Source: Candidatus Aegiribacteria sp. (GTDB lineage: Bacteria; Fermentibacterota; Fermentibacteria; Fermentibacterales; JCC-6). From it: a stretch of 64,000 nucleotides of DNA. A model generated the notes under the pieces. It did no database searches. It had not been told where the DNA came from and worked only from the letters and a program-made list of their open reading frames with translations. Within the stretch, counting starts at the first letter, position 1. Each line of letters opens with the position of its first letter. A program made the position numbers and the translations under genes. Of the stretch, positions 1 through 64,000 are shown piece by piece. The stretch is from the NCBI GenBank assembly GCA_030600545.1, contig JAUVLV010000006.1, forward strand, positions 359 through 64,358. The letters are read 5' to 3'.

Positions 1-1020
1 GGTATAAACAACGATATGGGTACAGTTACCTACAGAGGGCACGGGAACACAACCTCCTGGACATGGTCTCCCGGCTGGAACGCCACTAACATCAACGATC
101 TGACGAACACTTTCATGCCCTTCGTTTTCAACATCGCATGTCTCTGCGGTTCGTATACCGGTTCGGGAACGTGCCTTGCTGAAGCATGGCAGTGGGCCGA
201 TCACGGTTCCAGCGGGAACCTTGCCGCTACCGATCCTTCCTTTACCAACACAAACCATACTTATATAAAGGAGATTTACAAGGCAATCTACGACACCGGA
301 TCCTTCCGCGTCGGCGAGGGAATAAACATCTCTACCGTCATTATAATTAACGATTTTGGCCCCTACGGCATCGCCAACGCGAGAATGTACGTATGGTTCG
401 GAGACCCGGCAATCGATACCTGGACATTCGATACCATTACTGAGCCCGGTGTGCTTGAGATATCACCTCCCGCAAGCATTCCTCCGGGGAACTCGGATGT
501 CACCGTTACCGTTACAGATGATGGTTCCCCTGTGGAGGGTGTCAATGTTACCCTTACCGACGGCGTTGATAATTACGGTACCGGTATGACCTTTTACGAA
601 GAAGGTACAACCGATTTTTCGGGAGAGGTCGCTATTAACATCATTGCTCCGTCAAGCGGAACCGTACATATCGGAGCTTTCCTTCATGACTACAGATACG
701 ACATCACGGAAGTAGTAATCGGTACTGGTTTTGCCGGGTCAGATGGGTCATCATCCGTCCTTTCACTTGACAGGCCTTACCCTAACCCGATAGTTGCGAA
801 CGCGTCTCTTGGATTCAGTATTCCGACCGCCGGAAGAGTTAAACTCGCGGTATACGATGTATCGGGACGAATGGTTGAAACTATCCTTGACGGCGCTGTT
901 GAATCGGGAATCCATAATGTACAGTGGGCTCCGGGGGCTGAAATAGCCAGTGGCGTCTACTTCATCAGGCTTTCAACCGAGAACGGAACCCTCACCCGGC
1001 AGGCTATGGTCATAAGATAG
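1..1020 (+). CDS. C25 (gingipain-like) cysteine peptidase, 5'-partial, with C-terminal FlgD-Ig/T9SS-like domain
   Basis: Frame open from base 1; YRGHG (His) and FNIACLCG (Cys) motifs, GDPA; C-terminal PNP...YDVSGR...SGVYFIRL. Confidence 0.8.
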   Translation, partial: GINNDMGTVTYRGHGNTTSWTWSPGWNATNINDLTNTFMPFVFNIACLCGSYTGSGTCLAEAWQWADHGSSGNLAATDPSFTNTNHTYIKEIYKAIYDTGSFRVGEGINISTVIIINDFGPYGIANARMYVWFGDPAIDTWTFDTITEPGVLEISPPASIPPGNSDVTVTVTDDGSPVEGVNVTLTDGVDNYGTGMTFYEEGTTDFSGEVAINIIAPSSGTVHIGAFLHDYRYDITEVVIGTGFAGSDGSSSVLSLDRPYPNPIVANASLGFSIPTAGRVKLAVYDVSGRMVETILDGAVESGIHNVQWAPGAEIASGVYFIRLSTENGTLTRQAMVIR

Positions 1021-1046
1021 CAGGCTGACTGCGAAATTTCGAACCG

Positions 1047-1076
1047 AAGGCGGGCTTTCAGGGCCCGCCTTTTATT
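1047..1076 (+). terminator. Rho-independent terminator
   Basis: AAGGCGGGC-7 nt loop-GCCCGCCTT followed by TTATT, just after the stop at 1020. Confidence 0.75.
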
Positions 1077-1182
1077 CATTATACCATCCGATTTCCATTT
1101 ACTGCTGGAGGTTTTCAGCTGCCTGTTGAGGGCGTATACTAACGTGTTGATACAATAAGTCCAGTTACCGTGGAGGGGCAAT

Positions 1183-2448
1183 TTGACTGAAGATAAAAAT
1201 TTCACCAGTGATATCCTGTGGCGGATACTGGATGTTACCCGTCAGCTCAGTACCCCGATTGAGCTGGACGATATGCTTGTTCTGGTTGTTGACGTTGCCC
1301 GTGATGTTTTGAGAGCAGAAAGGGGAACAGTATTCCTTTACGATAAGGAAAACCATGAGCTTTTCGCGGAAGTCGGAACGGGGCTGGAGATTGAGGAGAT
1401 AAGGTTCCCTGCAGATCAGGGAATAGCGGGTATCTGCGCCCGTACATCCAGTATTGTTAACGTTCCTGACGCTTATTCCCACGAAGGATTCAACCCGGAA
1501 ATCGACAAAAAGATGGGGTATCGGACCCGATGCATACTGTCGGTGCCGCTTGTGGGGCTGGACGACTCCCTTGTAGGTGTCCTCCAGCTTATCAACAAAA
1601 CAGAGGGACCCTTCAACAGTGAGGACGAGAGGGTGGCGGAGGTTCTGGCCTCCCAGTGCGCCGTTGCACTGCAGAGAGCCAGGCTGCTGCGGGAATACAT
1701 TATCAAGCAGAAGATCGAACATGACCTGACTCTTGCCAGGGAGATCCAGAGGGAACTGCTGCCAGACAGCATGCCCGAAATAGAGGGATACGATCTGGCA
1801 GGCTGGAACGAACCCGCTGACCAGACCGGTGGCGATATCTTCGATGCTATCAGTTTTGACCATGGAAAGGTTTTGCTTCTTCTTGCCGACGCGTCCGGGC
1901 ACGGGCTAGGTCCTGCCCTTTCTGTAACCCAGTTTCTGGCAATGGTAAGGATAGCTTTCCGTCTTCAGAGTAACCTTTTCGACCTCCATAGCCATACGAA
2001 TAATCAGCTTGTGGAAGACCTTACGGCGGAACGATTCATTACAGCCTTTATCGGCCTGCTGGAGGCTGAGTATAACACCATCATCTACCATGCCTGCGGC
2101 CAGGCACCATTGCTGCATTACCACAACTTGACCGGGGAAGTGGATGTTCTCGCTGCCTCGGCACTACCCTTAGGTATAATGCCGGATATTCCCCTTGAGG
2201 CCCCGGATCCCATTCGTATGAAGAAAGGGGATATATTTGCTCTTATCTCCGATGGTATCTTTGAACAGGTAGATAATGCAGGAGAGCAGTTCGGCGTGGA
2301 AAGAACCATTAATTTGATTCGCGAAAACAGTATGCTTCGCATGAATGAAGTCGTTAAAAAAATATACTCAGCGGTTGTCCTGCACGCGGGCAAAGCCGTT
2401 CAAGACGATGATATGACCATCGTTCTCGTAAAGCGGGACACGAATTGA
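1183..2448 (+). CDS. GAF-domain SpoIIE/PP2C serine phosphatase (RsbU-like)
   Basis: N-terminal GAF domain; GGDIFD, ADASGHG, SDGI and DDMT motifs. Confidence 0.9.
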   Translation: MTEDKNFTSDILWRILDVTRQLSTPIELDDMLVLVVDVARDVLRAERGTVFLYDKENHELFAEVGTGLEIEEIRFPADQGIAGICARTSSIVNVPDAYSHEGFNPEIDKKMGYRTRCILSVPLVGLDDSLVGVLQLINKTEGPFNSEDERVAEVLASQCAVALQRARLLREYIIKQKIEHDLTLAREIQRELLPDSMPEIEGYDLAGWNEPADQTGGDIFDAISFDHGKVLLLLADASGHGLGPALSVTQFLAMVRIAFRLQSNLFDLHSHTNNQLVEDLTAERFITAFIGLLEAEYNTIIYHACGQAPLLHYHNLTGEVDVLAASALPLGIMPDIPLEAPDPIRMKKGDIFALISDGIFEQVDNAGEQFGVERTINLIRENSMLRMNEVVKKIYSAVVLHAGKAVQDDDMTIVLVKRDTN

Positions 2449-2580
2449 ATTTATTGAGGGCTTGACCCGGATACTAATATTTCCGATGTTTGCTCTGTCG
2501 TTTGCTGCGCAACTTATTACGCAGCCCGAAGTGACGCCAGTCACCGGACCGGAAACGATTTACAGATATTCTAAGGTATG

Positions 2581-2628
2581 CTCCTTCCGGTCGGGTGAAA
2601 ATAGCGTTTAACCCGGTTCAGGAAGGAG
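2581..2628 (+). promoter_or_regulatory. Hairpin sequestering the rpsF Shine-Dalgarno, candidate S6:S18 autoregulatory leader
   Basis: CTCCTTCC (2581-2588) pairs with GGAAGGAG (2621-2628); inner CGGGT/ACCCG stem. Confidence 0.6.
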
Positions 2629-2636
2629 TTACTGAT

Positions 2637-2990
2637 TTGCGAGACTATGAAACCGTAATACTCTGGAGTGCCAGCATCCCCGAGGGTGATATCGAAAAGG
2701 AACACGATCGTGTTGTCAAGATCATCAAGGATGATGGAGGTACGTACAATGGCTCTGACAAATGGAGTCGACGAATTCTGGCCTATCCCATAAAGAAACA
2801 GACCGAGGGGATCTACCATTTTCTTAAATGGACCGGCGGCAGCGATACTACAGGTGCAATAAGTAAGCATCTGAAGATCCATGACAGCTGCCTCAGGTAT
2901 CTTACCCTTAGAACTGACCTCAAAGAACCTGCTCCCCTGGATTCACTTGATGATAATGAAGCAGAGGACATGGAGAGCGAGGATAATTAA
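2637..2990 (+). CDS. rpsF: 30S ribosomal protein S6
   Basis: MRDYETV...RILAYPIKK; TTG start at 2637 chosen from the GGAAGGAG RBS (track start 2595). Confidence 0.95.
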   Translation: MRDYETVILWSASIPEGDIEKEHDRVVKIIKDDGGTYNGSDKWSRRILAYPIKKQTEGIYHFLKWTGGSDTTGAISKHLKIHDSCLRYLTLRTDLKEPAPLDSLDDNEAEDMESEDN

Positions 2991-3448
2991 TGGAACTGAG
3001 AATGCCCAGTATCAATAAGGTTATAATTTCCGGAAATCTTGTACGTGACCCCGATACAAGAATACTGGAGAACGGAACACATCTTGCCAAAATGTCCATT
3101 GCGAATAACCAGCGATACCGCGACAGGAGTGGAGAATGGCAGGAAAAAACATGCTACGTCAATATAGTCGCATGGAGAAAAACTGCAGAACTGGTAAGCG
3201 AATTCTGCAGAAAGGGTTCCCCTGTACTGGTTGAGGGGGAACTGAATTACAATTCCTGGGAAGACAGGGATGGCAATAAAAGAAGCAGGCTGGAAGTGAA
3301 TGCAAGGAGAATACAGTTTCTCGAGAAGAAGGGTCAGAATTCTTCCTATAGAGACGATTCTACTGGACAATCCAGCAGTGATTTCAGTGATAACGAACAC
3401 AATTCCGCGCCTGATTCAATGGCGCCGGATGACGATATCCCGTTCTAA
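2990..3448 (+). CDS. ssb: Single-stranded DNA-binding protein
   Basis: NKVIISGNLVRDP OB fold; C-terminal DDDIPF. Confidence 0.97.
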   Translation: MELRMPSINKVIISGNLVRDPDTRILENGTHLAKMSIANNQRYRDRSGEWQEKTCYVNIVAWRKTAELVSEFCRKGSPVLVEGELNYNSWEDRDGNKRSRLEVNARRIQFLEKKGQNSSYRDDSTGQSSSDFSDNEHNSAPDSMAPDDDIPF

Positions 3449-3453
3449 TCAGT

Positions 3454-3807
3454 ATGACTGTCCCCCATGAAACACCTGAACTGAATTACATTGTCCTTAC
3501 CGGACGGATTATGAGAAAAGGTGACCTTAAATCTTCCAGTTACGGAATTTTTGTAATCAGGTTCGATTTGGAAAACTACGTTTCGTACGATGATTCAAGC
3601 TCAGGAGAAGATAAGAAAACCTACATCATCTGTGTTGAGGCCTGGGGAAACCTCGCGGAAAGAATTGACCGAAGCATTTCGAATGGAATGTTCGTATTGG
3701 TCGAGGGCAGTCTCGTTAGCAGATCCTACGAAGATAGATCAAAAGGATTACACCATAGAATGATCGTAAAGGCATCCGACGTAACAGCGTTAGAAACCGG
3801 ATCATAA
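3454..3807 (+). CDS. Short SSB paralog without acidic tail (PriB-like OB fold)
   Basis: NYIVLTGRI, EAWGNLAE and VLVEGSL align with SSB motifs; no DDIPF tail. Confidence 0.75.
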   Translation: MTVPHETPELNYIVLTGRIMRKGDLKSSSYGIFVIRFDLENYVSYDDSSSGEDKKTYIICVEAWGNLAERIDRSISNGMFVLVEGSLVSRSYEDRSKGLHHRMIVKASDVTALETGS

Positions 3808-3831
3808 AGACCGTCAGGAGGAATCGATTAA

Positions 3832-4086
3832 GTGGCAAAGAAAAGAATGAAAAAGAAGAGCAGCAAGTTCGGACGTAAAAAGAAATGCCGTTTCTGTGCA
3901 AATCCGAATCTGGAAATATCGTACAAGAGTGAAAGGATGCTGCAGAGGTACGTTTCGGACAGGGGAAAAATTGTAGCAAGGCGGGTTACGGGCAACTGTG
4001 CAAAACACCAGAGAATGGTTGCAAACTCCATCAAGGTTGCGCGGTTCCTTGCCCTTGTTCCCTACGTTAGAGAACACTACAGATAA
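3832..4086 (+). CDS. rpsR: 30S ribosomal protein S18 (Zn-binding form)
   Basis: CRFC...RGKI...TGNCAKHQR...ARFLALVPY. Confidence 0.97.
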
Positions 4087-4104
4087 ACCTGCAGCATACC
4101 TGAG

Positions 4105-4977
4105 ATGCAAAAGACGTCGGGAGGAGCAGGAAACGGATTCTTCGGTATCATCGCCGTTGGGATCATTCTTGTTCTCATGGGGGTTCCATTCGTTGGAATG
4201 ACCGTAATGTCAGTCATGATGGTAGACCGGGAGTCAAAATTCGGTCTGCCTATGGCGCTTGCAACTCTCTTTGTAGTTTTTCTAATTTCCGACTTCACAG
4301 GCGCTCTTATCGCGGCAACCGGGTCAGGAATTATCGTTGCCCTTATAAGGTCCGGCAGAAGCTTCAGGTTCTCCCTGACAGCAGCTGCGGCAGCTACGGC
4401 ACTGGCCTGTATTTTCGGTACACTGCTGCTTCTTCAGCAGTCCCTGTTATCCTTCGAAAATGTTCAGGCTCTCATGCAGCTCTATAATTCAGCGGGAATG
4501 AGTTCATCCGAAATATTTTTCGTAATGGACATGTTGATTTATTTACTGCCGGCCCTTCTTGCGTTGTGGGCTGTGGCCGGTGTTATCACTTCCGCAGTGG
4601 CTGCCAGGCTTATATGCAGAAGGAGAGGGATATGGCCGGCTCTGCCCGGAGAAGATTCCCTCCGTCTCGGACTGCTTCCCGCCTGGATACTGATAGCGTC
4701 CCTGGCATTGAATATTACCTGCAGCAGTTTTTCCCCATACCTTCAGCAGGCTGCTGTGAATATATCGATATTCATGATTCTACCCTACTCCGCTGTAGGA
4801 TTGGCTGTATGCAGAAAATTTCTGTTTTTGTATCCCCAGAGCTTTCTTCTGGCAGTACTTTTGGGAATAATCTTTCCCCCGATTGCCGTTGGATTGCTCA
4901 TGATTACCGGTATACTTGATACGTGGTTTGATTTCAGAACACGTCTCGAAAGTATAAATGAAAGGAAAAGCTCATAA
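4105..4977 (+). CDS. DUF2232/YybS membrane protein
   Basis: Multiple TM segments, C-terminal GILDTWFDFR, position between rpsR and rplI. Confidence 0.8.
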   Translation: MQKTSGGAGNGFFGIIAVGIILVLMGVPFVGMTVMSVMMVDRESKFGLPMALATLFVVFLISDFTGALIAATGSGIIVALIRSGRSFRFSLTAAAAATALACIFGTLLLLQQSLLSFENVQALMQLYNSAGMSSSEIFFVMDMLIYLLPALLALWAVAGVITSAVAARLICRRRGIWPALPGEDSLRLGLLPAWILIASLALNITCSSFSPYLQQAAVNISIFMILPYSAVGLAVCRKFLFLYPQSFLLAVLLGIIFPPIAVGLLMITGILDTWFDFRTRLESINERKSS

Positions 4978-5429
4978 TGAAAGTACTACTTATCAAAAGT
5001 GTGGAAGACCTCGGCCTTGGGGGTGATGTTGTTGATGTAGCCGATGGATATGCAAGGAATTACCTGTTTCCCAGGAATTTTGCGATTAAAGCAACTCCCG
5101 CAGCTGTCAAATCAACCGAAATCTACAGGACAAAAGCCCTGAAAGAACAGGCAAGAATAAACGAGGAATCTCAGCAATTCGCGAAGAAGCTCAAGGATTT
5201 TGTTGTAGAGATTACAGCAGCAGCGGATGACACCGGGCATCTTTACGGAAGTGTCAACGAAAGGAACATTTGCGAGTCTATCAATGAATCAGGTTTCGAT
5301 ATAGATGTTGAGCAGGTGCTACTCAGCGAACACCTTAAATCAACAGGAGAGTATCCTGTTCCCATCAAGATCTACGGAGACATCCGTGCAGACATACTGG
5401 TCAGGATCCTCCCCGAAGAGGAAGAATAA
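4977..5429 (+). CDS. rplI: 50S ribosomal protein L9
   Basis: MKVLL...GYARNYLFP...LYGSV. Confidence 0.97.
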   Translation: MKVLLIKSVEDLGLGGDVVDVADGYARNYLFPRNFAIKATPAAVKSTEIYRTKALKEQARINEESQQFAKKLKDFVVEITAAADDTGHLYGSVNERNICESINESGFDIDVEQVLLSEHLKSTGEYPVPIKIYGDIRADILVRILPEEEE

Positions 5430-5434
5430 CCACT

Positions 5435-6448
5435 TTGCGGATTCTTGCCGTAGAAACATCCTGCGATGATACAGCGGTTGCGCTGCTTGATGGATGCAGA
5501 GCAATCGCTGAACGCATTTACCGCCAGGAAATACACTCAAAACACGGAGGTATTGTTCCTGAACTGGCTTCACGTAAGCATATGCAAATTCTCCCGGGTC
5601 TTGTCGAAGAAGTTCTTCGTGCCGGGGGAGTGAAAAGTTTTGAAGAAATCGATGCCTTTGCCGCAACAACGGGTCCGGGGCTGACGGGATCTTTGCTTGT
5701 GGGCCTTGCCTGGACCAAGGCGGCAGCATGGGCTTCCGGCAAACCCTTCCTGGGGATAAATCACCTGGCGGCACATTTGTATATTCATTATGGAGGAAAG
5801 AGACAGGTGGTATTTCCCGCTGCAGCCCTTCTCGTTTCCGGCGGTCATACCAGCCTTTTCAGAATGAACTCGTGGGAAGATATTCTTCTTCTTGGTTCAA
5901 CAAGAGATGACGCTGCGGGAGAAGCTTTTGACAAAACAGCAAAGCTTGCGGGACTGGGCTATCCGGGTGGTGCCGCTCTTGATCTTGCCGCTGACAGGGG
6001 TGACCCCGAGAAGGTTTCCCTTCCATCCCCAATAGCTGATCCGTCGATACCGGAATTCAGCTTCAGTGGTCTTAAAACAGCGGCTAAATTGCTCTGGGAG
6101 AAGGGAACAGATCGGAACGACCTTGCGGCTTCGTTCAGGAAAACCGTTGCTAATCTACTGGTATCGAAACTGATGTACCAGTGTGAAAAGCACAAAATGA
6201 AAAGTGTAATCGCAGCCGGTGGTGTTACGGCCAACAGCCTTCTCAGGCAGATTCTTAGGGAAGAATGTTCCGAAAAAAACCTGAACCTGTTTCTTCCGGA
6301 CAGGGAACATGCAACAGATAATGCTCTTATGGTAGGACGTGCCGCGGCAGCCATTCTTGAGAAAGATCCTGTGGCGTCTTCTCCGCTTTCATGCAATGCT
6401 TTCGCGAGATGGTCGGGGAAAACTCTTTCTCCCATCGGCTGCTACTGA
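5435..6448 (+). CDS. tsaD: tRNA N6-threonylcarbamoyltransferase TsaD
   Basis: ETSCDDT, GGIVPELASRKH, HLAAH, VSGGHT, DDAAGEAFDK, TDNA. Confidence 0.95.
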   Translation: MRILAVETSCDDTAVALLDGCRAIAERIYRQEIHSKHGGIVPELASRKHMQILPGLVEEVLRAGGVKSFEEIDAFAATTGPGLTGSLLVGLAWTKAAAWASGKPFLGINHLAAHLYIHYGGKRQVVFPAAALLVSGGHTSLFRMNSWEDILLLGSTRDDAAGEAFDKTAKLAGLGYPGGAALDLAADRGDPEKVSLPSPIADPSIPEFSFSGLKTAAKLLWEKGTDRNDLAASFRKTVANLLVSKLMYQCEKHKMKSVIAAGGVTANSLLRQILREECSEKNLNLFLPDREHATDNALMVGRAAAAILEKDPVASSPLSCNAFARWSGKTLSPIGCY

Positions 6449-6513
6449 CCTCAGGAGATTAGTACTATATAATATACAATTGACAAAGATATTATTCTTC
6501 TGGAGAATATTCT

Positions 6514-6912
6514 ATGACAGCTGATTTTAATACCTACGGTGTTGACATTGTCAGTATTCAGCGGGTTGAAAAAGCTCTTAAAAGAAGCGGAAAGGCTTTT
6601 CTGCAAAGGATATTCAATGGCAAAGAACTGGACATGCAGGAGGATATCGGTTTTCTTGCAACAAGATTTGCAGCAAAAGAGGCTTTTTTCAAGGCTCTTG
6701 GAACAGGGGTTTCAGAGGGAGTACGATGGCATGATTTCCTGCTTCCCCCCGAAGATAATACCTGTCCGAGTCCTGTTATCAGCGGAAAATCCAGGGAATT
6801 GCTCAGAGGCAGCAAAGTTCTTGTAAGCGTCTCCCGGACAGAAACCACCGCTGTAGCAATTGTTTTACTTGAAGAACAGGGGGAAGTGAATGAAATACTG
6901 GGTAATACCTGA
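6514..6912 (+). CDS. acpS: Holo-ACP synthase
   Basis: GVDIV, RFAAKEAFFKALGTG. Confidence 0.92.
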   Translation: MTADFNTYGVDIVSIQRVEKALKRSGKAFLQRIFNGKELDMQEDIGFLATRFAAKEAFFKALGTGVSEGVRWHDFLLPPEDNTCPSPVISGKSRELLRGSKVLVSVSRTETTAVAIVLLEEQGEVNEILGNT

Positions 6913-8437
6913 GGAAATGGCTCAATACGACATGAGGGCAATTGAGAGTGGAACTCCCGGAGACGTTCTGATGGAAAAAGCCGGAACTCTGGCAGCGGAG
7001 AGAGCCATGAAAATGATTTCTCCCGATCAAGGACCGGTTATTGTATTTGCGGGGTCGGGAAATAACGGCGGAGATGGTCTTGTTTTAGCAAGAAAACTCC
7101 GTGAAAAATCGTACTATGCTCACGTGGTCCTTGTAAGTGCTCCTGGAAAAAGTCTTTCACACAACTGCCAGACAAACCTGAATCGATTCGTGCAGGATGG
7201 AGGCATTGTTATTCCTCTGGACGAGATGAACAGATTGCCTTATTCCCCCTCCCTTATAGTCGATGCCCTTCTGGGAACTGGTTTCAGAGGAAAGATCGAG
7301 GGAGTATTCGCCGAGTGTCTTGATAAAGCAAGTAATTATAGCTGCAAAGTACTTGCTGTAGACACCCCTTCCGGTATCAACGGAAGAACGGGAGAAACCG
7401 ATCCCCATACAGTACCAGCAGATGTAACCGTAACATTTGCCGCTCCGAAGGCTGGGCTTCTGTTTCCTCCAGGGTGCGGTTATTCAGGAAATATTTTCAC
7501 AGCTGATATCGGTATTGAAGTAACTAAGATGAAAAATCGCATGATCCCCGGGCTGAGTGATATTTACGCACTGCTTCCCGAAAGACCTGTTGACGGAAAT
7601 AAGGGAACGTTCGGAAAGTTGCTGCTGGTTAGTGGCTCTGAGACAATGCCGGGTGCTCCCCAGCTGATGTCACTAGGAGCCCTTCGCTCGGGAGCAGGTC
7701 TGGTTACCCTTTCCGTCCCTCTTTCCGCCCATCAGCTCATAGCAGGACGCATTCCCGAAGTGCTTTCATCGTACTTCCTTCCGGGGGATGCCACGGGAAT
7801 CCCTGACACTGATAATTTCCAGGCGGCAGCCGCAGGGCCAGGAATGGGAAACAATCCGGCAACTAAAAAGGTCATAAATCATATACTCAGCCACTGGGAC
7901 ATTCCGCTTGTTCTGGATGCGGATGCCCTTAACGTACTTGATAATCCTGTCGCGAATCTGAAAAGGTATCGGGGAAAGCTACTGATCACCCCTCATCCCG
8001 GCGAAATGTCAAGACTTATGAAATGCGATCCATCAAATATCGCCAGCAGGTCCTCAGCGGCTGGTAAGCTGGCCGACGCAGCTGGAATAACAATTGTGCT
8101 CAAAGGCAGGCCAACGATGATATTCCATCCAGATAAAGGCTCCTGCACCATCGCCGCGGGTAACAACGGGCTTGCAACCGGGGGAAGTGGTGATATACTG
8201 ACGGGAATTATTTCGTCCCTCGTGGCTCAGGGAATGGAACCCTTCAATGCAGGTATGCTCGGTGTTTACGTACACGGCCTCGCAGCTGATATAGCTATAG
8301 AGAATTCTTCCAAAAGATCCCTGATTCCATCGGATATTGCTTCCTGTCTTGGCCTGGCATTTAATGCAATAGAAAACGGAAAGAACAGTGACCTTCTGAC
8401 CTCTGGAGGCAAGTGGAACAGTGAGTACATTGATTAG
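6890..8437 (+). CDS. nnr: Bifunctional NAD(P)H-hydrate epimerase/dehydratase
   Basis: GNNGGDG, VDALLGTG, DTPSG, LDADALN, TPHPGE, GGSGD. Confidence 0.93.
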   Translation: MKYWVIPEEMAQYDMRAIESGTPGDVLMEKAGTLAAERAMKMISPDQGPVIVFAGSGNNGGDGLVLARKLREKSYYAHVVLVSAPGKSLSHNCQTNLNRFVQDGGIVIPLDEMNRLPYSPSLIVDALLGTGFRGKIEGVFAECLDKASNYSCKVLAVDTPSGINGRTGETDPHTVPADVTVTFAAPKAGLLFPPGCGYSGNIFTADIGIEVTKMKNRMIPGLSDIYALLPERPVDGNKGTFGKLLLVSGSETMPGAPQLMSLGALRSGAGLVTLSVPLSAHQLIAGRIPEVLSSYFLPGDATGIPDTDNFQAAAAGPGMGNNPATKKVINHILSHWDIPLVLDADALNVLDNPVANLKRYRGKLLITPHPGEMSRLMKCDPSNIASRSSAAGKLADAAGITIVLKGRPTMIFHPDKGSCTIAAGNNGLATGGSGDILTGIISSLVAQGMEPFNAGMLGVYVHGLAADIAIENSSKRSLIPSDIASCLGLAFNAIENGKNSDLLTSGGKWNSEYID

Positions 8438-8984
8438 CCGGAAAAAAGCCCTTGAATTACTTGAAGAGAATCTCAGCAACAGGAACCTCATACGTCACTG
8501 CCTGGCGTCCGAAGCCGTTATGCGCAGGCTTGCGGAGGACAGGGGAGAGGATCAGGATATCTGGGGTACTACCGGTCTTCTGCATGACCTTGACTACGAA
8601 AAAACCGCTGATAACCCCGCTAAACACGGTCTTGTTACCGCTGAAATGCTTGAGGGGCAGCTCCCGGAAGAATCGATAAATGCTATAAAAGCACATAATT
8701 ATGAGAATAACGGTATCGAGAGAGTTTCTAATCTGGATTATCTTCTCGCCGCAGGAGAGTCAATAACCGGTCTGATAGTTGCAGTTGCCCTGGTTTACCC
8801 CGGGAAGAAACTTCAGCCTGTAAAATTGAAATCAGTTACAAAGAGAATGAAAATGGCCGCCTTCGCCCGATCGGTTCCCAGAGAAACCATCAAAGATTGC
8901 TCCAGGGCCGGATACGAACTGAACGAATTTATTCGCCTTTCCCTTGAAGCAATGAAGGGGATAGCTTCGGAAATAGGCCTTTAA
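8421..8984 (+). CDS. HD-domain phosphohydrolase (HDIG-type)
   Basis: RHCLASEAVM, GLLHDLD, IKAH. Confidence 0.85.
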   Translation: MSTLISRKKALELLEENLSNRNLIRHCLASEAVMRRLAEDRGEDQDIWGTTGLLHDLDYEKTADNPAKHGLVTAEMLEGQLPEESINAIKAHNYENNGIERVSNLDYLLAAGESITGLIVAVALVYPGKKLQPVKLKSVTKRMKMAAFARSVPRETIKDCSRAGYELNEFIRLSLEAMKGIASEIGL

Positions 8985-9037
8985 CGACAAACGTCCTGTA
9001 ACTGCTGTTTGAATTCCTCTAATTTCATCTGTTCCAT
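8981..9037 (-). pseudogene. Possible N-terminal stump of an integron integrase
   Basis: MEQMKLEEFKQQLQDVCR*; divergent from the cassette array, where intI normally sits; weak resemblance to IntI N-termini. Confidence 0.3.
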
Positions 9038-9119
9038 ATCAACATCCCAGTAAATGTAACTGCACCATATCAGCGTTACAACAGTAATAGTGTACATATT
9101 CTTGTCAAGTCACATCGTC

Positions 9120-9149
9120 TTGACAGTTAAATAGCTTAATTAATATGAT
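9120..9149 (+). promoter_or_regulatory. Sigma70-type promoter upstream of the cassette array (Pc-like)
   Basis: TTGACA (9120-9125), 18 nt, TATGAT (9144-9149). Confidence 0.6.
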
Positions 9150-9181
9150 ATTGCTTAGTAGGTACATTATGCAAGCATCGA

Positions 9182-9213
9182 GATATGTTGCAGTTACATA
9201 ATCATTGTTCTCC
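9182..9213 (+). other. attI-like recombination site
   Basis: GTTACATAATCATTG|TTCTCC; GTTCTCCG (9207-9214) is the exact complement of CGGAGAAC opening attC1; no attC-type hairpin upstream. Confidence 0.55.
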
Positions 9214-9234
9214 GATAGAGCAGAAAGGAAATAA

Positions 9235-9774
9235 TTGCCTGAAAAATCAAAGGATCTCACAGAACATCGTATTATCTCAAGCATCTTAATCGTTCGGGAT
9301 ACGAAAGTTATTCTTGATTCTGATCTTGCTAAACTGTATGGAGTTGAAACTCGCCGTTTAAATGAGCAAGTTCGGCGTAATCTTTCCAAATTCCCAGATG
9401 ACTTTATCTTTCAATTGTCCAAAGAGGAATTCGAAATCTTGAAGTCGCAAATTGCGACATCAAGTTCCAGCTGGGGTGGACGCAGAAAACCACCAATTGT
9501 CTTTACTGAGTATGGCGCATTACAGGCTGCAAATTTGCTGAGCTCAGAACAGGCAAACAGAATGAGCGTTTTCATTATACGAGCATTTATCAAACTGCGC
9601 GAAATGGCATTCACAAACGAAATACTATCCCGGAAATTCGAGCAATTGGAAAAACAAGTCACTGAACATGATGAAATCTTGATAAAATTAGTTCAAGAAA
9701 TTAGAAAACTGATAGATCCACCCAAGACTTCAGCAAAGAAAGCGATAGGTTTTAGAAGTCCCGATAAGAAGTAA
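9235..9774 (+). CDS. ORF6N-domain protein (cassette 1)
   Basis: VILDSDLAKLYGVET...NEQVRRN...FPDDFIFQL...GGRR...FTEYG; C-terminal IGF. Confidence 0.9.
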   Translation: MPEKSKDLTEHRIISSILIVRDTKVILDSDLAKLYGVETRRLNEQVRRNLSKFPDDFIFQLSKEEFEILKSQIATSSSSWGGRRKPPIVFTEYGALQAANLLSSEQANRMSVFIIRAFIKLREMAFTNEILSRKFEQLEKQVTEHDEILIKLVQEIRKLIDPPKTSAKKAIGFRSPDKK

Positions 9775-9782
9775 TAATATGC

Positions 9783-9864
9783 GGAGAACAAATGCATGAA
9801 CCAGTCACAAATGCAAAGCTATGACCCAGAGTAATATCTGTGCTGGTTATGCAGAGCGTTAGAG
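9783..9864 (+). repeat. attC site 1 (82 bp)
   Basis: GGAGAAC-AAAT-GCATGAACCAGTCACA...TGTGCTGGTTATGC-AGAGC-GTTAGAG, imperfect palindrome with bulged bases. Confidence 0.88.
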
Positions 9865-9909
9865 AGTGAAAATAGCTTACACCGATAACGAAGTGGAAGA
9901 AAGGAAATA

Positions 9910-11199
9910 ATGAAACAGGAAATTCTTAATCTAAGTATTTCTTTCTCCCTTCTGTTTTTCTCAATATGCAATACCTTTGCTGAACCAATCCCTGAAGTAT
10001 CTGTAACGGGTTCTTCTGCTCCAGAAGCTCATGAAATCTTCTCTATTGAAACATCTGAGGATCTTGAATCAATTCTAACTGACGGCTACCCTTTGCCATG
10101 GGTTGCTGAAATCCTTGAAGACGAAACTATTCCAGAGAAAGACAGATATTGGCTTGACTGTCGGATAAGAGCAATCATTGCCCAGGATTTGCATACTTTC
10201 TTCAACAGAGAGGGAGAACCGGTTCAAGTAGATGCTGATTGGATAAGGTATGGTGAGGATTACTGGCAGGAACACTTCATCGTCAATCCGCCAGGAGAGT
10301 TTCCTATGGGAGAGTATAACCAGATTTCACTTACATTTGACACAGAGCCAGATCCAGTAACTGGATTATGGGGAGAGAATGGGTTTGCTTACAATCGATT
10401 TGGAGAGAAAACTGGTGAGTTTGCTCTTTGCAACACATCCTTACAGCTCTCAAGAGATGGTTCTATTGGCTTAGTGCTTGCTAGAGGTTCACAGAGAGTA
10501 ACTGAATATGGTCCAGTTTATCTCTATTTTGTCCATAGCGATGGAACTTTTTACAAAAATCCTGAAGAACTCTGGATTTACGACTATTCTCTTAGCAAAA
10601 GTGGTGAATTCGCTTTACTAGTTCAAAGAAAAGAAAATGAGCCAGACTCGATTGAAATGTTTGACAGAAGAGGGAATCTGATTTGGGAGCAGGAAGTAAC
10701 GGCAACAATGTATCAGCGAATATCAATCTCACCAAACAACGAATTGTGCTTGATTCCATCAAGTCAGCGAAATCCAATCAATCACTATATCCAAGTTCTT
10801 AATACCGCTGATGGTAGTGAACTGGAGGTATACAATGAATATCCGATTTTCTCTCCTGATGGAGAAATAGTATGCATTGGATCAACAGTATGTGTATCCT
10901 CCGACAATCTTACTGAAATATGTTCTATCGGAAATCCAGATGAGAGTTTGTCTACTTATGACTTAAGCATTGATAACAACGCAAATCTTTTTGCTGGAAT
11001 ACTACATCCACCAGAAGCCTTGATTTCAGAAGAAACAAAACTAGCAGTATGGTCTCAAAATGGCTTGATAATACTGGAGCAACCTTTCGTTCGGAACGAG
11101 AATATCGTTCTTTCTCCAAACGGAGCATTCGCTATGGTCTTCTCAGAATACAGCAATACCTCTTCAACTTCATGCACGATTTGGAGGATTGATTTTTGA
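9910..11199 (+). CDS. Secreted hypothetical protein, probable beta-propeller (cassette 2)
   Basis: Signal-peptide-like N-terminus; repeated SRDG/SPNN/SPDG/SPNG blade motifs; RBS AAGGA. Confidence 0.7.
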   Translation: MKQEILNLSISFSLLFFSICNTFAEPIPEVSVTGSSAPEAHEIFSIETSEDLESILTDGYPLPWVAEILEDETIPEKDRYWLDCRIRAIIAQDLHTFFNREGEPVQVDADWIRYGEDYWQEHFIVNPPGEFPMGEYNQISLTFDTEPDPVTGLWGENGFAYNRFGEKTGEFALCNTSLQLSRDGSIGLVLARGSQRVTEYGPVYLYFVHSDGTFYKNPEELWIYDYSLSKSGEFALLVQRKENEPDSIEMFDRRGNLIWEQEVTATMYQRISISPNNELCLIPSSQRNPINHYIQVLNTADGSELEVYNEYPIFSPDGEIVCIGSTVCVSSDNLTEICSIGNPDESLSTYDLSIDNNANLFAGILHPPEALISEETKLAVWSQNGLIILEQPFVRNENIVLSPNGAFAMVFSEYSNTSSTSCTIWRIDF

Positions 11200-11289
11200 A
11201 GGTGCTAAATAGCGTACCAGCCCGCTGCGCGCGCCCACATCTAAAAGTAAATTTAAGTTACTTGAAAGATTTGAATTATGAGAATTAAT

Positions 11290-11372
11290 CTCTAACAACC
11301 AAATTCAACAGAACTGCGGCTATGTTCTCCCAAAGTTATGTTATTGCAGTCAGCTGATTTGGAGCGTTATGG
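11290..11372 (+). repeat. attC site 2 (83 bp)
   Basis: CTCTAAC-AACCAAATTCAACAGAACTGC...GCAGTCAGCTGATTTGGAGC-GTTATGG; CTCTAAC complements GTTAGAG of attC1. Confidence 0.88.
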
Positions 11373-11388
11373 CTAAAAAAGGAGGACA

Positions 11389-13140
11389 GTGATGCTAGTA
11401 TTTGTTTCATTGGTTATTTCTCTGGTCTCTGCAACGAGTGTTTCAATAACAGAACCGATTGATGGGGAAACCTACGATGGCGACTGGCTGACCGTTCGTG
11501 CAATTGTGGAGAATGAGAACGAAACTCCAGACTCAGTTCATTACAGTCTAAACGGCCTATCCGTTATTCAGATCCCCAGGCTGGACACTGATTGGCCAAC
11601 TTACATGCAGAATTACCAGAGGCATGGATACTCCGAATCACCGGCACCACATACATCAGATATTCTGTGGACTGCTCCGGTCTGCGGAGATTATCATGAA
11701 TTCCCAACTCCTGCGGTTGTGGATGGGACGGTATACTATCCACAGGACGGTGTTGGAGCGGGAGATACTCTCTTTGCTCTCGATTCAGCAACAGGTTCGA
11801 TAAAGTGGTCCTACCCGGTGGGATATACTGATGACACGGTTACACTCAAGAACGGTCTGCTTTATTCTGCATCGGATTCTCTTTTCTGCCTGGATGCAGG
11901 GACCGGAGCAAGGGTATGGGCATGGGGAGATGAAGCTGATTTCCACCAGACCGGCAGCCCTATCGTGACCAATGGTGTTGTGTATTTTGCCACTAGCCAT
12001 GATTATGACACTTCAAGAGTATATGCAGCAGACGCAGCATCGGGTCTGATCATCTGGGAGACCGGGTTCTCAGGTGCGCTTGAGACCAGTCTTGCATATT
12101 TCGATAATACCATATACATAGCTCTGTTTACAGATTTTATGGATTACGACGATCATGAGTCTTTGTTCGCTCTTGATGCCTCGTCCGGTTCCATTCTATG
12201 GTCTAACGACCATACCGATGGAGGATACTGGGACTCGTCTCCGAACATCTATGAAGGGATGCTGTACATCGATGGATGGGATGGTTGCCTGCACGCTTTC
12301 GATGCAGAGAATGGTGTTCTCGCATGGGAAACAGTATTACATCCCGCCTCCTATCTATTCGGTGTCGAACCAACACCCGCGATACATGATGATCTACTGT
12401 TTATCGGTTGCTGTTTCTACGGATGCGGAACGCCTTTCGGTTATGTAGGAGCTCACTCCACGACAACTGGTTCGGAAGTATGGAGTATTGTTGATAGGAT
12501 AGAGCTCCATGGCTCGTTCGGCCTGGCAGAAGATCTCGCATTCATAGGATCATTCACAAAAGACAGTATATTCGCATTCGATCAGTCAACCGGTGAGATC
12601 GAATGGGTTTATGGATTCCAGGGAACCAGGTATGATGGTTGTCAATCAAGCCCTTCCATAACAGATGGTGTCATGTATATCGCTGCAACTGACGGTAATC
12701 TTTACGCATTCGGCACAGGTCTCAAATTCACCTACCTTGATGATCTTTTCGCTGGAGTAGGAGCCAATGAATTGATAGCAACTTCCTTTTATGAAGGAGT
12801 TGCTATGGCAGTTGATACGATCAACTTCACCGTGACTGGTACTGGAATCGAACTTGATCCATTTCGCATGCTTCAGATCAGCGTAAGCCCTAATCCTTTC
12901 CATTCAACCGCAAGCATCTCGTTCGAGCTTGCAGAGCCTGGATGGACGATGGTGTCCGTGTACGACCTCTCGGGTAGGACCGTCAGAACACTAGAGAATT
13001 CAGAACTCGGAGCCGGTCAGCACTCAGTAGCCTGGGATGGAACAGGTGAAAACGGTGAGATTCTTGCAACAGGTGTCTATATCTGCAGAATACAATCCGG
13101 AGGATTTTCTAAAACCACAGGTCTGTGTCTGTTGAGATAG
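11389..13140 (+). CDS. Secreted PQQ-like beta-propeller protein with FlgD-Ig/T9SS-like C-terminal domain (cassette 3)
   Basis: Repeated ALDxxTGxxxW blades; C-terminal SPNPF...YDLSGR...WDG...GVYICR. Confidence 0.88.
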   Translation: MMLVFVSLVISLVSATSVSITEPIDGETYDGDWLTVRAIVENENETPDSVHYSLNGLSVIQIPRLDTDWPTYMQNYQRHGYSESPAPHTSDILWTAPVCGDYHEFPTPAVVDGTVYYPQDGVGAGDTLFALDSATGSIKWSYPVGYTDDTVTLKNGLLYSASDSLFCLDAGTGARVWAWGDEADFHQTGSPIVTNGVVYFATSHDYDTSRVYAADAASGLIIWETGFSGALETSLAYFDNTIYIALFTDFMDYDDHESLFALDASSGSILWSNDHTDGGYWDSSPNIYEGMLYIDGWDGCLHAFDAENGVLAWETVLHPASYLFGVEPTPAIHDDLLFIGCCFYGCGTPFGYVGAHSTTTGSEVWSIVDRIELHGSFGLAEDLAFIGSFTKDSIFAFDQSTGEIEWVYGFQGTRYDGCQSSPSITDGVMYIAATDGNLYAFGTGLKFTYLDDLFAGVGANELIATSFYEGVAMAVDTINFTVTGTGIELDPFRMLQISVSPNPFHSTASISFELAEPGWTMVSVYDLSGRTVRTLENSELGAGQHSVAWDGTGENGEILATGVYICRIQSGGFSKTTGLCLLR

Positions 13141-13143
13141 GAA

Positions 13144-13223
13144 CCATAACCAGAGGCTGCAGTGGAATACTACTCGCTGAATCCAATTCCTTGTAGGACT
13201 ATCCACTGAGCCTATTGTTTGGT
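13144..13223 (+). repeat. attC site 3 (80 bp)
   Basis: CCATAAC-CAGAGGCTGCAGTGGAATA...TATCCACTGAGCCTATT-GTTTGGT; CCATAAC complements GTTATGG of attC2. Confidence 0.9.
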
Positions 13224-13232
13224 ACAAGACAT

Positions 13233-13826
13233 ATGAATGGAAACAAACGACGGTACACCGTTCGCCAAGCTACGGAAGCAGATTTACCCGTCCTTGCGGA
13301 CATCAAGTCACCAATGGCCATCCACAAAGACCGCCTTCTGGATGCGGACAGCGAGAAAATGCTCTACATGATTATTGAGGAATTCGGTACTGTTATTGGA
13401 TTCGGACTTCTCGTTTTCAAGCGTCCACCCACTTGGCCTGACGCTAACGACAGCTCCCATCTCCCGGCGATGGTCGACTTGCTTGTCAGCCCGGACCGTC
13501 GGAGTCGTGGTGCGGGATCATTCCTCATCAGTTGGATGGAGGAAACCATACGCTCCAGAGGAGGTAACCATTTGTACATGTGCGTGGACCCGGTCGATAA
13601 TCCAAGAGCCCATCAACTCTACCTGCGTCTGGGATACTCAACTCTCCAGACACAGCCATACAGGTCACATTGGAAGTTCGCGGATTCTGACGGAAACGTG
13701 CACGAAGGAAACGTATGGAACATTGATATGGTGAAGGATCTAAGTCAGAAAACACGGGGGTCACCCAACACTTATGAGGCCACCCTCTGTCAAGGGGCAA
13801 AGTTCGTCACTGACAGCATGTGCTAA
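13233..13826 (+). CDS. GNAT N-acetyltransferase (cassette 4); C-terminus runs into IS sequence
   Basis: VSPDRRSRGAGS acetyl-CoA motif, NPRAHQLYLRLGY; ATG 13233 used because the track start 13215 lies inside attC3. Confidence 0.85.
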   Translation: MNGNKRRYTVRQATEADLPVLADIKSPMAIHKDRLLDADSEKMLYMIIEEFGTVIGFGLLVFKRPPTWPDANDSSHLPAMVDLLVSPDRRSRGAGSFLISWMEETIRSRGGNHLYMCVDPVDNPRAHQLYLRLGYSTLQTQPYRSHWKFADSDGNVHEGNVWNIDMVKDLSQKTRGSPNTYEATLCQGAKFVTDSMC

Positions 13827-14249
13827 CTGTTTTCATTTATCGTCTTGTATTCAGTCTTCGCGTTCTGTCTTAGTTTCAATATCAGGTTCTGCGCCAAACA
13901 CTTATCGAGGATCTGCGGCTCATCCTTGATGAACCGGGAAGGATTCTTCCTTCTCGTCCTAGAAACACATACGTTCCCTCATGCCGTCCCATTCACAACG
14001 TCGGGCTGAATGCCGTAGCATTCACCAGTTAGCTCCGGGTTCGGGGGAGGAGCAGAACACTTCATCGAATACTTATCATTTCTGCGGGAGCGAAGCGACC
14101 ATCCAATCAAAGCGTATGTTTACCTGGAATGCGCTGAGGTACCTTCATCCTGGTCAAGGCCAGATTCTCTCGAAGTTTCTCTTCGAGGGTACTCATCCAG
14201 CTTCTTCCTTTCGGTCACAGTTAGCTGTTCGGCTTGGCCGCTCCCTCCC
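13770..14249 (-). ncRNA. Candidate bridge/seek RNA region; exact RNA ends unknown
   Basis: 480-nt region downstream of the IS110 recombinase with many hairpins, a C(UACG)G tetraloop and copies of the element-end motif. Confidence 0.6.
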
Positions 14250-15296
14250 TTATACTCTGAGGAATTTTTTCATATCGAATGCCTTCTCGCGCTTTAGCAT
14301 ATAGTAGACCGTTCTTCCAAGCTTGTGGGCAAGGATGAAAAGAGACTTGGCTTTGCCATGTTTTCTCTCCAGCCGCTTCTTGTACTTCATCCCTTCCGAA
14401 TTTCCACGCAGGAACAGTACAGCAGCTTCGGAGAACGTCCACTTCAGATGAACATTCCCGATCTTGCTTCCGGAAGTTCCATATCGTTTTCCGGCGGATT
14501 CTCTGGCACATTTCACCAGCCTGCTGTATGAAGCAAAGTTCTGCACCCTCGGGAAGCGGTTAATGTCTCCTATCTCGTAGAGAATCGTCAGAGACAAGAT
14601 TTTCCCGATTCCATAAATGGTTCGGAGCAGGTGAAGTGACTGTGGATCATGGTTCTTTGCATTGCTCAGAACATGCTTTTTCATGGCTCTGATCTGAACT
14701 GCAAATTGGTCTATCATATCCATATTGGTCTTCATACTCATGTATACATTCGGATCGGTGAAGTGACTCAGAACCTCTTCACGGCGACATTTGTGAGTGA
14801 TATTGGAAGTGCCGAAGAGAGGCTGATTGTACTGGCTGTTCGTGTTCTGAACATGGGTGATAAGATCAGCCCTCTTCCGAACCAGGTAATTTCTTCTTCT
14901 CAGAAGATCTCTCGTTGCCCTCATCTTCGCAGGATAGACATAGGCCATGGGGAACATTCCGCCTTTGAGCATGACAGCTATCTTTCCCGAATCTATCCTG
15001 TCGTTCTTGGCTTTTCCGCCATGGATGGCTTTCATGTACAAGGCATGACCAAGAGTGAAAGGTATTCCTTCCTCTGCACATAGATCCGCCACCCAGTACC
15101 AGGTGAAGATGCATTCCACTCCGATGACTATATCCGGTCTGTATGGTTCGATAGCTTTGAGAAGGGATTCCGGATCAGCTTTCATGTTCCGGTGAAGAAC
15201 GATTTCACCATCTGAACTGATGATGCAGAGATACATCACCCTGGCGTGTAGGTCGATGCCGCAGTAATATTGGTGTGTGGTAGTATAGAATCTCAT
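14250..15296 (-). CDS. IS110-family DEDD transposase/recombinase
   Basis: GIDLH, GVEC and KNDRID (DEDD); GIGKIL; ESAGK with candidate catalytic Ser; RBS AGGAGG. Confidence 0.95.
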   Translation of the reverse strand: MRFYTTTHQYYCGIDLHARVMYLCIISSDGEIVLHRNMKADPESLLKAIEPYRPDIVIGVECIFTWYWVADLCAEEGIPFTLGHALYMKAIHGGKAKNDRIDSGKIAVMLKGGMFPMAYVYPAKMRATRDLLRRRNYLVRKRADLITHVQNTNSQYNQPLFGTSNITHKCRREEVLSHFTDPNVYMSMKTNMDMIDQFAVQIRAMKKHVLSNAKNHDPQSLHLLRTIYGIGKILSLTILYEIGDINRFPRVQNFASYSRLVKCARESAGKRYGTSGSKIGNVHLKWTFSEAAVLFLRGNSEGMKYKKRLERKHGKAKSLFILAHKLGRTVYYMLKREKAFDMKKFLRV

Positions 15297-15732
15297 TGGG
15301 TCTCCTCCTTGTTAGGGAAAAAGTTATCACCCTCAGCATACCAGAATGGCATGCCGAGGGGGAGGCCTCAATGAGTATCAGAGGAATCTGGTTCACTCCT
15401 GATCATTGTGAAACATATACTCAATTAGGAGGTGCTTCAGGGATTCCTGACAGGAATATTTTCCAGAATATTGTTAGTGGTGCAGTTGATATTGCTATAG
15501 CACCTTTTTCGGCCTTTCAGGATTATCTGATAGAGATTCAGCAGGTATCTATTCCGTTTCATATGAAATCTTCAGGCAGAATCCCAGAACTCTTGAATAT
15601 CTTGCAGCAGCACCAGCAGATACCGGTAATTTCGGAGAAAGATTCCTTATGGGGATGTGTGATGAGCTTCCTAATGGAAATTCGCCTTGATACCGGGCAA
15701 TATTCCCTGAATCGAATTCCGCTATTAAGGTT

Positions 15733-15884
15733 TGATCAATGACTCAGTCATGGTCGAAAAGTATACTTCCAGGTTTTCTCGATCGGAACCTGATGGTTAC
15801 TTTTTCTTCTGCTTCGCCTGTTTCCTGGCGAGGCTGATAACAGTTCTCGCTGCAGCGATTCTTATCTCCCTGGAATCGTTCCTG
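15733..15884. repeat. Diverged direct repeat, copy A (duplicate of GGDEF-HEAT gene 3' end and downstream flank)
   Basis: 152 bp, 10 mismatches by hand count versus 17564-17715. Confidence 0.95.
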
Positions 15885-16653
15885 CCCAGTTTCGAAGAAT
15901 CTCCGGGAAAAGCTTTACCCTAAGGAGGTCGTTCCTTCCGGGAACGAATGGTTCCACATCCCTTACAAGGTCATCAATGCTTCTTTCGCCAAGGCGATTT
16001 AATATAAGCTCCTCGATCTTATTTCTGGAAGAAATCTGAACCTTCTGCTCAAGGAAATTCATATCCGGTTTTGTGATTCCGAATAGATGAGAGGCGTCAT
16101 AAAGATCACGACCCATGATTCTCCTGCGGTTCAGTATGGCATATAGCTTCTGGGCCAGAATCAGTTCAGCGGGAGCTGCAGGTACTGGAACGATCACATC
16201 CAGGCGGTTCAGCACCTTTACCCGCGGTGTATAGCTATACCGCTGCGGTGAAGCGTCAAACTTGAGGGTGAGCACCTCATCTCTATGGCGCGTGAGTTCC
16301 CACTGTTGAAGGATATTAGTGAATCTGAACTTTGTTGAAAACGCGGTTCCTCTGCCAAAAGATATATTGCACTCAACAGCCTCTAATTTGAATTCATTAA
16401 CTGCTGTCAGGGCTATTCGCTGAAGAGCATCACCGGAAAGGTTCTTTGAATCAAAGTCAAGATCTTCGGAAAACCTGCTGCTTCCATAGAATACTCTCAA
16501 TGCTGTTCCACCCATGAAAACCAGTCCGCTGCTTTCCTTCGCTCTGAAAATGAACTGAAGTGTTTTGTACTGCAGGTATTCCCTTAGCATGGCTCTTTTA
16601 AAGGTATCGGGAATGCCGGGGAAAGCGTCATAGACGATCGAATGGTCAAGCAT
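15862..16653 (-). CDS. abiEii: AbiEii-type nucleotidyltransferase toxin (type IV TA)
   Basis: FMGGTALR, RFSEDLDF, AQKL, RDLYD. Confidence 0.92.
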   Translation of the reverse strand: MLDHSIVYDAFPGIPDTFKRAMLREYLQYKTLQFIFRAKESSGLVFMGGTALRVFYGSSRFSEDLDFDSKNLSGDALQRIALTAVNEFKLEAVECNISFGRGTAFSTKFRFTNILQQWELTRHRDEVLTLKFDASPQRYSYTPRVKVLNRLDVIVPVPAAPAELILAQKLYAILNRRRIMGRDLYDASHLFGITKPDMNFLEQKVQISSRNKIEELILNRLGERSIDDLVRDVEPFVPGRNDLLRVKLFPEILRNWAGTIPGR

Positions 16654-17260
16654 TTTTCATCACCTCAATCAATATTTTTACCTTCCTTGTCAGCCAGGGC
16701 TTGTTGAACCGTTCTGCCATGTCGAGGATCTCCATTGGATCCAATCCGCTAAAAGTCTCCGTGTCAAAACGTAGTTCCAGCATATCCTCCGCCGAGCTGA
16801 TATCCCTCCTGAAGTAGAGCAGATCAACAACCGCTCTCTCCGGAAAAGCCATAAGATATCTGTGATTTCTTCCCGTCTTTGCTTCATAACCGAAGAGATA
16901 CTCCGGCTGAATGCTTCTGTATATGAATGTGCATAGAGGTGAATCGATGCGACGGGTCTTTCTTGTGCAGACAGAAGTGACAGAAAGAACTGTCTCCGGA
17001 ATGAGCTCGTAAAATGAAAGTGCTGATTCCAGAGAAACGAACGAGGGTGTGTATATCCTGCCGGCAATTGCAAATAGATCGGTCTCTTCACTGGTTTCCC
17101 CCGTTAGAACATAGTATCCGGGAGCCACCATTATGATCTTTCCGCTACGGTTCCACCTGGAAAGGGTTTCCTGACGAAGACCGGGCATTGTGCTCCTTAC
17201 ATCAGCAAGTGAAACAACCGGCAACTTCTTCGCTATTTCAGCAAATTCGTGCAACCTCAA
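16646..17260 (-). CDS. abiEi: AbiEi-type antitoxin / transcriptional regulator
   Basis: PSFVSLESALSFYELIPE, PERAVVDLLY; overlaps the toxin start. Confidence 0.88.
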   Translation of the reverse strand: MRLHEFAEIAKKLPVVSLADVRSTMPGLRQETLSRWNRSGKIIMVAPGYYVLTGETSEETDLFAIAGRIYTPSFVSLESALSFYELIPETVLSVTSVCTRKTRRIDSPLCTFIYRSIQPEYLFGYEAKTGRNHRYLMAFPERAVVDLLYFRRDISSAEDMLELRFDTETFSGLDPMEILDMAERFNKPWLTRKVKILIEVMKNA

Positions 17261-17322
17261 AAGTGTATTTCCCTTCTATGATATTTATTTAATAATATAG
17301 AAATACTATTTTGTGATTGCAA
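17259..17322 (-). promoter_or_regulatory. abiE promoter with inverted-repeat operator
   Basis: Minus-strand TTGCAA-17-TATATT; IR AAAAGTGTATTTC / GAAATACTATTTT. Confidence 0.6.
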
Positions 17323-17563
17323 GGTATTCAATTGTTCAGTAATTCGTTCAGTCTGACTATGCCTTTATCGAGGTGGAAAATCAATTTTCCCAATGGTTGT
17401 TCGCTCTTCTTCGAATTTCTCAAAACAACACCTATATGATCTTATTCCATTAAGATGCACACTCGCCACAAAACAGACATTCAGAGAATAAACTCTCTGT
17501 TTCTGACACTCATATTGACATGCTCACCCCCCCCCCTACTATTTTGTGCTTAGTATTTTATTA

Positions 17564-17715
17564 TGATTAATGACTCAGTCATGGTCGAAAAGTGTACTTC
17601 CAGGTTTTCTCGATCGGAACCTGATGGTTACTTTTTCTTCTGCTTCGCCTGTTTCCTTGCGAGGCTGATGACTGTTCTGGCTGCTGCGATCCTTACCTCC
17701 CTGGAATCGTGCCTG
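17564..17715. repeat. Diverged direct repeat, copy B
   Basis: Matches 15733-15884 at offset 1831. Confidence 0.95.
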
Positions 17716-19616
17716 AGAAGCTCGTCAAGATAAGCCTTTGAAAGAGCGTATTTGCCTGTAGAGGCCCATCGGAGCATCGATACTATTCCTTTTCTGGTAA
17801 GTTTCAGCTTGTTGCCGGCCACCCTGTCAATGATCCTTGCCAGATCGTAACCTCTGGGAGTAACCTCCCGAGATTTCATGCTTTCCAGAAGAGCTTCAAA
17901 TTCATCTGGATCAGCGGTTTTGTCGAGACTGTCGAGAAGCCATTTTGAAGTTCTTACCGATGCTTTACCTGGCAATCGTCCAAGAAATCTAAGAACCGCA
18001 ATACGGTCACTGCGTCTTTTCAGTTTAATGCCTGTAAATGAAAATTCCAGTTTTTCAAGCAATCTCGCAGACACTCCATGAGGATCGAACCTGTCCAGCT
18101 GCTGCAGAAGATCAAAATAATCTCCACTGTCCATAGTTTTCAGCATTTCATCAACACAGATCTGTCCCCCGAGCGTAAGCAGTGTCTTCCATACGATTTT
18201 CTTCTTTACGCCCGGGTTCTCTCTGAGAATATCAACCACCGCGCCTGCCAGGCGCGGGTTCCCGAGGAATGCGGCACCCTCCAGGGCTGCGGCAAGTTCC
18301 TGCCTGTGGTTCAGCCAGAACCTTCCCTCAATGGGTTTTCCAAGTTCGTCTTTCAGGATTTCTGCTGCCCCCTGCCAGCCGCTTATACCCAGACCCCGGA
18401 GAGCTGCCCTTCGAACCCAGGTGTTTCCGTCATTAACAGCATTCTTCAGAAGAACTCCAGCCTTCCTTCCCAGTACAAATGGTAACGCCATTGTCGCAGC
18501 GGTTCTGACATGTGCATTACTGTCCTTCATCGCGATCTTCAAAGCCTCTTCTGAATCCCGTCCCGCAATGTTTCCAAGAGCTCTTGCAGCACTCTTACGT
18601 ATTTTATGATCGTTCTCCCTGTTAAGGATTTCAATCAGGCAGCCTGCCATTTTAGTATCTCCAAGGATACCCGCGGATTCAATCAAGGCCTTGATCTCCA
18701 CAGTATCCGGTTCCGAATTCCGAAGCCAGTCCGCGAAATCATGATATTCGGGTATTTCATCTCCTTCATTGAGAAAACTGGCGACCGTGTCGGGAAGGAG
18801 TTCTCCCTTCAGTCTTTTCTTCTCCAGTCCGGCCCTGCGTGCAAGTTCTTCCACACTGCTGCAACCTGATCCATCAATTATCGATACGGTAATGTCCATT
18901 ACGGGATAGAACCGGAATTCTCCGGATCTGTCCAGGGCTTCGATTCCGCCTGCGGCATGATCCCTGCCGCTGTAGAAACCCCCGGCCCTTCCGTTGAAAA
19001 TCCTTGTGGCCCGTTTGACGGATTCCACAAAATCATTGCCTTCACCTACTGCTACGAAATCGTCTCCCCCAACATGGCCGACAAAATATCCGGACAGGTT
19101 TTCAGTCAGTATTGACGCCACCGCGCGGAGTACGGCATCCCCTCGACTGAAGCCGTAGTAGTCGTTGAAAGGTTTGAACCCGGATATATCGAAGTAGGCT
19201 GCCAGGCCGTGTCCATCAACTACAACGGAATTAAGACTGGATGTAATGGAAATGTTTCCGGGAAGCCCCGAGAGAGGATTTCTTGTACTTGCGCTTTCAA
19301 GGAGTTTTGAAATACCGTGAAGAGTTGCCCGAATGGTCTTTTCCGACGTTCCGGCGGGAATAAACCCGGCAGCTCCGGTATCAAGCCACTGCTCAATGTT
19401 CTCATCCGAGCAGTATACCAGCCAGGGAGTTTCAGAACTGCAAAAATCTCTGATGATTCCCAGCACCGTACCGGGATCCTGATTTCCCGAAACAAGAACG
19501 GCGGAGCAGTCCTTGCGGTTGCAGCTACCTATATCAGTGAAACCTGGAAATGGGGAATTTTCATCTCCCATCCATACGAATTTACCTGATGGCTGCTCTC
19601 CCATCGTACCACTCAA
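17628..19616 (-). CDS. GGDEF-domain protein fused to HEAT repeats
   Basis: NPLSGLPG, FDISGFKPFNDYYGFSRGD, GHVGGDDF; HEAT-like IRKSAARALG, VRRAALRGLG. Confidence 0.85.
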   Translation of the reverse strand: MSGTMGEQPSGKFVWMGDENSPFPGFTDIGSCNRKDCSAVLVSGNQDPGTVLGIIRDFCSSETPWLVYCSDENIEQWLDTGAAGFIPAGTSEKTIRATLHGISKLLESASTRNPLSGLPGNISITSSLNSVVVDGHGLAAYFDISGFKPFNDYYGFSRGDAVLRAVASILTENLSGYFVGHVGGDDFVAVGEGNDFVESVKRATRIFNGRAGGFYSGRDHAAGGIEALDRSGEFRFYPVMDITVSIIDGSGCSSVEELARRAGLEKKRLKGELLPDTVASFLNEGDEIPEYHDFADWLRNSEPDTVEIKALIESAGILGDTKMAGCLIEILNRENDHKIRKSAARALGNIAGRDSEEALKIAMKDSNAHVRTAATMALPFVLGRKAGVLLKNAVNDGNTWVRRAALRGLGISGWQGAAEILKDELGKPIEGRFWLNHRQELAAALEGAAFLGNPRLAGAVVDILRENPGVKKKIVWKTLLTLGGQICVDEMLKTMDSGDYFDLLQQLDRFDPHGVSARLLEKLEFSFTGIKLKRRSDRIAVLRFLGRLPGKASVRTSKWLLDSLDKTADPDEFEALLESMKSREVTPRGYDLARIIDRVAGNKLKLTRKGIVSMLRWASTGKYALSKAYLDELLRHDSREVRIAAARTVISLARKQAKQKKK

Positions 19617-20574
19617 TCAGTTTTTCAAACGAGACTTCCGTTTTCGAAGCTGTTCCAGTTTTCCCCAGTAAAGAATCTATAATATTATCCAGAATCGCAA
19701 TACCCGCGGGCTGCCCGGTTTTTCCAAGTACGATCCCTGCGGGAGCATCTGACTTCCGGAGTTTTGCCATTACACTTATAAGATCATCCCCCGCTTCAAA
19801 ATAAGGGAATCCCTCAACACCGTTCCCATCAAGTACATTGTTGGATCTAACGATTGAATTGCCATCCACATATCCCCGTATGGTCTCACCATCCTTTTCA
19901 CACACCAGCACAAAAGGATACTCCGTATCAATAAGTTTCTCAAGTACAGCATTTCTGGTCTCACCAATTCTGGTGAATGGTATTTCTCTGAGTTTCCTCA
20001 TGACATTACCGATTCTCACATCGTTCATTCGAAGGATTCTCTCCGCAATGGGTCCGGCATCCGATGATGAATCGGTAAGAAGTCCCAGTATCTCGCTCTT
20101 ACTTTCGAACACGCGGGAATCACGCCTTCTGCCTACAATCAGAGAGGAAAAGAAATCAGCGATGAGAATAACAGGGTACAGAACTATTCTCAGTACAAGC
20201 AGTGAGAATGAAAGGTTCGAAACTACGCTTTCCCTCGATACAAGCATAAGATGTTTTGGTATCAAATCCGCGAATATCAGTATGAAGAAAGATAGAAAAG
20301 CTATAAGAACCGGTTCAGCCCAGGGAATATCGATGCCTTCTGAAAACCTCGAAGTAATGCCTGATGCCAGAACCATACCAACATTCGTTCCCACGAGAGT
20401 CGTGGTTAGATACTTCCTGGGATTTTCAATGAAGCTCAGAGAAAGACGAGACCATTTTCTGCCCTCCCTGAGGCGGCTGTAAGCTCTTATTCTGCTTGCC
20501 GCAGAAAAGGCGGTCTCCGCACCACTGGAAAAAGCTGACAGTATTACTGCAAGAATAAAAAGGAACAGCATCAT
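19582..20574 (-). CDS. CNNM (DUF21) / CBS protein
   Basis: SAFSSGAETAF, LTTTLVGTN, DLIPK. Confidence 0.85.
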   Translation of the reverse strand: MMLFLFILAVILSAFSSGAETAFSAASRIRAYSRLREGRKWSRLSLSFIENPRKYLTTTLVGTNVGMVLASGITSRFSEGIDIPWAEPVLIAFLSFFILIFADLIPKHLMLVSRESVVSNLSFSLLVLRIVLYPVILIADFFSSLIVGRRRDSRVFESKSEILGLLTDSSSDAGPIAERILRMNDVRIGNVMRKLREIPFTRIGETRNAVLEKLIDTEYPFVLVCEKDGETIRGYVDGNSIVRSNNVLDGNGVEGFPYFEAGDDLISVMAKLRKSDAPAGIVLGKTGQPAGIAILDNIIDSLLGKTGTASKTEVSFEKLIEWYDGRAAIR

Positions 20575-21800
20575 GATTGAGACTCTTTTTTTCTGATGAG
20601 CCTGACTTCCATACGATCCAATCTGGGTCCCTCCATGGAAGTTATCCGGAATAGATAGTTCGAAATTTCAATTTCTTCTCCCTCGAAGGGTATCCTTCCC
20701 GTAACCTCCTGAACCAGCCCGCTGCATGTTTCAGCGAACCTGGCGTGAAATTCCTTTCCAGTAAGCTCCGAAAGGATTGAGAGCTTCATTGCTGCAGGTA
20801 TTTCAAGCCACCCGTCCTTTACACTTACGCCTTCTGGAAGGGTGCCGGGTTCCAGGGCGGAGCTGAACAGGAAATAATCAAGGATATCATGTACAGTGAT
20901 CATACCTGTCCAGTCACCATATTCATCGAATACCGCGCCGGTTTCTTCGTCCGAATCCCTCAATCCCTTCAGAACTACTTCGAGAGGAGCATTCTCGGGA
21001 AACGACGGAAGATAATGAATTGGAAGGGGTTCTCCGTCACCGGAGATGAAATACTCTCTGGAATCAATGTAACCCGCTACCTTCTCCATGGGACCGTCCA
21101 GTACGGGGAATCTGGTATGTCCGGTGCTTCTCATGACTTCGCTGAACCGCTTCTCATCCCATCCCGTCCTTAGAACTGCTACTTCCGACCTTGGTTTCAT
21201 TACATCGGTACACTGCGATTCGTTCAGTGTAAGAAGGTTCAGTGTCGCTCCCCCCTCGGAACCGAGAAGACCTTCTGACCGACCCAGTTCAACCATCGCT
21301 ATTATCTCGTCACGGGAGAGCCTGCTGGCGGGACTCTTAATCCCTATTTTCCCGGAAATGAACTTCGAAAATTTCGATAGAGTAAAAGCGATGGGAGTAC
21401 ATATTTTCATGAAAACCAGTAATGCCAGGGAACTTCTTGATGCCCATTTTTCGGCGTGAGACACTGCCAGTGTTTTGGGTGATATTTCACCGAAGATCAG
21501 AAGCATAAATGTCGTTACACCCACAGCAAGGGCCAGACTGATACCTTCACTGCCCGGGAACATCCCGGCGGTAATGGATGCCGCAATAGCCGAAGCGGTG
21601 ATATTTACAATCGTATTACCGAAGAGAATTGTGGACAGAAGTTTTTCCGGGCTTGAAAGAAGATAGAGAACCCTTCTTCCCGATTCTGTTCTCCGCAGTC
21701 TTCTTTTCTGAAGCCGGTCAAGGCTGAAACAGGCAGTTTCAGAGCCGCTGAAAAATGCGGAGAGCACCAGAAGAATTACCAGAATTGCGTATTCCAGCAG
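20571..21800 (-). CDS. HlyC/CorC-family CNNM-CBS transporter
   Basis: SAFFSGSETA, GEISPK, TRFPV, DEYG, CorC C-terminal domain; likely CTG start at 21800 (track start 21767). Confidence 0.88.
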   Translation of the reverse strand: MLEYAILVILLVLSAFFSGSETACFSLDRLQKRRLRRTESGRRVLYLLSSPEKLLSTILFGNTIVNITASAIAASITAGMFPGSEGISLALAVGVTTFMLLIFGEISPKTLAVSHAEKWASRSSLALLVFMKICTPIAFTLSKFSKFISGKIGIKSPASRLSRDEIIAMVELGRSEGLLGSEGGATLNLLTLNESQCTDVMKPRSEVAVLRTGWDEKRFSEVMRSTGHTRFPVLDGPMEKVAGYIDSREYFISGDGEPLPIHYLPSFPENAPLEVVLKGLRDSDEETGAVFDEYGDWTGMITVHDILDYFLFSSALEPGTLPEGVSVKDGWLEIPAAMKLSILSELTGKEFHARFAETCSGLVQEVTGRIPFEGEEIEISNYLFRITSMEGPRLDRMEVRLIRKKESQS

Positions 21801-21810
21801 TCACACCTCC

Positions 21811-23097
21811 CTATCGCAGCTCAACATCATGTGAATCCATGGAAAACTCTTCTGTGAATGTTTTGCTGAAATAACCCTTGCTGGAGTATACAGGTTGTAT
21901 GACAAGTTCCAAATTGTAATTTCCTCCTGGAACGGGAATGCCTCTGGATGTGGTTCCCTCCCACTCTACGTGAAATTCCCCCGCGGGATACCGGCCTTCG
22001 GCAAGTCGGTAAACCGCTTCTCCGCCCCCATCGTAGATCATTGCATCCACCCGCGCGGGTTCCGTAAGAGTACCGTCTACCTGAAGCCCCCGTCCTGTTG
22101 CTTCGATATCCGGATTGACAAGATCAGCACCAACCCAGAAGTATCTGGCGCCTTCTTCTTCAGCTACGAAAACCTGTCCGTAGCGTTTCCAGATAGTCAA
22201 TCCTGTAGGAAAATACAATTCCCTGTCTTCGTGACCTTCCGAACCGAAGCTGCAGAGGTAATCAATACTGCCGGTGAATTTGTGCACGGAACATGAAATG
22301 CTGTCAGTAATCCAGACGTTGCCCCAGAAATCTATGGCGGGGTAATTGAAACAAGACCCGTTGCAGTCTGTAAGATCAGCTTCCGCAATGATCTCCCCAT
22401 GCGCCAGTTTGACAATGGAGGAAGCATCTTCAGTAATGACAACCGCGAATTCTTCATCATCATGAAACCAGGTTTCACTCCGTACTGCATCCACCCCCGT
22501 TGGGGATTCTATTTCAATAACCTCAGGCAGCGTATCGGAAAGGGAACTGTAGATGTAAAGCCTGTCCGCGGCACGATCGGTAACATAAATTCCTCCTGCT
22601 CCATCCAATGCTACATCCCATGGTTCCTGAAAATCACCGTGAAGATATCCATCCGGAATCAGTCTGGAACCGTTTCTCCTCAGAATCACAACTCTCCGGT
22701 TACCAGTATCGGCAACAAGAACAAGGCCTGAGGGATCGGCCGCAATACCGTGAGGTCGAAGCAATTCGTTCTCCCCCGATCCGTTATCACCATACAAACC
22801 AAGGGCATACATACTCGCATTGTAAATAATCTGGCCGCTGCCTGAATTCACTCCGTATACGGCAAGTTCATCATCATCGGAAGTTCCGGGAGTATCCCAT
22901 TCTTCAAGTTTCACGCATGCCAGCCCCTGAGGATTATCGAATCTCACCAGCCCTCCAAGGAACATCGAAAGCTGTTCGGTTCCTGCTCTGTAGATACCCA
23001 TGCAATGCCCGAAGGGCGGGTATACAAGGGTGGTTGGCACAGCCGGCTCAACAAAGTAACCCGTAACGATCATCAATAATGCAAGTATCATATTCAT
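21811..23097 (-). CDS. Secreted NHL-repeat protein with FlgD-Ig C-terminus
   Basis: PHGIAAD..VADTGNRRV, PWDVALD..IYVTD; C-terminal WEG...GNY. Confidence 0.8.
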   Translation of the reverse strand: MNMILALLMIVTGYFVEPAVPTTLVYPPFGHCMGIYRAGTEQLSMFLGGLVRFDNPQGLACVKLEEWDTPGTSDDDELAVYGVNSGSGQIIYNASMYALGLYGDNGSGENELLRPHGIAADPSGLVLVADTGNRRVVILRRNGSRLIPDGYLHGDFQEPWDVALDGAGGIYVTDRAADRLYIYSSLSDTLPEVIEIESPTGVDAVRSETWFHDDEEFAVVITEDASSIVKLAHGEIIAEADLTDCNGSCFNYPAIDFWGNVWITDSISCSVHKFTGSIDYLCSFGSEGHEDRELYFPTGLTIWKRYGQVFVAEEEGARYFWVGADLVNPDIEATGRGLQVDGTLTEPARVDAMIYDGGGEAVYRLAEGRYPAGEFHVEWEGTTSRGIPVPGGNYNLELVIQPVYSSKGYFSKTFTEEFSMDSHDVELR

Positions 23098-25307
23098 CGC
23101 CTTTCGTATATCCAGGCAGATCTTTGAACCTTCTTAACATACATTCTGGTTTCTCTATAGGTTATCTGCTCAATATACAGTTCAGGGTCAGCAGGATTCC
23201 ATCCATGCGTATTCACCCATCTTGTCGCGTTACCCGGGCCTGCATTGTAGGCCGCGAGGAAAAGGGGATTCTCACCGCTGAAATTTTCCTGCTGCCTGTT
23301 TATGTACAGTGCGCCGTACGGAAGCGAAGCAGCGGGATCGAAGAAATCATCATTTTCAAGGTTCGGAAGTCCGAACCATCGGGCAACATCGTAAGCGGTA
23401 CCGGGCATAAGCTGCACAACACCCATGGCTCCAGCGCTTGAGATCACCCATCGGTCAAAGTAACTCTCCTCCCTCATTATTCCCTGCAGTACGTTCGCTT
23501 CAAGAACAAGGGAATCCGTCGCCTCCAGTGCAAGCTGCCTGTAAGGCGAGGGAAAGTAAAAGCACAGAAGAGAATCGGGAAGTATTACGTTAGATGATTC
23601 CCTCAGGTCCGTATCAAAAGCACGCAGCATCCTGAGGACAGACCCGTGACGCCCCATCAAAGACAGTACAACAGCCCTTGTGGAGGGGGAGTCGGATGAG
23701 CCCTGCGAGAGCATCTCCACCGCTGGAACCCCGAATCCCGCGGCTGTCATTCCAACAGCCAGCGAACATGCGTCATCTTCCATCAGGTCAATCTCAGGCA
23801 CAGAAAATCCATTACTGCTTTCGATTCCAAGTCTGTCCGCAGCCAGTATTCCGTAGAACTCCCATGGATGCTCCTGAGCAACTACCAGAAGAAGTGAATC
23901 TCTAAGGTCATCTCTTCCGAGTTCACCTGCCAGTCTGGCTCTCCAGAAAAGCATTTCATCTCTCCAGTAACCGGCGGGCCATTGTTCGCACGCATGGGTC
24001 CAGAGCGAGTCTGCCTCTATGAATCTGCCAACCATGTAAAGGGAAAACCCGCCCCGCCAGTGAGCCCTTTCGTCACCTCCCCATGAACCTGAGGTTTTCA
24101 GTGAAGTCAGATAAGCTTCCGCAGCGCTGTTCCATTCCTGCTCACAATCGTAGTACTTACCCGCATTGTAAGCAGCTTCCCTTGCATGCGGATGCTCTGG
24201 AAATTCAGTCGCGAATTCCAGATAGGCCGGGTAGTAAACGCTTCCCAGGTTTTCAGAACCTTTCAATGCGTGAGCTCTGAAAAGAGCGGCTCTTGCTCTG
24301 ACTGAATCGGGAGTTCCATCGCTTATGCTGTCGACGAGCTGAAGAAGCTCATCGTACTTCTCCCGCTGAAGCAGAACGGCCATATCTGTACCTGTTCTGT
24401 GCCAGGAGTCTCCTTTGCCGGAATAGGCGATTGCGAGATCGACAGCACCGGATTCAACAAGACAGTCAACTACATCCCAGCGGGGGCTGTATTCGAAAAG
24501 ATACCGCTGCAGAATTTCCTCCACAGCAATAGAACAGGCTCCACAGCTGGAGTCCAAAGCTTCGTCCCAGAACCTGAGAGAACCGGAATCAGCCATAGAC
24601 TGCATTTCAAGAAGCAAAAGCCTGCTTTCAGCCGTCGGTGAAATCGAAGAAAGTATTTCAGTAAGCCAGGGTCCAGCGGTATCCATGGATGCCTCAAGTT
24701 CTCTCAGCAGTACGTTCCTTACCGATGGAAATAGAGGTTCATACTCCGCGAGACAACACAGTTTATCGGGAGAAAGACCTCCCGGCGCGGCAATATGTGC
24801 CATGACAAAGGCATCGCATGGACCGAGAATATCCGGAATATCAATCCCGGTCTCCACGAAATCGATTTCCCATGACAGCCATCTGTATAGCGTTAATTGT
24901 CCTGGAAATACATATTCAAGTGCCTTGTCGGGAGTTCCGGCAAGATCCAGAGCTGAAACCTTCCATCCCGAAAGAGAGCCGAAACCCTCCAGTTCCAGGT
25001 TATCAAGAAGGTTTACAAACTCATCTTCCATCGCCCTGCCATGGTACAATCCAAGCATCCTGAACAGAACCTCATCCTTGAGCGTTGAGTCCTTACTCAG
25101 CGCTGACAATAGGGAATCACGCACGGTCTTGAATTCACCTGCCAGGTAGAGGGAATCAATATTCGAAAATGTATCCGTTTTGCTTTCCTCTACCGGTTCG
25201 GGAAGAGATATTTCTTCTTCATGAACACGGTTGCATGACAGCACTGTCAGAATTACTGCTGAAAAACACAGAAGGAGTTTCAATTGAACAGCTCCAAATA
25301 TATCCAT
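23094..25307 (-). CDS. Lytic transglycosylase (Slt-type, TPR-like N-terminus), probable lipoprotein
   Basis: REES, GVVQLMP, AAYNAGPG, ETRMYV; VLSC lipobox-like. Confidence 0.88.
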   Translation of the reverse strand: MDIFGAVQLKLLLCFSAVILTVLSCNRVHEEEISLPEPVEESKTDTFSNIDSLYLAGEFKTVRDSLLSALSKDSTLKDEVLFRMLGLYHGRAMEDEFVNLLDNLELEGFGSLSGWKVSALDLAGTPDKALEYVFPGQLTLYRWLSWEIDFVETGIDIPDILGPCDAFVMAHIAAPGGLSPDKLCCLAEYEPLFPSVRNVLLRELEASMDTAGPWLTEILSSISPTAESRLLLLEMQSMADSGSLRFWDEALDSSCGACSIAVEEILQRYLFEYSPRWDVVDCLVESGAVDLAIAYSGKGDSWHRTGTDMAVLLQREKYDELLQLVDSISDGTPDSVRARAALFRAHALKGSENLGSVYYPAYLEFATEFPEHPHAREAAYNAGKYYDCEQEWNSAAEAYLTSLKTSGSWGGDERAHWRGGFSLYMVGRFIEADSLWTHACEQWPAGYWRDEMLFWRARLAGELGRDDLRDSLLLVVAQEHPWEFYGILAADRLGIESSNGFSVPEIDLMEDDACSLAVGMTAAGFGVPAVEMLSQGSSDSPSTRAVVLSLMGRHGSVLRMLRAFDTDLRESSNVILPDSLLCFYFPSPYRQLALEATDSLVLEANVLQGIMREESYFDRWVISSAGAMGVVQLMPGTAYDVARWFGLPNLENDDFFDPAASLPYGALYINRQQENFSGENPLFLAAYNAGPGNATRWVNTHGWNPADPELYIEQITYRETRMYVKKVQRSAWIYERR

Positions 25308-27421
25308 GTATTAGCCATTACGTGCTTTACGTAACCTCTTGTTTCCGTCAGAGGAATCTGCTCTATAAATAGTTCGGGATCGCCATCCTCAAGGGGAAAC
25401 TCCTCCATCCATTTTGCGGCGTTTCCCGGACCTGCATTGTAGGCGGCAAGCGCAAGAACCAGCGATCCGTTGAATGCCGAATACTGCCTTGAAAGATACA
25501 ATGACCCGTACCGTATGGATTTTTCGGGAACGAAAAAATCTGATCCTGACAGTACCGGCAGGCCGTACCATCTTGCTATGTCGCCCGCGGTACCGGGCAT
25601 AAGCTGAATAAGCCCTGATGCTCCCACCCATGACCTTGCCCATCTGTTGAAATAGCTCTCCTGGCGCATCAGTCCTGTTACAACCTCAGGCGGAATGTTC
25701 ATTCCATCTACTGAACTCCAGGTTAGCTCCCGGTAAGGTGTCGGGAAATAAAAACAGAGAAGATTATCCGGAAGTATACCGATGTTCCCATCTCTCAGAT
25801 GAAAATCCCATGCACGAAGCAAGGCCAGAGACTTACTGTGTTCACCCATAAGTGAAAGGGCCGCACAGCGGGTTCCCACATCACAGAGTTCGGTTCCATA
25901 TAGCATTTCAGAAGCCATCGAACCGTACCCTCGGGACATCATGTCAACAGCTTCAGCAGTTACAGAGTTATCGAGTAGACTGATCTGTGAAGTCTCAATA
26001 TTAAGATAACATGAACCTGTTCTTGCAGCGGCAAGAAGCCCATAGAATTCCCAGGGGAACCTTTCTGCGGTTTCGAGAAGAAGTTCATTCTCCCGCCCGG
26101 TATCACCTGTTCTGTTTGCGTACCTTGCACTCCAGAAGAGCATTTCATCACACCAGGCGGAGAAGGGGTATTTCCCTATCCCTTCTGTCCATATGGAATC
26201 ACCTGTGTTTCCCCTTCCGCACATGTAGTGACAGAATCCCCCCCGCCAGTAAGCTCTGGCTTCGCCGAAATCTCCGGAGGACAGGGCTGCCATGTAGGCG
26301 TCGGCCGCGGCTGGCCAGTTCCTTTCAGAGTCGTAGTATTTCGCTGCCAGATAGGCAGCTTCAGACGCCTTTTCATGCCAGGGGTATGAAGCGGCAAACG
26401 CAAGGTAACTTTCGTAGTACACTCCGGCAGGCTGCCGAAGAGCTCTGAGCGCCCTGGCTCGAAAGAGACCAGCCCTGGCTCTGAGAGTATCAGGAGAGTC
26501 GGGTGCAATGGAATCATATAACGCAAGAAGTTCGCCGTACTGTGAAGTATTTCTCAGAATCGCCATCGATACTCCGCTTGCGAAAGAGATGTCGCCTGAT
26601 ACCGTGGCAATGCTGTCTACTAAAGCGGTATATCCATTCTCAGCAAGTATATCCATGATCAACCAGGATCTTCCCCATTTGCCGGGATCAGTCCTCAGAA
26701 GAATAAGAGCGGCTGATAATGATATGTCTCTGCCAAGCCCAAGGCGATACTCCCAGGTTTCCGCAGAACCCCGCGCCAGGTGAATATCCCTGGCAGCAAG
26801 AAGCATATCCAGCCCGCTGCTCTCATAAACCGATGCCAGATTCAGAGCAGTCTCATCCCACCAGGAACCAGCGGTCTTCAGAGTCAGCTCCAGCTCTTCT
26901 ATAACTTCATCTCCGAGGAAACCGACAAGGGCGGCATCTGTAACGCTCTGATCGATCTGTCCTTTAGTCATACGGCCATCGGCACAGATCATCGCCCTTA
27001 CAGCCCTTTCTGCAATACAGTCAGGCTCAGAGAGAATACATGACATAGGTGATTGGTCCGATTCCATTTGTAGCCATAATAACAGCAGGACATTATCGGA
27101 AGGTACAAGGGGCAGAGCCTCAAAAGACCTCCTGGACAGGCCCAGGAGAGATACTTTCCACCCGTAAAGATCTTCTCCGGTCTCGTGCTGTATGCTGTCA
27201 AGAAGAAGGATGCATTCGTCTTCCATTCCCGCTCCGTGATAAAGGCCGGCAATTCTGTAGAGAATGACATCTCCGGGGATATAATCATCCCTCAGCAGCG
27301 AAAGGAGTTCCGAAACCGCCAGTTCATTGCTTCCCGTAAGAATCAGCGAATCCGCGCGGTGGAGAGATGCCGGTGCCAGGGGCAATGATACGGCCAGCAG
27401 CGTTAGAAGAAATTTAATCAT
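25280..27421 (-). CDS. Lytic transglycosylase, tandem paralog
   Basis: RQES, GLIQLMP, AAYNAGPG, ETRGYV. Confidence 0.88.
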   Translation of the reverse strand: MIKFLLTLLAVSLPLAPASLHRADSLILTGSNELAVSELLSLLRDDYIPGDVILYRIAGLYHGAGMEDECILLLDSIQHETGEDLYGWKVSLLGLSRRSFEALPLVPSDNVLLLLWLQMESDQSPMSCILSEPDCIAERAVRAMICADGRMTKGQIDQSVTDAALVGFLGDEVIEELELTLKTAGSWWDETALNLASVYESSGLDMLLAARDIHLARGSAETWEYRLGLGRDISLSAALILLRTDPGKWGRSWLIMDILAENGYTALVDSIATVSGDISFASGVSMAILRNTSQYGELLALYDSIAPDSPDTLRARAGLFRARALRALRQPAGVYYESYLAFAASYPWHEKASEAAYLAAKYYDSERNWPAAADAYMAALSSGDFGEARAYWRGGFCHYMCGRGNTGDSIWTEGIGKYPFSAWCDEMLFWSARYANRTGDTGRENELLLETAERFPWEFYGLLAAARTGSCYLNIETSQISLLDNSVTAEAVDMMSRGYGSMASEMLYGTELCDVGTRCAALSLMGEHSKSLALLRAWDFHLRDGNIGILPDNLLCFYFPTPYRELTWSSVDGMNIPPEVVTGLMRQESYFNRWARSWVGASGLIQLMPGTAGDIARWYGLPVLSGSDFFVPEKSIRYGSLYLSRQYSAFNGSLVLALAAYNAGPGNAAKWMEEFPLEDGDPELFIEQIPLTETRGYVKHVMANTWIYLELFN

Positions 27422-27432
27422 CGTTATCCAGT

Positions 27433-28920
27433 CTAGTGTCTGAAATGCCGTGTTCCCGTAAATACCATGGACATACCGTGCTGATTCACCGCATCGATTA
27501 CTTCCTGATCACGCATCGATCCACCTGGCTGCACTATGGCTGCTATCCCCTCTTCGGCTGCGCGGTCAGGGCCGTCTCTGAAGGGAAAAAAGCCGTCGGA
27601 AGCCAGTACTGCTCCCTCAAGGGAATGCCCTTCCCTTTTTGCCCTTCGAATGGCAAGGTCAAGGCTTTCGATCCTGCTCATCTGACCGGCACCCACACCA
27701 AGTGTGCCCATGCTGTCACCAACGACTATGGCATTGCTTTTGACTGACCTGCAAACCCGCCAGAGAATGTCCATGGCCGCAAGCTCCCGTTCTGATGGTT
27801 CACGTTCGGAAACTACATCGATTTTTTCAAGGCCGGTTACAGAATCCGGGTCCTGAAAAAGCAGTCCTCCCAGAATACTTCTGATCTGCCTTCCAGCTTT
27901 CACACTCTCCGGCATTCTCAGAATTCTCAGCTTCTTTCTTTTCTGAAGCCGCAGCAGAGCATCCTCATCAAAGGAAGGAGCCATTACTATTTCCAGGAAT
28001 AGTCCTTTCAATCTGGCGACAAGCTCCATATCCACATTGCAGTTCAGTGCGAGTATTCCCCCGTACGGAGAGATTCTGTCGGCCCTGAAAGCATTCTCAA
28101 AGGCCTCAGCGGGAGTAGCTCCTGTTCCTGTTCCACAGGGATTGCCGTGTTTCATGAGAATGGCGGAAACGGAACCTTTCTGCATTTCAACCGCAAGATC
28201 CCATGCGGCAGTTGCATCCAGATAATTGTTGTAGCTCAGGGCTTTTCCACCAAGGATTTCCGCACTTCCAAAACCATTTTTGGGCCATGGAAAATGCACT
28301 ACAGCCGACTGATGTGGATTCTCTCCGTACCGAAGCTCGGGCACAAAACCCCGCTCAAGGCTCAACGAAATATCAAGATCGTAGCGCGATGTAATGTCGA
28401 AGGTTCTCGATGCCATCATCCGTCTGAACGCCTCATTGTCATGTTCGTTTGAAATCGCTTCAAGTACTGCGGGAAAAATATCACATCCGACAGCTGAAAT
28501 GACATGGTGCCAGTTTTTTGCAGCTCCGCGGGCCATAGTCGGGCCACCGATGTCGATGAATTCAACCAGCTCCGGATCAACAGCTTCCATTCCGGCTGTT
28601 TTCTCAAAAGGATAGAAATCAACAGCAACCAGGTCGAACACCGGTTTTCCCTCACTTATTCTGGCTTTCCTGTCTTCTCCTGCGGCAAGGATAGCCGCAT
28701 GAAGTTCAGGATGAAGGGTCTTCACCCTTCCTTCCAGTAATGAGCTTATACCTGTGATTTCTTCGGTTGAAACCACATCTGTTCCGCTCTCTCTTATATG
28801 CCTGGCCGTTCCTCCGGATGCGTATATCTTCCACCCCATATCGGAAAGCCCAAGAGTCAGCTCATCGAGCCCTTTTTTGTTCCAGGCACTGATCAGAGCG
28901 GTTCTTCTTGCGTCAGCCAT
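27433..28920 (-). CDS. purH: AICAR transformylase / IMP cyclohydrolase
   Basis: GRVKTLHP, IDIGGP, LRYGENPHQ, ASDGFFPF, RHFRH; ATG 28920 preferred. Confidence 0.96.
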   Translation of the reverse strand: MADARRTALISAWNKKGLDELTLGLSDMGWKIYASGGTARHIRESGTDVVSTEEITGISSLLEGRVKTLHPELHAAILAAGEDRKARISEGKPVFDLVAVDFYPFEKTAGMEAVDPELVEFIDIGGPTMARGAAKNWHHVISAVGCDIFPAVLEAISNEHDNEAFRRMMASRTFDITSRYDLDISLSLERGFVPELRYGENPHQSAVVHFPWPKNGFGSAEILGGKALSYNNYLDATAAWDLAVEMQKGSVSAILMKHGNPCGTGTGATPAEAFENAFRADRISPYGGILALNCNVDMELVARLKGLFLEIVMAPSFDEDALLRLQKRKKLRILRMPESVKAGRQIRSILGGLLFQDPDSVTGLEKIDVVSEREPSERELAAMDILWRVCRSVKSNAIVVGDSMGTLGVGAGQMSRIESLDLAIRRAKREGHSLEGAVLASDGFFPFRDGPDRAAEEGIAAIVQPGGSMRDQEVIDAVNQHGMSMVFTGTRHFRH

Positions 28921-29656
28921 TGTCCTCCATCCATTTTCTTGCATCAAAATATACCGTTGGATTCCTTTTATGTTCCGTGGACTGAACCATCTTCTCAATT
29001 ATTGAAGCTGCTTCCCCGGAGATATCTCCTTCCTGAAAATACGCCCTGATATCCCGGTATGAAACTCCCATTTCCCCCTCATCGCTCTGCCCTGGCCATA
29101 ACCCGGCAGACGGAACTCTGTCAATGACCCGGCGTGGCAGCCCCAGTGTCGCTGCAAGTTCTTTTACCTCATCCTTGAACAATCTGCCTATGGGGAGAAA
29201 ATCTGAAGCTCCGTCCCCCCACTTCGTCCAGTAACCTACAAGTATTTCAGAGTAATTACTCGTTCCCAGAACAAGCCTTCCCGAAGAATGTGCATAGAGC
29301 ATTATCATTCTGAGCCGCGATTTGACATTTGCCAGGTTCATTACGGATGAATCATCAAGTTCATCGGTAAAGGATTGAAATATCCGGGACAGGTCAATAA
29401 TCTTGTAGACGATCTCCAGATGCTCCGCTATCCTCACTCCGTCATCCGTATCCGACTGCATGCTCCCGCACGGCATTATCAATCCAAATACATTCTCATT
29501 TCCCAGGGCTTCAGCACATAGCGCGGCTGAAACAGCGGAATCAAGACCTCCGCTCAGGCCGACAACCACACCTGTTGCCGATGCTTCAGATATGATCTGT
29601 CTTATCCATTTCTCAATCGAATTTGCCAATGCTCTGTAATCAGTTATCTGTCCCAT
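28913..29656 (-). CDS. nadE: NH3-dependent NAD+ synthetase
   Basis: GLSGGLDS, NVKSRLRM, TKWGDG, PSAGLW, EHKR. Confidence 0.95.
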   Translation of the reverse strand: MGQITDYRALANSIEKWIRQIISEASATGVVVGLSGGLDSAVSAALCAEALGNENVFGLIMPCGSMQSDTDDGVRIAEHLEIVYKIIDLSRIFQSFTDELDDSSVMNLANVKSRLRMIMLYAHSSGRLVLGTSNYSEILVGYWTKWGDGASDFLPIGRLFKDEVKELAATLGLPRRVIDRVPSAGLWPGQSDEGEMGVSYRDIRAYFQEGDISGEAASIIEKMVQSTEHKRNPTVYFDARKWMEDNG

Positions 29657-29659
29657 AAC

Positions 29660-31723
29660 CTATTCCCTTACCGGCTTTAATGATAACTTTCTTTCCATGG
29701 GCTCAACTTTGAGAACCTCAACTTCAATAAGTGAACCTTCATGATAGGGTCCTCCGGATTCTGTGAAAGGAATTCCGGCTCGTCTAATATCGTTTTTGTG
29801 AGCCATCCCCTCTACAGGAACACCCTCAATCCTTACGAAGATACCAAAGCTCTTAATACCGGTAACCACACCATTGAAAACCTTTCCAATATTTTTTGAC
29901 AGAAACAGAAGAGCCATAAGTTCTTCAGCTTCCCTCTCCGCGCTCTCAGCATTGTCCTCATTCGCGTTGCATAACTCAGCGAGTCCTGCAAGGTCGGAAC
30001 CCTGAGCCGGGATTTCGCCTCTTTCCAGAACGGCCAGAACCTGGTGAACAATCAGGTCGGGATAGCGGCGGATTGGGCTTGTGAAATGCAGATAGCTTCT
30101 CAGCGCCAACCCGAAATGCCCCGTATTCGACGGAAGATAGACAGCTTTCTGCATCGATCTGAGGATATACTCAATGGCAAGGTCATGCAGGGGTGAATCC
30201 CGCAGGCTGTCCAGTATCTTCTTCAGAACGGCAGGGCTGTGTATCCTTCCCCCCGGAAGTGAAATGTCAAGCTGATCAAGTTGTTGCGCAAGACGCTCCT
30301 CGGATACGGAGTCAGGATCATCGTGTACTCTGAAAATAACAGGCAGTCCTGACCAGATGCAGTGATCCGCGACAGCCCTGTTGGCCTCCACCATGAAATT
30401 CTCGATCAGTCTGTGTGCCCTGTCTGAAGGTACTGCTCTGAAACCATCAGGCCAGCCGTCCTCTCCAAAAACAGTCCGGTATTCTCTGCTCCCCAGATCA
30501 AGAGCGCCCCTTTCCTCGCGGAGGGAATCAAGGTCCGCAGAAAGTGCTCCCATGGAGTTGAACAGCTGCTGGAGTTCGCTATCGGATCCTTCGCCCTCAA
30601 GGTACTCCAGAGCTTCTTCGTAGGTCATTCTTCTGCTTGAACGTATTACGGAGGGAACGATAGTGAAATCCAGGCGTTCACCGGTAGAATCGAATTCCAT
30701 CACCACTGTTCTAGCAGGTCTTTCCTCACCTGGTTTCAGGCTGCACGCCCCGTTGGAAAGCACCTGGGGAATCATGGGCAATACTCTGTCAGGAAGATAT
30801 ACACTTGTCCCCCTGCGCTGCGCTTCTTCATCCAGTTGACTGCCGGGGGTAACGTAATGAGCGACATCTGCTATATGAACGTACAGAATCCTGATATCGC
30901 CCTTAATCACTATTGAAACAGCATCATCAAAATCCCTGGCATCCACGGGATCAATGGTAATGGTTGGAAGATCCCGGAAATCCTCTCTTCCTTCCAGAGT
31001 CCAGGGTTCGGAAGCCAGTTCTTCAGCTTTTAATATCACACTTCTGGGGAATTTATCAGGAATGCCATGATCAAGCACAACCGAATCTATCAATGCACCC
31101 GGAGAGGAGGGGCTGCCAAGGTCCTTCTTCATATCGGCTGCCAGTTTCCTTCCCGAATAGTCCAGTTTCGCGAATACAAGCCTTCCCTGCGTGATATCCG
31201 CAGCGGAATCTGTTCTCAATAGTATATTTCTGGGAAGCACCGGGTTAACGGGATCGATCACCCATTTTCTTCCTCTTTTCCTTGCTACACCGCTTATTCC
31301 CTGCCTGCGGCGTTTCAGGACAACCTCGACCTTTCCCCTGTACCGGGCTTCTCCCGGAAGCGCTCCAAGCTTTCTGACCATGACAGAATCACCATCAAGC
31401 GAACCGGCATCATTGCGGGGATCTATCTCTATCCGATCTCCATCGGTTTTAACGAAACCACTGCCGTCAGCACGCTTGATGATGATTCCACTCGATATTC
31501 CAAGTTCCGATGGAAGCGCATACTTCTCGCTTTCCGCAGTCCACAGCTGCCCTTTTTCAACAAGCTGCTCCACAACTCCCGAGAGGTGAGGGTGAACGCC
31601 TTCCAACCGTTTTGCGATCTGCTGAAAAGTCAGCCTTGATGAGGGTTCGCGCTGAAACAGTTCCAGCACTGCATCAGAGGATACTTCACGGGACCGGGAA
31701 GGATCTGGTGTGCCGGTCGCCAT
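29660..31723 (-). CDS. rnr: Ribonuclease R
   Basis: TIDPVDARDFDDA, HFTSPIRRYPD, S1 domain. Confidence 0.9.
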   Translation of the reverse strand: MATGTPDPSRSREVSSDAVLELFQREPSSRLTFQQIAKRLEGVHPHLSGVVEQLVEKGQLWTAESEKYALPSELGISSGIIIKRADGSGFVKTDGDRIEIDPRNDAGSLDGDSVMVRKLGALPGEARYRGKVEVVLKRRRQGISGVARKRGRKWVIDPVNPVLPRNILLRTDSAADITQGRLVFAKLDYSGRKLAADMKKDLGSPSSPGALIDSVVLDHGIPDKFPRSVILKAEELASEPWTLEGREDFRDLPTITIDPVDARDFDDAVSIVIKGDIRILYVHIADVAHYVTPGSQLDEEAQRRGTSVYLPDRVLPMIPQVLSNGACSLKPGEERPARTVVMEFDSTGERLDFTIVPSVIRSSRRMTYEEALEYLEGEGSDSELQQLFNSMGALSADLDSLREERGALDLGSREYRTVFGEDGWPDGFRAVPSDRAHRLIENFMVEANRAVADHCIWSGLPVIFRVHDDPDSVSEERLAQQLDQLDISLPGGRIHSPAVLKKILDSLRDSPLHDLAIEYILRSMQKAVYLPSNTGHFGLALRSYLHFTSPIRRYPDLIVHQVLAVLERGEIPAQGSDLAGLAELCNANEDNAESAEREAEELMALLFLSKNIGKVFNGVVTGIKSFGIFVRIEGVPVEGMAHKNDIRRAGIPFTESGGPYHEGSLIEVEVLKVEPMERKLSLKPVRE

Positions 31724-31724
31724 A

Positions 31725-32741
31725 TCAGAGAACCTTTTTACTGACAGGTACCAGAAGAGAGACTGATCCGTTTTCAGTATTCCATCTGTTCAGTTTGAAT
31801 ATCATACCGGTATGAAAAGCCATCAGTGAAGCCCTGGTGAGCAGGTCAGCAGCAGAATCCATGTTGTTGAGGCAGAGTCCGGAACCCTTCGGAGGGGAAG
31901 TCCATTTTATTCTGAACTCCGCCGCGTTCCCCCGGGGGGACGCAATCATCCTTATGGATCCGATGCCGTTAACAGAAATCGTAGTTGAGGCGACAATGAG
32001 CCCGATGAGAAGGTTCATCCGGTTTTTACTGACAGGAAGTTTCCGGGGCATTCCTTCTTTTTCCTCGTACGAGAATTCAACGGATGTTCCACTCGACATC
32101 TGGCCGAGTTCAAGTATGTCCGCTTCGTTCCCTAAGGTCCATTCACTTTTAACATCAGGTGTTGAGTATATGGCCAGTCTTTCCAGGAAGCTCCTCAGTT
32201 CCTCCGTACCCTCAAGCGCAATAGAGAGTTTTTCCTTCACCTTATCAGACTGACTGCTGTGAAATTCAGCAAGTTCTACGTTTCCCATTATCCTCGCGAG
32301 GATATTGTTCATGTTATGAAGGAAGAATGGAAGAAGAGAACCGGTTCGCTCCCATAGAATGAGGTTCAGGTTCGCTGCTTCCCCGGCATCAATTCCAGCA
32401 TAACAGATCATCTTTCTTAATACATCCAGGGAGAAATCACACATCTGAAGAAATACAGGAAACCCGGTTCCGGAATCGGGTGAAAATGGGAGTATGACAG
32501 CTGACAGAACATCTGGAGAAAGATGCTTCCCCTCCGTTTCCGTGTACATAATCTCAAGTTCCTTCTTATCACATGGGCAGAAAATCGCGAAGATCATTCT
32601 TTCGGGATAATCAAGTTCCTTTAATTTTTCAACTGTTATGCAGGATGATGGAATTCTGCCCTCAATCAGTTCACAGATATTTTCCCTTTCACTTCCTGTT
32701 AAAACAACTAACCCCTGTCTGCTGTTATCCATATTAAACAC
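31725..32741 (-). CDS. Hypothetical protein with HisKA-like segment
   Basis: LHNMNNILARIMGNVEL resembles an H-box; no clear G boxes. Confidence 0.55.
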   Translation of the reverse strand: MFNMDNSRQGLVVLTGSERENICELIEGRIPSSCITVEKLKELDYPERMIFAIFCPCDKKELEIMYTETEGKHLSPDVLSAVILPFSPDSGTGFPVFLQMCDFSLDVLRKMICYAGIDAGEAANLNLILWERTGSLLPFFLHNMNNILARIMGNVELAEFHSSQSDKVKEKLSIALEGTEELRSFLERLAIYSTPDVKSEWTLGNEADILELGQMSSGTSVEFSYEEKEGMPRKLPVSKNRMNLLIGLIVASTTISVNGIGSIRMIASPRGNAAEFRIKWTSPPKGSGLCLNNMDSAADLLTRASLMAFHTGMIFKLNRWNTENGSVSLLVPVSKKVL

Positions 32742-33405
32742 TCTTCCCTTTCCAGTGTCTGCACGGTTTCACAAGCGGTACAAATCTTACCGGAAGTGAT
32801 TTCTTCATAATCAGGTTATCGCCATCTCTGGTAACTGATATCAATCTCTGTTGCCATTCTCCCGAAGGTAAAACCAGTCTGCCACCATCCGGGCTCAGCT
32901 GCTTTTCAAGTTCATCGGGTATGCTCACAGGAGCAGCTGATACGATTATCCCATCGTATGGAGCTGCGGGACTCCACCCCTGATATCCGTCTGCGTTAAT
33001 GAACTTGATATCCGCATCGGGAACAACGGCAGGAACAGCCTTCTTCGCGCTGACGATCAGATCCGGTATAAGCTCAAGTGTTACTACTTCCATACCCATT
33101 GAAGCAAGGATGGCTGTCTGGTAACCTGAGCCTGTCCCTATTTCAAGTATTCTGTCTCCCGGTTCGATCTCAAGCATCTGAATCATGAAAGCAACAATAA
33201 AAGGCTGCGATATCGTCTGCCCGAATCCAATGGGATAGGGATAGTCGCCGTAAGCGTCAGCAAGCCTTGTACCGGGGGGAACAAATTTTTCTCTTGGTAT
33301 TTTCATGAAAGCATTGAGAATACGTTCATCGTCAATTCCCGCACCTGCAAGGTCTCTTCGAACCATTCTCATTCGGAGAATGGCTGATGATGATTCAGAA
33401 TTCAA
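32734..33405 (-). CDS. pcm: Protein-L-isoaspartate O-methyltransferase
   Basis: GQTISQP, LEIGTGSGY, APYDGI, VRFVPL; TTG start overlapping the rarA stop. Confidence 0.94.
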   Translation of the reverse strand: MNSESSSAILRMRMVRRDLAGAGIDDERILNAFMKIPREKFVPPGTRLADAYGDYPYPIGFGQTISQPFIVAFMIQMLEIEPGDRILEIGTGSGYQTAILASMGMEVVTLELIPDLIVSAKKAVPAVVPDADIKFINADGYQGWSPAAPYDGIIVSAAPVSIPDELEKQLSPDGGRLVLPSGEWQQRLISVTRDGDNLIMKKSLPVRFVPLVKPCRHWKGKSV

Positions 33406-34727
33406 GGATTTCCTCTCTCCTTCCTTGCATTTTCTCTCAGCCTTTTCCACTCAGCCAGTTTTCTGATCACTGCTGCTTCCCTCCCGGATTCCGAAGGAAC
33501 GTAATATTCCTCTTCCTTCATCCCATCGGGAAAATTCATGTGGGTTACAATACCACCCGGCTGTGAATGAGCATACTGGTAATCTCGTCCGTAATCCAGT
33601 CTTTTCATAAGTTTCGTTGGCGCGTTCCTGAGATGCAGCGGAGCTGGAAGACTGCCGCTCTGCGAAGCGGATGAAACGGCTTTCTTCCAGGCAGTGTAGA
33701 CGGAATTGGATTTGGGCGCCAGGGCAAGGTAACACGCTGCTTCCGCAAGGGCAAGATCTCCCTCGGGAGAACCCAGAAATCTCCAGGAATCTGTAGCCCT
33801 CATCGCGACTGTAAGCGCGGACGGGTCAGCAAGGCCGATGTCTTCGGTGGCAAATCGTATCATCCTTCGAGCAATGTAAAGAGGGTTCTCACCTGATGTT
33901 ATCATCCTCGCAAGCCAGTACAGCGAGGCGTCTACATCTCCGGAACGAAGTGATTTGTGAAGTGCGCTGATAAGGTTGTAATGCTCTTCTCCGGATTTAT
34001 CATAGCAAAGCGGTGAGGAGAGAATCGCCTTTTCTGTCAGTTCAACCGTTATTTTCTTCCCGGAAGCCATTCCCGCCAGAAGTTCAAGCATATTCAAAGC
34101 CCGTCTGCCGTCTCCATCCGCTGCCGCAGCAATCCTGCTGAGTACCCCTTCCTGAATACCCCCGGGGTTCATCTCACTGAATACGGTGTGATCGGCAGTC
34201 CTCTTCAATATCGATTCAATGTGCGATTCCTCAAGCCTTTTAAGAACGTAAACCGTACATCTGCTGAGAAGAGGGGCGATTATCTCAAAGGATGGATTCT
34301 CCGTAGTAGCACCCGCGAGGGTTACGGTGCCGTTTTCCACATGTGGAAGGAAAGCATCCTGCTGAGCTTTGTTGAACCTGTGAATCTCATCTACGAAGAG
34401 CAGTGTCTTCATACCATTCCGCCTGAGCCTTGAAGCATCAGCCACTATGGCTCTTACCTGTTTGACCCCACCGGTAACAGCGCTGAATCGAACGAAATTC
34501 TGTTTGGCATACTCAGAAACGAGCAGTATAAGAGTTGTTTTTCCGGAGCCCGGCGGCCCCCAGAGAATGAACGAGCCAAGAACACCTTCCGTAATAGCCT
34601 TCCTGAAAGGCGCGTCTTCCGACAATAGATGATCCTGTCCCGCCACCTCCTCCAGTTTTCGGGGTCGGAGGAGATCAGCAAGGGGCGGTTTCGGTTCTTT
34701 TCCATTGATACTATCAAGCAGGTTCAT
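33402..34727 (-). CDS. rarA: Replication-associated recombination protein A
   Basis: GPPGSGKTT, DEIHRFNKAQQD, ATTENP, EDIGLAD. Confidence 0.95.
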   Translation of the reverse strand: MNLLDSINGKEPKPPLADLLRPRKLEEVAGQDHLLSEDAPFRKAITEGVLGSFILWGPPGSGKTTLILLVSEYAKQNFVRFSAVTGGVKQVRAIVADASRLRRNGMKTLLFVDEIHRFNKAQQDAFLPHVENGTVTLAGATTENPSFEIIAPLLSRCTVYVLKRLEESHIESILKRTADHTVFSEMNPGGIQEGVLSRIAAAADGDGRRALNMLELLAGMASGKKITVELTEKAILSSPLCYDKSGEEHYNLISALHKSLRSGDVDASLYWLARMITSGENPLYIARRMIRFATEDIGLADPSALTVAMRATDSWRFLGSPEGDLALAEAACYLALAPKSNSVYTAWKKAVSSASQSGSLPAPLHLRNAPTKLMKRLDYGRDYQYAHSQPGGIVTHMNFPDGMKEEEYYVPSESGREAAVIRKLAEWKRLRENARKERGNP

Positions 34728-34777
34728 TTGAATCGAAAATAAACTATTAGGAACATGAAAGGAAGGGAAAGATTGAA

Positions 34778-34804
34778 GATGCCCGGCTTTGAAGGCCGGG
34801 CATC
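34778..34804 (-). terminator. Terminator hairpin after lipoprotein gene
   Basis: GATGCCCGGC-7 nt-GCCGGGCATC followed on the minus strand by pyrimidine-rich sequence. Confidence 0.65.
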
Positions 34805-34823
34805 ATTATAGAAAATATTGTTA

Positions 34824-35840
34824 CTAGTTCAAGCCTCTGCTTGGGGAGCCACCCATGGCGCCCATCTGCGATTGCATTCCCTGAAGGAACATCATAGCCT
34901 GAATTGTCTGTGCTGGTTCACCGGGAAGAAGGTTCTCGGCGCCGCTGAAACCGTATCCCTTTACCTCAACGAAATGGGTTTCGCCGTCGCTGGATACTTT
35001 AGCGTAAGCAATGGGAATAAGTGGAAGCTCTGATGAAAGAACAGCTTCTGCTTCGCCTTCAGGATGCACAATGGTGAATTCCATTCCCTGAATTGTACTT
35101 CCCGCGACATCAACAGAGGTCTCGTTCATGCTGAACTGCATGTTATCAAGCTCGTCCATGAATTTATCGAGGTCTTCCTGTCCGCTCTCGGCTTCGAAGC
35201 CCTGGGTAAAGCCCTGCTGGAACTGTTCCTTGAATGCAGGATCGTCCATCATTTCCTCAAGAAATTCAGGTACACCGGCAAGATCGATGGCCATGACCAT
35301 TCCCTGCTGATCGTATTTTACTATTCTGATGGCGCCGATCAGTTCAATTGCCATATCCATGTTCTCTTCGCTGCCGAACATTTCAGCCATGTTGCCTGCA
35401 TCGGACACATTCTCACGGATATATGCTGCAGGATCGGCCACGAAAGTACCAAACTGATCTTTGTAATCACCCATGGCATTTTCCATACCTTCAGCATCAA
35501 CAAGCAACTGTGCTACGAAATCAGTAGTGCTGATCTGCACCCAGTAGCACTCGGTTCCCTGGTTGGTCTCGGTTCCTACTACAGAGATCGTAAGCGTTTC
35601 TCCCAGATCGTCAGCACTGTATTCGATCCACTGTCCGACAGCCATTTCAGGATTATCCAGATCGAAACCCTCAATTGAGACAACTTCATGATCCCCGTCG
35701 TCGCCGTGGGCATCATCACCGTTGCTGTCCGAGACAGTTTCTCCGTTATCTCCGCCATTACCAGCCTGGTCAGCCTGTTCTCCGCATCCGAAGAATGCAA
35801 GACCAATGACCATTACTACTATAAAAAGCAGCTTTGACAT
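34824..35840 (-). CDS. Hypothetical lipoprotein
   Basis: Signal peptide ending FFGC; acidic mature region. Confidence 0.75.
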   Translation of the reverse strand: MSKLLFIVVMVIGLAFFGCGEQADQAGNGGDNGETVSDSNGDDAHGDDGDHEVVSIEGFDLDNPEMAVGQWIEYSADDLGETLTISVVGTETNQGTECYWVQISTTDFVAQLLVDAEGMENAMGDYKDQFGTFVADPAAYIRENVSDAGNMAEMFGSEENMDMAIELIGAIRIVKYDQQGMVMAIDLAGVPEFLEEMMDDPAFKEQFQQGFTQGFEAESGQEDLDKFMDELDNMQFSMNETSVDVAGSTIQGMEFTIVHPEGEAEAVLSSELPLIPIAYAKVSSDGETHFVEVKGYGFSGAENLLPGEPAQTIQAMMFLQGMQSQMGAMGGSPSRGLN

Positions 35841-35927
35841 GTTTTTCCTTTCAGTTTGAATTAACAGTTGCGATATTTGTTCTGGTAAGGTGTAACTATG
35901 CGAAATTCAATGCATTTAGTCAAATAT

Positions 35928-36467
35928 CTACTCGGAATCAACCTCTATGAGTTTCACATAAGAGATTCTATTTTCCATAAGTTTATCCCCACCACCTAGA
36001 AATTTCAGATCTACTACGAATGCTGCGCCTGCCACAATACATCTGTCCCGGCGAAGCAGTGATACTGCCGCCATGGCCGACCCGCCAGTAGCTATAAGAT
36101 CGTCTACGATCAGTACTCTGCTTCCGGCTGGAAGCGAATTCTTATGCATTTCAACAGTATTTGTACCGTACTCAAGGGAATACTCTTCGCTGACAGTATC
36201 GCCGGGCAGTTTCCCCGGTTTTCGAATAAGGACAAGCGGTAAATCCTGTTTCGCCGCCATGACCGAACCGAATATGAATCCTCTTGATTCTATTGCGGCA
36301 ATAGCATCGTATTCAAAACCTTCACATGCTTTTTCAAGATGCTTCACCGTATCATTCAAAGCCCCTGGATGGGTAAGAAGTGTCGTAATATCCTTGAAAA
36401 TAACTCCCTCAATCGGAAAGTCGGGAATGTTACGAATATGACTTTCCAGTTCCTCCAGATTCAGCAT
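35928..36467 (-). CDS. apt: Adenine phosphoribosyltransferase
   Basis: IPDFP, ESRGF, RKPGKLP, LEYG, VDDLIATGG. Confidence 0.96.
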   Translation of the reverse strand: MLNLEELESHIRNIPDFPIEGVIFKDITTLLTHPGALNDTVKHLEKACEGFEYDAIAAIESRGFIFGSVMAAKQDLPLVLIRKPGKLPGDTVSEEYSLEYGTNTVEMHKNSLPAGSRVLIVDDLIATGGSAMAAVSLLRRDRCIVAGAAFVVDLKFLGGGDKLMENRISYVKLIEVDSE

Positions 36468-36940
36468 AAATTCCCTCCAGTATTCTCAATAATGAAATCC
36501 AGTGCTTCCTCCGGTGAACTTACCGGTACTACTCCATCGATTCCGGCCCATTTTCCCATAGCGCAGACGGGTTTTCCGGCCTGGAGAGCGTAAGCTATTT
36601 CGGACAGTGTCCCATACATCCCGCCTACTGCTGCAACAACTCTTCCGGAGAGTGCGATTATTCTGTTTCGTGAAGTTCCCATACCTGTTACAATAACGGT
36701 CTCCACCCAGCGGTTAGCCTTCTGAGGGTCTGACCCCGGAAGAATTCCGATACTGTGGCCGCCCTTGAAAGCTACGCCACGACATACTGCTTCCATGATG
36801 CCGGTTCCACCGCCGCAAATGACAGTAAAACCGTTATCTGCCAGCAGCTTACCGAACTTCTCCGCCCAGGAGATCTCCTCATGATCAGCGGAAGCTCCAC
36901 CGATTACGGATATTAGATTCGTTCTGATATCAGCCATCAA
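36461..36940 (-). CDS. LOG-family protein (TIGR00725-like)
   Basis: CGGGTGIMEAV, GILPG, GGMYGTLSEI. Confidence 0.85.
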   Translation of the reverse strand: MMADIRTNLISVIGGASADHEEISWAEKFGKLLADNGFTVICGGGTGIMEAVCRGVAFKGGHSIGILPGSDPQKANRWVETVIVTGMGTSRNRIIALSGRVVAAVGGMYGTLSEIAYALQAGKPVCAMGKWAGIDGVVPVSSPEEALDFIIENTGGNLC

Positions 36941-36963
36941 TCTACTATCATCGTTAAATGGAA

Positions 36964-37041
<78 letters not shown>

Positions 37042-37100
37042 ACTACTGTTTCAGCCAAGCAAATTTACTATTTATACTGCTATTACGCAACATCGGAACT

Positions 37101-37622
37101 TCAGCTGGATCCAACCAGAAAACCGATACCTGCCAGAGTACCGGACATTATCAGAGTAATAATCGCTCCAGCGATTGCTACTCCAAGGGCTATTGCAGGA
37201 ATTGCAAGCTTTTTAGGAATTCCGAACAGGAACGCGGCCACCGAACCTGTCCAGGCACCTGTTACCGGTAGAGGTATTGCCACAAATAGAGTCAGGCCGA
37301 GAGCTTCGTATTTTTCGATCTTCGTCCCGGCGCGTTTTCTGGCTTTTTCAAAAAGTACATCGAAAAACCTGTCGAATACTTTCCATCTCCTCAGGAACCT
37401 GCTGACCGGCTCCAGGAACCAGAGCAGGAATGGTACCGGCAGAAGGTTGCCAGCTACCGCAAGAAGGTAGATCTTCCACCATGGCCATGCCCACTGGCTG
37501 CTCATAACGGTCCATGCAATGGGAATGCTGCCACGGAGTTCAGTGAGAGGAAACGCTGAAAGGATCATCATCTGTACTTCCCCGGGAATTCCTCCAAGCC
37601 AGTGAAGCAGTGTTTCACCCAT
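37101..37622 (-). CDS. Putative small multidrug export family membrane protein (COG2426)
   Basis: ELRGSIP, GNLLPVP, FVAIPLPVTGAWTG. Confidence 0.85.
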   Translation of the reverse strand: MGETLLHWLGGIPGEVQMMILSAFPLTELRGSIPIAWTVMSSQWAWPWWKIYLLAVAGNLLPVPFLLWFLEPVSRFLRRWKVFDRFFDVLFEKARKRAGTKIEKYEALGLTLFVAIPLPVTGAWTGSVAAFLFGIPKKLAIPAIALGVAIAGAIITLIMSGTLAGIGFLVGSS

Positions 37623-37660
37623 AGGATCCCTTCATGCATACTGATTAAATGAATAAAGAA

Positions 37661-37737
37661 TGGTCGGGGCGACTGGATTCGAACCAGCGACCACTTGAAC
37701 CCCATTCAAGTGCGCTACCGGACTGCGCCACGCCCCG
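37661..37737 (-). tRNA. tRNA-Pro(GGG)
   Basis: Cloverleaf with CTTGA-ATGGGGT-TCAAG anticodon arm, TTCGAATCC, CCA. Confidence 0.96.
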
Positions 37738-37753
37738 ACCGAAGTGAGCAAAA

Positions 37754-38143
37754 TTACCCTTTATCACTCAGTTTGTCAACTGCCATTGGATCTCTGTCCA
37801 GTAAACAAATAATATCAGATATCTCTTTTTTTATGGAGTCGATCATCTCAGCCGAAACCGTTGTATCCTCAAGCTTCAGTTCCATCTGCTCGTTCAGGTC
37901 GTCCATATCTTCTATCTTCTGCCTTGCTCCGTCAATCGTATAGCGTTCCTGGTAGAGCAGCCTGCTGATCAGCTTGATCAACCCTATATCTTCCTGCTTG
38001 TATACTCTGTTGCCGGACTGGTTCTTGGAAGGTTTCAACATTGTGAATGCAGTCTCCCAGTACCTCAGCACATGGGGCTTGAGTCCCGTTAGACTGCAAA
38101 CCTCACTTATGGAATAATAGAGCTTTTCGCTGCTGGAATCCAA
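37754..38143 (-). CDS. MerR-family HTH regulator
   Basis: YYSISEV...HVLRYWETAF...GNRVY...YTIDGA; typical location before tRNA-Pro(GGG). Confidence 0.88.
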   Translation of the reverse strand: MDSSSEKLYYSISEVCSLTGLKPHVLRYWETAFTMLKPSKNQSGNRVYKQEDIGLIKLISRLLYQERYTIDGARQKIEDMDDLNEQMELKLEDTTVSAEMIDSIKKEISDIICLLDRDPMAVDKLSDKG

Positions 38144-38148
38144 TTCGG

Positions 38149-38895
38149 TTACTCCTTGCGTTTGAAAGCCTTTGTTACTTTTATCAACAATCTCTGAATG
38201 GGTGGTTTTTCAGCATCCTTCAGCTCTTCTATCTTCCTCATCATGCGCAGTGCGCCCTCGTGCTCAGCATTCCACGAAAGAGCCTCATGAAGAGCCTTTT
38301 CAGCCAGCGCAAGCTGCCCCGCCTGAATGTATATACTGCCCAGCTTCACGAAGTTATTGAGGGTACTATACTCAACTTTGCAGACCACCTTCATATGGTT
38401 TACTGCCTCATGGTACCTTTTTCTTCCAAGGGACGCGGTAGCAAGAGCTTTACGCAGCTGAGCGTTGTCCGGATGTGTCTTCAGAAATATCTCCAGTATA
38501 CGAGTGGCCTCCCAGAAGTTGTCTTTCCTGCACAATCCCTCAGCTTGTCTGATGGTCCGTTTGAGTTTTGCATCAAGACGGCGCATATCCGCCCCGGGTT
38601 TGGCTTCGTTCCTGATGATACGGGATTCAGAATCTTTTCCCCGATCCCCCTTCCGCTGATTAACACCTATGGACTCATCATAATCCGCCCGATTCTCAGG
38701 ATTTGAAATTACCTGGTAGGCTTCATTTATAGCCATATACCTTTCGGTAAGCTTACGATCATCTCCTGTTACATCGGGATGGAGTTTCCTGGCAAGGTCA
38801 TGATAGGCGTCTTCTATCTCATCATGTGAAACCTTGCAGCTAACTCCCAGTACTTCGTAGAAAGTCTTTCCCGGATCATCCATTGTGTCAGTCAC
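38149..38895 (-). CDS. J-domain protein with TPR repeats
   Basis: YEVLGV, HPD, INEAYQVIS; C-terminal TPR-like helices. Confidence 0.88.
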   Translation of the reverse strand: MTDTMDDPGKTFYEVLGVSCKVSHDEIEDAYHDLARKLHPDVTGDDRKLTERYMAINEAYQVISNPENRADYDESIGVNQRKGDRGKDSESRIIRNEAKPGADMRRLDAKLKRTIRQAEGLCRKDNFWEATRILEIFLKTHPDNAQLRKALATASLGRKRYHEAVNHMKVVCKVEYSTLNNFVKLGSIYIQAGQLALAEKALHEALSWNAEHEGALRMMRKIEELKDAEKPPIQRLLIKVTKAFKRKE

Positions 38896-40358
38896 TTCAT
38901 AACTGTAAATCTCCGGCTGTCGCAGTTTCCTGCGCCATCAGAGATCCTGGCAGTATACACTCCCGCCGGTATTTCATCGGGAACATCCCAGATCACGCTG
39001 CCGGTTCCTGCTGCAAGATCGCTGGCTATAAATGAATGAACTATCCTGCCGCTGGTGTCATAAACAACCACGTCAACAACTGATACAGTGGGAGAGGTTA
39101 TTCTGAAAACAGCGCTTGATACTACAGGGTTCGGGTATACCGTATCAAGCGAAAGTACTGGTTCAATTTCCACTTCACCCTCTCCGTTTATTCCAACGTA
39201 ATTCAGGGCGGCAAAACAGAACAGAATGTTCATAGGACGGCACTCGTTACATATCCTGACTATTTCCAACGTGTCGTTCTGTGAGCCCCAGAAACCGTTG
39301 TCATCAACCTCAGGTGTCATCGGATACATCCTTGCAACGTCTTCTCCGCAGTAACTCCAGTCGTTCTGTTCTCCGTTCACATTGTAGAGTATTTGCCATG
39401 CCGTGCCGTATTCGTAACCGTTCCCTGCCGTCATGATTTCGGACCAGCCTACGAACATTTCATTGTCTGGAGCCAGAATATCTTCGTAACCCCACGGATA
39501 GAGCAGATAACCGCCATAAGTATGATAATTCATTGCTCCTATCGGCTCGATACTGATTATGAAATCTCTCTGAACCTGTGTTTCTGGTTCTGAAAATGCG
39601 GAAGTCCCGCGGTAGGTTTGATCGTATGGATATGGGCTTGATCCATAATCATCGTAACCCCACATGTATCCCCAGTTCCTGTTCAGATCGACTCCATCAC
39701 CTCCCGCGCTCCAGTTCATGTTCTTTCTCTGATTCCCACCATTAGGCATGTTGAATGCATAACCATCAGGATTTGCGATGGGTACGAAGTAAACTTCTGT
39801 ATTGTCAAGTATCCATGCGGCCCTTGTGTCACCACCGTCGTAATTGCTTGTGAGCCACATGGCGAAATCGATCAGTACCGAGTTGCCACCCGGTTCCCTG
39901 GCGTGAATAAGAGAAGAGAAGTAGATGGGTGGTTTGTAACCAGATGTCGAGCTGGTCATTCTGATCATGTATATATCACGATCCTCATATGACTGTCCGA
40001 TTGTAGCGGGGGTATCAACAAGGTCGCTGTAATCTTCCGAAAGACCGCACCAGAAAGCCCAGTTTTCCTCCGGGCTGTAGTAATAACCGCCGTCATTCAA
40101 ATTTTCCGGAAGCAGCTCTCCCCATTCCTTTGGAAGAACTTCATAATTGTGAGAAAGAAGGGCAGCCTGATCTACATCCTTCTCCGGCAGCATGATATCC
40201 ACATATTCTCCTCTGATATCAACGTTAGCTACATCGTACCCATCTTCTATAAGTTTCATCGCAAAACCCCTGGAGACATCGTACAATCTTACCAGTCTGT
40301 CCGCCTCAGCGGAAGAAGAAAGAGCTACAATTACGAAAACCAGAAAGTACTTTTTCAT
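38892..40358 (-). CDS. M14 zinc carboxypeptidase with FlgD-Ig/T9SS-like C-terminal domain
   Basis: HARE, NPDG, RKN, GVDLNRN, HTY; signal peptide from MKKYF (40358); YPNP...GVY. Confidence 0.92.
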   Translation of the reverse strand: MKKYFLVFVIVALSSSAEADRLVRLYDVSRGFAMKLIEDGYDVANVDIRGEYVDIMLPEKDVDQAALLSHNYEVLPKEWGELLPENLNDGGYYYSPEENWAFWCGLSEDYSDLVDTPATIGQSYEDRDIYMIRMTSSTSGYKPPIYFSSLIHAREPGGNSVLIDFAMWLTSNYDGGDTRAAWILDNTEVYFVPIANPDGYAFNMPNGGNQRKNMNWSAGGDGVDLNRNWGYMWGYDDYGSSPYPYDQTYRGTSAFSEPETQVQRDFIISIEPIGAMNYHTYGGYLLYPWGYEDILAPDNEMFVGWSEIMTAGNGYEYGTAWQILYNVNGEQNDWSYCGEDVARMYPMTPEVDDNGFWGSQNDTLEIVRICNECRPMNILFCFAALNYVGINGEGEVEIEPVLSLDTVYPNPVVSSAVFRITSPTVSVVDVVVYDTSGRIVHSFIASDLAAGTGSVIWDVPDEIPAGVYTARISDGAGNCDSRRFTVMK

Positions 40359-40468
40359 TGAAATCTCCTTGCAAAGATTGACTTCCAACGTTTCAGGGCT
40401 TAGAATCCTTTCCTGCTGAAACAATGTATTAATTCTAGTATCATCTAATTTGTGAAAGGAGTCTCCTC

Positions 40469-40702
40469 TTGGCAAGGAGCAAACAGTCACTCAAACGCCG
40501 CAGAACCGATGCAGTCAAGGCAAAAAGGAACCGCAGTAAAATGCGTGAGCTCAGAAGCGCCATCAAAAGTGTAAATGAATCTGACACACCTGAAAACAGA
40601 GAAAAAGCCCTGCGCAAAGCCCAGAGCCTGATAGACAAAGCATCCAAAATTCGTCTTCTTCATCCTAATAAGGCAAGCAGGCTGAAGCATTCCATAATGT
40701 AG
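40469..40702 (+). CDS. rpsT: 30S ribosomal protein S20
   Basis: Basic; RNRSKM...IDKA...LHPNKASRLK. Confidence 0.92.
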   Translation: MARSKQSLKRRRTDAVKAKRNRSKMRELRSAIKSVNESDTPENREKALRKAQSLIDKASKIRLLHPNKASRLKHSIM

Positions 40703-40706
40703 CAAT

Positions 40707-40737
40707 ACGGACCCTATTTCGAACTTGAAGGGTCCGT
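40707..40737 (+). terminator. Hairpin after rpsT, possible terminator
   Basis: ACGGACCCT / AGGGTCCGT 9-bp stem, no clear U tract. Confidence 0.45.
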
Positions 40738-40796
40738 CTGCTGCACTCCAGGCATCTATCCGAGATAATTCTCCTGTCATCTTCTGGAAATGAATA

Positions 40797-40833
40797 TTGA
40801 CATTATCCGTTCTTTTGTTAGATTGCTCTAACA
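40797..40833 (+). promoter_or_regulatory. Promoter with DtxR-type operator
   Basis: TTGACA-16-TAGATT overlapped by the palindrome TGTTAG-ATTGCT-CTAACA. Confidence 0.7.
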
Positions 40834-40850
40834 GAAATAGAGGTGTCTAT

Positions 40851-41630
40851 ATGTCAAATAGTGAAAACGGAATCACAGGATCACTTGAGGATTACCTTGA
40901 AACCATATATAGGATTCTCGGAAGAAGCTCCGTCGCCAGGGTCAGGGATATCGCTGAGGAGATGAAAGTAAGCCCTGCTTCAGTTACACCCGCCATGAAA
41001 CGCCTGGCAGAAAAAAAACTGATCAAATACTCAAAACGCAACTACATTGAATTTACCGAAAAGGGCCTCTTCATAGCGCGCCGCACAATGACCCGTCACA
41101 ATCTGCTCTCCCGTTTTCTCACGGAAATTCTTGGAATCAACAAAGAACAGGCCGAGACAGACGCCTGTTCTATGGAACATTTCCTTTCAGAAAATTCGAT
41201 GGAACGGCTGGCTGCTTTCTTCGAATTTCTTGCGGCCTGCCCGGATCTGCAGTTCCTGATAGATAATGGATTCAGCAAGTGCCTGGAAGGAGAAACCGAA
41301 CAGCTTTCCCGGTGTAGATGGTCAATCTGTCCGCTGATGAATCACGATCCGGATGATAATGATAAGGGGCTGGAGCTTATACGTCTTATAGATATTGATC
41401 CGGGTTCATCCAGAATAATCGCACGTATAAACGCCGATAAGCAGGTAAGAAAACAACTCATCGATTCAGGCTTCATCCAGGGAGCAAACATTATTCTAAG
41501 CCGTCCGGGAAGTAATGATCTGCCATGCATCGTAAAGCTTGACGGATACGATCAGGAGCTGCCCCTTGAAATAGCTGAATGTGTTCTTGTACATCCCGAA
41601 GGCGAAGGAAAACATGAGTATGAGAAATAG
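40851..41630 (+). CDS. DtxR/MntR-family metal-dependent repressor with FeoA domain
   Basis: EDYLETIY, RVRDIA, RHNLL, ACSMEH; C-terminal FeoA-like domain; ATG 40851. Confidence 0.92.
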   Translation: MSNSENGITGSLEDYLETIYRILGRSSVARVRDIAEEMKVSPASVTPAMKRLAEKKLIKYSKRNYIEFTEKGLFIARRTMTRHNLLSRFLTEILGINKEQAETDACSMEHFLSENSMERLAAFFEFLAACPDLQFLIDNGFSKCLEGETEQLSRCRWSICPLMNHDPDDNDKGLELIRLIDIDPGSSRIIARINADKQVRKQLIDSGFIQGANIILSRPGSNDLPCIVKLDGYDQELPLEIAECVLVHPEGEGKHEYEK

Positions 41631-42240
41631 AAGAGGAAGAAATCGCGGCAGGGGCAGAGGAGCAGTGTTCGCGAATACTGCAAGACCGGGCTATCCTCTG
41701 ACCATGGCATCATCAGACGAATACGTAAGAGTTGTGACGATAACCACCGATCATGCCGCAGAGAACAGACTTGTAAGCATGGGCATCAACCCGGGAGCCC
41801 TCCTTCATGTCATCTCTGCCTCGGGGAGCGGTCCCATAGTAGTAGCAAGAGACGAAACAAGGTTTGGAATAGACAGAAAAACCGCATGGCATGTAAGGGT
41901 GGTACCGGCCTCTTCCAATACAGTTAATACTGCTTATCCTGCTTTCTGCGATGATAACTGCAGAGGATGTTCCTACAGAACCGAAATGATGAAGGCCGAG
42001 TACGGTGAAAGCGTAACTCTTGATTCTCTGAAAGATGCAGAAACGGGCACGATAATTTCCATACGAGGCAGAGGTGTAACAGTAGACCGGCTCAGAAAAA
42101 TGGGGTTCAGGAAGGGAACACCTGTCAAAATGGTCCGCAACCTGCATCATCCTGATTCCGTAATCGTAGTTATTGAGGGAAAACAGGTGGAAATCGCGGG
42201 ATGGGACGCTCTGCATGTCATCCTTGAGGTAAACCGATGA
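41614..42240 (+). CDS. feoA: Ferrous iron transport protein A (two FeoA domains)
   Basis: RLVSMGINPG and RLRKMGFRKG; start 41614 or 41620. Confidence 0.85.
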   Translation: MSMRNRRGRNRGRGRGAVFANTARPGYPLTMASSDEYVRVVTITTDHAAENRLVSMGINPGALLHVISASGSGPIVVARDETRFGIDRKTAWHVRVVPASSNTVNTAYPAFCDDNCRGCSYRTEMMKAEYGESVTLDSLKDAETGTIISIRGRGVTVDRLRKMGFRKGTPVKMVRNLHHPDSVIVVIEGKQVEIAGWDALHVILEVNR

Positions 42241-44330
42241 ATCAGACTATTCCTGTTATCGCTCTTGCCGGAAACCCCAATTCAGGTAAAACCTCGATAT
42301 TCAACGCACTTACCGGCGCAAGGCAGCACGTTGCCAATTATCCCGGAATCACCGTGGAGATCAAGGAGGGAAAAGCCCATTCAGGTGAGCTGACCGCAAG
42401 AGTAATAGACCTGCCGGGAACCTATAGCCTTACGCCCTACTCTCCGGATGAGGTTGCCGCAAGGGATTACCTTCTTGAACAGCATCCGGATGTTGTGATC
42501 CATGTGGTTGATTCATCCAACCTTGAGCGCAACCTCTACCTCACCACACAGCTTATGGAACTTGGTGTACCTGTAATAATCGCCCTGAATATGATCGATA
42601 TTGCCGAGGCCAGGGGAATAAGAATCGATTCGGAAGGTCTTTCCAGAATACTTGGAATACCCGTAATCCGCACCATAGGCAACAGAGGGACAGGCGCTGA
42701 CGAGCTGCTGCAGAAGGCTTTGAGTGTAGCCGGGGAAAGAACCAGCTGGATCCCGATAGATCTCTCCTACGGACAATCTTCAGATGAAGCTCTGAAGATA
42801 CTGAAGATGAAGATAAGGGAAGCGAAACTCCTTGGCGATATGGTTCCTCCCGGATGGCTGGCTCTTCGACTTCTTGAGCAGGATTCGCATACAATTAACA
42901 GAGTAGAAAAACTTCATTTACCCGCAGGTGACGAAATACTGAATCTGTCTGCCGACCTGGCGGACGGGGTCTTCAGGGAAATGAACGACGAAACCGAAGG
43001 TGTCATCGCCGATCACAGGTACGGATTTGTCGCGGGTGTGGTCAAACGTGTGAAAAGCAAACCTGCGGTAAACAGAGTATACCTTTCAGACAGGATGGAT
43101 ACATTCCTGACAAATCCCGTTCTTGGCCCGATTGTGATGGCTGCTGTACTCTTCGGTCTGTTTCAGTTCACATTTTTCATAAGTGATACACCTATTACGT
43201 GGATGGAAGAATTCTTCATCTGGCTTCACAATATCGCATGGGGCGTCCTGCCTGAGGGTTTCCTCAGATCAATGGTAGTAAACGGAGCCATCGACGGTGT
43301 CGGAGGTGTAGTCGGCTTTGTACCCCTTATCATGTTCATGTTCTTTTTCATAGCCATTCTTGAAGATACCGGTTATATGGCCAGGATAGCGTTTCTTATG
43401 GACAGAATATTCCGAAAGTTCGGACTTCATGGGAATTCCATCGTCCCCTTTATAATATCAGGTGGAATAACTGGAGGATGCGCAGTACCCGGTATAATGG
43501 CCGCCAGGACACTCAGGGATCCAAAAGAAAGATTCGCCACCATATTTTCTGTCCCCTTTATGAACTGCGGCGCTAAACTTCCGATATACGCCCTTCTTAT
43601 TGCAGCTTTTTTCTCCGCACATGAAGGCACAATGCTGTTTCTGCTTACCATTATTTCATGGTCATTCGCGATGATTTCCGCTAAATTGCTGCGTTCTACG
43701 ATACTGAAGGGAGAATCGACCTCTTTCGTTCTTGAGCTCCCCCCTTACAGGCTCCCTTCCCTCAAGAGCCTCCTCATACATATGTGGCAGAGGACATGGC
43801 TCTACCTACGGAAGGCAGGAACAGTAATCCTTTTCGCCTCGATCGTTATGTGGGCTCTTATGACATTTCCCACTCTGCCGCTGGACCGGGCATCCTCGCT
43901 GACCGGCAACGAACTCGCACAGGTAAAACTATCGTATTCGTTTGCGGGAAGGGCCGGCAGGATCTTCGAGAACATCACAAAACCGCTGATGGGATTTGAC
44001 TGGAAAACCGATGTAGCGCTTATTGGAGGATTCGCAGCCAAGGAAATCGTGGTTTCCACCCTTGGTACGGTCTATTCAATGGGAGAGATTGACGCTGAGG
44101 AATCTTCATCACTTTCGGAAAGACTGGCCAATGAAGCGGGGTGGAACCCGGTGATGGCATTTGCCCTTATCATGTTTACAATGCTGTACATTCCGTGCAT
44201 AGCCACAGTAGCTGTCATCAAACGTGAAACCCGTTCATGGAAATGGGCGGGATTTGCCGTTGTCTATACAACAGGTATTGCGGCGATTGTATCGACAATT
44301 GTATACCAGATAGGGATGCTGTTCTACTGA
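42237..44330 (+). CDS. feoB: Ferrous iron transport protein B
   Basis: GNPNSGKT, NYPGITVE, DLPGTY, NMID, LELPPY. Confidence 0.96.
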   Translation: MNQTIPVIALAGNPNSGKTSIFNALTGARQHVANYPGITVEIKEGKAHSGELTARVIDLPGTYSLTPYSPDEVAARDYLLEQHPDVVIHVVDSSNLERNLYLTTQLMELGVPVIIALNMIDIAEARGIRIDSEGLSRILGIPVIRTIGNRGTGADELLQKALSVAGERTSWIPIDLSYGQSSDEALKILKMKIREAKLLGDMVPPGWLALRLLEQDSHTINRVEKLHLPAGDEILNLSADLADGVFREMNDETEGVIADHRYGFVAGVVKRVKSKPAVNRVYLSDRMDTFLTNPVLGPIVMAAVLFGLFQFTFFISDTPITWMEEFFIWLHNIAWGVLPEGFLRSMVVNGAIDGVGGVVGFVPLIMFMFFFIAILEDTGYMARIAFLMDRIFRKFGLHGNSIVPFIISGGITGGCAVPGIMAARTLRDPKERFATIFSVPFMNCGAKLPIYALLIAAFFSAHEGTMLFLLTIISWSFAMISAKLLRSTILKGESTSFVLELPPYRLPSLKSLLIHMWQRTWLYLRKAGTVILFASIVMWALMTFPTLPLDRASSLTGNELAQVKLSYSFAGRAGRIFENITKPLMGFDWKTDVALIGGFAAKEIVVSTLGTVYSMGEIDAEESSSLSERLANEAGWNPVMAFALIMFTMLYIPCIATVAVIKRETRSWKWAGFAVVYTTGIAAIVSTIVYQIGMLFY

Positions 44331-44343
44331 CCCCCGGGCGTTT

Positions 44344-45606
44344 TCAGATTACGAATCCAGGTTCAAGCATGGTGTTCTTGGGTATAACAATTATGCCATC
44401 GCGAATGGAGAAGAGATCCGAAGAGTATTCCTGAACACCCTCTCTGTTCTCAAGCCTGCACCTGTTACCTATTCTGGCATTCTTATCGATGATGGCGTTT
44501 TTAATAACACAGTTCTCGCCAATTCCAAGCGGCAGCATTTCACTGCTTTTGTTCCTGGGATCGAGGTAGTGACCTTCCCAGTAATCTGAACCCATGAATA
44601 CACATCTTTCCATCACGGTTCCGTTTCGCACTTTGCCGCGGAGACCTACAATACACTTATTGAATGATACTCCGTTTACATCTGAAGCATCACATATGAT
44701 CGTATCGTTCAGTGTACAGTTATTTATCCTCGCCCCGGGAAGAGCCCGCGCACGGGTATAAAGTGGTGAAAAACTCGTATACATGTCAAAATCAGGATTT
44801 GAAGTAGCCATATCCAGATTGGCCTTGAAGAAACTGGATATCGTACCTATATCCGACCAGTATCCGTTGAATGTATGTGAAGCCACTCTGTATGATCCAA
44901 TGGAATGGGGTATGATCTCCTTCCCGAAATCGATAACATCGGGTTCCGCTTCAAGAACCTTCCTTAGAACATCCGATGAGAACATGTAGATTCCCATGCT
45001 TCCCAGATAGGGCCTTGAAACCGTAGTTCCCATCTGAGTGCTCTTCAGCCCTTCCAGTTCCTCTTCCGGGGGTTTTTCTCTGAATTCAGTGATAATTCCG
45101 TCTTCGCCTACCTTCATAATACCCATGGATGGAGCCTCGGCCGCGGTGACCGGTTTGGTTGCTATTGTTATGTCGGCTTTGCTGTTTTCATGATAGTCGG
45201 CGAATTCATTGAAATCCATCCTGTAAAGCTGATCACCGGAGAGTATCAGAACCAGATCAGGGTAGTAGCTGCTTATATACTTGAGACTCTGTCTTACAGC
45301 GTCAGCTGTTCCCTGGAACCATTCCCTGTTCTCATCGGTCTGTTCAGCCGCAAGAATAGAAATAAAACCATCGGTGAACCTGTCAAACTTGTACGTGCGT
45401 GCTACATGCTTGTTCAGGCTCTCGCTGTTATACTGAGTAAGTACCAGCATGTGTCTGATCTGATCGTTAATGCAGTTTGAGATCGGAATATCTATTAACC
45501 TGTACTTGCCGCCTATGGGAACTGCAGGTTTGCTTCTGTCACGAGTAAGGGGAAAAAGCCTTGTTCCCCTTCCTCCACCAAGAATTACAGCGATAATTCT
45601 TCTCAT
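44344..45606 (-). CDS. glgC: Glucose-1-phosphate adenylyltransferase
   Basis: GGGRGTRLFPLT, KPAVP, WFQGTADAV, SMGIY, IIDKNARIG; ATG 45606. Confidence 0.96.
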   Translation of the reverse strand: MRRIIAVILGGGRGTRLFPLTRDRSKPAVPIGGKYRLIDIPISNCINDQIRHMLVLTQYNSESLNKHVARTYKFDRFTDGFISILAAEQTDENREWFQGTADAVRQSLKYISSYYPDLVLILSGDQLYRMDFNEFADYHENSKADITIATKPVTAAEAPSMGIMKVGEDGIITEFREKPPEEELEGLKSTQMGTTVSRPYLGSMGIYMFSSDVLRKVLEAEPDVIDFGKEIIPHSIGSYRVASHTFNGYWSDIGTISSFFKANLDMATSNPDFDMYTSFSPLYTRARALPGARINNCTLNDTIICDASDVNGVSFNKCIVGLRGKVRNGTVMERCVFMGSDYWEGHYLDPRNKSSEMLPLGIGENCVIKNAIIDKNARIGNRCRLENREGVQEYSSDLFSIRDGIIVIPKNTMLEPGFVI

Positions 45607-45713
45607 CTCTCCTCCTGGATTATCTTTTTGACAATAGAACCACATGTCGCGGTAGAGTCAAGGAGTAAAATAGCTCTGTAGTATTCGAATATAGAACATT
45701 ATTAAACCTGAAC

Positions 45714-45751
45714 TTGACATTTCTTAAAGTATTTATATATTTTCTTTAAGA
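45714..45751 (+). promoter_or_regulatory. Promoter with inverted-repeat operator
   Basis: TTGACA-16-TATATT; TCTTAAAG-N14-CTTTAAGA. Confidence 0.55.
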
Positions 45752-45766
45752 TATTGGAGGTTTGAT

Positions 45767-46117
45767 ATGGATATTGGTAATGCTAAATGTCCTGAGTGCG
45801 GAAGAGCCATGACACCTGTTGCCTGCGAGTGCCAACACTGTGACATCAAAATGGAAGGGAAATTCTCAGTCTCTATTCTTTCACAGCTGTCTCCGGATGA
45901 CCAGGCTCTGGTGATCGCGTTTGTACACAGTTTCGGGTCAATTAAGAAAATACAGGAACTGCTTGACGTAAGTTATCCCACTGCGAGAGCGCGGATCACG
46001 GATTTGATAAAGCGGCTGGATTCAACCATGGAAGCACCTGAGAGCATAGAAAGCCAGGTTCTCGAAAAGCTCGACCGGGGGGATATTTCCTTCCATGAAG
46101 CGATGAAGGATTTATGA
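45767..46117 (+). CDS. DUF2089-family Zn-ribbon/HTH protein
   Basis: CPECG, CQHC, GSIKK...VSYPTARAR. Confidence 0.88.
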   Translation: MDIGNAKCPECGRAMTPVACECQHCDIKMEGKFSVSILSQLSPDDQALVIAFVHSFGSIKKIQELLDVSYPTARARITDLIKRLDSTMEAPESIESQVLEKLDRGDISFHEAMKDL

Positions 46118-46374
46118 TGCCTGCCTGCATACTTCTGCTCAGGATAAAGAATTTCTTTATCCCGTTCCCCTGGTTCATCATCTGGGTCTTTCTCGTACCC
46201 TTTGTTCTCCTGGGATGGCTCGCTGGAAATATCGGACTGATCTTTGACCCCAACAGCTATGCGATGAAAGCGGCCAGCCAGTCCTGGAGAGTTCTTATGC
46301 TGCTCATGCGCCTTCATGGAACAGAAGTAAAAGTAAATACAAGTGAAGAAAATATTTTGATAAAATTCATCTGA
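46114..46374 (+). CDS. Small membrane protein of the DUF2089 operon
   Basis: Hydrophobic N-half, 4-bp overlap with the upstream gene. Confidence 0.65.
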   Translation: MMPACILLLRIKNFFIPFPWFIIWVFLVPFVLLGWLAGNIGLIFDPNSYAMKAASQSWRVLMLLMRLHGTEVKVNTSEENILIKFI

Positions 46375-46397
46375 CCTGATTGAAAGGGGAAAACACA

Positions 46398-46811
46398 ATG
46401 AAAAATGATTCACACAAGAAGATCCTGGAGATGCTTTCTAATGGAAAGATCTCCGTTGATGAAGCCACTGCGCTTCTGTCAAAACTTCAAAGTCCCGATA
46501 CCGGTGCTGAAAACGTAAACGAATCGGAATACGGTGAAGTGAAGAAAAAGGCTCTCAAATACCTGAGAGTAATGGTGGACTCCGCTGACGGTGACAAGGT
46601 TAACGTAAGGGTGCCCCTCAGTCTGATTAAGACCGGAATCAAACTTTCTGCCCTTGTTCCCCGCAATGCGGCTGAACAGATGAGCAACCATGGATTCGAT
46701 CTTTCGCAGCTGTCCGAACTTGACGGCGATGAACTAATCGAAGCACTCAGTGATATGCAGGTTGATGTGGACAGTGCCGATGGGGATAAAGTAAAGGTAT
46801 TCACTGAATAG
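46398..46811 (+). CDS. SHOCT-like domain protein of the DUF2089 operon
   Basis: KILEMLSNGKISVDEATALL, KVNVRVPL. Confidence 0.8.
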   Translation: MKNDSHKKILEMLSNGKISVDEATALLSKLQSPDTGAENVNESEYGEVKKKALKYLRVMVDSADGDKVNVRVPLSLIKTGIKLSALVPRNAAEQMSNHGFDLSQLSELDGDELIEALSDMQVDVDSADGDKVKVFTE

Positions 46812-46821
46812 AGAAGTCGCG
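46778..46821. repeat. Diverged direct repeat, copy A (gene 3' end)
   Basis: 36/44 identical to 47846-47889. Confidence 0.85.
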
Positions 46822-46884
46822 CTTTCTGAAGTACGGTCAACCTGTGGCTTTTGTGATACGTAAAAAAAAGGTAAAATCCTTGAA

Positions 46885-47643
46885 CTACCGGGGTTTATGA
46901 GCTTTCAGAACATATTCTCCGGGATATAATCCATAGTATTCATCTATATCGCCATTCATCACCAGCACTTCAACCCTGAAACCCTGTTCTGTAAGTCTGC
47001 TCTTAAGACCCTCCACGGAATAGACACGTACATGATCTTCCTGACCGAAGTTAATCAGTCTATCCTCGGGAGCAGTTATCGATTGATCTTCATACATTTC
47101 TTCGCTGAACGGTGTCTGTACGAAACAACTTCCACCGGGTTTCAATATTCGAAAGAGTTCCATAATGGCATTTTTATCTTCTTCAATATGCTCCAGAACA
47201 TGATAACAGATTATCTTGTCATACACATTTTCTGATTCATCAATATCGGTAATATCAATGCACTTATCTGCAGTGAATTCTCCAGCATAATCTGTAGTTG
47301 TATATTCAATATCCGATCTCAATTCATATGCTCTCCTGATTGCCCCGGATGGTGAAAAATGAAGAATTCTCTCTTCGGAATTCACTTCGTTCTCAAGAAT
47401 CATATAAAGCCTTCTGGCTCTTGAAGAACTGCCGCATCTGGGACACAAACGATCTTCATCATTTATCTCAATGAAAGCTCTGAGCCCGTATCCACAAATA
47501 TTGCATCTGTGTCTGTTACCTCTGTATAGAATTGCCAATACCCTTCTTAACAAGTATTCATGTTCGGCGAGAAGCCTTCCTGGAATCACTCTTCGGACTA
47601 TACCTTTTACCAAGTTGAACACCTCAGATAACACCTCTCGCAT
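46885..47643 (-). CDS. Class I SAM-dependent methyltransferase
   Basis: CNICG/CPRCG, ILHFSP, HVLEHI, RILKPGG, FGQEDHVR. Confidence 0.88.
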   Translation of the reverse strand: MREVLSEVFNLVKGIVRRVIPGRLLAEHEYLLRRVLAILYRGNRHRCNICGYGLRAFIEINDEDRLCPRCGSSSRARRLYMILENEVNSEERILHFSPSGAIRRAYELRSDIEYTTTDYAGEFTADKCIDITDIDESENVYDKIICYHVLEHIEEDKNAIMELFRILKPGGSCFVQTPFSEEMYEDQSITAPEDRLINFGQEDHVRVYSVEGLKSRLTEQGFRVEVLVMNGDIDEYYGLYPGEYVLKAHKPR

Positions 47644-47845
47644 CCGTTAGTTGAAGTGATTGCAACCCTCAACCAGTGGTCCATTGAAATCAATTGATCT
47701 TTATGTCATTGAGAGATTATACCATGTCCCATGGCTTACGGTCGACTTCACTATTATCTAATGTGAAACTGGCACTATTGCCTCTTTATACACCTATAAA
47801 GGCCTGGTGGGCAAACGTCCTGAGAACGAAAACAGGAAAATTGGT

Positions 47846-47889
47846 CGATGGAGATAAGGTGAGGGTTTTCACAGAATAGAATAGTCGCG
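47846..47889. repeat. Diverged direct repeat, copy B (orphan DGDKVRVFTE* fragment)
   Basis: Encodes the C-terminal 10 residues of 46398-46811 with one K>R change. Confidence 0.85.
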
Positions 47890-47938
47890 TCTCCTGTATT
47901 ATATTTCTTTTTCTACTTATAGCAGAAAGGAAAGATCC

Positions 47939-48928
47939 GTGAAAATAGCCCTTGCCGGAAAACCGGGCTGCGGCAGGTCCACTCTGTTCCGAGCGCTTGC
48001 GGGCTCCGTTGATGCCGATACGGGAAAGCCTCTCACAGTAAAAGTACCCGACCACCGTCTGGACTTTCTTGAGAGCATCCACAACCCGGAAAGGAATACT
48101 CATGCTACGGTCGTTTTCTTCGATGTTCCATCTCCCTCTTTCTCAACGAAGAATCTGGCTCTTATCAGAAATGCCGCTGTACTGACGGTCGTACTCGATA
48201 ATTACGCCCTGGGTGATACTGTGAACGATTTCAATGAGATCGAATCGGAACTCATTCTGAACGACATGGCATTATGCGAAAAAAGACTTGCGCGTCTGAC
48301 AAAGGAAAGCAAGAGCAAATCTCGCGAGGCAATCCTTCTCGACAAACTCCTTAAGCACATGGAGAACGGCAGTCCTTTGCGAATCCTTGATCTTGATGAT
48401 GGAGAAACAGCTCTTCTTGCCCCTTACGCACTACTCTGCCAGAAACCTCTGATGGTTGTTTCCAACAGAATGGGTGATCCGGTAACTCCGGATGAAGAGC
48501 TCTCCGGAATTGTTCTGGACCATGGAGGAACCCTTCTCGGTATCGATACTGGTTTTGAGCTGGAACTTACTGAGATAGAGGAAAGTGAACAGAAACCATT
48601 TCTGGAATCCATGGGCTACTCTTCCAGCGGCCTTTCGCGACTTATTAAAACCTCATACTCGGCCCTTGACCTGATAGTCTTCTTCACCATGGGCAAAGAT
48701 GAAACAAGGGCGTGGCCCATTCATAGAGGCGCAACCGCTCTTAAAGCAGCGGGGACGATACACTCCGACCTTGCCAGGGGTTTCATACGAGCGGTTGTTA
48801 TTCCCTGGGAGCTGTACCATGAGTTTCCCGATAAAACACTGCTCAAAGAAAAGGGTGAACTCGGGATCGAAGGCAAGGATTACATCGTCAAAGACGGCGA
48901 TATAATAGAGATCCGATTCAACGTCTGA
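47939..48928 (+). CDS. ychF: YchF-family ATPase, divergent
   Basis: VKVPDHRLD, FFTMGKDETRAW, AAGTIHSDLARGFIRA, EGKDYIVKDGD. Confidence 0.8.
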   Translation: MKIALAGKPGCGRSTLFRALAGSVDADTGKPLTVKVPDHRLDFLESIHNPERNTHATVVFFDVPSPSFSTKNLALIRNAAVLTVVLDNYALGDTVNDFNEIESELILNDMALCEKRLARLTKESKSKSREAILLDKLLKHMENGSPLRILDLDDGETALLAPYALLCQKPLMVVSNRMGDPVTPDEELSGIVLDHGGTLLGIDTGFELELTEIEESEQKPFLESMGYSSSGLSRLIKTSYSALDLIVFFTMGKDETRAWPIHRGATALKAAGTIHSDLARGFIRAVVIPWELYHEFPDKTLLKEKGELGIEGKDYIVKDGDIIEIRFNV

Positions 48929-48942
48929 TCCGCTGCGCGAAT

Positions 48943-49824
48943 TTACCGGATACTCCGCATCGTTCTCGCCACCTTGCGCCATTCGTGAGTGATCTGACTG
49001 ATCTCAGCCGCGCCCAGGAGTATCACACACTCCCAGTAGAGCAGGAAGAACGTAGCCATAACCCTTGCAAGTGAACCGTAAACCACTCCCCATCCCGGAT
49101 GAGCAATGACCCAGATGTAAGCCTGTGTACCAAGACCGGTAAACACCATGGCTACGGCCGTCGCAAGGAGAGCCTGTCTGATGCCTACCTTTCTGTTTGG
49201 AGCAGCTTTGAAAAGGGTAAAGAACAGCAGCGTCGTGAAGGTAATTCCCAATATCTGAGCAATACCGCCGCCGGTAAGGTGCCCGATCAAAGGCCATTGT
49301 GAGACAATGTCACCCACCGGGCTGTCCACAACCAGCCGGGCCATTGTTGAAAAGATCAGTGAGAATACAAAACAGAAAGCCACAAGCAGAGCCAGGAAGA
49401 AATCGTACAGCTTCCCCAGGACGATATTGCGACCCCTGGATACTTCAAATATTCTGTCGAATGCCGTCCGTATGGTACCGAAAAGCCTGCTGCCAAGCCA
49501 CAGGAGAAAAACGAAACCCACTATTCCCGGTATTCCGGCATTACCTGTGAAAATGGCGCTTTCGATCTCGTTCCTCGTGGAATCGGGAATGAGCGGATTG
49601 GCTGTATCGAGCCAGTTCGTAAGACCCTGCTGCAGACCCTCGTCCTCCTGGAATGCTATACCGCTGAATGTAAGTATCATAAGACCCAGAGGGAGGATGG
49701 TTATAAGTATATTAAAGGCAATGGCTGCGGCTGAGAAGAAGACGCTGTCATCGTTCCACCTGTTGTACAGTCTTATTCCGAAAAATCTGATGAAGATCCA
49801 TGATCTGTGAAGATGCTGTCTCAT
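48943..49824 (-). CDS. YihY/virulence factor BrkB family membrane protein
   Basis: AAAIAF, TM helices, YGSLA, LLGAAEI. Confidence 0.88.
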   Translation of the reverse strand: MRQHLHRSWIFIRFFGIRLYNRWNDDSVFFSAAAIAFNILITILPLGLMILTFSGIAFQEDEGLQQGLTNWLDTANPLIPDSTRNEIESAIFTGNAGIPGIVGFVFLLWLGSRLFGTIRTAFDRIFEVSRGRNIVLGKLYDFFLALLVAFCFVFSLIFSTMARLVVDSPVGDIVSQWPLIGHLTGGGIAQILGITFTTLLFFTLFKAAPNRKVGIRQALLATAVAMVFTGLGTQAYIWVIAHPGWGVVYGSLARVMATFFLLYWECVILLGAAEISQITHEWRKVARTMRSIR

Positions 49825-49868
49825 TGATGCAGTCTTAACGCGCCATGGTCCTTTATCAGAAGCCAGAA

Positions 49869-51704
49869 TTACTCCACAGTAACGCTTTTTGCGAGATTTC
49901 TGGGCTTGTCAACGTCACAGCCCCTTGCAACCGCTATATGATAGGCAAGAAGCTGAAGTGGAATCACGCTGAGCAAAGGGATAAGCATATCGGATGTCTC
50001 GGGAACCCTGATAATCCAGTCCGAAACCGATTCGATATCGGTGTCTCCCTCGGTAGCAATGGCAAGAACCCTCCCGTGTCTTGCCTTTACTTCCTGTATA
50101 TTGGATATTACTTTATCATACGCCGCGCCCTTAACGGCAATCACTGCTATGGGCATCATCTCATCTATGAGGGCTATAGGACCGTGTTTCATCTCCGCCG
50201 CAGGGTAACCTTCCGCATGAATGTAGGATATCTCCTTGAGTTTAAGGGCGCCTTCGAGAGCTACCGGGAAGTTTACGCCTCTGCCAAGGTATAGAAAATT
50301 CCTTACATAAGTAAATTCCCTGGCTATCTCGGCTATACTGCTGGAATTCTCCAGAATCTTACTTACCTTGTCCGGTATGGCCATTATCTCATGTGCCAGT
50401 TCAAGGCCCTGATCACGGTCGAGAATCTGCCTGGCTCTTCCAAATGCAAGGGCAATGAGGGTAAGAGCCATTACCTGTGAAGTGAAGGCTTTTGTTGAGG
50501 CAACTCCGATCTCGGGGCCTGCATGGATATAAACACCGGCATCCGTTTCACGGGCGATGGTTGAACCGATCACATTAACTATGCCGAGAGTACGGCATTT
50601 CTTCTCTTTGGCCAGTTTCAGAGCGGCTAATGTATCAGCGGTTTCACCACTCTGGCTTATAAGTATCATCAGTGTATCCGGAGGCAGTACAGGATCTCTG
50701 TATCTGAATTCGGAAGCGTATTCCACCTGTACAGGTATTCTTGAATAGGCCTCTATAAGATACTTACCTATGGAAGCCGCATGCCAGGAGGTTCCGCAGG
50801 CGGTTATTACTATCCTGCTTATTGACCTCATGTCCTCCTCGGACATATGAAGACCTCCAAGGTGTGCAGTACCCTGGACAAGATCCAGCCTGCCTCTGAA
50901 AGCGTTTGTAAGTGATTCGGGCTGGCTGTATATCTCCTTCAGCATGAAATGCGGGTAACCATCCTTTTCGATTTCATTAATATCCCAGTCCACATATTCA
51001 ATACGTTCGCGAATGAGGGATGGATGGCCGTTATCCGATTGAATCCCCTTGAGGTTAACTTCGATAACTTCACCCTCCTCAAGGTAAATAACGTCCCTGG
51101 TATGTGATACAATAGCTGCGACATCGCTGGCAACGAAATATTCATCATCACCTATCCCGGCCACAAGAGGGCTTCCGTAACGGGCTGCAACAAGGGTATC
51201 CGGTTCATCCGCGGAGAGTACAGCTATGCCGTATGCGCCATGAACTTTTACAAGGGCATCTTTTACAGCGCTGAATAGTTTCTTCCCTTTTCCAACTTCC
51301 AGACTGATCAGCTTCGGCAACACTTCGGAATCGGTTTCCGATGCAAAGCTGACTCCCGAATCGATAAGCTCCTGCCTGAGTACCTTGAAATTCTCGATTA
51401 TTCCATTGTGAACAACCGCGATCCTCCCACCCTGGTCGATATGTGGATGAGCGTTAACATAGGAGGGTTCTCCATGGGTAGCCCAGCGGGTATGCGCTAT
51501 ACCCACAGTTGAGGAATCGGAATCTCCATAATCGATTTTTTCAAGGTCGCTGACGCGGCCTTCACACTTCCTTATAAACAGACTGCCGCTGTCCTGAAGC
51601 GCGTATCCCGCTGAATCGTAACCTCTATATTCAAGACGCTTCAGCCCTGCAAGAAGTATTTCCCTTGCGGGTTTGTTTCCCACATATCCAACTATTCCGC
51701 ACAT
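49869..51704 (-). CDS. glmS: Glutamine-fructose-6-phosphate transaminase
   Basis: MCGIVG, LEYRGYDSAG, HTRWATHG, PRNLAKSVTVE. Confidence 0.98.
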   Translation of the reverse strand: MCGIVGYVGNKPAREILLAGLKRLEYRGYDSAGYALQDSGSLFIRKCEGRVSDLEKIDYGDSDSSTVGIAHTRWATHGEPSYVNAHPHIDQGGRIAVVHNGIIENFKVLRQELIDSGVSFASETDSEVLPKLISLEVGKGKKLFSAVKDALVKVHGAYGIAVLSADEPDTLVAARYGSPLVAGIGDDEYFVASDVAAIVSHTRDVIYLEEGEVIEVNLKGIQSDNGHPSLIRERIEYVDWDINEIEKDGYPHFMLKEIYSQPESLTNAFRGRLDLVQGTAHLGGLHMSEEDMRSISRIVITACGTSWHAASIGKYLIEAYSRIPVQVEYASEFRYRDPVLPPDTLMILISQSGETADTLAALKLAKEKKCRTLGIVNVIGSTIARETDAGVYIHAGPEIGVASTKAFTSQVMALTLIALAFGRARQILDRDQGLELAHEIMAIPDKVSKILENSSSIAEIAREFTYVRNFLYLGRGVNFPVALEGALKLKEISYIHAEGYPAAEMKHGPIALIDEMMPIAVIAVKGAAYDKVISNIQEVKARHGRVLAIATEGDTDIESVSDWIIRVPETSDMLIPLLSVIPLQLLAYHIAVARGCDVDKPRNLAKSVTVE

Positions 51705-53038
51705 ATACTCTCCATGGTTTTACTGAAGATTCGGAAGTCCCTGTCAATGTAATCATTATCCCTGTTCTCGGCAATGAACCTGACAACCGATTCAGTACCC
51801 GATGATCTAATATGCATCCAGCCGCCATTCCTAATATACCAGAGGCCATCTCTTGTATCATCCGCCGGGCCGAACTCTTCCAGCAGTCTATATCTTAGAA
51901 CCTCAAATTCATTTTTGAAGGGTAACTTCTTCTTGAACATACTGTAAGATGGATAACTGTCTGCCCAGCTTCCTATACTGGAAGCAGGGTTGCTTCTGAG
52001 GAACGAGACCGCACAGGCCATTGCCACACCGCTGTCCCGTCCGGCGTGAAAAGCCCGATCAATAACACCGCCGTTACCCTCGCCACCTATGATGGCTCCA
52101 CGTTTTTCCATTTCCTCTACAACGTTAACCTCGCCCACCGGACTGCGGTACAGCCGGCATCCATGTTTCGCGGCGGCATCCTCAGCCAGTCTGGAGGTAG
52201 ACAGATTAACAACAGCCGGACCCGGCCTTGTCGCAAGTACAAAATCTATTGCCAGGGCAACCGTGTAATCTTCGCCGATGATCTTTCCGTTCTCATCTAC
52301 CAGAGCAAGCCTGTCTCCATCGGGATCAAATGCAAAACCAATGTCAGCGTTCTCATTTGTAACCGCCCGGGATAGTCCCCTGAGGCTTTCAACGGTTGGT
52401 TCGGCAACACGGGGAAAATCGCCGAAAGGTGTCATTTCGGGATTGATCACGGTACATTCAACTCCCAGCCTTTCCATTAACATCGGAGCAAAAGATACAG
52501 CTGCTCCTCCCGTAACATCAAGCACCGCTTTCAGTGGTCTTCCTTCAGTAATGAGCCATGGCAGTGAAAGTACACCTTCGATATGCCTTTCCACTGCCCC
52601 GCTCAGTTTCCGGGGAATTCCGACTTCTCTGTAACCCGCATGCTTCCTTGCGCTGCTGAGGAATGCCATCAAACGATTCCTGTCATCAGACCTCAGAAAA
52701 ACACCATCGCTCCCGATGAGTTTCAGGGCGTTCCATTCGCCGGGATTATGGCTCGATGTAATGGCAATCCCTCCGCGTATTCCTTCCTTCATGGCTTCAA
52801 GCTGTACGGTAGGAGTAGGTACAATCCCCAGGAGAACCGGGTCACAGCCCACAGACATAAGACCTGCGGATACCGCTGCCTCAACCGCAGGTCCGCTTCT
52901 TCTTGTATCTCTGCCAACAACAACAGGTCCACTACCGGAAAGAATTCCGAACGCGGACGCGAATTCCGAGGCGTTGGCTACTGTAAGGGATTTACCGAAT
53001 ATGCCTCTTATTCCTGATCCGCTGATAATTGGTTTCAT
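51692..53038 (-). CDS. glmM: Phosphoglucosamine mutase (phosphohexomutase family)
   Basis: TSSHNP, FDPDGDR, GGEGNGG, RSSGTE; adjacent to glmS. Confidence 0.8.
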   Translation of the reverse strand: MKPIISGSGIRGIFGKSLTVANASEFASAFGILSGSGPVVVGRDTRRSGPAVEAAVSAGLMSVGCDPVLLGIVPTPTVQLEAMKEGIRGGIAITSSHNPGEWNALKLIGSDGVFLRSDDRNRLMAFLSSARKHAGYREVGIPRKLSGAVERHIEGVLSLPWLITEGRPLKAVLDVTGGAAVSFAPMLMERLGVECTVINPEMTPFGDFPRVAEPTVESLRGLSRAVTNENADIGFAFDPDGDRLALVDENGKIIGEDYTVALAIDFVLATRPGPAVVNLSTSRLAEDAAAKHGCRLYRSPVGEVNVVEEMEKRGAIIGGEGNGGVIDRAFHAGRDSGVAMACAVSFLRSNPASSIGSWADSYPSYSMFKKKLPFKNEFEVLRYRLLEEFGPADDTRDGLWYIRNGGWMHIRSSGTESVVRFIAENRDNDYIDRDFRIFSKTMESICAE

Positions 53039-53060
53039 AAATCGTCCTTGAGTTGAAATT

Positions 53061-53136
53061 TGGAGCCGGCGAACGGAATCGAACCGTTGACCTGCGCATT
53101 ACGAATGCGCTGCTCTGCCAGCTGAGCTACGCCGGC
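53061..53136 (-). tRNA. tRNA-Thr(CGT)
   Basis: GCCGGCG...GCGCA-TTCGTAA-TGCGC...GGTTCGATTCC...CCA. Confidence 0.96.
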
Positions 53137-53183
53137 TCCGGAGCAATGGATATTATTGAAAAAAACACGAATCGTCAATAATA

Positions 53184-53822
53184 TCAGAAAATCGATCCTT
53201 CACTGCCGAATAGACTCACCGGAAAAGTGATACAGAATTGAGAGCTTCCAAGATCAGATTCAACCGCAGGATAAACCGAGGATTCTACTCCGTCTATTAC
53301 TGCGTTGTCCATTTTGATGTTTGCAAATGATCTTCTGTACTCCAGCCTGCCAGTCAATGGTCCAACGAGTATGACCTCGGCCCCGACGGACAGAGCAAAA
53401 CCAGCTGAGCTTCCATCAACTTCCACGAATTCGCCGAAATCATCCGTTCCTCTGTACTTCCCGGTTATAAAAACTCCACCCACTCCCGCGAAGACGGAGA
53501 ACTTTTTGAAAACATTGTATTCCGCAAGTGGCATAATTGAAATCAGAAATGCGCTCAATTCACCATCCCAGCCTGTAGGTGAGGAATTCTTCCAGAAGTA
53601 TTCCCCTGTAATCCTGAAGTCCAGTATCCCCGGCGCGTCGATATCTACTGCAAGGCCTGCCGATGTCCCGGGAGTGAGAAACCTGTTTTTGTAAACGGAA
53701 TCCATCGGAGCAAGGTTAGATATCATCGGTCCTGCGCTGACTGAGATACCATCGGATGCAGAGCTTTGTGAAACGGAAATCAGTACAAGCACAATAATCT
53801 TAACAGCTGTATTAAATCTCAC
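53184..53822 (-). CDS. Outer-membrane beta-barrel protein
   Basis: Signal peptide; alternating beta-strand pattern (FAGVGG, RLEYR). Confidence 0.7.
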   Translation of the reverse strand: MRFNTAVKIIVLVLISVSQSSASDGISVSAGPMISNLAPMDSVYKNRFLTPGTSAGLAVDIDAPGILDFRITGEYFWKNSSPTGWDGELSAFLISIMPLAEYNVFKKFSVFAGVGGVFITGKYRGTDDFGEFVEVDGSSAGFALSVGAEVILVGPLTGRLEYRRSFANIKMDNAVIDGVESSVYPAVESDLGSSQFCITFPVSLFGSEGSIF

Positions 53823-54313
53823 GCTTCATCTCCGATAATGTACTCCTTCTTAATGTGATCAAGCAATCCACCATCCTTGAGAATATCAAGCATCTCATCG
53901 GGCAGCGGCGGAAAACCGAATACTCTGTCACCTACATGCACCTTTCCCACGGCGGGATCTACTTCTACCTCATCACCTTCAGTGAAGTAATTGACAGCTT
54001 CCGGACTCTGGACCAGAAGCAATCCCTGGTTTATGGCGCTTCTGTAAAATATCCTGGCAAATGATTTCGCTATTACGGCTTTCACACCCACATATTTCAA
54101 ACCGAGAGAAGGCTGCTCCCTGCTCGATCCGCATCCGAAGTTCTCCCCTGCCACTACTATGTCTCCGGGTTGAACCGCTCCTGCAAAGGCTGGATCAAGG
54201 TCTTCCAGAAGATGTTCCTTTATCTCGGGTCCTGTAGAACAGGTGTAAGTGTACTTGCCCGGAAAGAGCAGATCGGTGTTGATATCGTTCTGAGGATAGT
54301 GGAACACAGTCAT
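53819..54313 (-). CDS. leuD: 3-isopropylmalate dehydratase/homoaconitase small subunit
   Basis: [24 protein letters not shown]; substrate uncertain. Confidence 0.8.
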
Positions 54314-55569
54314 CGGAGTACCTCCCTTGGATCCTTTATTTCACCTGCTATGGCCGAAGCAGCTGCCGTCTCGGGGCTGGAAAGGTATATCTCAGCTTCT
54401 TTTTCGCCCATTCTTCCCTTGAAATTCCGGTTCGCTGTTGAAAGACATTTCTCGCCCGGGGCCAGAACTCCCTGGTGCGCTCCCAGGCATGGGCCGCAAC
54501 CGGGAGGAAGAATGACCGCTCCGGATTCGATAAGATCCTGCATGACACCCATCTTTATTGCCTTAAGGTATTCTTTTCTGGAAGCCGGGGCAACTATCAT
54601 CCTCACGTTTGGGTGAACCTTCTCGCCCCTGAGAATGTCGGCAGCCGATTTGAGATCTTCAGCCCTGCCGTTGGTGCAGGTTCCTAAGAAGACTTGGTCG
54701 ATCTTCGTGCCGGTCATCTCTTCAATCGGGACAACATTATCCACCTGATGGGGGCATGCAATAACCGGAACGATATCTGAAAGGTCGTACTCCAGCGATC
54801 TTGCATATTCAGCGTCATGATCACTCCAGACAGCTTTCTCGATTTTTATATCCAGAGCCATGAAGTATTTGCTTGTCATTATATTAGCCGGAAATGCAGC
54901 GATCTTGGCACCCATTTCGATTCCCATATTCGCAATGGTCATTCTATCGGATATCCTGAGTCCTCCGACGGCGGGGCCGTTGAACTCAACTGCCATATAG
55001 TTCGCTCCGCCCGCTCCCACATCTCCAATTATGGTAAGGATCAGATCCTTGGCTGAAATACCGGCATCAAAGGATCCGGTGAGTTCAATATTCATCGTTT
55101 CAGGTACTTTGAACCAGGTTCTGCCGGTTATCCAGATGCCAGCGGCCTCGGTTCTGTCAATACCTGTAGCGAAGCAGTTGAACGCACCATAAGTACATGT
55201 ATGGCTGTCACTGCCGACGACGATAGATCCCGGCATGACAAGCCCCATTTCAGGCATGACCTGGTGACATATGCCGGTTCCTATATCAAAAAAATTGGTT
55301 ATTCCCTGTTCTCTGACGAATTCCCGTATCTTCATGTGACCTGCTGCGTGCTTGCTTGAAGCTGCAGGTGTGACGTGGTCGAGAACAATAGCCAGCCTTC
55401 CGGGATACCTGACCTTACCCTCCGGAACAGTGGATTCGAACTTGCCTATTATAGCTGAACTGTTATCATGGGTAAGGATATAATCCGGTTCAACAAATAC
55501 GATCTCGCCTTCCCTGATTTTCTTTCCGGCAGCTCGACTAAGAACTTTTACCGCAAAAGTTTCTCCCAT
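54310..55569 (-). CDS. leuC: 3-isopropylmalate dehydratase/homoaconitase large subunit
   Basis: DSHTCT, GTCTNGR, CGPCLG, NRNFKGRMG; substrate uncertain. Confidence 0.8.
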   Translation of the reverse strand: MGETFAVKVLSRAAGKKIREGEIVFVEPDYILTHDNSSAIIGKFESTVPEGKVRYPGRLAIVLDHVTPAASSKHAAGHMKIREFVREQGITNFFDIGTGICHQVMPEMGLVMPGSIVVGSDSHTCTYGAFNCFATGIDRTEAAGIWITGRTWFKVPETMNIELTGSFDAGISAKDLILTIIGDVGAGGANYMAVEFNGPAVGGLRISDRMTIANMGIEMGAKIAAFPANIMTSKYFMALDIKIEKAVWSDHDAEYARSLEYDLSDIVPVIACPHQVDNVVPIEEMTGTKIDQVFLGTCTNGRAEDLKSAADILRGEKVHPNVRMIVAPASRKEYLKAIKMGVMQDLIESGAVILPPGCGPCLGAHQGVLAPGEKCLSTANRNFKGRMGEKEAEIYLSSPETAAASAIAGEIKDPREVLR

Positions 55570-55692
55570 AATGTGAAACCTTCTCTCAAGAGTATTCCTG
55601 CTTCTGTGATCGATTCACTATAGTACGAATTATACAATCAGTTCCGCGAGTAGTAATCCTAAACATTATAATACAATTCATGAAGGGTTCCC

Positions 55693-57141
55693 ATGAGAAT
55701 TGTAAGTGGAAAAGACAATATATCGGAAATGTGTGCAGACCTTCTTCAGGATGAATCAAACCTGTCAGGTGCGTGGTGCGAATCCGCGGCCTGGCCTGAA
55801 AACGCGGATGAAGCCGCGGATTACATCAAAGAATGTTCGCGGAAGGGAATTCCTTTTACCGTTTCGGGAGGATTGACCGGTATATCTGGAGGAGCTCTCC
55901 CGGAGGGCGGTTCAGTAATATCATCATCATCGATGAAGAATATCAGTATGCTTGATAACGGTAATGTTACAGCCTCCGCAGGAATTACGATCGAAGAGCT
56001 TAACAATTTCATATCCGCAAACGCGAAAGGCTTTTTTTACCCGCCTGATCCTACCGAGGAAACGGCTTCCGTAGGTGGTACTATTGCTACCGATGCTTCG
56101 GGTGCAGACAGTTATCTCTACGGATCAACAAGGAAATGGGTTGAAGGACTTCAGATCATTCTCCCGGGCGGCAGAATTCTGAACATAGAACGTGGTCATC
56201 ACTTTTTTAAGAATCTCACCTGCATACACCCCGTTCTGGGCACAATTCACCTGCCTTCCCTTTCAAGAGAACAGCCGCCGAAGAATACCGCAGGCTATTA
56301 CATGCGCCCGAATATGGACCTGATAGATCTGTTCATCGGTTCGGAAGGAACACTTGGTTTCATTACCGAGGCGAAACTGAAACTGGCACCTGAACCTGAG
56401 TACCTTATAGATCTCTCTGTCTTTCCAGAAAAGGCCGAGTCCTTCTGGAAACTGTACGATTCATTGCTGCATGCCGAGAAACCGCTCCGGATAAGAGCCC
56501 TGGAAATGATGGATGACAGGTGCATCGCATTCATGCGAATGCATCCCGGGGAGCTTCCCCCTCCTCCCGAGAACGCTGCATTTGTACTGCTTCTAAGAGC
56601 TGAAGCTGACAGTGATGAGCATCTTGAAGAAACTCTGGTTCTTCTTGATGAGATGCTGACCGAATCCAATGCAAGCCCGAATACTGCATGGGGGGGGTTC
56701 GAGCCCTCCGAGAGAAAGAGGATCAAGGATTTCAGACATGCGCTGCCCGAAGCGGTTAATCACTGTATTTCGGAATCGAGAAGGAAGTACCCCTTAATTC
56801 ACAAATACGGCTCCGATGGCGCGGTTGGACCATTCAAGCTAAGGGAATACTACAACATAACGCGGAAGATACTGGAAGAAAGCGACCTTCCCTTCGTAAT
56901 ATTCGGCCATGCCGGACAGAGCCACATTCATGCCAACGCAATACCGGAAAATCCGCGCCAGATGGATCTGGCTGATGAAGCCATGAGGAGAATAGCAAAA
57001 GCAGCAGTGGAAATGGGAGGTACTATATCCGCCGAACACGGACTGGGAAAGCTGAAATTTGATTATTTGAGCATGATGTATTCTGAGGATGAGATCAAAG
57101 CCATGGATGCTATAAAAAACAGGATCAGATCTTGCATTTAA
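55693..57141 (+). CDS. FAD-linked oxidoreductase (GlcD/D-2-hydroxyacid dehydrogenase family)
   Basis: YPPDP, GSEGTLG, GHAGQSHIH, SAEHGLG. Confidence 0.88.
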   Translation: MRIVSGKDNISEMCADLLQDESNLSGAWCESAAWPENADEAADYIKECSRKGIPFTVSGGLTGISGGALPEGGSVISSSSMKNISMLDNGNVTASAGITIEELNNFISANAKGFFYPPDPTEETASVGGTIATDASGADSYLYGSTRKWVEGLQIILPGGRILNIERGHHFFKNLTCIHPVLGTIHLPSLSREQPPKNTAGYYMRPNMDLIDLFIGSEGTLGFITEAKLKLAPEPEYLIDLSVFPEKAESFWKLYDSLLHAEKPLRIRALEMMDDRCIAFMRMHPGELPPPPENAAFVLLLRAEADSDEHLEETLVLLDEMLTESNASPNTAWGGFEPSERKRIKDFRHALPEAVNHCISESRRKYPLIHKYGSDGAVGPFKLREYYNITRKILEESDLPFVIFGHAGQSHIHANAIPENPRQMDLADEAMRRIAKAAVEMGGTISAEHGLGKLKFDYLSMMYSEDEIKAMDAIKNRIRSCI

Positions 57142-57148
57142 GCATTAT

Positions 57149-58900
57149 TCAATTTTCCAAACTCCTTACATCCGCATAATCTTCGATTATTCTGCAGCCT
57201 CTTGAGTAATCCTTTTCTCTGCACGCGCGGATACTGTCCGCAATATCACTCCGCATCTCAGACAGGATTTCAAGAAGTTCCTCACGGGTCGCATTGGGAA
57301 ATTCCCTTGTCAGTATATCCTTTTTAAAAGCCGACGTTTTATCAGGACCGTCCTCATCAGACAGGCAGTCAAGAGCAAAAAACCTTACATGGAACCTGTA
57401 CGTTTCAATCGCCCTGAGCCTGTGTGCTTCAGTAAGAAAATTCTTACCAAGACCGCTGATATCCTTATCTGTATATATCTCCTTTATCGATTCCACTTCA
57501 AGCTTTTCAAGAGCTTTCAGCATCATTTTCACAATATCTTTCCTGATGATACCACCGCGTGGTTCCCAATGCCTGGCACGGTTCCTGGACAGGTACTTCT
57601 TTTCATTTCTCTGTATTGCAAACAGGTTATCGGAAAGTACCCAGGAAGGAATTATCTGATTGAATGCGGGTGGAACACCATCAACCGAACTGAACGGTTC
57701 GCAGATCAGTGAGAAGGGAAATTCAACTTTCTGGGGTAGTGCAGTTACACCTGTCGCTATAATGGTGTAAGGAGCCTCTGAAAAGTCCGCCGGGAATTTC
57801 ATAGAACATGCCAGTCCGAAGAACATACCCTCGCCTGGCCTTATTTCCTGATCGGGACGCCTTGATGTATGGTTGCTGCCAACGTTGGCTCCGTAACCGA
57901 TGTTTCCTCTGCCTTCGGGCCATCTGGCGGCTATCAGAAGTGATTGATGGTGAGCTGCTGTAAAAGGACCGGCCAGTGATGCCGTTATTTCACCCTCTGC
58001 AAGTACCGAATTGGGCCCAAGGAAGGATGACGATAACTTACCATGTTTCTCGACCACTGACGCTTCCCCTAGTATGGATTTCTCTACGATGGCCATTGAA
58101 TCCACTCTGGAGCCCCATTTCAGGATTGAATTCCTTACAAGAGCACCGTCCAATACTGAAGCAGGATTCAATTCTCCACCAAGTAAAGTACTGTTCCTCA
58201 CCGCACAGGCGTTAACGATCGATACACGGGAACCGATCCAGCAGTTTTCAACAACGGGCGTATCCTGAATTCTACAGCTTCTTCCGATGACACCAGACTT
58301 CCTCGATATAAGCTTCGTTAAAAACTCATCGAGAAATGTACGGTACATCGCAAGGTTATCCGCTCGATCAGAGCCGCCTGAAAGCACCGATGCAAGAAGT
58401 ACATCAAGAAAGGGGAACGATGGCACGTTCCTCTCCCCTGTTTCAACCCCGAGTTCAAGTTCAACTCCGCAACCGCACATGGAGCCATATTCGTACGTGA
58501 GCCTGCCGCAGTTCTCTATGACAGTACCCTCTCCAATATGGAGATTACGCAGCAGATTTGATCTTTCAATCCTGCATCCGGGTAGAATCGTAACATTCTC
58601 AAGGATACAGTTCCTGAGAACAGGGTTAAAGCTGCAGCCTTCTACTTCAGCTGAAGTCATGGCCATTTGTACTTCACCTGAAAAAATGCAGTTTCGAACA
58701 GAATTCAGCAGGGCATCACTGAATACTTTAACTCTGGACCAATCCTCGGATGAGTTGCCGTTATCTTCAAGAAGCCTGATCTGGGAATCAGACAGAGATA
58801 TCCAGCCTTCTGAAGTATCGTCGACCGTGAACAGTTCCTCTGAAGCCTTCCGGAAGACTTCCTTGAATTTCTGCCTGTAATTCATATTTCTATGCATCAT
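57149..58900 (-). CDS. DUF4954-family protein
   Basis: Left-handed beta-helix-like repeats, HHQSLLIAA, GANVGSNH. Confidence 0.75.
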   Translation of the reverse strand: MMHRNMNYRQKFKEVFRKASEELFTVDDTSEGWISLSDSQIRLLEDNGNSSEDWSRVKVFSDALLNSVRNCIFSGEVQMAMTSAEVEGCSFNPVLRNCILENVTILPGCRIERSNLLRNLHIGEGTVIENCGRLTYEYGSMCGCGVELELGVETGERNVPSFPFLDVLLASVLSGGSDRADNLAMYRTFLDEFLTKLISRKSGVIGRSCRIQDTPVVENCWIGSRVSIVNACAVRNSTLLGGELNPASVLDGALVRNSILKWGSRVDSMAIVEKSILGEASVVEKHGKLSSSFLGPNSVLAEGEITASLAGPFTAAHHQSLLIAARWPEGRGNIGYGANVGSNHTSRRPDQEIRPGEGMFFGLACSMKFPADFSEAPYTIIATGVTALPQKVEFPFSLICEPFSSVDGVPPAFNQIIPSWVLSDNLFAIQRNEKKYLSRNRARHWEPRGGIIRKDIVKMMLKALEKLEVESIKEIYTDKDISGLGKNFLTEAHRLRAIETYRFHVRFFALDCLSDEDGPDKTSAFKKDILTREFPNATREELLEILSEMRSDIADSIRACREKDYSRGCRIIEDYADVRSLEN

Positions 58901-58906
58901 GGTCCC

Positions 58907-60349
58907 TTAATCCAGGGTCTCAAGCACCGATACAAAGAACTTCCAGAAACGCTGAAGGGAAGAAATGCTGGCTCTTTCGCCGGGTATGTGAACATCCCTG
59001 ATATCAGGACCCATGGATATCATATCCATTCCCCCCACTCTGTCACCTATAATGCCGCATTCCAGCCCGGCATGTATGGATTCGATTCGTGGTTCATTTC
59101 CCGAGACTTCCCTGTATATCTCAATAAGTTTTTCAAGCAGTTCGGATTTCGGATCAGGCATCCACCCGGGATACGAGCCACCTATGGTGAATGTGCATCC
59201 TGCCATCCGCGCAATAGCAGCGATTTTGTTTCCAAGAGCGATTTTCGCGGTTGCCAGCGAACTTCTTGCGGATAGCTCAACAGCGAACTCATTATCATTC
59301 ATGGAAACAATAGAAAGGTTGACCGAAGTTTCTACCAGTCCGTTTATCACGCCACTCATCTTTTCCACACCATGTGGAAGAACAAGGAGCAGTTCCGCAA
59401 TCTTCAAACTGGTTGCATAATCTACAGGTTCAGCCTTAAGAGGTTCATGCTCCATCCGGACTTGAATTCCATCTTCGATACCCATGTATTCAAGTGCCAG
59501 CTCAACTGATACCTGATTCAGGTATTCAATTGCTGAATTAAGCTCTTCATGCGGGAAATGGACAAGAGCGGCTGCATTTCGCGGTATCGCGTTTCTCTTT
59601 GTACCTCCAGAGATGTCAGCTATGAGGCAGTTATAATTTACACAGAGATCTCTGAGAATTCGTCCAAGAAAACGGATCGCGTTTCCACGGTTCTTGTCTA
59701 TTTCCATTCCGGAATGACCGCCCTTCAGCCCGGCGATTTCAAGACGATAACAGTTTACAGATTCGGATCGTTCCAGAGGCATTTCCAGATGAAAATCCAT
59801 TCCACCTGCACATCCTACCGTAAACATTCCCTCATCCTCCGAATCAAGATTTATCAAACGCCTGAACTTCATCCACTCCGGGTCAAGGTTACCGGCTCCC
59901 GTCATTCCCCTTTCTTCATCTGTTGTAAAAAGACATTCCAGTGGAGGGTGGGAAATGTTTTTGGAATCCAGTACTGCAAGCATAATCGCAACACCGATCC
60001 CGTTATCCGCTCCAAGAGTAGTATCGGGAGATGTAACCCAGTCACCCTGGATGACCGGAACTATGGGATCTTTTGAATGATCATGGTTGCTTTCATCCGT
60101 TTTTTCCGGAACAATATCGACATGAGCCTGCAGGACAAGTCCGGGATGATCAGCTGCCATACCTGAACCTTCAGCACAGATAAGAACATTATTTTCACCA
60201 TCCCGTTTGCATTCCAGATTCCTTTTCTCAGCGAATTCAACCAGAAAATCCGTAATTCTCTTCTCCTCACCTGACGGCCTGGGAATTCTGCTTATTTCCT
60301 CAAACCAGTACCAGACTTCTTTCGGCTCGATGTTCTCTAATATTCTCAT
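58907..60349 (-). CDS. pepD: Aminoacyl-histidine dipeptidase
   Basis: QAHVD, LGADNG, DEE, NLDSE, GGHSG, HAGLECG. Confidence 0.94.
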   Translation of the reverse strand: MRILENIEPKEVWYWFEEISRIPRPSGEEKRITDFLVEFAEKRNLECKRDGENNVLICAEGSGMAADHPGLVLQAHVDIVPEKTDESNHDHSKDPIVPVIQGDWVTSPDTTLGADNGIGVAIMLAVLDSKNISHPPLECLFTTDEERGMTGAGNLDPEWMKFRRLINLDSEDEGMFTVGCAGGMDFHLEMPLERSESVNCYRLEIAGLKGGHSGMEIDKNRGNAIRFLGRILRDLCVNYNCLIADISGGTKRNAIPRNAAALVHFPHEELNSAIEYLNQVSVELALEYMGIEDGIQVRMEHEPLKAEPVDYATSLKIAELLLVLPHGVEKMSGVINGLVETSVNLSIVSMNDNEFAVELSARSSLATAKIALGNKIAAIARMAGCTFTIGGSYPGWMPDPKSELLEKLIEIYREVSGNEPRIESIHAGLECGIIGDRVGGMDMISMGPDIRDVHIPGERASISSLQRFWKFFVSVLETLD

Positions 60350-60355
60350 CTATAC

Positions 60356-61090
60356 TTACCTTTCGTATCTCTCGAATTCATGATGTATACTTTCACCCGG
60401 ACTTCTGAATGTGTTGAGGAAATATCCAAAGAAAATGTTTCCTGTGTCAATCGATGGCCCATCATCAAGCACCGATTGCAGATCAATGCCATTATCCTTC
60501 AGGAGTTTAGCCTCCTCAGAGAAGAATCTGTTACCTTCACTGCGGGCAAATTCAGGATGGAACTGCATGCTGAAAAGGTTCTTCTTTCTGTCAATGAAAG
60601 CCTGGATTTCTGTATGACCGTTCCTGGCTATTAACTCAGCCGTTTGGGGAATTGCAAGCACTCTGTCAAAATGTGATTGAAAAACTCTTGAAACGGGCGC
60701 GACTCCCGGTATTTCCAGTCCAGCGCCCGTCATTTCCACATCGATCCAGCCTGCTTCCAAACCATTGGGACAGCTGCCTACAGCTGAAGATCCCTGAAGG
60801 GCTCTGCAGATAAGCTGATGACCGTAACAAACACCCATCTGAGGAATACCCGCCTTAACACATTTTCTTACAATATGTTCCGCACCTTCAAGGAATTCCG
60901 CATCTGAACATATGGATAAGCTTGATCCGGTATGCATTACATGTGAATACTCAAGGGGGTCGGGAAAACTTTCACCAGAATAGACATAAATCGATGTTGA
61001 ATCACAGCCATCAGGAAACCATCTTCTGAAAAGAGGTGCCTCTGAACGATCGGATGAATAATCAAGTATCAGAACATTTTCAGGATTCAT
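60356..61090 (-). CDS. Class I glutamine amidotransferase
   Basis: GVCYGHQ, QSHFD, QFHPE; ATG 61090. Confidence 0.88.
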   Translation of the reverse strand: MNPENVLILDYSSDRSEAPLFRRWFPDGCDSTSIYVYSGESFPDPLEYSHVMHTGSSLSICSDAEFLEGAEHIVRKCVKAGIPQMGVCYGHQLICRALQGSSAVGSCPNGLEAGWIDVEMTGAGLEIPGVAPVSRVFQSHFDRVLAIPQTAELIARNGHTEIQAFIDRKKNLFSMQFHPEFARSEGNRFFSEEAKLLKDNGIDLQSVLDDGPSIDTGNIFFGYFLNTFRSPGESIHHEFERYER

Positions 61091-61097
61091 GTTTTCC

Positions 61098-61514
61098 TCA
61101 GGATTTCCTGATGATGATATCGTAGCTGAGTTCCGCTTTTCCCCGAAGCATTTCACTTACACCGCAATATTTCTCCTGAGAAAGACTTACAGCCCGTTCG
61201 ATTTTTTTGCGCGGCAGATCCTCACCTGTGAAAACGAACTCAACTTTTATGTGTTTGAATATCTTAGGATGCTTTTCAGTAGTTTCAGCGCTGGCTTTTA
61301 CAGTAAGTTCGTAATCCCTGACTTTCATTTTTTCCAGGATGGAAACTGCATCCATACCTGTGCAGCCAATAAGGGCTGCAAGTATAAGATTCTTGGGTCT
61401 CGGCCCTCGATTCTGGCCTCCGTGTTCAGCGGATCCGTCGATTGTGAATGTGTGATTGTCCTGGCTTATCGAGAATTCAAGACCTCCCTGCCAGACAGCC
61501 GTACTACTTGGCAT
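61098..61514 (-). CDS. OsmC-family protein
   Basis: GPRPK, GCTGMD, EKYCGV. Confidence 0.9.
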   Translation of the reverse strand: MPSSTAVWQGGLEFSISQDNHTFTIDGSAEHGGQNRGPRPKNLILAALIGCTGMDAVSILEKMKVRDYELTVKASAETTEKHPKIFKHIKVEFVFTGEDLPRKKIERAVSLSQEKYCGVSEMLRGKAELSYDIIIRKS

Positions 61515-61677
61515 TATACACTCCGTTTCTTCAGCATGAACAGTATCGAATTTTCAATATCATAATACAAATAAACAGGTGTAATGAATACGGCTGGTCA
61601 GCTTCATGCAGAACACAGGATAGGCTGAAAACTGAGTAATTGATATAAGAAAACACAGCGGAAACAGTTGGGTTTAA

Positions 61678-62280
61678 TCAGGGGAAGCTGTTCAGTCCCA
61701 TGAAATTCGTTACTTTCCACTGGTCATCATCTTTTACAAGATTAGCTTCGTAGGGAAGCTGAACCCCCGATGCAGTACTGAATATCAGCGGAATGACAAG
61801 CTCGTCACCGTTGATCGAATATTCGCCTATCTGCATGTCATATAGTGAATAACGGGCTTTCATAACGGGAAGCACGATTGTATTTTTTAAATAGTCAATT
61901 GATGACCAGTCATCTATTTCATCCGCAGTTGCCGTATAGCCTGCAGCGCTCAATCTGGACATCGTAGATTCTTCGTTGTCTTCTATACTCTCCTTTAGAA
62001 TATCCAGCATTATGTCTATTTCATCCAGTCCATCTTCGGAGATAAGCTGTGATATCATAAAGCTATCACCAGTTTTCAGAGCCTGCAAAAACTCCTGGAG
62101 CACAGATGACGGGTCATTAACTAAAGTATCAGCAGACACGTTTTCAACGGGGATGGGAACCTCTTCCGTGGTCTGAAGTGAATCCTGTGAGGAAGGGACA
62201 TCCTCAATAGGTTGAGCGTAGACACTTGCAGCAAACATCACCATCAATACGGTCAGAAATGTTATTTGTTTCAACAACAC
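61678..62280 (-). CDS. Secreted hypothetical protein
   Basis: Signal peptide ending VYA; RBS GGAGG; acidic. Confidence 0.7.
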   Translation of the reverse strand: MLLKQITFLTVLMVMFAASVYAQPIEDVPSSQDSLQTTEEVPIPVENVSADTLVNDPSSVLQEFLQALKTGDSFMISQLISEDGLDEIDIMLDILKESIEDNEESTMSRLSAAGYTATADEIDDWSSIDYLKNTIVLPVMKARYSLYDMQIGEYSINGDELVIPLIFSTASGVQLPYEANLVKDDDQWKVTNFMGLNSFP

Positions 62281-62467
62281 CCTCCTCAGATATCAAGAGA
62301 CTCCAAACACATAAAATAAATAGTGAATAAAAGCAAGGAGAGCAAATCACACTTTTACTGCCTCTGCATACTGCCGGACTCATCATCTGCTACGCATTCC
62401 ATAAGTCCAACAGGGACAATATGATTAAGCAATTCTACTGATACAAGGACAAAGCACTCCATTGCAC

Positions 62468-63685
62468 TTACTCAGAACCCCAAATGCCGAGCGTTTCGAG
62501 AACAATTCTGTAGGACAGCTCAAGTCCCTTCACAGCAACCCATTCTTTTCTGGAGTGAAATAGCTCCCCTCCTGTGGGCAGATTAACAGTGGGTATTCCC
62601 ATAAAAGACAATCTGGAGCCATCTGTACCACCGCGAATTGAGCTTTCCTCCGGTTCAAGCCCCGCTGCCTTTGTTCCCCTGAGAGCGAATTCCACCGCCC
62701 TTTTGTCCTCCCGAAGGATCTCTCCGGGATTTCTGTACTGTTCCGACAATTCCAGAGATATTTCCGCTCTCGGATATTTTACCTGAATCCATTTTTCAAG
62801 GCTCTTCATCGTTTCAATCCTTGATTCCATTCCTTCGGATGTAAAATCACGTAAAATCATCTTCAGATCTCCCTCAGAGGTAACAGATGATATGGAAAGC
62901 GGGTAATGATATCCCTCATCGCCCGAACTGTTTTCCGGCATTTCTTCGGAAACTATCGATCCTACAATATCAGCCAGAACCCTTACCGCGTTTACCATTA
63001 TTCCCTTGGCACTTCCGGGATGTACTTCTCTTCCCTTCACATTCCAGTTCGCAGACCAGGCATTAAAAGTCTGGATATCAACTTTTCCGACGGAACCTCC
63101 ATCGATAGTATAGGCGAAATCGGCACCGAACCTCTCCGTGTCAAAATTATCCATACCCCTTCCCACTTCTTCATCGGTTGTAAAAGCAATCCTCAGCGGT
63201 GGTCTGGGTATTCCTCCGTCGCTTATCAGAGTTCGCAGTATTTTCATAATGATTGCAACGCCAGCCTTGTCATCGGCACCAAGAAGTGTTGTCCCGTCTG
63301 AAGTGATAATAGTATTTCCAACATATCTTAGCATATCAGTCGTATCGGATGGATCAATCACCACCCCATCGCAAAGCTCAATTGGATTTCCATCCCAGTT
63401 ATGATGAAGAACGGGGTTCACGTTTTCACCCGGGGCTTCCGGTGAAGTGTCCACATGGGCAAGAAGGCCTATCACAGTATCTCCGTATCCGTCTCCGGGC
63501 AGTGAAGCATAGAGAGTGCCCTTCTCATCAAGTTCAATATCATCCATCCCCAATTCCATGAGTTCGTCCTCAAGTACTCTCAGGAATTTAATCTGCCTGT
63601 CAGTAGATGGCGATGCCGAAGAGGACGAATCGGAAGCGGTATTGATTCGTGTATACCTGAGGAATCTATCGGTAAGGTCTGACAT
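62468..63685 (-). CDS. pepT: Peptidase T
   Basis: AHVDTS, LLGADDKAG, DEEVG, HPGSAKG, IRGGTDG. Confidence 0.95.
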   Translation of the reverse strand: MSDLTDRFLRYTRINTASDSSSSASPSTDRQIKFLRVLEDELMELGMDDIELDEKGTLYASLPGDGYGDTVIGLLAHVDTSPEAPGENVNPVLHHNWDGNPIELCDGVVIDPSDTTDMLRYVGNTIITSDGTTLLGADDKAGVAIIMKILRTLISDGGIPRPPLRIAFTTDEEVGRGMDNFDTERFGADFAYTIDGGSVGKVDIQTFNAWSANWNVKGREVHPGSAKGIMVNAVRVLADIVGSIVSEEMPENSSGDEGYHYPLSISSVTSEGDLKMILRDFTSEGMESRIETMKSLEKWIQVKYPRAEISLELSEQYRNPGEILREDKRAVEFALRGTKAAGLEPEESSIRGGTDGSRLSFMGIPTVNLPTGGELFHSRKEWVAVKGLELSYRIVLETLGIWGSE

Positions 63686-63801
63686 TGTTTCTCCTTTTCA
63701 ATCGTTGATCGTATGATGTATATATACCCAAGTGTAAATATGGAAACAGCCTCAGATCATCAGTTCATGTTGTATCCTTCAATCGGGAAGAAGGTATGTA
63801 A

Positions 63802-64000
63802 GTGATATCGTTCAGGGATAGAAGCATTGTATCCATTAGAGATATGTCGCATGATGATCTGATCAAAATTGTGGAAACAACAGAACTTGTAAAAAACGGG
63901 GAAATATCAGGCTTTCTTGAAGGAAAAACAGTAGCAACGCTTTTCTTCGAGCCTTCAACAAGAACTCGCCTGTCGTTTGAATCAGCTGTATTCAAAAGCG
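63802..64000 (+). CDS. pyrB: Aspartate carbamoyltransferase, 3'-partial (absent from the ORF track)
   Basis: Manual translation MISFRDRSIVSIRD...LFFEPSTRTRLSFES. Confidence 0.92.
   Translation, partial: MISFRDRSIVSIRDMSHDDLIKIVETTELVKNGEISGFLEGKTVATLFFEPSTRTRLSFESAVFKS

Follow-up and report, generated by a model that had tools for sequence, protein, structure and literature searches.

How does an array of four co-oriented gene cassettes come to lie in a housekeeping region that has no integrase of its own? The question is raised by a stretch of 64,000 nucleotides (called the window throughout this text) from a fragmented, 73% complete Candidatus Fermentibacteria/Aegiribacteria MAG. A first-pass annotation made from the letters of this stretch had described an unannotated cassette array with chained core sites and had called it a CALIN-like array inside a housekeeping region. 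Our analysis supports this description and refines it by an attI-like module, a stub of intI, an insertion sequence (IS) and a continuation of the array on another contig, C4. A sedentary chromosomal integron, of which intI has been reduced to 13 codons by deletion, very probably has its proximal part at positions ~8999-15380.

In most CALIN elements a remnant of the integrase can no longer be recognised. The term was defined for IntegronFinder as a cluster of attC sites lacking an integron-integrase, and loss of intI is one of the origins listed in the account of Cury et al. 2016 (PMC4889954). The present locus has three attC sites and no intI in the window, as the definition of CALIN asks. 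A complete integron has IntI adjoining the array; here there is only the 13-codon stub.

The hairpins are the first part of the evidence. We trained a covariance model, R1, on 18 attC sites that adjoin bona fide intI genes in congeneric genomes, none of them from the present genome, and searched the whole 64 kb window with filters off at E<=10. Four matches were obtained. The only three on the plus strand fall exactly on the three hairpins of 80-83 bp that had been proposed as attC sites: attC1 at 9783-9864 (62.5 bits, E 7e-11), attC2 at 11290-11372 (53.3 bits, E 6e-9) and attC3 at 13144-13223 (29.4 bits, E 6e-4). The fourth match is the minus strand of attC3 (18.1 bits). The first-pass annotation had named a lack of covariance matches as evidence against an array; all three coordinates have one, and 51 kb of unrelated loci have 0. 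In the training alignment 92.6% of cells are paired, vs 22-37% with the partners slid, and both sides change in 9 of 15 pairs, i.e., the pairs covary. The AAC and GTT are invariant in 18/18 congener attC sites.

An attC site is described (PMC5027507) as an imperfect hairpin (L''/L') with a variable terminal loop, in which one or more bases of the R''-L'' arm are extrahelical and a short spacer is unpaired. All three sites of the window are intact and have the canonical geometry: R'' ends with AAC and is followed by a short spacer, the stem has two parts and a variable loop, and R' starts with GTT; R'' and R' lie in inverse orientation at the site ends. In the model alignment two stems of 6 bp are separated in each of them by a single unpaired base, which is the 9th nucleotide after AAC, and the extrahelical base on the R''-L'' arm has the same position in the training set of R1. 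In addition, attC1 shares 92% identity over 76 nt with attC sites from the complete integron of a congener, G015.

Could the hairpins be unrelated palindromic intergenic repeats, REP- or terminator-like, with a merely coincidental complementarity of the cores? Some of the data would agree with that. Folding of the bottom strands, which had been suggested as a check, gave modest z-scores, in favour of attC3 (-2.88) and not of attC2 (-0.24), with attC1 at -1.88. A scanner for AAC..GTT hairpins (score >=20) gave 17 hits for AAC vs 2-16 for ten control triplets, with AAT at 37; the counts for some other triplets are comparable (e.g., AAT 37, GAA 16). Nevertheless, such a coincidence is extremely improbable. 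The detecting model was trained on sites adjoining integron integrases, neither the strand nor the place of the extrahelical base varies across the sites, four consecutive cores are chained, and another species has a different cassette after the same junction. The covariation, the R1 matches and the change of cassette at the junction effectively refute it.

Thermodynamic folding alone is not decisive at this locus: it does not tell the strands apart, and attC2 is unremarkable by it. The hairpin scanner is weakly discriminating as a statistic; it was kept only for locating candidates, being superseded by the covariance model, and it points to further sites elsewhere in the genome. Rfam gave no attC-type match, either with gathering thresholds in the whole window or at E<=10 in 8500-15000; its output consists only of three tRNAs and two chance-level matches.

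The second part of the evidence is the chaining of the cores. Each of the four cassettes would have been taken up in circular form, the recombination taking place at G|TT. The window shows the corresponding signature of circular permutation: the 5' end with which a cassette opens after G|TT is the complement of the first bases of the attC of that same cassette. The four chained core pairs of the first-pass annotation are present in sequence and position, except that the last one ends at 13769, not at 13770. These are GTTCTCC (9207-9213) with GGAGAAC (9784-9790), GTTAGAG (9858-9864) with CTCTAAC (11290-11296), GTTATGG (11366-11372) with CCATAAC (13144-13150), and, with one mismatch, GTTTGGT (13217-13223) with ACCCAAC (13763-13769). 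The cognate tails and heads are complementary at 4/4, 4/4, 4/4 and 3/4 positions, and the 12 non-cognate combinations at <=2/4, in agreement with the circle integration that had been proposed. In congeners, four intI-linked arrays follow the same chained-core rule in 13 of their 15 pairs of adjacent sites.

All four cassettes are on the plus strand. Cassette 1 (9208-9858) has an ORF6N/KilA-N-like gene (ORF 9235-9774, TTG start; Pfam PF10543, E 1.7e-30). Cassette 2 (9859-11366; ORF 9910-11199) encodes a 429-aa protein that we read as secreted and that has a weak DUF5711 match under the Pfam cut-off. The product of cassette 3 (11367-13217; ORF 11389-13140) is, by Pfam, a PQQ-like beta-propeller with a FlgD-Ig / T9SS C-terminal tail. 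Cassette 4 (13218-13769) encodes a GNAT acetyltransferase (ORF 13215-13826; Pfam PF00583), the final ~19 codons of which extend into the IS. No recognised antibiotic-resistance gene was identified, the acetyltransferase of cassette 4 being a generic GNAT one, and we see no medical relevance.

The left side of the array bears on its origin. The last conserved housekeeping gene (rplI-tsaD-nnr-HD) left of the element is an HD-domain gene (8421-8984, plus strand; Pfam HD). It is followed by the 5' stub of intI at 8999-9037 on the minus strand: an ATG at 9037-9035 opens 13 codons, MEQMKLEEFKQQL, homologous to the N-terminus of congener IntI (in G012, DLETIKEFKQQLLERK..). Past these codons the frame diverges and reaches a stop at 8983-8981. 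The attI-like module (9038-9209, plus strand) comes next and ends with AATCATT G|TT. Copies of it are found at C51, at the HD locus of G020, and in G012 beside intI, where IntI residues 5-104 directly adjoin the module (tblastn). The homology between the copies ends at GTTC(T), 9207-9211. The C51 copy is 89% identical over 217 nt and has a different cassette after GTTCT; in G020 the module occupies the same HD locus, and GTTC is followed there by another cassette. The complete integron of G015 also has the junction motif AATCATT|GTT in its attI, the remaining similarity being patchy. Homology and position thus support the module as a putative attI.

Within the module, a Pc-like promoter is predicted at 9120-9149 (plus strand, TTGACA-18-TATGAT). 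It faces the cassettes and is the best promoter-like site in 8900-14000 (11/12 match); the TTGACA box is also present in the C51, G020 and G012 copies. Transcription of the cassettes would start from this attI promoter. An 18-nt inverted repeat with 94% complementary arms (9054-9071 and 9182-9199) possibly represents candidate integrase-binding boxes. The copy at C51 is the second orphan attI-like module of this genome and lies at another housekeeping locus.

In the proposed reading, only 13 codons would be left of the integrase gene, with the putative attI site and the predicted cassette-facing promoter kept. A different origin, (ii) in the list of Cury et al. 2016 (PMC4889954), is insertion at secondary sites: a distant integrase would have put the cassettes into a non-att chromosomal site that was never a platform. 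The closer relatives G018 and G012 have the HD locus without the module, as this origin would allow. We regard it as very unlikely here. The ~200 nt upstream of the first G|TT have their homologue in the intI-adjoining module of G012 and carry the first 13 codons of intI, and the same module with the same junction is found at C51 and in G020 also. The integron is a decayed platform at a conserved attI-like module, not a set of cassettes dropped at a random site.

The content of the locus varies among the relatives. At their nnr/HD loci nnr was matched in 12/12 cases and HD in 10/12, and any of the four cassette genes in 0/12. A gene order fixed across relatives had been set down beforehand as evidence against an array; it is not fixed, and G020 has a different cassette after the same junction. 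The Nnr of G020 is only 73% identical to that of the present genome.

Unlike the usual CALIN, the present array retains a recognisable attI-like module and the 13-codon stub of intI, and its origin by integrase loss is directly readable: stub, putative attI, predicted promoter, cassettes and a terminating attC-seeking IS all stand in place. Pseudogenes of intI were near only 15 of the 279 CALIN elements in Cury et al. (PMC4889954). The search reported there needed >50% profile coverage, so a stub like the present one would be missed.

The absence of an intact integrase from the window had been noted at first sight and holds, as tblastn of congener IntI against the window gave no match. None of the proteins of the present genome passes the TIGR02249 cut-off (best 102 bits vs 265), and the remnants of intI in the genome are the 13-codon stub and a 60-residue C-terminal remnant on contig C26. 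The same profile is passed in 18 of the 41 genomes searched, and 14 of the 24 congeners have intI, i.e., integrons are common in this uncultured sediment lineage. As no integrase was found in the assembled 73% of the genome, most likely the array is now frozen; in IntegronFinder it would be classed as CALIN, and no claim of activity can be made for it. Excision and insertion would now take place only with an integrase in trans.

The gene of such an integrase might lie in the part of the genome that was not assembled, or on a co-resident element; the array would then still be active, and this and the other orphan attI/attC arrays would be served in trans. The incompleteness of the MAG leaves room for this. 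The attC scores equal those of complete integrons, the cores are unmutated, the genome holds at least five arrays, and three attI junctions (C47, which carries the present array, C51 and G020) have three different first cassettes at an identical G|TT. Against it stand the lack of intI over the cut-off, with only the two remnants found, and the public assemblies. Public contigs that bridge attC2 (X5) and attC3 (X5, X7) have the same order as the window, which speaks for a stable array and against shuffling. Loss of a cassette is suggested by a single weak joint, 9860->11294 in an X5 contig (side 21 nt, depth 9.5), which would remove cassette 2; we discounted it as too short-sided. Overall, continuing activity is a possible but doubtful reading, and a frozen array is preferred. 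In line with the main reading, the public contigs of four studies all break off at 9034, at the start of the repeat module, and contig ends also lie loose within attC1 (9787, 9853) and at 13767, the IS junction.

The different first cassettes at the identical G|TT also hint at a wider arrangement, as does the fact that the stubs at C47, C51 and G020 all end within ~30 nt of one another. Orphan attI-promoter platforms with intI cut to a few codons might lie at several housekeeping loci and still receive cassettes from integrases elsewhere. We consider this unlikely; if true, Fermentibacteria would have a distributed integron system served in trans, not dead remnants. The orphan platforms counted are two in the present genome and the HD locus of G020.

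Sedentary chromosomal integrons with decayed integrases are known, e.g., from Xanthomonas. Like them, the present element is a chromosomal array beside a conserved housekeeping gene, with species-variable cassettes and a decayed integrase. It differs from them in its phylum, Fermentibacteria, in the integrase being almost completely deleted and not mutated, and in the second orphan attI-like module of the genome. It is an element of a well-known kind in a little-studied, uncultured sediment lineage. In our literature searches we found no description of integrons in this lineage, though the supplementary tables of large surveys may list them. As by-products, the analysis yields a genus-specific attC model and an attI junction motif with which cassette pools in cold-seep and marine-sediment metagenomes can be mapped.

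The array of the window is terminated by an IS110/IS1111-type element (13767-15380, ends +/-3 nt, minus strand; Pfam DEDD_Tnp_IS110 and Transposase_20, PF01548 and PF02371). Its gene (14250-15296, minus strand) encodes a DEDD transposase with an IS110-type N-terminal and a Transposase_20 C-terminal domain. The inverse core (R'') of the fourth attC, ACCCAAC at 13763-13769 on the plus strand, a 3/4 complement to GTTTGGT, is now the left junction of the IS. This attC-seeking element would have split the fourth attC directly after AAC. Other copies of the IS are on C3, C4, C26 and C30, and the left ends follow AAC in 5/5 cases in the genome. In the three cases where both ends are present (window, C3, C4), the copy stands directly after a chain-verified or model-supported R'' box. 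The flanks of the C4 copy are chain-verified (GTTATGG/CCATAAC and GTTGGGC/GCCCAAC), and the right flank of the C3 copy restores a consensus-spaced attC with an R1 match of 26.7 bits beside the IS end. The insertion in attC sites is thus fixed in position and orientation.

The IS1111 family is described (PMC11187229) as having subterminal inverted repeats of 11-13 bp, extensions of 7 and 3 bp and a longer non-coding region downstream of tnp. The same source, citing Tetu & Holmes 2008 and Post & Hall 2009, distinguishes an IS1111-attC group with ISPst6 and ISKpn4. As far as this description goes, the present IS is like the group in its DEDD transposase, in the long non-coding region downstream of tnp (~480 nt, from 14250 back to ~13770), in its subterminal inverted repeats, which are imperfect (TGAGGCC(A)CCCTC / GAGGG(GGA)GGCCTCA), and in its insertion at one attC end in a fixed orientation. 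It differs in that its host is not a proteobacterium, and its terminal extensions, ~5 and 10 nt by the boundaries set here, differ from the 3 and 7 nt of the IS1111 members described there. On plasmids, the transposase finds its best matches in unnamed "IS110 family" genes, at only 51-60% identity; the closest relative is on a Vibrio campbellii plasmid, the context of which is uninformative. A hairpin formed by 13770-13790 and 15355-15380 was considered as the arms of the fourth attC and ruled out, as comparison of the IS copies identifies it as the IS subterminal repeats.

To the right of the IS, the remainder of an attC cannot be recognised in 15381-15732, and this sequence has no homologue in relatives. 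A search there for the 3' half of the fourth attC gave no R1 match and fold z-scores of -1.2/-1.5, which are not significant. Downstream of the HEAT-GGDEF gene in relatives (12 loci, 51 kb) there are 0 R1 matches and no IntI, so the right part of the window is a different locus, and 15381-15732 probably belongs to it, joined at the IS. The ancestral right-hand neighbour, i.e., the gene next to HD in eight relatives, is found in the present genome at C4:5555-7945, behind more cassettes and another IS copy. Thus the array has been split, and the window contains no more than its proximal portion. With the original distal end on C4, the IS has come to adjoin the AbiE/HEAT-GGDEF locus in the window either through an IS-mediated rearrangement or because the assembly was joined at a repeat; given the state of the MAG, the join may be chimeric. 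Contig C4 also has a paralogue of the cassette 3 product, 49% identical, in a cassette with the identical cores GTTATGG/CCATAAC.

The array in this window is a decayed chromosomal integron of a candidate phylum, which has kept a putative attI site and a putative stub of the integrase gene (intI) and has been truncated by an insertion sequence (IS) that seeks attC sites. Inspection of region 9000-14000 showed that the three attC hairpins of 80-83 bp reported in the first-pass annotation are present on the plus strand: attC1 (9784-9864; 9783-9864 in that annotation and in our covariance model), attC2 (11290-11372), and attC3 (13144-13223). All three are 80-83 nt long and share one layout: seven bases ending in AAC, a spacer of 2-3 nt, a stem of 5-6 bp, one unpaired base, a second stem of 6-7 bp, a loop, both stems again, a spacer of 3-4 nt, and GTT with four further bases. 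The bottom-strand extrahelical base is C or A in these sites, whereas G is known from attC sites of class 1 and Vibrio integrons. Each GTT is followed by four bases whose reverse complement immediately precedes the next AAC, so the claim that the 5' core of each cassette complements its own inverse core holds for four plus-strand pairs. GTTCTCC (9207) / GGAGAAC (9784), GTTAGAG / CTCTAAC, and GTTATGG / CCATAAC are full complements, and GTTTGGT / ACCCAAC (13763-13769) has one mismatch; each of the 12 non-cognate combinations matches at no more than two of four positions. Folding of the bottom strands had been proposed in the same annotation; DNA folding energies were ordinary for attC2 and similar on the two strands. 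An Rfam search of the window returned no family matching the attC sites, and AAC..GTT was not clearly singled out by a home-made hairpin scanner. Two attC sites within the complete integron of a congener, G015, match attC1 with 92% identity over 76 nt.

The attC reading was examined with a covariance model built from 18 intI-adjacent sites of congeners and none of the genome under study (nine used from contig C169 and three from contig C127 of G015, four from G007, and one each from G024 and G029). In congeners, co-oriented arrays with the site layout of the window adjoin integrases positive for TIGR02249, the NCBIfam integron integrase model. Pairing holds in 92.6% of the alignment cells, and sliding the 3' partners by 1-3 columns lowers this to 22-37%. 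Both sides have changed in 9 of 15 pairs, and there are 49 doubly changed cells versus 14.8 ± 3.1 in shuffles. Run over the whole 64-kb window with filters off and E ≤ 10, the model gave four matches: attC1, attC2, and attC3 on the plus strand (62.5, 53.3, and 29.4 bits; E = 7e-11, 6e-9, and 6e-4) and the minus strand of attC3. It gave none in 51 kb of unrelated loci. A lack of covariance hits had been named beforehand as evidence against attC sites; hits lie at all three places originally annotated, therefore this test fails to refute the attC reading. The chained-core rule is kept in 13 of 15 adjacent site pairs of congener arrays and also at the attI junction of G015 (GTTCACT / AGTGAAC).

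The four cassettes have plus-strand reading frames with Pfam matches. Cassette 1 (9208-9858; ORF 9235-9774) encodes an ORF6N/KilA-N-like protein, cassette 2 (9859-11366; ORF 9910-11199) a 429-aa protein with a weak DUF5711 match, cassette 3 (11367-13217; ORF 11389-13140) a PQQ-type propeller with FlgD-Ig and a T9SS tail, and cassette 4 (13218-13769; ORF 13215-13826) a GNAT acetyltransferase. Cassettes 1 and 2 have one and the same 14-nt ribosome-binding stretch, AGAAAGGAAATAAT, directly ahead of their start codons (9222-9235 and 9898-9911). In the G015 integron, the first cassette has a similar stretch, GAAAGGAA, ahead of it.

The 200 nt ahead of the first G|TT have copies elsewhere, so they are not random intergenic DNA. 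A second copy of this module lies on contig C51 of the same genome, downstream of recO-glyS-GT2, in which the middle gene is a class II tRNA synthetase gene, and is 89% identical over 217 nt; identity ends at GTTCT, and a different, toxin-like (RelE-like) ORF follows. This orphan copy (C51:56827-57043; 8828-9044, approximately, in extracted locus L050) bears the short intI stub too, and 290 nt further on the contig breaks off. In G020 the module follows the same HD gene as in the window, identity ends at GTTC, and the next cassette is a different one, whose attC scores 24 in the home-made scanner. Two copies in G012, 73-76% identical over about 210 nt, directly abut an opposite-strand intI coding sequence (IntI residues 5-104 at L059:1523-1221 by tblastn), whose product begins (M)DLETIKEFKQQLLERK. 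The window minus strand from the ATG at 9037 translates as MEQMKLEEFKQQLQDVCR-stop, so 13 codons homologous to intI survive; this frame ends where the HD gene has its stop codon. Three elements of the module recur in the attI region of the complete integron of G015: the AATCATT|GTT junction, an AGTGTACATAT box, and a GTCA..GGTCACA box. Within the module, TTGACA-18-TATGAT (9120-9149) stands out as the region's best sigma-70-like site; it points to the cassettes, all four of which are downstream of it, and its -35 box is kept in every copy read. Given the module copies, the adjacency of those in G012 to intI, the stub, and the promoter, we read 9038-9209 as a putative attI with Pc and 8999-9037 as a putative remnant of intI.

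On the right, the array runs into a repeat (13767-15380) with copies or fragments on contigs C3, C4, C26, and C30 (blastn against the genome). On the minus strand lies the gene for an IS110-family DEDD transposase of 348 aa (Pfam); about 480 nt of non-coding sequence follow downstream of it, and the subterminal inverted repeats of the element are imperfect. The transposase frame is uninterrupted in the window copy alone; on C3 and C4 the match is broken into two pieces, with some residues absent. Identity to the closest plasmid-borne transposases is no more than 51-60%. All five left ends of the IS lie directly after AAC, in otherwise unrelated flanking sequence. Removal of the IS from C3 would restore AAC-AA-TCGAAT-A-GAGCCG ... 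CGGTTC-ATTCGA-AGC-GTT with the spacing of the family consensus, and the part right of the IS there scores 26.7 bits; on C4, cassettes on both sides of the IS are chain-verified. This insertion behaviour agrees with that published for those IS1111-family elements which target one end of attC sites (PMC11187229, citing Post & Hall 2009 and Tetu & Holmes 2008). The terminal extensions of 7 and 3 bp given there are not reproduced by the boundaries drawn here. The fourth inverse core, ACCCAAC, is thus real as an R'' box chosen by the IS, but no attC recognisable by the model or by folding follows in 15381-15732. Beyond are an AbiEii/AbiEi pair and a HEAT-GGDEF gene, near which the model found no attC sites in the loci of relatives. 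This join at the IS thus reflects either rearrangement between copies of the element or the way the repeat was assembled. A direct repeat of 152 nt (93% identical; 15733-15884 and 17564-17715) flanks the AbiEii/AbiEi toxin-antitoxin pair (15862-17260, minus strand); what is duplicated is the 3' end of the HEAT-GGDEF gene (17628-19616), and the first copy of the repeat contains the stop codon of AbiEii. AbiE genes with 84% identity occur near the HEAT-GGDEF orthologue of G015.

Upstream of the array are rplI, tsaD, nnr, and the HD gene. A comparison of cassette content between strains had been proposed; none of the four cassette genes is present downstream of nnr in 12 relatives, although four of these loci end within 1.3 kb past HD and are therefore weak evidence on absence. 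In eight relatives one conserved minus-strand gene follows HD (nnr in G012), and its orthologue in the genome under study lies on C4 (5555-7945). From the contig start, C4 carries an attC (852-926; 52 bits), a cassette with a 49%-identical PQQ/T9SS paralogue and the cores of window cassette 3 (GTTATGG/CCATAAC), a copy of the IS, a GC-rich cassette (GTTGGGC/GCCCAAC), and a last attC (5189-5249; 21 bits) followed by the ancestral neighbour gene. The simplest reading is that the window contig (C47) and C4 carry the opposite ends of a single array lying between HD and the gene that was ancestrally next to it. A 63-aa ORF (5353-5544) between the last attC and that gene begins ..INDLQLAGMSEKTQEAF.., resembling by eye the N-terminal SAM-like domain of tyrosine recombinases, and may be a recombinase fragment. 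In several congeners the contigs stop at or within about 1.3 kb after nnr/HD (loci L022, L025, L027, and L030) or about 1-1.7 kb downstream of the HEAT-GGDEF gene (L069-L072), a possible sign of repeats or strain variation at the two loci.

Of 41 genomes searched, 18 exceed the TIGR02249 cut-off, 14 of them among the 24 of the same genus; the assembly under study does not (best 102 bits versus 265). It is a metagenome-assembled genome of 2.29 Mb in 74 contigs, 73% complete, and the window corresponds to C47:359-64358 in it. Among full-length, uninterrupted matches, the integrases of the genus have open frames of about 395-489 aa (e.g., L034 12651-13835); an N-terminal extension of about 85 residues without a Pfam match precedes their SAM-like domain. 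The covariance model found ten sites in the genome at E ≤ 0.1 (two on the window contig, five on C3, and one each on C57, C4, and C26). On C26 (7581-8531 of locus L009), a 77-codon frame corresponds to the last ~60 IntI residues (..RSPLDDL), 51% identical to the G015 protein, and adjoins a higB/higA cassette on the other strand with an attC (8449-8531); the contig closes with a left end of the IS (12972-13112). Several decayed integron pieces are thus present in the genome, whose assembled part lacks an intact integrase. It is rather unlikely that the orphan attI platforms are served in trans and still active.

The CALIN-like interpretation of the first-pass annotation is correct by the IntegronFinder definitions (PMC4889954); that paper names intI loss and IS-linked rearrangement among the possible origins of CALIN elements. 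It found intI pseudogenes near only 15 of 279 of them. In the present array, origin by intI loss is visible. The sites agree with published attC features (R'/R'' boxes, extrahelical bases near L'', an unpaired central spacer, and variable terminal structure; PMC5027507). A literature search for integrons in Fermentibacteria or Aegiribacteria gave only unrelated papers; supplementary tables of large surveys may list such genomes.

Region 8400-15500 was compared with Logan contigs of four public runs, each belonging to a different study (cold seep, marine sediment, sediment, and 'soil'). All four have an error-free contig over HD and the stub that ends at 9034, the start of the repeated module. 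Loose contig ends lie within attC1 (before 9787, and behind 9853, the latter running on with ..GTT and other cassettes) and at the IS junction before 13767, one with ..GGCCAT before AAC; in run X7 an end behind 9215 continues into a C51-type cassette. Such ends confirm the element boundaries where the model sets them. Word depth is ~100 over attC1 and the IS versus ~8 over cassettes 2-4. attC2 is bridged by a contig of run X5 (11165-11976) and attC3 by contigs of X5 (13055-13679) and X7 (12736-13494), so different studies share the cassette order 2-3-4, which speaks for a stable array in this population. Rare variants are lost from contigs, and excision circles could thus escape this comparison.

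Three tRNA genes lie on the minus strand of the window (36967-37041, 37664-37737, and 53064-53136). AAT...ATT hairpins are strongly over-represented in the whole genome by the home-made scanner (37 at score ≥ 20 and 26 at ≥ 22), exceeding every other triplet tried, which suggests another palindromic repeat family.

Follow-up and report, generated by a model that had tools for sequence, protein, structure and literature searches.

In IS621, of the IS110 group, the DEDD residues and the Ser of an ESGSS stretch of the recombinase are catalytic, donor and target share a 2-nt core, and the RNA, whose patches can be programmed, is located upstream of the gene. Elements of the IS1111 family carry inverted repeats and a downstream non-coding region, and their ends extend beyond the repeats by 7 (or 6) bp on the left and by 3 bp on the right (PMC11187229). 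Targeting of integron attC sites by IS110/IS1111 relatives is already known. According to a review table, ISKpn4, ISPst6 and ISPa25 insert between ..GAA and CGAATTGTTAG (PMC13604230), and ISPa21 and ISPst6 occupy the same attC end as the element described here, antisense to the cassettes (PMC3001079). Group IIC-attC introns are likewise mobile and antisense near the attC 5' end (PMC3001079). Unlike the present element, these introns are retroelements that carry both a ribozyme and a reverse transcriptase, and they lack a DEDD recombinase and inverted repeats.

The element lies in a 64,000-nt window (the whole stretch of contig JAUVLV010000006.1 that was analysed) from Candidatus Aegiribacteria sp., and its features are collected in Table 1. 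With high confidence, we read it as an intact IS110-family, IS1111-type insertion sequence of a probably RNA-guided clade that targets the attC inverse core, its window copy being situated at R'' of the fourth cassette's attC (attC4) and its flanks exchanged with those of a second copy on contig C3 of the same genome.

Table 1 Features of the insertion sequence and of the cassette array in the window.
Feature	Position	Strand	Basis
Cassette 1: ORF6N-domain ORF 9235-9774; attC R'' GGAGAAC 9783-9789, R' GTTAGAG 9858-9864	9207-9864	+	PF10543; palindrome 9787-9860; boundary pair GTTCTCC 9207-9213/GGAGAAC, 7/7
Cassette 2: 429-aa ORF 9910-11199; attC R'' CTCTAAC 11290-11296, R' GTTATGG 11366-11372	9859-11372	+	Sequence, boundary rule; pair GTTAGAG 9858-9864/CTCTAAC, 7/7
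Cassette 3: 583-aa PQQ-repeat protein with sorting tail 11389-13140; attC R'' CCATAAC 13144-13150, R' GTTTGGT 13217-13223	11367-13223	+	Pfam; palindrome 13148-13219; pair GTTATGG 11366-11372/CCATAAC, 7/7
Cassette 4: GNAT acetyltransferase ORF (start 13215 TTG or 13233 ATG); R'' ACCCAAC 13763-13769, then left core CA 13769-13770	13218-13770	+	PF00583, E 8.9e-13; pair GTTTGGT 13217-13223/ACCCAAC, 6/7
IS body	13771-15378	-	Similarity limits in five own-genome copies; 16 + 26 junction rows of relatives
Tail-side subterminal inverted repeat CTTATGAGGCC	13771-13781	none	Pairs with 15364-15375, 11/12, one indel
TTGACA	13788-13793	-	17 nt from tail-side end; invariant in 10 aligned copies
Non-coding region downstream of recombinase gene, 479 bp, IS1111-type layout	13771-14249	-	Sequence
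Candidate seekRNA/bridge-RNA region	13945-14184	-	RNAalifold, 46 sequences
Variable patch P2, ATTCGAT in RNA sense	14064-14070	-	Second candidate guide
Variable patch P1 (7 nt), adjoining the 5' side of conserved TGATTGGA	14110-14116	-	Candidate guide, recombinase-side flank
Recombinase/transposase gene, 348 aa	14250-15296	-	DEDD D15, E61, D99, D102; Ser267
Recombinase-side subterminal inverted repeat GGCCTCAATGAG	15364-15375	none	TAT, then core after repeat
Right CA core	15379-15380	none	Sequence, own copies, empty site in relative L012
Right flank: conserved gene without a Pfam family, surviving as a frameshifted remnant	15381-15717	+	Protein match in relative G010; fails attC test

The IS body measures 1608 bp and is bordered by CA on each side (1610 bp counting one core). 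At the left junction, ACCCAAC leads through the core CA into CTTATGAGGCC, and at the right junction (15364-15384) the sequence reads GGCCTCAATGAGTAT-CA-GAGG. Further copies exist in the same genome on contig C3 (88-91% identity, with an internal deletion of roughly 340 bp), on contig C4 (degraded, 80-87% identity) and on contig C26 (92% identity, cut by the contig end), along with an 89-bp remnant on contig C30. Both ends fall at the identical place in all of them, and these five copies with common ends show that the element is a repeat and not a chance match. The original prediction had held CA to be a shared core without any longer duplication, which the own-genome copies bear out, as does an uninterrupted site in relative L012 that reads ..GCT AAC AGA GGA ATC TGG... 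In the present genome, contig C3 has ..GCTAA-CA-[IS] as its counterpart, and the window has [IS]-CA-GAGGAATCTGG. AACA stands at the place equivalent to that in L012 in only one of the six relatives compared. As is typical of IS110 elements, no long target duplication is found, and the short core is present at both junctions and once in L012.

The recombinase marks the element as an IS110-family, IS1111-like one, as had been predicted. It matches the DEDD_Tnp_IS110 and Transposase_20 domains (PF01548, E 5.7e-13; PF02371, E 8.7e-18) and scores 199.8 bits against NF033542, for which the cut-off is 140; the inverted repeats and the 479-bp downstream non-coding region agree with this assignment. 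The predicted opposite orientation of the gene and the retention of its DEDD and Ser motifs hold as well: the minus-strand ORF is antiparallel to the plus-strand cassette ORFs, and D15, E61, D99, D102 and S267 are invariant among 14 aligned sequences at identities down to 31%. S267 aligns with the Ser of the IS621 ESGSS stretch, and against the IS621 structure (PDB 8wt6, E 1.7e-6) the C-terminal domain alone aligns by sequence. On the other hand, the C-terminal motif of IS1111, GL-P----S(t)G, reads RLVKCARESAG here, with the Ser kept and the G and P lost.

Compared with IS621, the element shares the DEDD and Ser recombinase, the 2-nt core common to donor and target and a predicted RNA with programmable patches, but its RNA region lies downstream of the gene rather than upstream and it possesses long subterminal repeats. 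Like members of the IS1111 family such as ISEc11, IS4321/IS5075 and ISPa11, it has a recombinase in the range of 330-350 aa, subterminal repeats, a long downstream non-coding region (479 bp, versus 82 bp upstream of the gene) and no long target duplication, each element having its own specific target. The repeats CTTATGAGGCC and GGCCTCAATGAG fall in the IS1111 range of approximately 11-13 bp, and their motifs are conserved across phyla. The extensions differ from the family rule in PMC11187229, being 5 nt on the gene side (TGATA, core included) and 0-2 nt on the tail side instead of 7 and 3, values that depend on the chosen start of the repeat; the C-terminal motif departs from the family as well.

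The closest described systems are those of the IS1111-attC group (ISPa21, ISPst6, ISKpn4 and ISPa25), and the element could simply be a further member of that group. It is site- and orientation-specific near the attC 5' end and antisense to the cassettes, as are ISPa21 and ISPst6 (PMC3001079), and it has the subterminal inverted repeats and the downstream non-coding region of IS1111 (PMC11187229), which in the described group gives rise to a seekRNA. We nevertheless consider such plain membership unlikely. The insertion point of ISKpn4, ISPst6 and ISPa25 tabulated in PMC13604230 lies approximately 5-6 bp 3' of AAC, whereas the clade of the window element inserts between AA and CA (AA/CA), about 5 bp nearer R''; a distinction from the described subgroup had been anticipated, and it is this register that provides it. 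The altered C-terminal motif (by comparison with PMC11187229) also speaks against membership. Furthermore, among 72,556 plasmids only 14 records exceed 36% identity, from marine gammaproteobacteria and Candidatus Manganitrophus, and none of the integron records from enterobacteria or Pseudomonas comes close to those 14 in rank.

A match in a P. aeruginosa plasmid (H22) reaches 31% identity and lies outside any integron. The genera in which IS4321/IS5075 abound were not brought up by tblastn at E 1e-3. As to hosts, the window clade resides in uncultured environmental phyla and the IS1111-attC group in Pseudomonas and Klebsiella; the two are set apart by insertion point.

The element sits in an array of gene cassettes in which every cassette opens with a 5' boundary complementary, in reverse, to the R'' of its own attC (7/7, 7/7, 7/7 and 6/7 positions for cassettes 1 to 4). 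This cassette-boundary rule, which is also seen in intI-adjacent arrays of relatives, identifies ACCCAAC as the cassette 4 inverse core; the element stands directly at the AAC of the inverse core that had been expected there. Imperfect L''/L' palindromes separate AAC from GTT at the sites of cassettes 1 and 3, while that of cassette 2 (11290-11372) was read by eye; the cassette 2 attC also resembles an attC on the genome's own contig C26 (8453-8527). A scan for AAC...GTT hairpins by folding energy returned dozens of matches on both strands throughout the window and flagged one cassette site, and was set aside as non-discriminating. None of the 59 other genomes of the family offers a useful relative of the GNAT protein.

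No integron integrase is found in the window, and the genome, which is 73% complete, yields zero matches over the TIGR02249 cut-off; contig C26 holds only a 77-aa C-terminal remnant of such an integrase. Across the family, 34 of the 60 genomes encode an integron integrase that scores over the curated cut-off, compared with 0 of 14 control genomes.

The flanks of the window copy do not belong to one site. The original prediction placed the element within attC4, and its left side bears this out through ACCCAAC, but the right flank, expected to be the rest of attC4, is instead a fragment of a decayed gene and fails the attC test. Read in two frames and across a stop, this flank aligns with a protein of 395 aa in relative G010 at residues 192-306, and the part that corresponds to residues 155-195 adjoins the IS copy on contig C3. 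Pfam finds no family for the remnant, and a provisional 'M23-like' name for the decayed gene was accordingly dropped. Conversely, the far flank of the C3 copy is an attC remainder, which patch P2 of the window copy matches at 7/7 positions; it carries R' GTTCGCT, and an attC starting with AGCGAAC follows 716 nt later. The pairing of ACCCAAC with this GTTCGCT as R'' and R' is only 5/7, as judged by eye. The copy on contig C4 sits at CCATAAC, with the cassette start GTTATGG 1713 nt upstream.

When 1610 bp are removed, a single open frame of 305 aa runs from 13215 through 15742, as would be the case if the element had split one long gene (GNAT plus a C-terminal domain) in which ACCCAAC was merely coding sequence. 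This is highly improbable. What lies downstream has its homologue in the middle portion of an unrelated protein found in relatives, and is itself frameshifted. The upstream neighbour of that part (residues 155-195) lies beside the C3 copy rather than within the GNAT gene, in which the domain ends at about residue 145 of 185, and ACCCAAC follows the cassette-boundary rule. The right flank of the window copy comes from another insertion of the same family, into the decayed gene, which means that the window and C3 copies have exchanged flanks.

This exchange would have arisen either by recombination or in assembly. Under the first alternative, to which we give an even chance, the attC4 copy and the decayed-gene copy recombined, homologously or through their own recombinase acting on the junctions, so that the array was split between the window and contig C3. 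The decayed gene's halves meet at a single nucleotide. On contig C3 the right flank consists of an attC remainder, which lies within a cassette array and equals the target predicted by P2 of the window copy. In addition, contigs from public runs cross each junction without differences (run X1 at 12900-13832, runs X1 and X4 from 15351). Less favourably for a real rearrangement, the right-junction contigs hold 30 nt of the element, short of the 31-nt rule for bridging, and the flank depths in X1 (7.3 versus 14.7) do not favour 1:1 linkage. In none of four runs does a read or contig tie both junctions through the 1.6-kb repeat; a missing joint, like a part without coverage, is evidence in neither direction.

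The unequal depths count in favour of an assembly chimera, which we regard as a substantial possibility at less than even chance; in the cell, the window copy would then adjoin the attC remainder now on the C3 side, and the C3 copy would adjoin both gene halves. The genome is a 74-contig metagenome bin at 73% completeness, coverage of the element in the runs exceeds that of its flanks 5-30 times, and numerous short variant contigs make up its interior. A silent crossover between the copies is made harder, though still possible, by their 9-12% divergence and the deletion of approximately 340 bp; no observation counts directly against a chimera. Two exact-pattern scans of metagenome contigs yielded neither an IS-free GNAT cassette nor an uninterrupted C3-side attC.

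The non-coding tail most likely yields a seekRNA (bridge RNA) that chooses the target, as judged from its sequence. Its predicted structure comprises 15 pairs, paired in 94.3% of cases versus 81.8% after shuffling, with a covariation of 0.368 versus 0.143 (0/500 shuffles) and 0.03-0.08 in slid controls. A recombinase-less derivative (L026) has kept the whole tail together with 83 bp of one end. Rfam returned no family for the tail, and its single sub-threshold snoRNA match (E 0.19) was taken as chance. Within the tail there is also a conserved internal look-alike of the element end, ..CTCGATAAG-TG-TTTGG. The sequencing runs that contain this stretch are recorded as DNA and none as RNA; expression of the RNA, its binding to the recombinase and a circular intermediate would be expected, the last with a promoter created at the circle junction, of which TTGACA is possibly the -35 element.

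Guide and flank vary together across the clade. Patch P1 matches its cognate flank at a mean of 4.35 of 8 positions versus 3.40 +/- 0.14 for permuted pairs (0/5000), the matches being partial and the related copies not independent. P2 matches the flank of the genome's own C3 copy at 7/7 positions and does so again in L030, two elements in which both guide and flank sequences differ. In L132 the guide fits an unusual flank at 7/8 positions. By contrast, the window copy fits its own, exchanged right flank at 2/7 (P1) and 4/7 (P2).

A survey of homologues at 58-91% identity from many phyla, which carried out the flank logo proposed in the original prediction (YAAC followed by an attC remainder), supports attC targeting at R'' by the clade of MRFY-type recombinases. 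The tail-side consensus is ..GCCTAA/CA. An earlier left-flank logo was biased at the two core-adjacent bases, which the search pattern contained, and figures are therefore taken from 40 unique tail-side junctions collected with a pattern free of flank bases; this search also replaced the placement of tail-side ends by each element's own inverted repeat, which was noisy with 1-nt shifts. T/C-AA precedes the core in 36-37 of the 40, TG forms the tail-side core in 28, and T occupies the two flank positions that follow in 37 and 36, respectively.

On the recombinase side, 20 of 53 flanks across phyla pass the attC-remainder test, compared with 22 of 4000 random AACA sites (binomial, approximately 1e-31). 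Within the same phylum, AAC is found in 12/13 unique tail-side junctions, an initial A in 16/19 unique other flanks, and an attC remainder in 10/18 flanks by hand count versus the same 22/4000 control sites. Some insertions, for example L105, L132 and L140, are clearly outside attC.

Taken together, the window element belongs to a very large environmental clade with recombinases of 347-348 aa starting MRFY, which comprises at least 8000 protein clusters at E <= 1e-30 with members in dozens of environmental lineages. Its members insert antisense to the cassettes, at the inverse core of integron attC sites, with crossover at AA/CA, that is, the AAC of R'' plus one base, and the guide RNA would read the next 7-8 bases on the L'' side. 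The window element sits at R'' of the attC of the fourth (GNAT) cassette, in an array without an adjacent integrase, and its other flank stems from a separate insertion by this family, in a gene that has since decayed.

What differs from the known attC-targeting relatives is the AA/CA insertion register. Tentatively, and at just short of an even chance, we suggest that these elements may form a lineage of their own, very large and spanning phyla, whose seekRNA-guided insertion sequences parasitise integrons by reading the R''-L'' junction (AA/CA plus 7-8 bases), in a register unlike that of the IS1111-attC elements of Pseudomonas and Klebsiella. They may be a main agent parting cassette arrays from their integrase, as in the window, with guides at times reprogrammed to targets other than attC.

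Described examples of attC-targeting insertion sequences come from Pseudomonas and clinical class 1 integrons, and the present clade provides a second register at the same attC end. It amounts to a natural series of guide RNAs against a structured recombination site with visible guide-target covariation, which makes it ready material for testing the RNA programming of IS1111-type elements. Insertion sequences that target attC freeze gene cassettes in place or fuse them, can sever arrays, and thereby shape integron evolution. The window may record one such severing of a cassette array by an IS, which would be one way for arrays that lack an integrase to arise.

Upstream of the window element lies a cassette array in which three inter-ORF sites form imperfect palindromes with AAC at one edge and GTT at the other. 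In integrons, the R' of a cassette supplies its first bases, which complement the R'' of the same cassette. This boundary rule holds across the array (see the table), including cassette 4, the GNAT gene, for which it bears out the assignment of ACCCAAC as the inverse core. The same rule is obeyed in arrays beside integron integrase genes of relatives (loci L071 and L074), and the C4 copy of the element in the same genome sits at CCATAAC, in a cassette that begins with GTTATGG right after another attC, 1713 nt upstream. The integron integrase model TIGR02249 scores above its curated cut-off in 34/60 family genomes and in 0/14 control genomes; the genome under study, a 74-contig bin of 2.29 Mb and 73% completeness, has no match above that cut-off. 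On its contig C26, a 77-aa remnant with an end resembling an integron integrase C-terminus adjoins a DNA polymerase III alpha-like gene. After it come small ORFs similar in appearance to toxin-antitoxin pairs (HigB/HigA and BrnT/BrnA), at least one attC and, at the contig end, a copy of the element. In the window, a near-perfect palindrome (ATGTAACTGCA...TGCAGTTACAT; folding energy -23 to -25 kcal/mol) stands between housekeeping genes and the array, immediately ahead of the first cassette boundary; it may be an odd attC or an old array start.

Features of the window element, its cassette array and related copies
Feature	Coordinates	Details
Palindrome upstream of array	window 9054-9199	146 nt
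Cassette array	window 9207-13770	
Cassette 1 boundary/R''		GTTCTCC / GGAGAAC, 7/7
Cassette 2 boundary/R''		GTTAGAG / CTCTAAC, 7/7
Cassette 3 boundary/R''		GTTATGG / CCATAAC, 7/7
Cassette 4 boundary/R''		GTTTGGT / ACCCAAC, 6/7
ACCCAAC	window 13763-13769	
Element	window 13771-15378	
Tail look-alike	window 13870-13900 region	present in all copies
P2	window 14064-14070 (-)	variable tail patch
P1	window 14110-14116 (-)	variable tail patch
Recombinase ORF	window 14250-15296 (-)	348 aa
Right flank	window 15381 onward	encodes RGIWFTPDH...
AbiEii toxin / AbiEi antitoxin pair	window 15862-17260 (-)	
C3 copy		88-91% identical; internal deletion of ~340 bp
C4 copy		80-87% identical; ORF broken
C26 copy		92% identical; cut by contig end
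C26 integrase-like remnant and following genes	C26:7581-13112	attC at 8453-8527
C30 piece	C30:6584-6672	89-bp remnant of tail-side end
Recombinase-less derivative	L026:4875-5448	contig CBDVBK010000111.1; about 580 bp
Vibrio campbellii plasmid copy, L057	NC_022271.1, 2920-4500	57% identity

The element itself has the sequence originally described: ACCCAAC is followed by CA and then CTTATGAGGCC, and the far end reads GGCCTCAATGAGTAT, then CA, then GAGG, with 1608 bp separating the two CA cores. Its recombinase carries both IS110 domains (PF01548 and PF02371) and scores 199.8 bits against the NCBIfam model 'IS110 family RNA-guided transposase' (cut-off 140). As predicted, the DEDD and Ser motifs are kept, with D15, E61, D99, D102 and S267 unchanged across 14 aligned sequences with identity down to 31%; S267 aligns with the Ser of the IS621 ESGSS stretch (PDB 8wt6, E 1.7e-6, C-terminal domain only). 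Within the element, the ORF has only 82 bp upstream of it and 479 bp downstream (the tail), an arrangement that corresponds to the IS1111 layout set out in PMC11187229.

Four further copies or pieces occur in the same genome, and among all of these only the window copy has an intact recombinase ORF. Similarity starts in every one of them at AAC(A/C)CTTATGAGG and stops, in the three having the other end, at ..GAGTATCA. At a relative's uninterrupted locus (L012) the sequence reads ..GCT AAC AGA GGA ATC.., with a single CA where the interrupted locus carries two, which bears out the proposal that CA is a shared core with no longer duplication; L012 is the only one of six relatives compared with AACA at this position. 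The tail-side core of the C4 copy is CC in cassette orientation. The C30 remnant lies at TCCGAAC behind an ORF, with the expected cassette 5' boundary GTTCGGA 636 nt upstream, itself preceded by ..CTCAACTATCA, a sequence similar to the opposite end of the element. In the public sequencing runs X1, X4 and X6, depth over the element is 5-30x that of the flanks (window 13756-15467) and the element interior appears as numerous short variant contigs, which together point to many diverged copies in sediment and cold-seep communities.

Across the clade, the junctions support insertion into attC at R''. The recombinase is found at E <= 1e-40 in 15/70 genomes of the phylum (Candidatus Fermentibacteria/Aegiribacteria; G000 included), where AAC precedes the element in 12 of 13 unique tail-side junctions (the lone exception, L031 = L027, has ATC) and 16 of 19 unique gene-side flanks begin with A. 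An attC remainder, defined as a palindrome of score at least 15 starting within 8 nt, ending no more than 125 nt away and trailed by GTT at 1-8 nt, follows in 10/18 sufficiently long flanks by hand count, compared with 22/4000 random AACA sites of the genome under study. Recombinase homologues at E <= 1e-30 fall into at least 8000 clusters (every scored candidate passed), and 79 loci with 58-91% identity were collected from species-representative genomes, whose record titles name Myxococcales, Chromatiales, Krumholzibacteriia, Binatia, Acidimicrobiia, Nitrospirota, Desulfobacterota relatives, Gemmatimonadota, Planctomycetota, Acidobacteriota and others. Among the 59 validated gene-side ends that these gave, the flank extends for 110 nt or more in 53, of which 20 carry the attC remainder (binomial about 1e-31 against the control rate; 23/63 before filtering, spurious internal motif hits among them).

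The original prediction expected a flank logo of YAAC and then the rest of attC. On the gene side the core is followed by A-NNN-GCTGCAGCCGAC, the familiar way in which class 1 cassette attC sites begin. For the tail side, a search pattern free of any flank base recovered 43/59 right ends (40 unique), with the core TG in 28, GG in 7, AG in 3 and CG in 2, followed by T (37/40), T (36/40), then A/G, G, G and C; in cassette orientation this is GCC(T/C)AA|CA, which fits RYYYAAC. The gene-side ends were located by a pattern beginning TG, and their core is therefore fixed by the search; on the tail side, the target may be the source of the second core base. The plasmid copy L057 has the same end motifs, in flanks that look like a Vibrio-type attC repeat, and adjoins another IS110-family gene and an IS4 element. 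Clade members at L132, L113, L149, L105 and L140 lie in flanks unlike attC.

The observation behind the original prediction is confirmed and its interpretation supported, with one correction: attC4 does not continue in the right flank of the window copy. That flank does not qualify as an attC remainder, its best palindrome being 7 bp with no GTT behind, and it encodes a decayed gene remnant (no Pfam family) matching the middle of a conserved protein present in 13/60 family genomes (G000 included). Residues 192-242 and 235-306 of a relative's 395-aa protein match it in two frames with a stop, while the residues immediately preceding (..FNHVKWEEMLSQAA-N) are encoded in the left flank of the C3 copy, beside which residues 155-195 are found. 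Given this origin of the flank, the open frame of 305 aa obtained by excising 1610 bp from the window is coincidental. The AbiEii/AbiEi pair adjoins the remnant. On its far side the C3 copy borders an attC remainder, made up of an L''/L' palindrome followed by AGC and GTTCGCT, and an attC starting AGCGAAC (7/7 match) follows 716 nt later within an array. One copy thus entered attC4 and another the gene, and their flanks now stand crosswise. Public-run contigs bridge each junction with no differences, reaching 63 nt into the element on the left (X1, spanning 12900-13832) and only 30 nt on the right (X1 and X4, from 15351 onward), and none joins the two junctions through the repeat. Either a real recombination between copies or an assembly crossover between them may account for this arrangement.

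The tail is highly conserved save for a few patches. RNAalifold on 46 sequences across phyla predicts three helices with compensatory changes in 10/15 pairs; paired cells reach 94.3% compared with 81.8% when shuffled, and the covariation score is 0.368 compared with 0.143 (slid controls 0.03-0.08). On four of five measures 0/500 shuffles reach the observed value, and on further pair types 1/500. Candidate guide P1 adjoins the conserved TGATTGGA on its 5' side and corresponds, above chance, to the reverse complement of the opening bases of the gene-side flank: cognate pairs match at 4.35/8 compared with 3.40 +/- 0.14 when permuted (0/5000) and 3.23/8 with shuffled flanks (0/2000), in a set (n=51, one spurious row retained) whose related copies cause the test to overstate independence. 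Unusual flanks have matching unusual P1 sequences at L132 (7/8), L100 (8/8) and L121 (6/8), and the matches to non-attC flanks at L132, L113 (6/8) and L149 (6/8) suggest natural retargeting. The second patch, P2, found only in Fermentibacteria-type tails, matches the flank at 7/7 in both the C3 copy and L030, although their sequences differ. The P2 of the window copy predicts the C3-side flank exactly and fits the flank that this copy now has at only 4/7, as the flank exchange would lead one to expect. A conserved internal look-alike (..CTCGATAAG-TG-TTTGG) combines the tail-side end, the core and two flank bases, and may represent the donor/target junction as carried by the RNA. The recombinase-less derivative at L026, which retains 83 bp of the gene-side end and the entire tail, resembles a MITE that keeps its guide RNA; neither P1 nor P2 matches its flank.

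By analogy with ISEc11, ISKpn4 and IS621, the tail would be transcribed into an RNA that binds the recombinase, pairs with the cassette-sense strand of L'' beside AACA and directs recombination of the target with a circular form of the element through Ser-mediated exchange at the CA core. A conserved TTGACA lies 17 nt from the tail end; in the circle it would point towards the opposite end and might give rise to a promoter.

attC-targeting IS1111 elements are already known. ISPa21 and ISPst6 insert near the attC 5' end, antisense to the cassettes, according to PMC3001079. In a 2026 review (PMC13604230), the targets of ISKpn4, ISPst6 and ISPa25 lie between ..GAA (..GAG for ISPa25) and CG..TTGTTAG, a point about six bases 3' of AAC in cassette orientation, whereas the present clade crosses at AA|CA, about 5 bp nearer R''. 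Unlike IS1111, the present recombinase lacks the motif GL-P----S(t)G, and the element does not have the 7/3 terminal extensions. Our literature search found no description of an attC-targeting IS inserting at AAC itself, which is not proof of absence. The best plasmid matches (51-60% identity; the next match is 35%) are 14 records from Candidatus Manganitrophus, Pseudoalteromonas, Vibrio, Catenovulum, Alteromonas and Salinivibrio, and neither Klebsiella nor Pseudomonas is among the ten most frequent genera of plasmid matches (E 1e-3). IS4321/IS5075 and class 1 integrons are abundant in Klebsiella- and Pseudomonas-type plasmids. The present clade may be distinct from the described subgroup; its probable mechanism is ordinary, and it is notable for its breadth and for its different register on attC.

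Follow-up and report, generated by a model that had tools for sequence, protein, structure and literature searches.

The window analysed here, a stretch of 64,000 nucleotides from a Candidatus Aegiribacteria contig, carries on its minus strand an insertion sequence of the IS110 family, IS1111 group. Its main parts are:

13769-15380, minus strand: the insertion sequence (IS110 family, IS1111 group), counted with the TG core at both junctions
15297-15380, minus strand: left end, with the core TG, a -10-like GATACT and the subterminal inverted repeat TGAGGCC (15364-15370)
14250-15296, minus strand: transposase/recombinase of 348 aa, with the Pfam domains DEDD_Tnp_IS110 and Transposase_20
13769-13885, minus strand: right-end tail, with a -35-like TTGACA (13788-13793), the GGCCUCA repeat (13775-13781) and the core TG (13769-13770)

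The transposase combines a DEDD, RuvC-like N-terminal domain (PF01548, E = 5.7e-13) with a C-terminal domain (PF02371, E = 8.7e-18) that also aligns with the IS621 transposase (8wt6, E = 1.7e-6), and it scores 199.8 bits against the NCBIfam model NF033542, "IS110 family RNA-guided transposase" (cut-off 140). Its size lies inside the range of about 330-350 aa given for IS1111 transposases in PMC11187229. The non-coding DNA is distributed as in the IS1111 group, the longer portion lying downstream of the transposase gene (483 nt at 13767-14249, versus 84 nt upstream at 15297-15380). The subterminal inverted repeats, namely TGAGGCCTCCCCCT at the left end and the reverse complement of TGAGGCCACCCTCT at the right end, match at 12 of 14 positions and are set back from both tips of the element, in agreement with the 7-17 bp given for the IS1111 group; their TGAGGCC/GGCCTCA portion is kept across the element family. 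Homology to the other copies in the same genome has its limits at 13767 and 15380, and positions 13767-13768 (TT in the element sense) are target-derived. Both the TG core and this TT were read from an uninterrupted orthologous site (L213, ..CCTC-TGTT-AGCT..) and from unoccupied attC-like sites of the form nG-TT-RRRY. The left end is conserved from the first profile position in related loci, and the TTGACA and end sequence of the right-end tail are almost invariant in the family. A search of the minus strand of the linear element for a promoter-like site found none; the computed circle junction brings together a TTGACA-18 nt-GATACT promoter. Among the best 120 protein relatives and the plasmid matches no IS name was found for the element, all bearing only the designation "IS110 family transposase". 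The closest plasmid matches, 51-60% identical, come from marine bacteria and likewise lack an IS name; no plasmid match exceeds 60% identity, and the sole Pseudomonas aeruginosa plasmid match among the best 25 is 31% identical.

The region at 13860-14249, for which a sequence-only reading had proposed a minus-strand guide RNA with target and donor parts, lies in the 3' non-coding region of this element and encodes a putative bridge RNA (seekRNA) on the minus strand. The approximately 500-nt non-coding region could be aligned across 151 stretches, drawn from 159 related loci that span many phyla and have transposases 58-91% identical; relatives of the element number at least 415 in the genome collection and at least 582 in the metagenome collection. 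The alignment reveals a covarying structure. In the consensus fold of 38 diverse homologues, 31 of the 46 pairs show compensatory changes, 96.2% of cells are paired versus 81.9% after shuffling, and the covariation score is 0.476 versus 0.196 for shuffled alignments (0 of 500 shuffles reach 0.476) and no more than 0.096 with slid partners. Among 1745 cells in the minus-strand reading, G.U pairs outnumber A.C pairs by 85 to 25, an excess which fixes the RNA strand as minus. The closing helix, the hairpin at 14007-14024 and both CUAACUG/UGAUUGG-type loops are conserved and covarying in these homologues, and the target and donor guides described below fall on unpaired strands of the fold. Rfam searches of 13000-16000 at E-values up to 10 returned only four noise matches to snoRNA or lncRNA models, and a search for RNA sequencing runs containing the sequence listed none. 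The parts of the predicted RNA, in its 5' to 3' direction, are:

14086-14249, minus strand: stem-loop A, putative target-binding loop, with a closing helix of 14235-14249 with 14086-14101
14219-14230, minus strand: putative right-target guide GAACAGCU, followed by AA (pairing with target TT) and CU opposite the core; hypervariable patch
14102-14116, minus strand: putative left-target guide UACGCUU, core UG, handshake AU and conserved UGG; hypervariable patch
14057-14085, minus strand: single-stranded linker with a variable "patch 3", unpaired in the consensus fold
13886-14058, minus strand: module B, a multi-branch domain closed by GUUCUGC (14052-14058) with GCAGAAC (13886-13892)
13976-14051, minus strand: B1, a stem-loop resembling the target loop, with 5' loop GGAGCUAACU (14027-14036) and hairpin 14004-14026
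13991-14003, minus strand: 3' loop of B1, CGACGUUGUGAAU
13961-13970, minus strand: putative right-donor guide AUGUGUUUCU, pairing with left-end positions +10 to +1
13908-13960, minus strand: inner stem-loops of the donor-binding multi-loop, with AGGAC (13956-13960) against GAUCCU (13908-13913)
13892-13907, minus strand: putative left-donor guide AUAAG (13901-13905), core UG (13899-13900), handshake UU (13897-13898), then UGG

Module B derives from a Python implementation of RNAalifold applied to 72 sequences; a second RNAalifold run recovered four of its closing pairs, two of them compensatory. The conserved structured part spans about 364 nt, which bears out the unusual length noted from the sequence: the characterised seekRNAs tabulated in PMC13604230 measure 82-172 nt, with a short form of 82-96 nt and a long form of 148-172 nt.

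All seven sequence observations on which the sequence-only reading was built were recovered, although not every meaning attached to them held. The complementarity of 14086-14101 to 14235-14245 belongs to the conserved and covarying closing helix, and the hairpins at 14007-14024 and 14169-14187 were confirmed. The repeated CAGTTAGC..GTTCGG (14026-14044 and 14218-14232) and the pair CCATTCACAACGT/CCAATCAAAGCGT (13989-14001 and 14103-14115, alike at 10 of 13 positions) are likewise present. However, the two homologous modules that these repeats delimit are the target loop and the extra target-like B1, rather than the target and donor loops, and the putative donor guides lie outside both, at 13961-13970 and 13897-13905. 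Both copies of ACTTATC..TCTGCGG (13900-13918 and 14071-14087) exist, but the one at 14071-14087, in the linker, is not conserved family-wide, and there the CCGCAG..GAUAAGU motif is probably a chance or lineage-specific occurrence. Similarly, TACTCAT at 14190-14196 is indeed the reverse complement of 15371-15377 but does not behave as a guide: read as the right-donor guide, ATGAGUA is rejected because it varies among close copies whose left end stays unchanged. The 7-mers TACTCAT and ATGAGTA occur three times and twice in the window, respectively, and their match is probably due to chance or peculiar to the lineage.

Stem-loop A is closed by a 15-bp helix, 14 pairs of which are changed on both sides, and its internal loop carries the two hypervariable patches. 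In the family-wide test the left-target guide matches the left flank at 3.69 versus 2.64 positions (z 8.4, 0/2000 permutations) and the right-target guide matches the right flank at 3.65 versus 3.10 positions (z 4.7, 0/2000 permutations), statistics which overstate the signal because related copies are not independent. Mutual information peaks between profile columns 153/154 and flank positions -3/-2. In some copies the left-target guide is nearly the copy's own left flank (6/7 in L003; 5/7 in L002, L012, L014 and L025), whereas family-wide only about 50-60% of guide positions match the own flank. The family consensus of the right-target guide, G(Y)CUAAC, pairs with GTTAG(R)C. These covariations with the flanking DNA, which the sequence-only reading had named as the check for its target part, support the identification of stem-loop A as a putative target-binding loop. 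The differences of the hypervariable guides among close copies amount to natural retargeting.

The donor guides show a corresponding relationship with the ends of the element. For the right-donor guide, profile column 297 set against left-end position +8 gives G-C in 49 cases, A-T in 30, U.G in 10 and U-A in 3, with 18 mismatches; its register depends mainly on this one covarying position, and U stands opposite T at +1, +4 and +7. The left-donor guide has the sequence of the right end of the element, and column 363 set against right-end position -6 gives A/A in 74 cases, G/G in 20 and C/C in 8, with 14 mismatches, which means that the internal ATAAGTGTT changes in step with the element's actual right end. 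Consistent with its earlier recognition as a repeat of the element junction, AACACTTAT has just two occurrences in the 64-kb window, one at 13767 and the other at 13897, where it coincides with the left-donor guide. In an element on a Vibrio campbellii plasmid the guide AATATGTGTT matches that element's own end, CATATGTGTT. The inner stem-loops between the two donor strands comprise five pairs, three of them compensatory, and are 98.4% paired. Thus, the putative donor guides sit in a multi-loop, and their covariation with the element ends supports this assignment.

It could be argued that the structure acts in cis, as a 3' UTR or at the DNA level, with a role in mRNA stability, translation control or as transposase-binding DNA repeats, and that end duplication, rather than guide function, accounts for its resemblance to flanks and ends. 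The internal ATAAGTGTT could itself be a duplicated DNA end and many copies mismatch their own flanks; but the compensatory changes, with G.U pairs on one strand, argue for an RNA, and two hypervariable patches on opposite strands of one internal loop covary with the flanks in guide orientation. Furthermore, derivatives which lack the transposase gene or have it deleted (L011 and the C3 and C4 copies) retain the whole region, and homologous systems have been found experimentally to be RNA-guided, as stated in PMC11187229 and PMC11208160. We therefore regard the cis-acting explanation as very improbable. A bridge RNA of an IS1111-group element, encoded on the minus strand and directed to attC sites in the wider family, appears highly probable.

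The extra loop B1 shares the frame of the target loop (N-CUAA-CU-GG and N-UG-AAUGG, with variable "guide" positions), and its stems are 98-100% paired and covarying. The loop strands of B1 do not covary with the flanks (z 1.8 and 1.6), and sites predicted from them fall at no consistent place in 44 loci; a role for B1 in reading the insertion site a second time was rejected on these grounds. That B1 constitutes a third programmable DNA-binding loop, making the RNA tri-specific for the target R' core, the donor and a second DNA site (for instance an alternative target, or the folded attC at its other end), seems decidedly doubtful. If the tri-specific reading were true, it would represent a bridge RNA coordinating three DNA recognitions, and the family would have taken over the crossover point of the integron integrase itself. 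Patch 3 of the linker matches the left flank over 8 nt in L002 and 7 nt in L009; it was also rejected as a guide, the best of 14 offsets tested family-wide reaching only z 2.3.

Across 90 non-redundant loci the target logo is C.GCTGCA-N5-T | RGGC, and the observations as a whole support the R' core of attC sites (nG|TTRRRY), with inverse cores 50-105 nt upstream, as the probable family-wide target. The resemblance of GCUAAC to an attC inverse core, pointed out from the sequence, holds in that the motif pairs with a GTTAGC-type attC core and the family targets attC-like sites. The same bridge RNA might alternatively prefer a generic GC-rich palindromic repeat, REP-like or terminator-like, over attC. 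In the corrected test 27 of the 74 reconstructed sites pair the R' GTT with an AAC upstream, as against 23 of 232 control GTT windows; the excess favours attC, but R''/R' pairing is seen in only this fraction of sites. An inverse core with at most one mismatch occurs in 24 of 74 loci versus 19.2 expected from permuted loci. A first, cruder inverse-core test, based on a wrongly reconstructed empty site, was not significant (5 exact versus 1.7 expected; 15 with at most one mismatch versus about 13), and a first MFE test placed the core TT in pairs with AA in only 8 of 65 sites; the corrected tests, made once the TG core had been recognised, supersede both. The window's own genome, 73% complete, yielded no integron integrase, and only one copy, a fragment on G009:C26, shares its contig with an intI fragment. 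The pairing fraction, the weak inverse-core match and the integrase findings leave room for a generic palindrome. Conversely, GTTRRRY accommodates the consensus nG|TTRGGC, motifs of the RYYYAAC type (GCCGAAC, for example) are found 50-105 nt upstream, the arms, as read by eye, pair with single extra bases (GGCAG-T-CGGC), and unoccupied paralogous sites stand about 1 kb apart on the same contigs. Of 25 sister genomes, 15 have an integron integrase scoring above the curated threshold, namely 10 of the 12 bearing the element versus 5 of the 13 without it (Fisher p 0.04, with relatives that are non-independent). Taken together, the generic-palindrome alternative is unlikely, and an attC-type target of the wider family is preferred.

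The proposed attC targeting applies to the wider family and not to the window copy, which interrupts an ordinary gene (..CCTC-TG-TT-AGCTG..) outside any attC site. Another copy in the same genome, on contig C4, does occupy an attC-like site, and 1.1 kb from it lies another site of this kind. Between the window copy and the C3 copy the flanks appear swapped, which may reflect a rearrangement. The guides of the window copy match its own flanks poorly (2/7 on the left, 4/8 on the right) and have diverged from the family consensus, the guides having diversified in the window's own lineage, the MAGs named Candidatus Aegiribacteria. A search of its own genome (73% complete) for the cognate target of the window RNA found no exact site, the best having 2 mismatches in 18 positions. 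Two 152-nt direct repeats (15733-15884 and 17564-17715) were also considered as attC sites; they form several small hairpins rather than a single attC-like one, and this identity was not established.

On the model of IS621 and ISEc11, excision would yield a circle in which the right and left ends of the element are joined, and this junction would create the TTGACA-18-GATACT promoter, which would drive a transposase mRNA from whose 3' part the guide RNA would be derived. The 5' strand of stem-loop A (N8-AA-CU) would pair with the top strand of the target, covering the core G, the TT and the right flank. Its 3' strand (N6-7, UG, AU) repeats the left flank, then the TG core and the element's first two bases; bottom-strand pairing would thus be possible, with a handshake dinucleotide contributed as well. 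The multi-loop would read the donor: AUGUGUUUCU would pair with the left end, and AUAAG-UG-UU reproduces the right end followed by the core and the target-derived TT. Recombination would take place at the TG core. The conserved guide G(Y)CUAAC may imitate the attC inverse core (RYYYAAC) and thus direct insertion beside the G|TT of the R' core.

The IS621 RNA, which lies upstream of its gene, is 177 nt long, has a CT core and contains two simple internal loops, whereas the RNA described here lies downstream, with reversed guide order, a TG core, donor guides in a multi-loop and a third loop. Both systems belong to the same recombinase family (Durrant et al. 2024, PMC11208160; Hiraizumi et al., PMC11208158, PMC13626964), and the handshake dinucleotides that follow the core here have counterparts in IS621 as described in PMC13626964. 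The IS1111 elements ISEc11, ISPa11, ISKpn4 and ISPst6, as described by Siddiquee et al. 2024 (PMC11187229), share the DEDD transposase of 330-350 aa, the subterminal inverted repeats, the long non-coding region downstream of tnp, a top-strand match 5' of the bottom-strand match and the promoter formed at the circle junction. In the predictions of Durrant et al. [quoted passage not shown] ISKpn4 and ISPst6, which turned up in none of the collections searched, also target attC sites, as does the wider family here; however, ISKpn4 inserts at GAA*CG, 6 nt upstream of the R' GTT (table in PMC13604230), in contrast to nG|TT in the present family. The same table lists characterised IS1111 seekRNAs of 82-96 and 148-172 nt, against about 364 nt and an extra target-like loop here. 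The system is of a known kind, here with a guide RNA that is unusually long and has three loops, and it differs in these features from the characterised IS1111 RNAs as described in text.

The known principle of RNA-guided recombination is unchanged by these findings. RNA-guided bridge recombinases are genome-editing tools in development, with the mechanistic work almost wholly on IS621, and the family provides a large natural dataset on an RNA of the IS1111 type that has a TG core, handshake dinucleotides, a third loop and clearly assignable guides. Insertion at the attC G|TT crossover with a guide mimicking the inverse core would block or reshape cassette arrays, and would represent a second route, apparently independent of the first, by which IS1111 elements parasitise integrons. 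The diversified guides of the Aegiribacteria copies, for their part, illustrate retargeting in nature.

The stretch at 13860-14249 is a genuine feature, namely a predicted bridge RNA of known type with one extra conserved loop, B1. It is encoded on the minus strand within an IS1111-group insertion sequence of the IS110 family (13769-15380), and directly upstream of it lies a 348-aa minus-strand ORF (15296-14250) with the DEDD_Tnp_IS110 and Transposase_20 domains. This ORF scores 199.8 bits against the NCBIfam model NF033542, "IS110 family RNA-guided transposase" (cut-off 140), and the IS621 transposase (8wt6) aligns to its C-terminal domain (E 1.7e-6). A search of the window's own genome (73% complete, 74 contigs) with 13700-15500 as query recovered copies on contigs C3 and C4, in which the transposase gene is internally deleted and both ends and the entire downstream non-coding region are intact, as well as two right-end fragments on C26 and C30; the boundaries of similarity to the other copies fall precisely at 13767 and 15380. 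The element's termini, in element orientation, are TGATACTCATTGAGGCC... and ...GGCCTCATAAGTGTT; the subterminal inverted repeats there agree at 12 of 14 positions, and the non-coding DNA measures 483 nt downstream of the transposase gene versus 84 nt upstream. Such ends, together with a long downstream non-coding region, are described as defining features of the IS1111 group (PMC11187229, PMC11208160), and the window element shows those properties of IS1111 seekRNA and IS110 bridge RNA systems that are open to computation. The window copy is intact, with a full-length transposase, both ends and all helices. The deleted parts correspond to window 14664-15002 in the C3 copy and 14914-15069 in the C4 copy, which makes both non-autonomous derivatives; L011 (G025:C111) is a third, its 83-nt left end being joined straight to a full non-coding region without a transposase gene. 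A GNAT acetyltransferase ORF (13215-13826, plus strand; Pfam Acetyltransf_1, 1.1e-12) extends 60 nt into the element, and its present 3' end and stop codon thus come from the insertion sequence.

The non-coding DNA is present in 16 of 60 same-family genomes, the window's own included, with 12 of 25 sister genomes in its own genus and 3 of 19 genomes in a second genus. Protein-guided scans recovered at least 415 relatives in one-genome-per-species contigs and at least 582 in metagenome contigs; among the matches listed, the nearest records with a name are MAGs labelled Candidatus Aegiribacteria and Sabulitectum (78-91% identity), and the others (58-71%) are spread over many phyla. A nucleotide profile of 498 positions, built from 15 close non-coding regions, matched 151 stretches in 159 loci, many over all 498 positions, and conservation of the left end starts at its first base; the entire stretch, about 500 nt long, thus forms a conserved part of a large family of insertion sequences. 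No IS name was found among the best 120 protein relatives or the plasmid matches, and the family may already be catalogued under ISfinder or in paper supplements.

The structure of the RNA was derived from 38 diverse homologues out of 43 full-length ones, after removal of one sequence carrying a 545-nt insert and of every sequence that shared 93% identity or more with one already kept. RNAalifold predicted 46 pairs, with compensatory changes in 31. In this alignment 96.2% of cells are paired (shuffled control, 81.9%; structure slid by 1-3 columns, 35.5-49.3%), and the covariation score is 0.476 (shuffled, 0.196, with 0 of 500 shuffles reaching the observed value; slid by 1-3 columns, at most 0.096). 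Among 1745 cells G.U pairs outnumber A.C pairs by 85 to 25, which places the RNA on the transposase-sense (minus) strand. Folded alone, the window RNA reaches -126.7 kcal/mol (z -2.5).

Features of the predicted window RNA
14235-14249 with 14086-14101, minus strand: closing helix of stem-loop A (consensus fold)
14057-14085, minus strand: linker (consensus fold)
Multi-branch domain, minus strand: closed by GUUCUGC/GCAGAAC, holding B1 (13976-14051) and a second branch (13908-13960)

Three hypervariable patches differ among close copies; the internal loop of stem-loop A, the predicted target-binding loop, carries two of them, one on each strand. The 3'-strand patch, followed by an invariant UGAUUGG, matches the copy's own left flank at 6/7 positions in the C4 copy and 5/7 in the C3 copy, L012, L014 and L025; the match is poor in the window copy (2/7) and in L011, L015 and L034 (0-1/7). 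The 5'-strand patch, followed by AACUG, is complementary to the right flank in the C3 copy (CAGCUAA with TTAGCTG) and partly so elsewhere. Family-wide, the 3' strand and the left flank agree at 3.69 of 8 positions versus 2.64 when permuted (n=80, z 8.4, 0/2000), and the 5' strand pairs with the right flank at 3.65 versus 3.10 (n=71, z 4.7, 0/2000), figures that overstate the evidence because related copies are not independent. Mutual information peaks where profile columns 153/154 are compared with flank positions -3/-2. The order of the guides is that reported for IS1111 seekRNAs, in which the top-strand complement is described as lying 5' of the bottom-strand complement (PMC11187229). The linker holds a patch, GUAUUCnnnUG, that is the same as the left flank of its own copy over 8 nt in the C3 copy (TATTCGAT) and over 7 nt in L009 (ATTCAGT); a family-wide signal between this patch and the flank was absent.

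Both donor guides are housed in the multi-loop, an arrangement described for many IS1111 bridge RNAs by Durrant et al. (PMC11208160). The internal AUAAGUGUU (13897-13905) repeats the right end exactly, and the left-donor guide covaries with right-end position -6 (A/A 74, G/G 20, C/C 8, mismatches 14). Profile column 297 (13968) set against left-end position +8 gives G-C 49, A-T 30, U.G 10, U-A 3 and 18 mismatches. The Vibrio campbellii plasmid element carries the guide AATATGTGTT and the end CATATGTGTT. The right-donor guide, in which U faces T at +1, +4 and +7, is the weaker assignment of the two.

The left flank of the window copy and the right flank of the C3 copy are the halves of a single gene, which runs without interruption in the sister-genome loci L213, L214 and L215; the gap between the two flank matches is 4 nt, TGTT in element sense in L213 and TATT in the other two. 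Taken together with unoccupied attC-like sites in other loci (...T-(T/G/C)G-TT-RGGY), this implies that the empty site holds a single xG core followed by TT, so that the inserted element has TG at both junctions and its terminal TT (13767-13768) is target-derived. The first core base at right junctions varies (T 88, G 24, A 6, C 3), consistent with this reading. Given an xG-TT core, each 3' strand of the RNA reads guide-UG-dinucleotide, with AU (the first element bases) in loop A and UU (the target TT) in the donor loop; by analogy, these may be the counterparts of the handshake dinucleotides reported in IS621 (PMC13626964).

The flank logo of 90 non-redundant loci reads C-n-G-C-T-G-C-A-N5-T on one side and A/G/C-G-G-C on the other. 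Inspection of longer flanks by eye revealed GCCGAAC-type or other RYYYAAC motifs 50-105 nt upstream, and arms paired with single extra bases, followed by ...nG-TT-RGGC, which is the R' core of attC (consensus GTTRRRY). A first inverse-core test, run on an incorrectly reconstructed junction, was not significant. In minimum-energy DNA folds of the corrected empty site, 27 of 74 loci pair the R' G-T-T with an AAC lying 40 nt or more upstream; among control windows with a terminal GTT the count is 23 of 232 (odds ratio 5.2, p 7e-7). Target windows fold at -21.6 versus -14.7 kcal/mol for windows 250 nt further upstream (lower in 49/65). The guide G(Y)CUAAC, conserved across the family, reads as an attC inverse core and is complementary to GTTAG(R)C, bearing out the remark in the sequence-only reading that the RNA resembles such cores. 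An integron integrase scores above the curated cut-off in 15 of 25 sister genomes and 10 of 12 element carriers; the window's own genome, which is incomplete, yielded none. Contig C4 of that genome has two attC-like sites 1.1 kb apart, one holding the C4 copy; the unoccupied one, upstream (about 5150-5212), reads ..GTTCAAC..GTCGGCTGCATGCGTT-GG-TTGGGC. At L018 (G009:C26 17440-19627) a right-end fragment of the element shares a contig with an integron-integrase fragment (258 bits, slightly under the cut-off), the two being about 1.3 kb apart.

The window copy sits in an ordinary gene (...CCTC-TG-TT-AGCTG...), where its left guide UACGCUU is mismatched. The right guide, GAACAGCUAA, agrees with the right-hand half of that site, now joined to the C3 copy, and also fits the flanks of the right-end fragments L018 (TT-AGCTGTTA) and L006. 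As the window and C3 flanks are adjacent halves of one gene, the two copies have exchanged flanks (window 15381-15710, plus strand, and 2395-2500 of the C3 locus), through either recombination between copies or an assembly join. L009 (G005:C146) and the metagenome contig L116 share a left flank and nearly the same element and differ in their right flanks, another sign of flank exchange between copies. Two copies of a 152-nt direct repeat (15733-15884 and 17564-17715), 1831 nt apart and sharing 93% identity, enclose a gene for an AbiEii toxin (15862-16653, 72.6 bits) and one that weakly resembles AbiEi (16646-17260, under the cut-off at 19.9 bits). Near the C3 copy, pieces of this repeat occur at distances of about 100 nt and 2.3 kb. 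The arrangement resembles a cassette, but the fold of the repeat is unlike that of an attC.

In the linear element neither a promoter-like site on the minus strand nor a terminator-like site was found. Circle junctions were computed for 96 distinct cases; the right end contains TTGACA in 82, and 69 of those give TTGACA-18 nt-GATACT and 6 give GATAAT. We infer a junction promoter in this family; a promoter at the circle junction is known for ISEc11 (PMC11187229).

The two repeated modules of the sequence-only reading, all of whose motifs are present where it placed them, correspond to loop A and B1. B1 shares its frame with the target loop, and its stems are well supported; its loop strands lack covariation with the flanks (z 1.8, 1.6). 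No match between the B1 loop strands and the element ends was seen by eye, and no B1-predicted site was found at a consistent position in 44 loci. The window system works like known IS1111 seekRNA and IS110 bridge RNA systems. The attC-targeting ISKpn4 and ISPst6 are described as inserting at GAA*CG, 6 nt upstream of GTT (PMC13604230), and the window family differs in insertion point. Its structured RNA of about 364 nt also differs from the long seekRNA forms of 148-172 nt described in the same source. The same three-loop non-coding region is found in the V. campbellii element (L196; ATCC BAA-1116 plasmid, NC_022271.1, 2420-4010; 57% protein identity), which neighbours another IS110-family gene and an IS4 transposase; this cultured strain would make a convenient experimental model.
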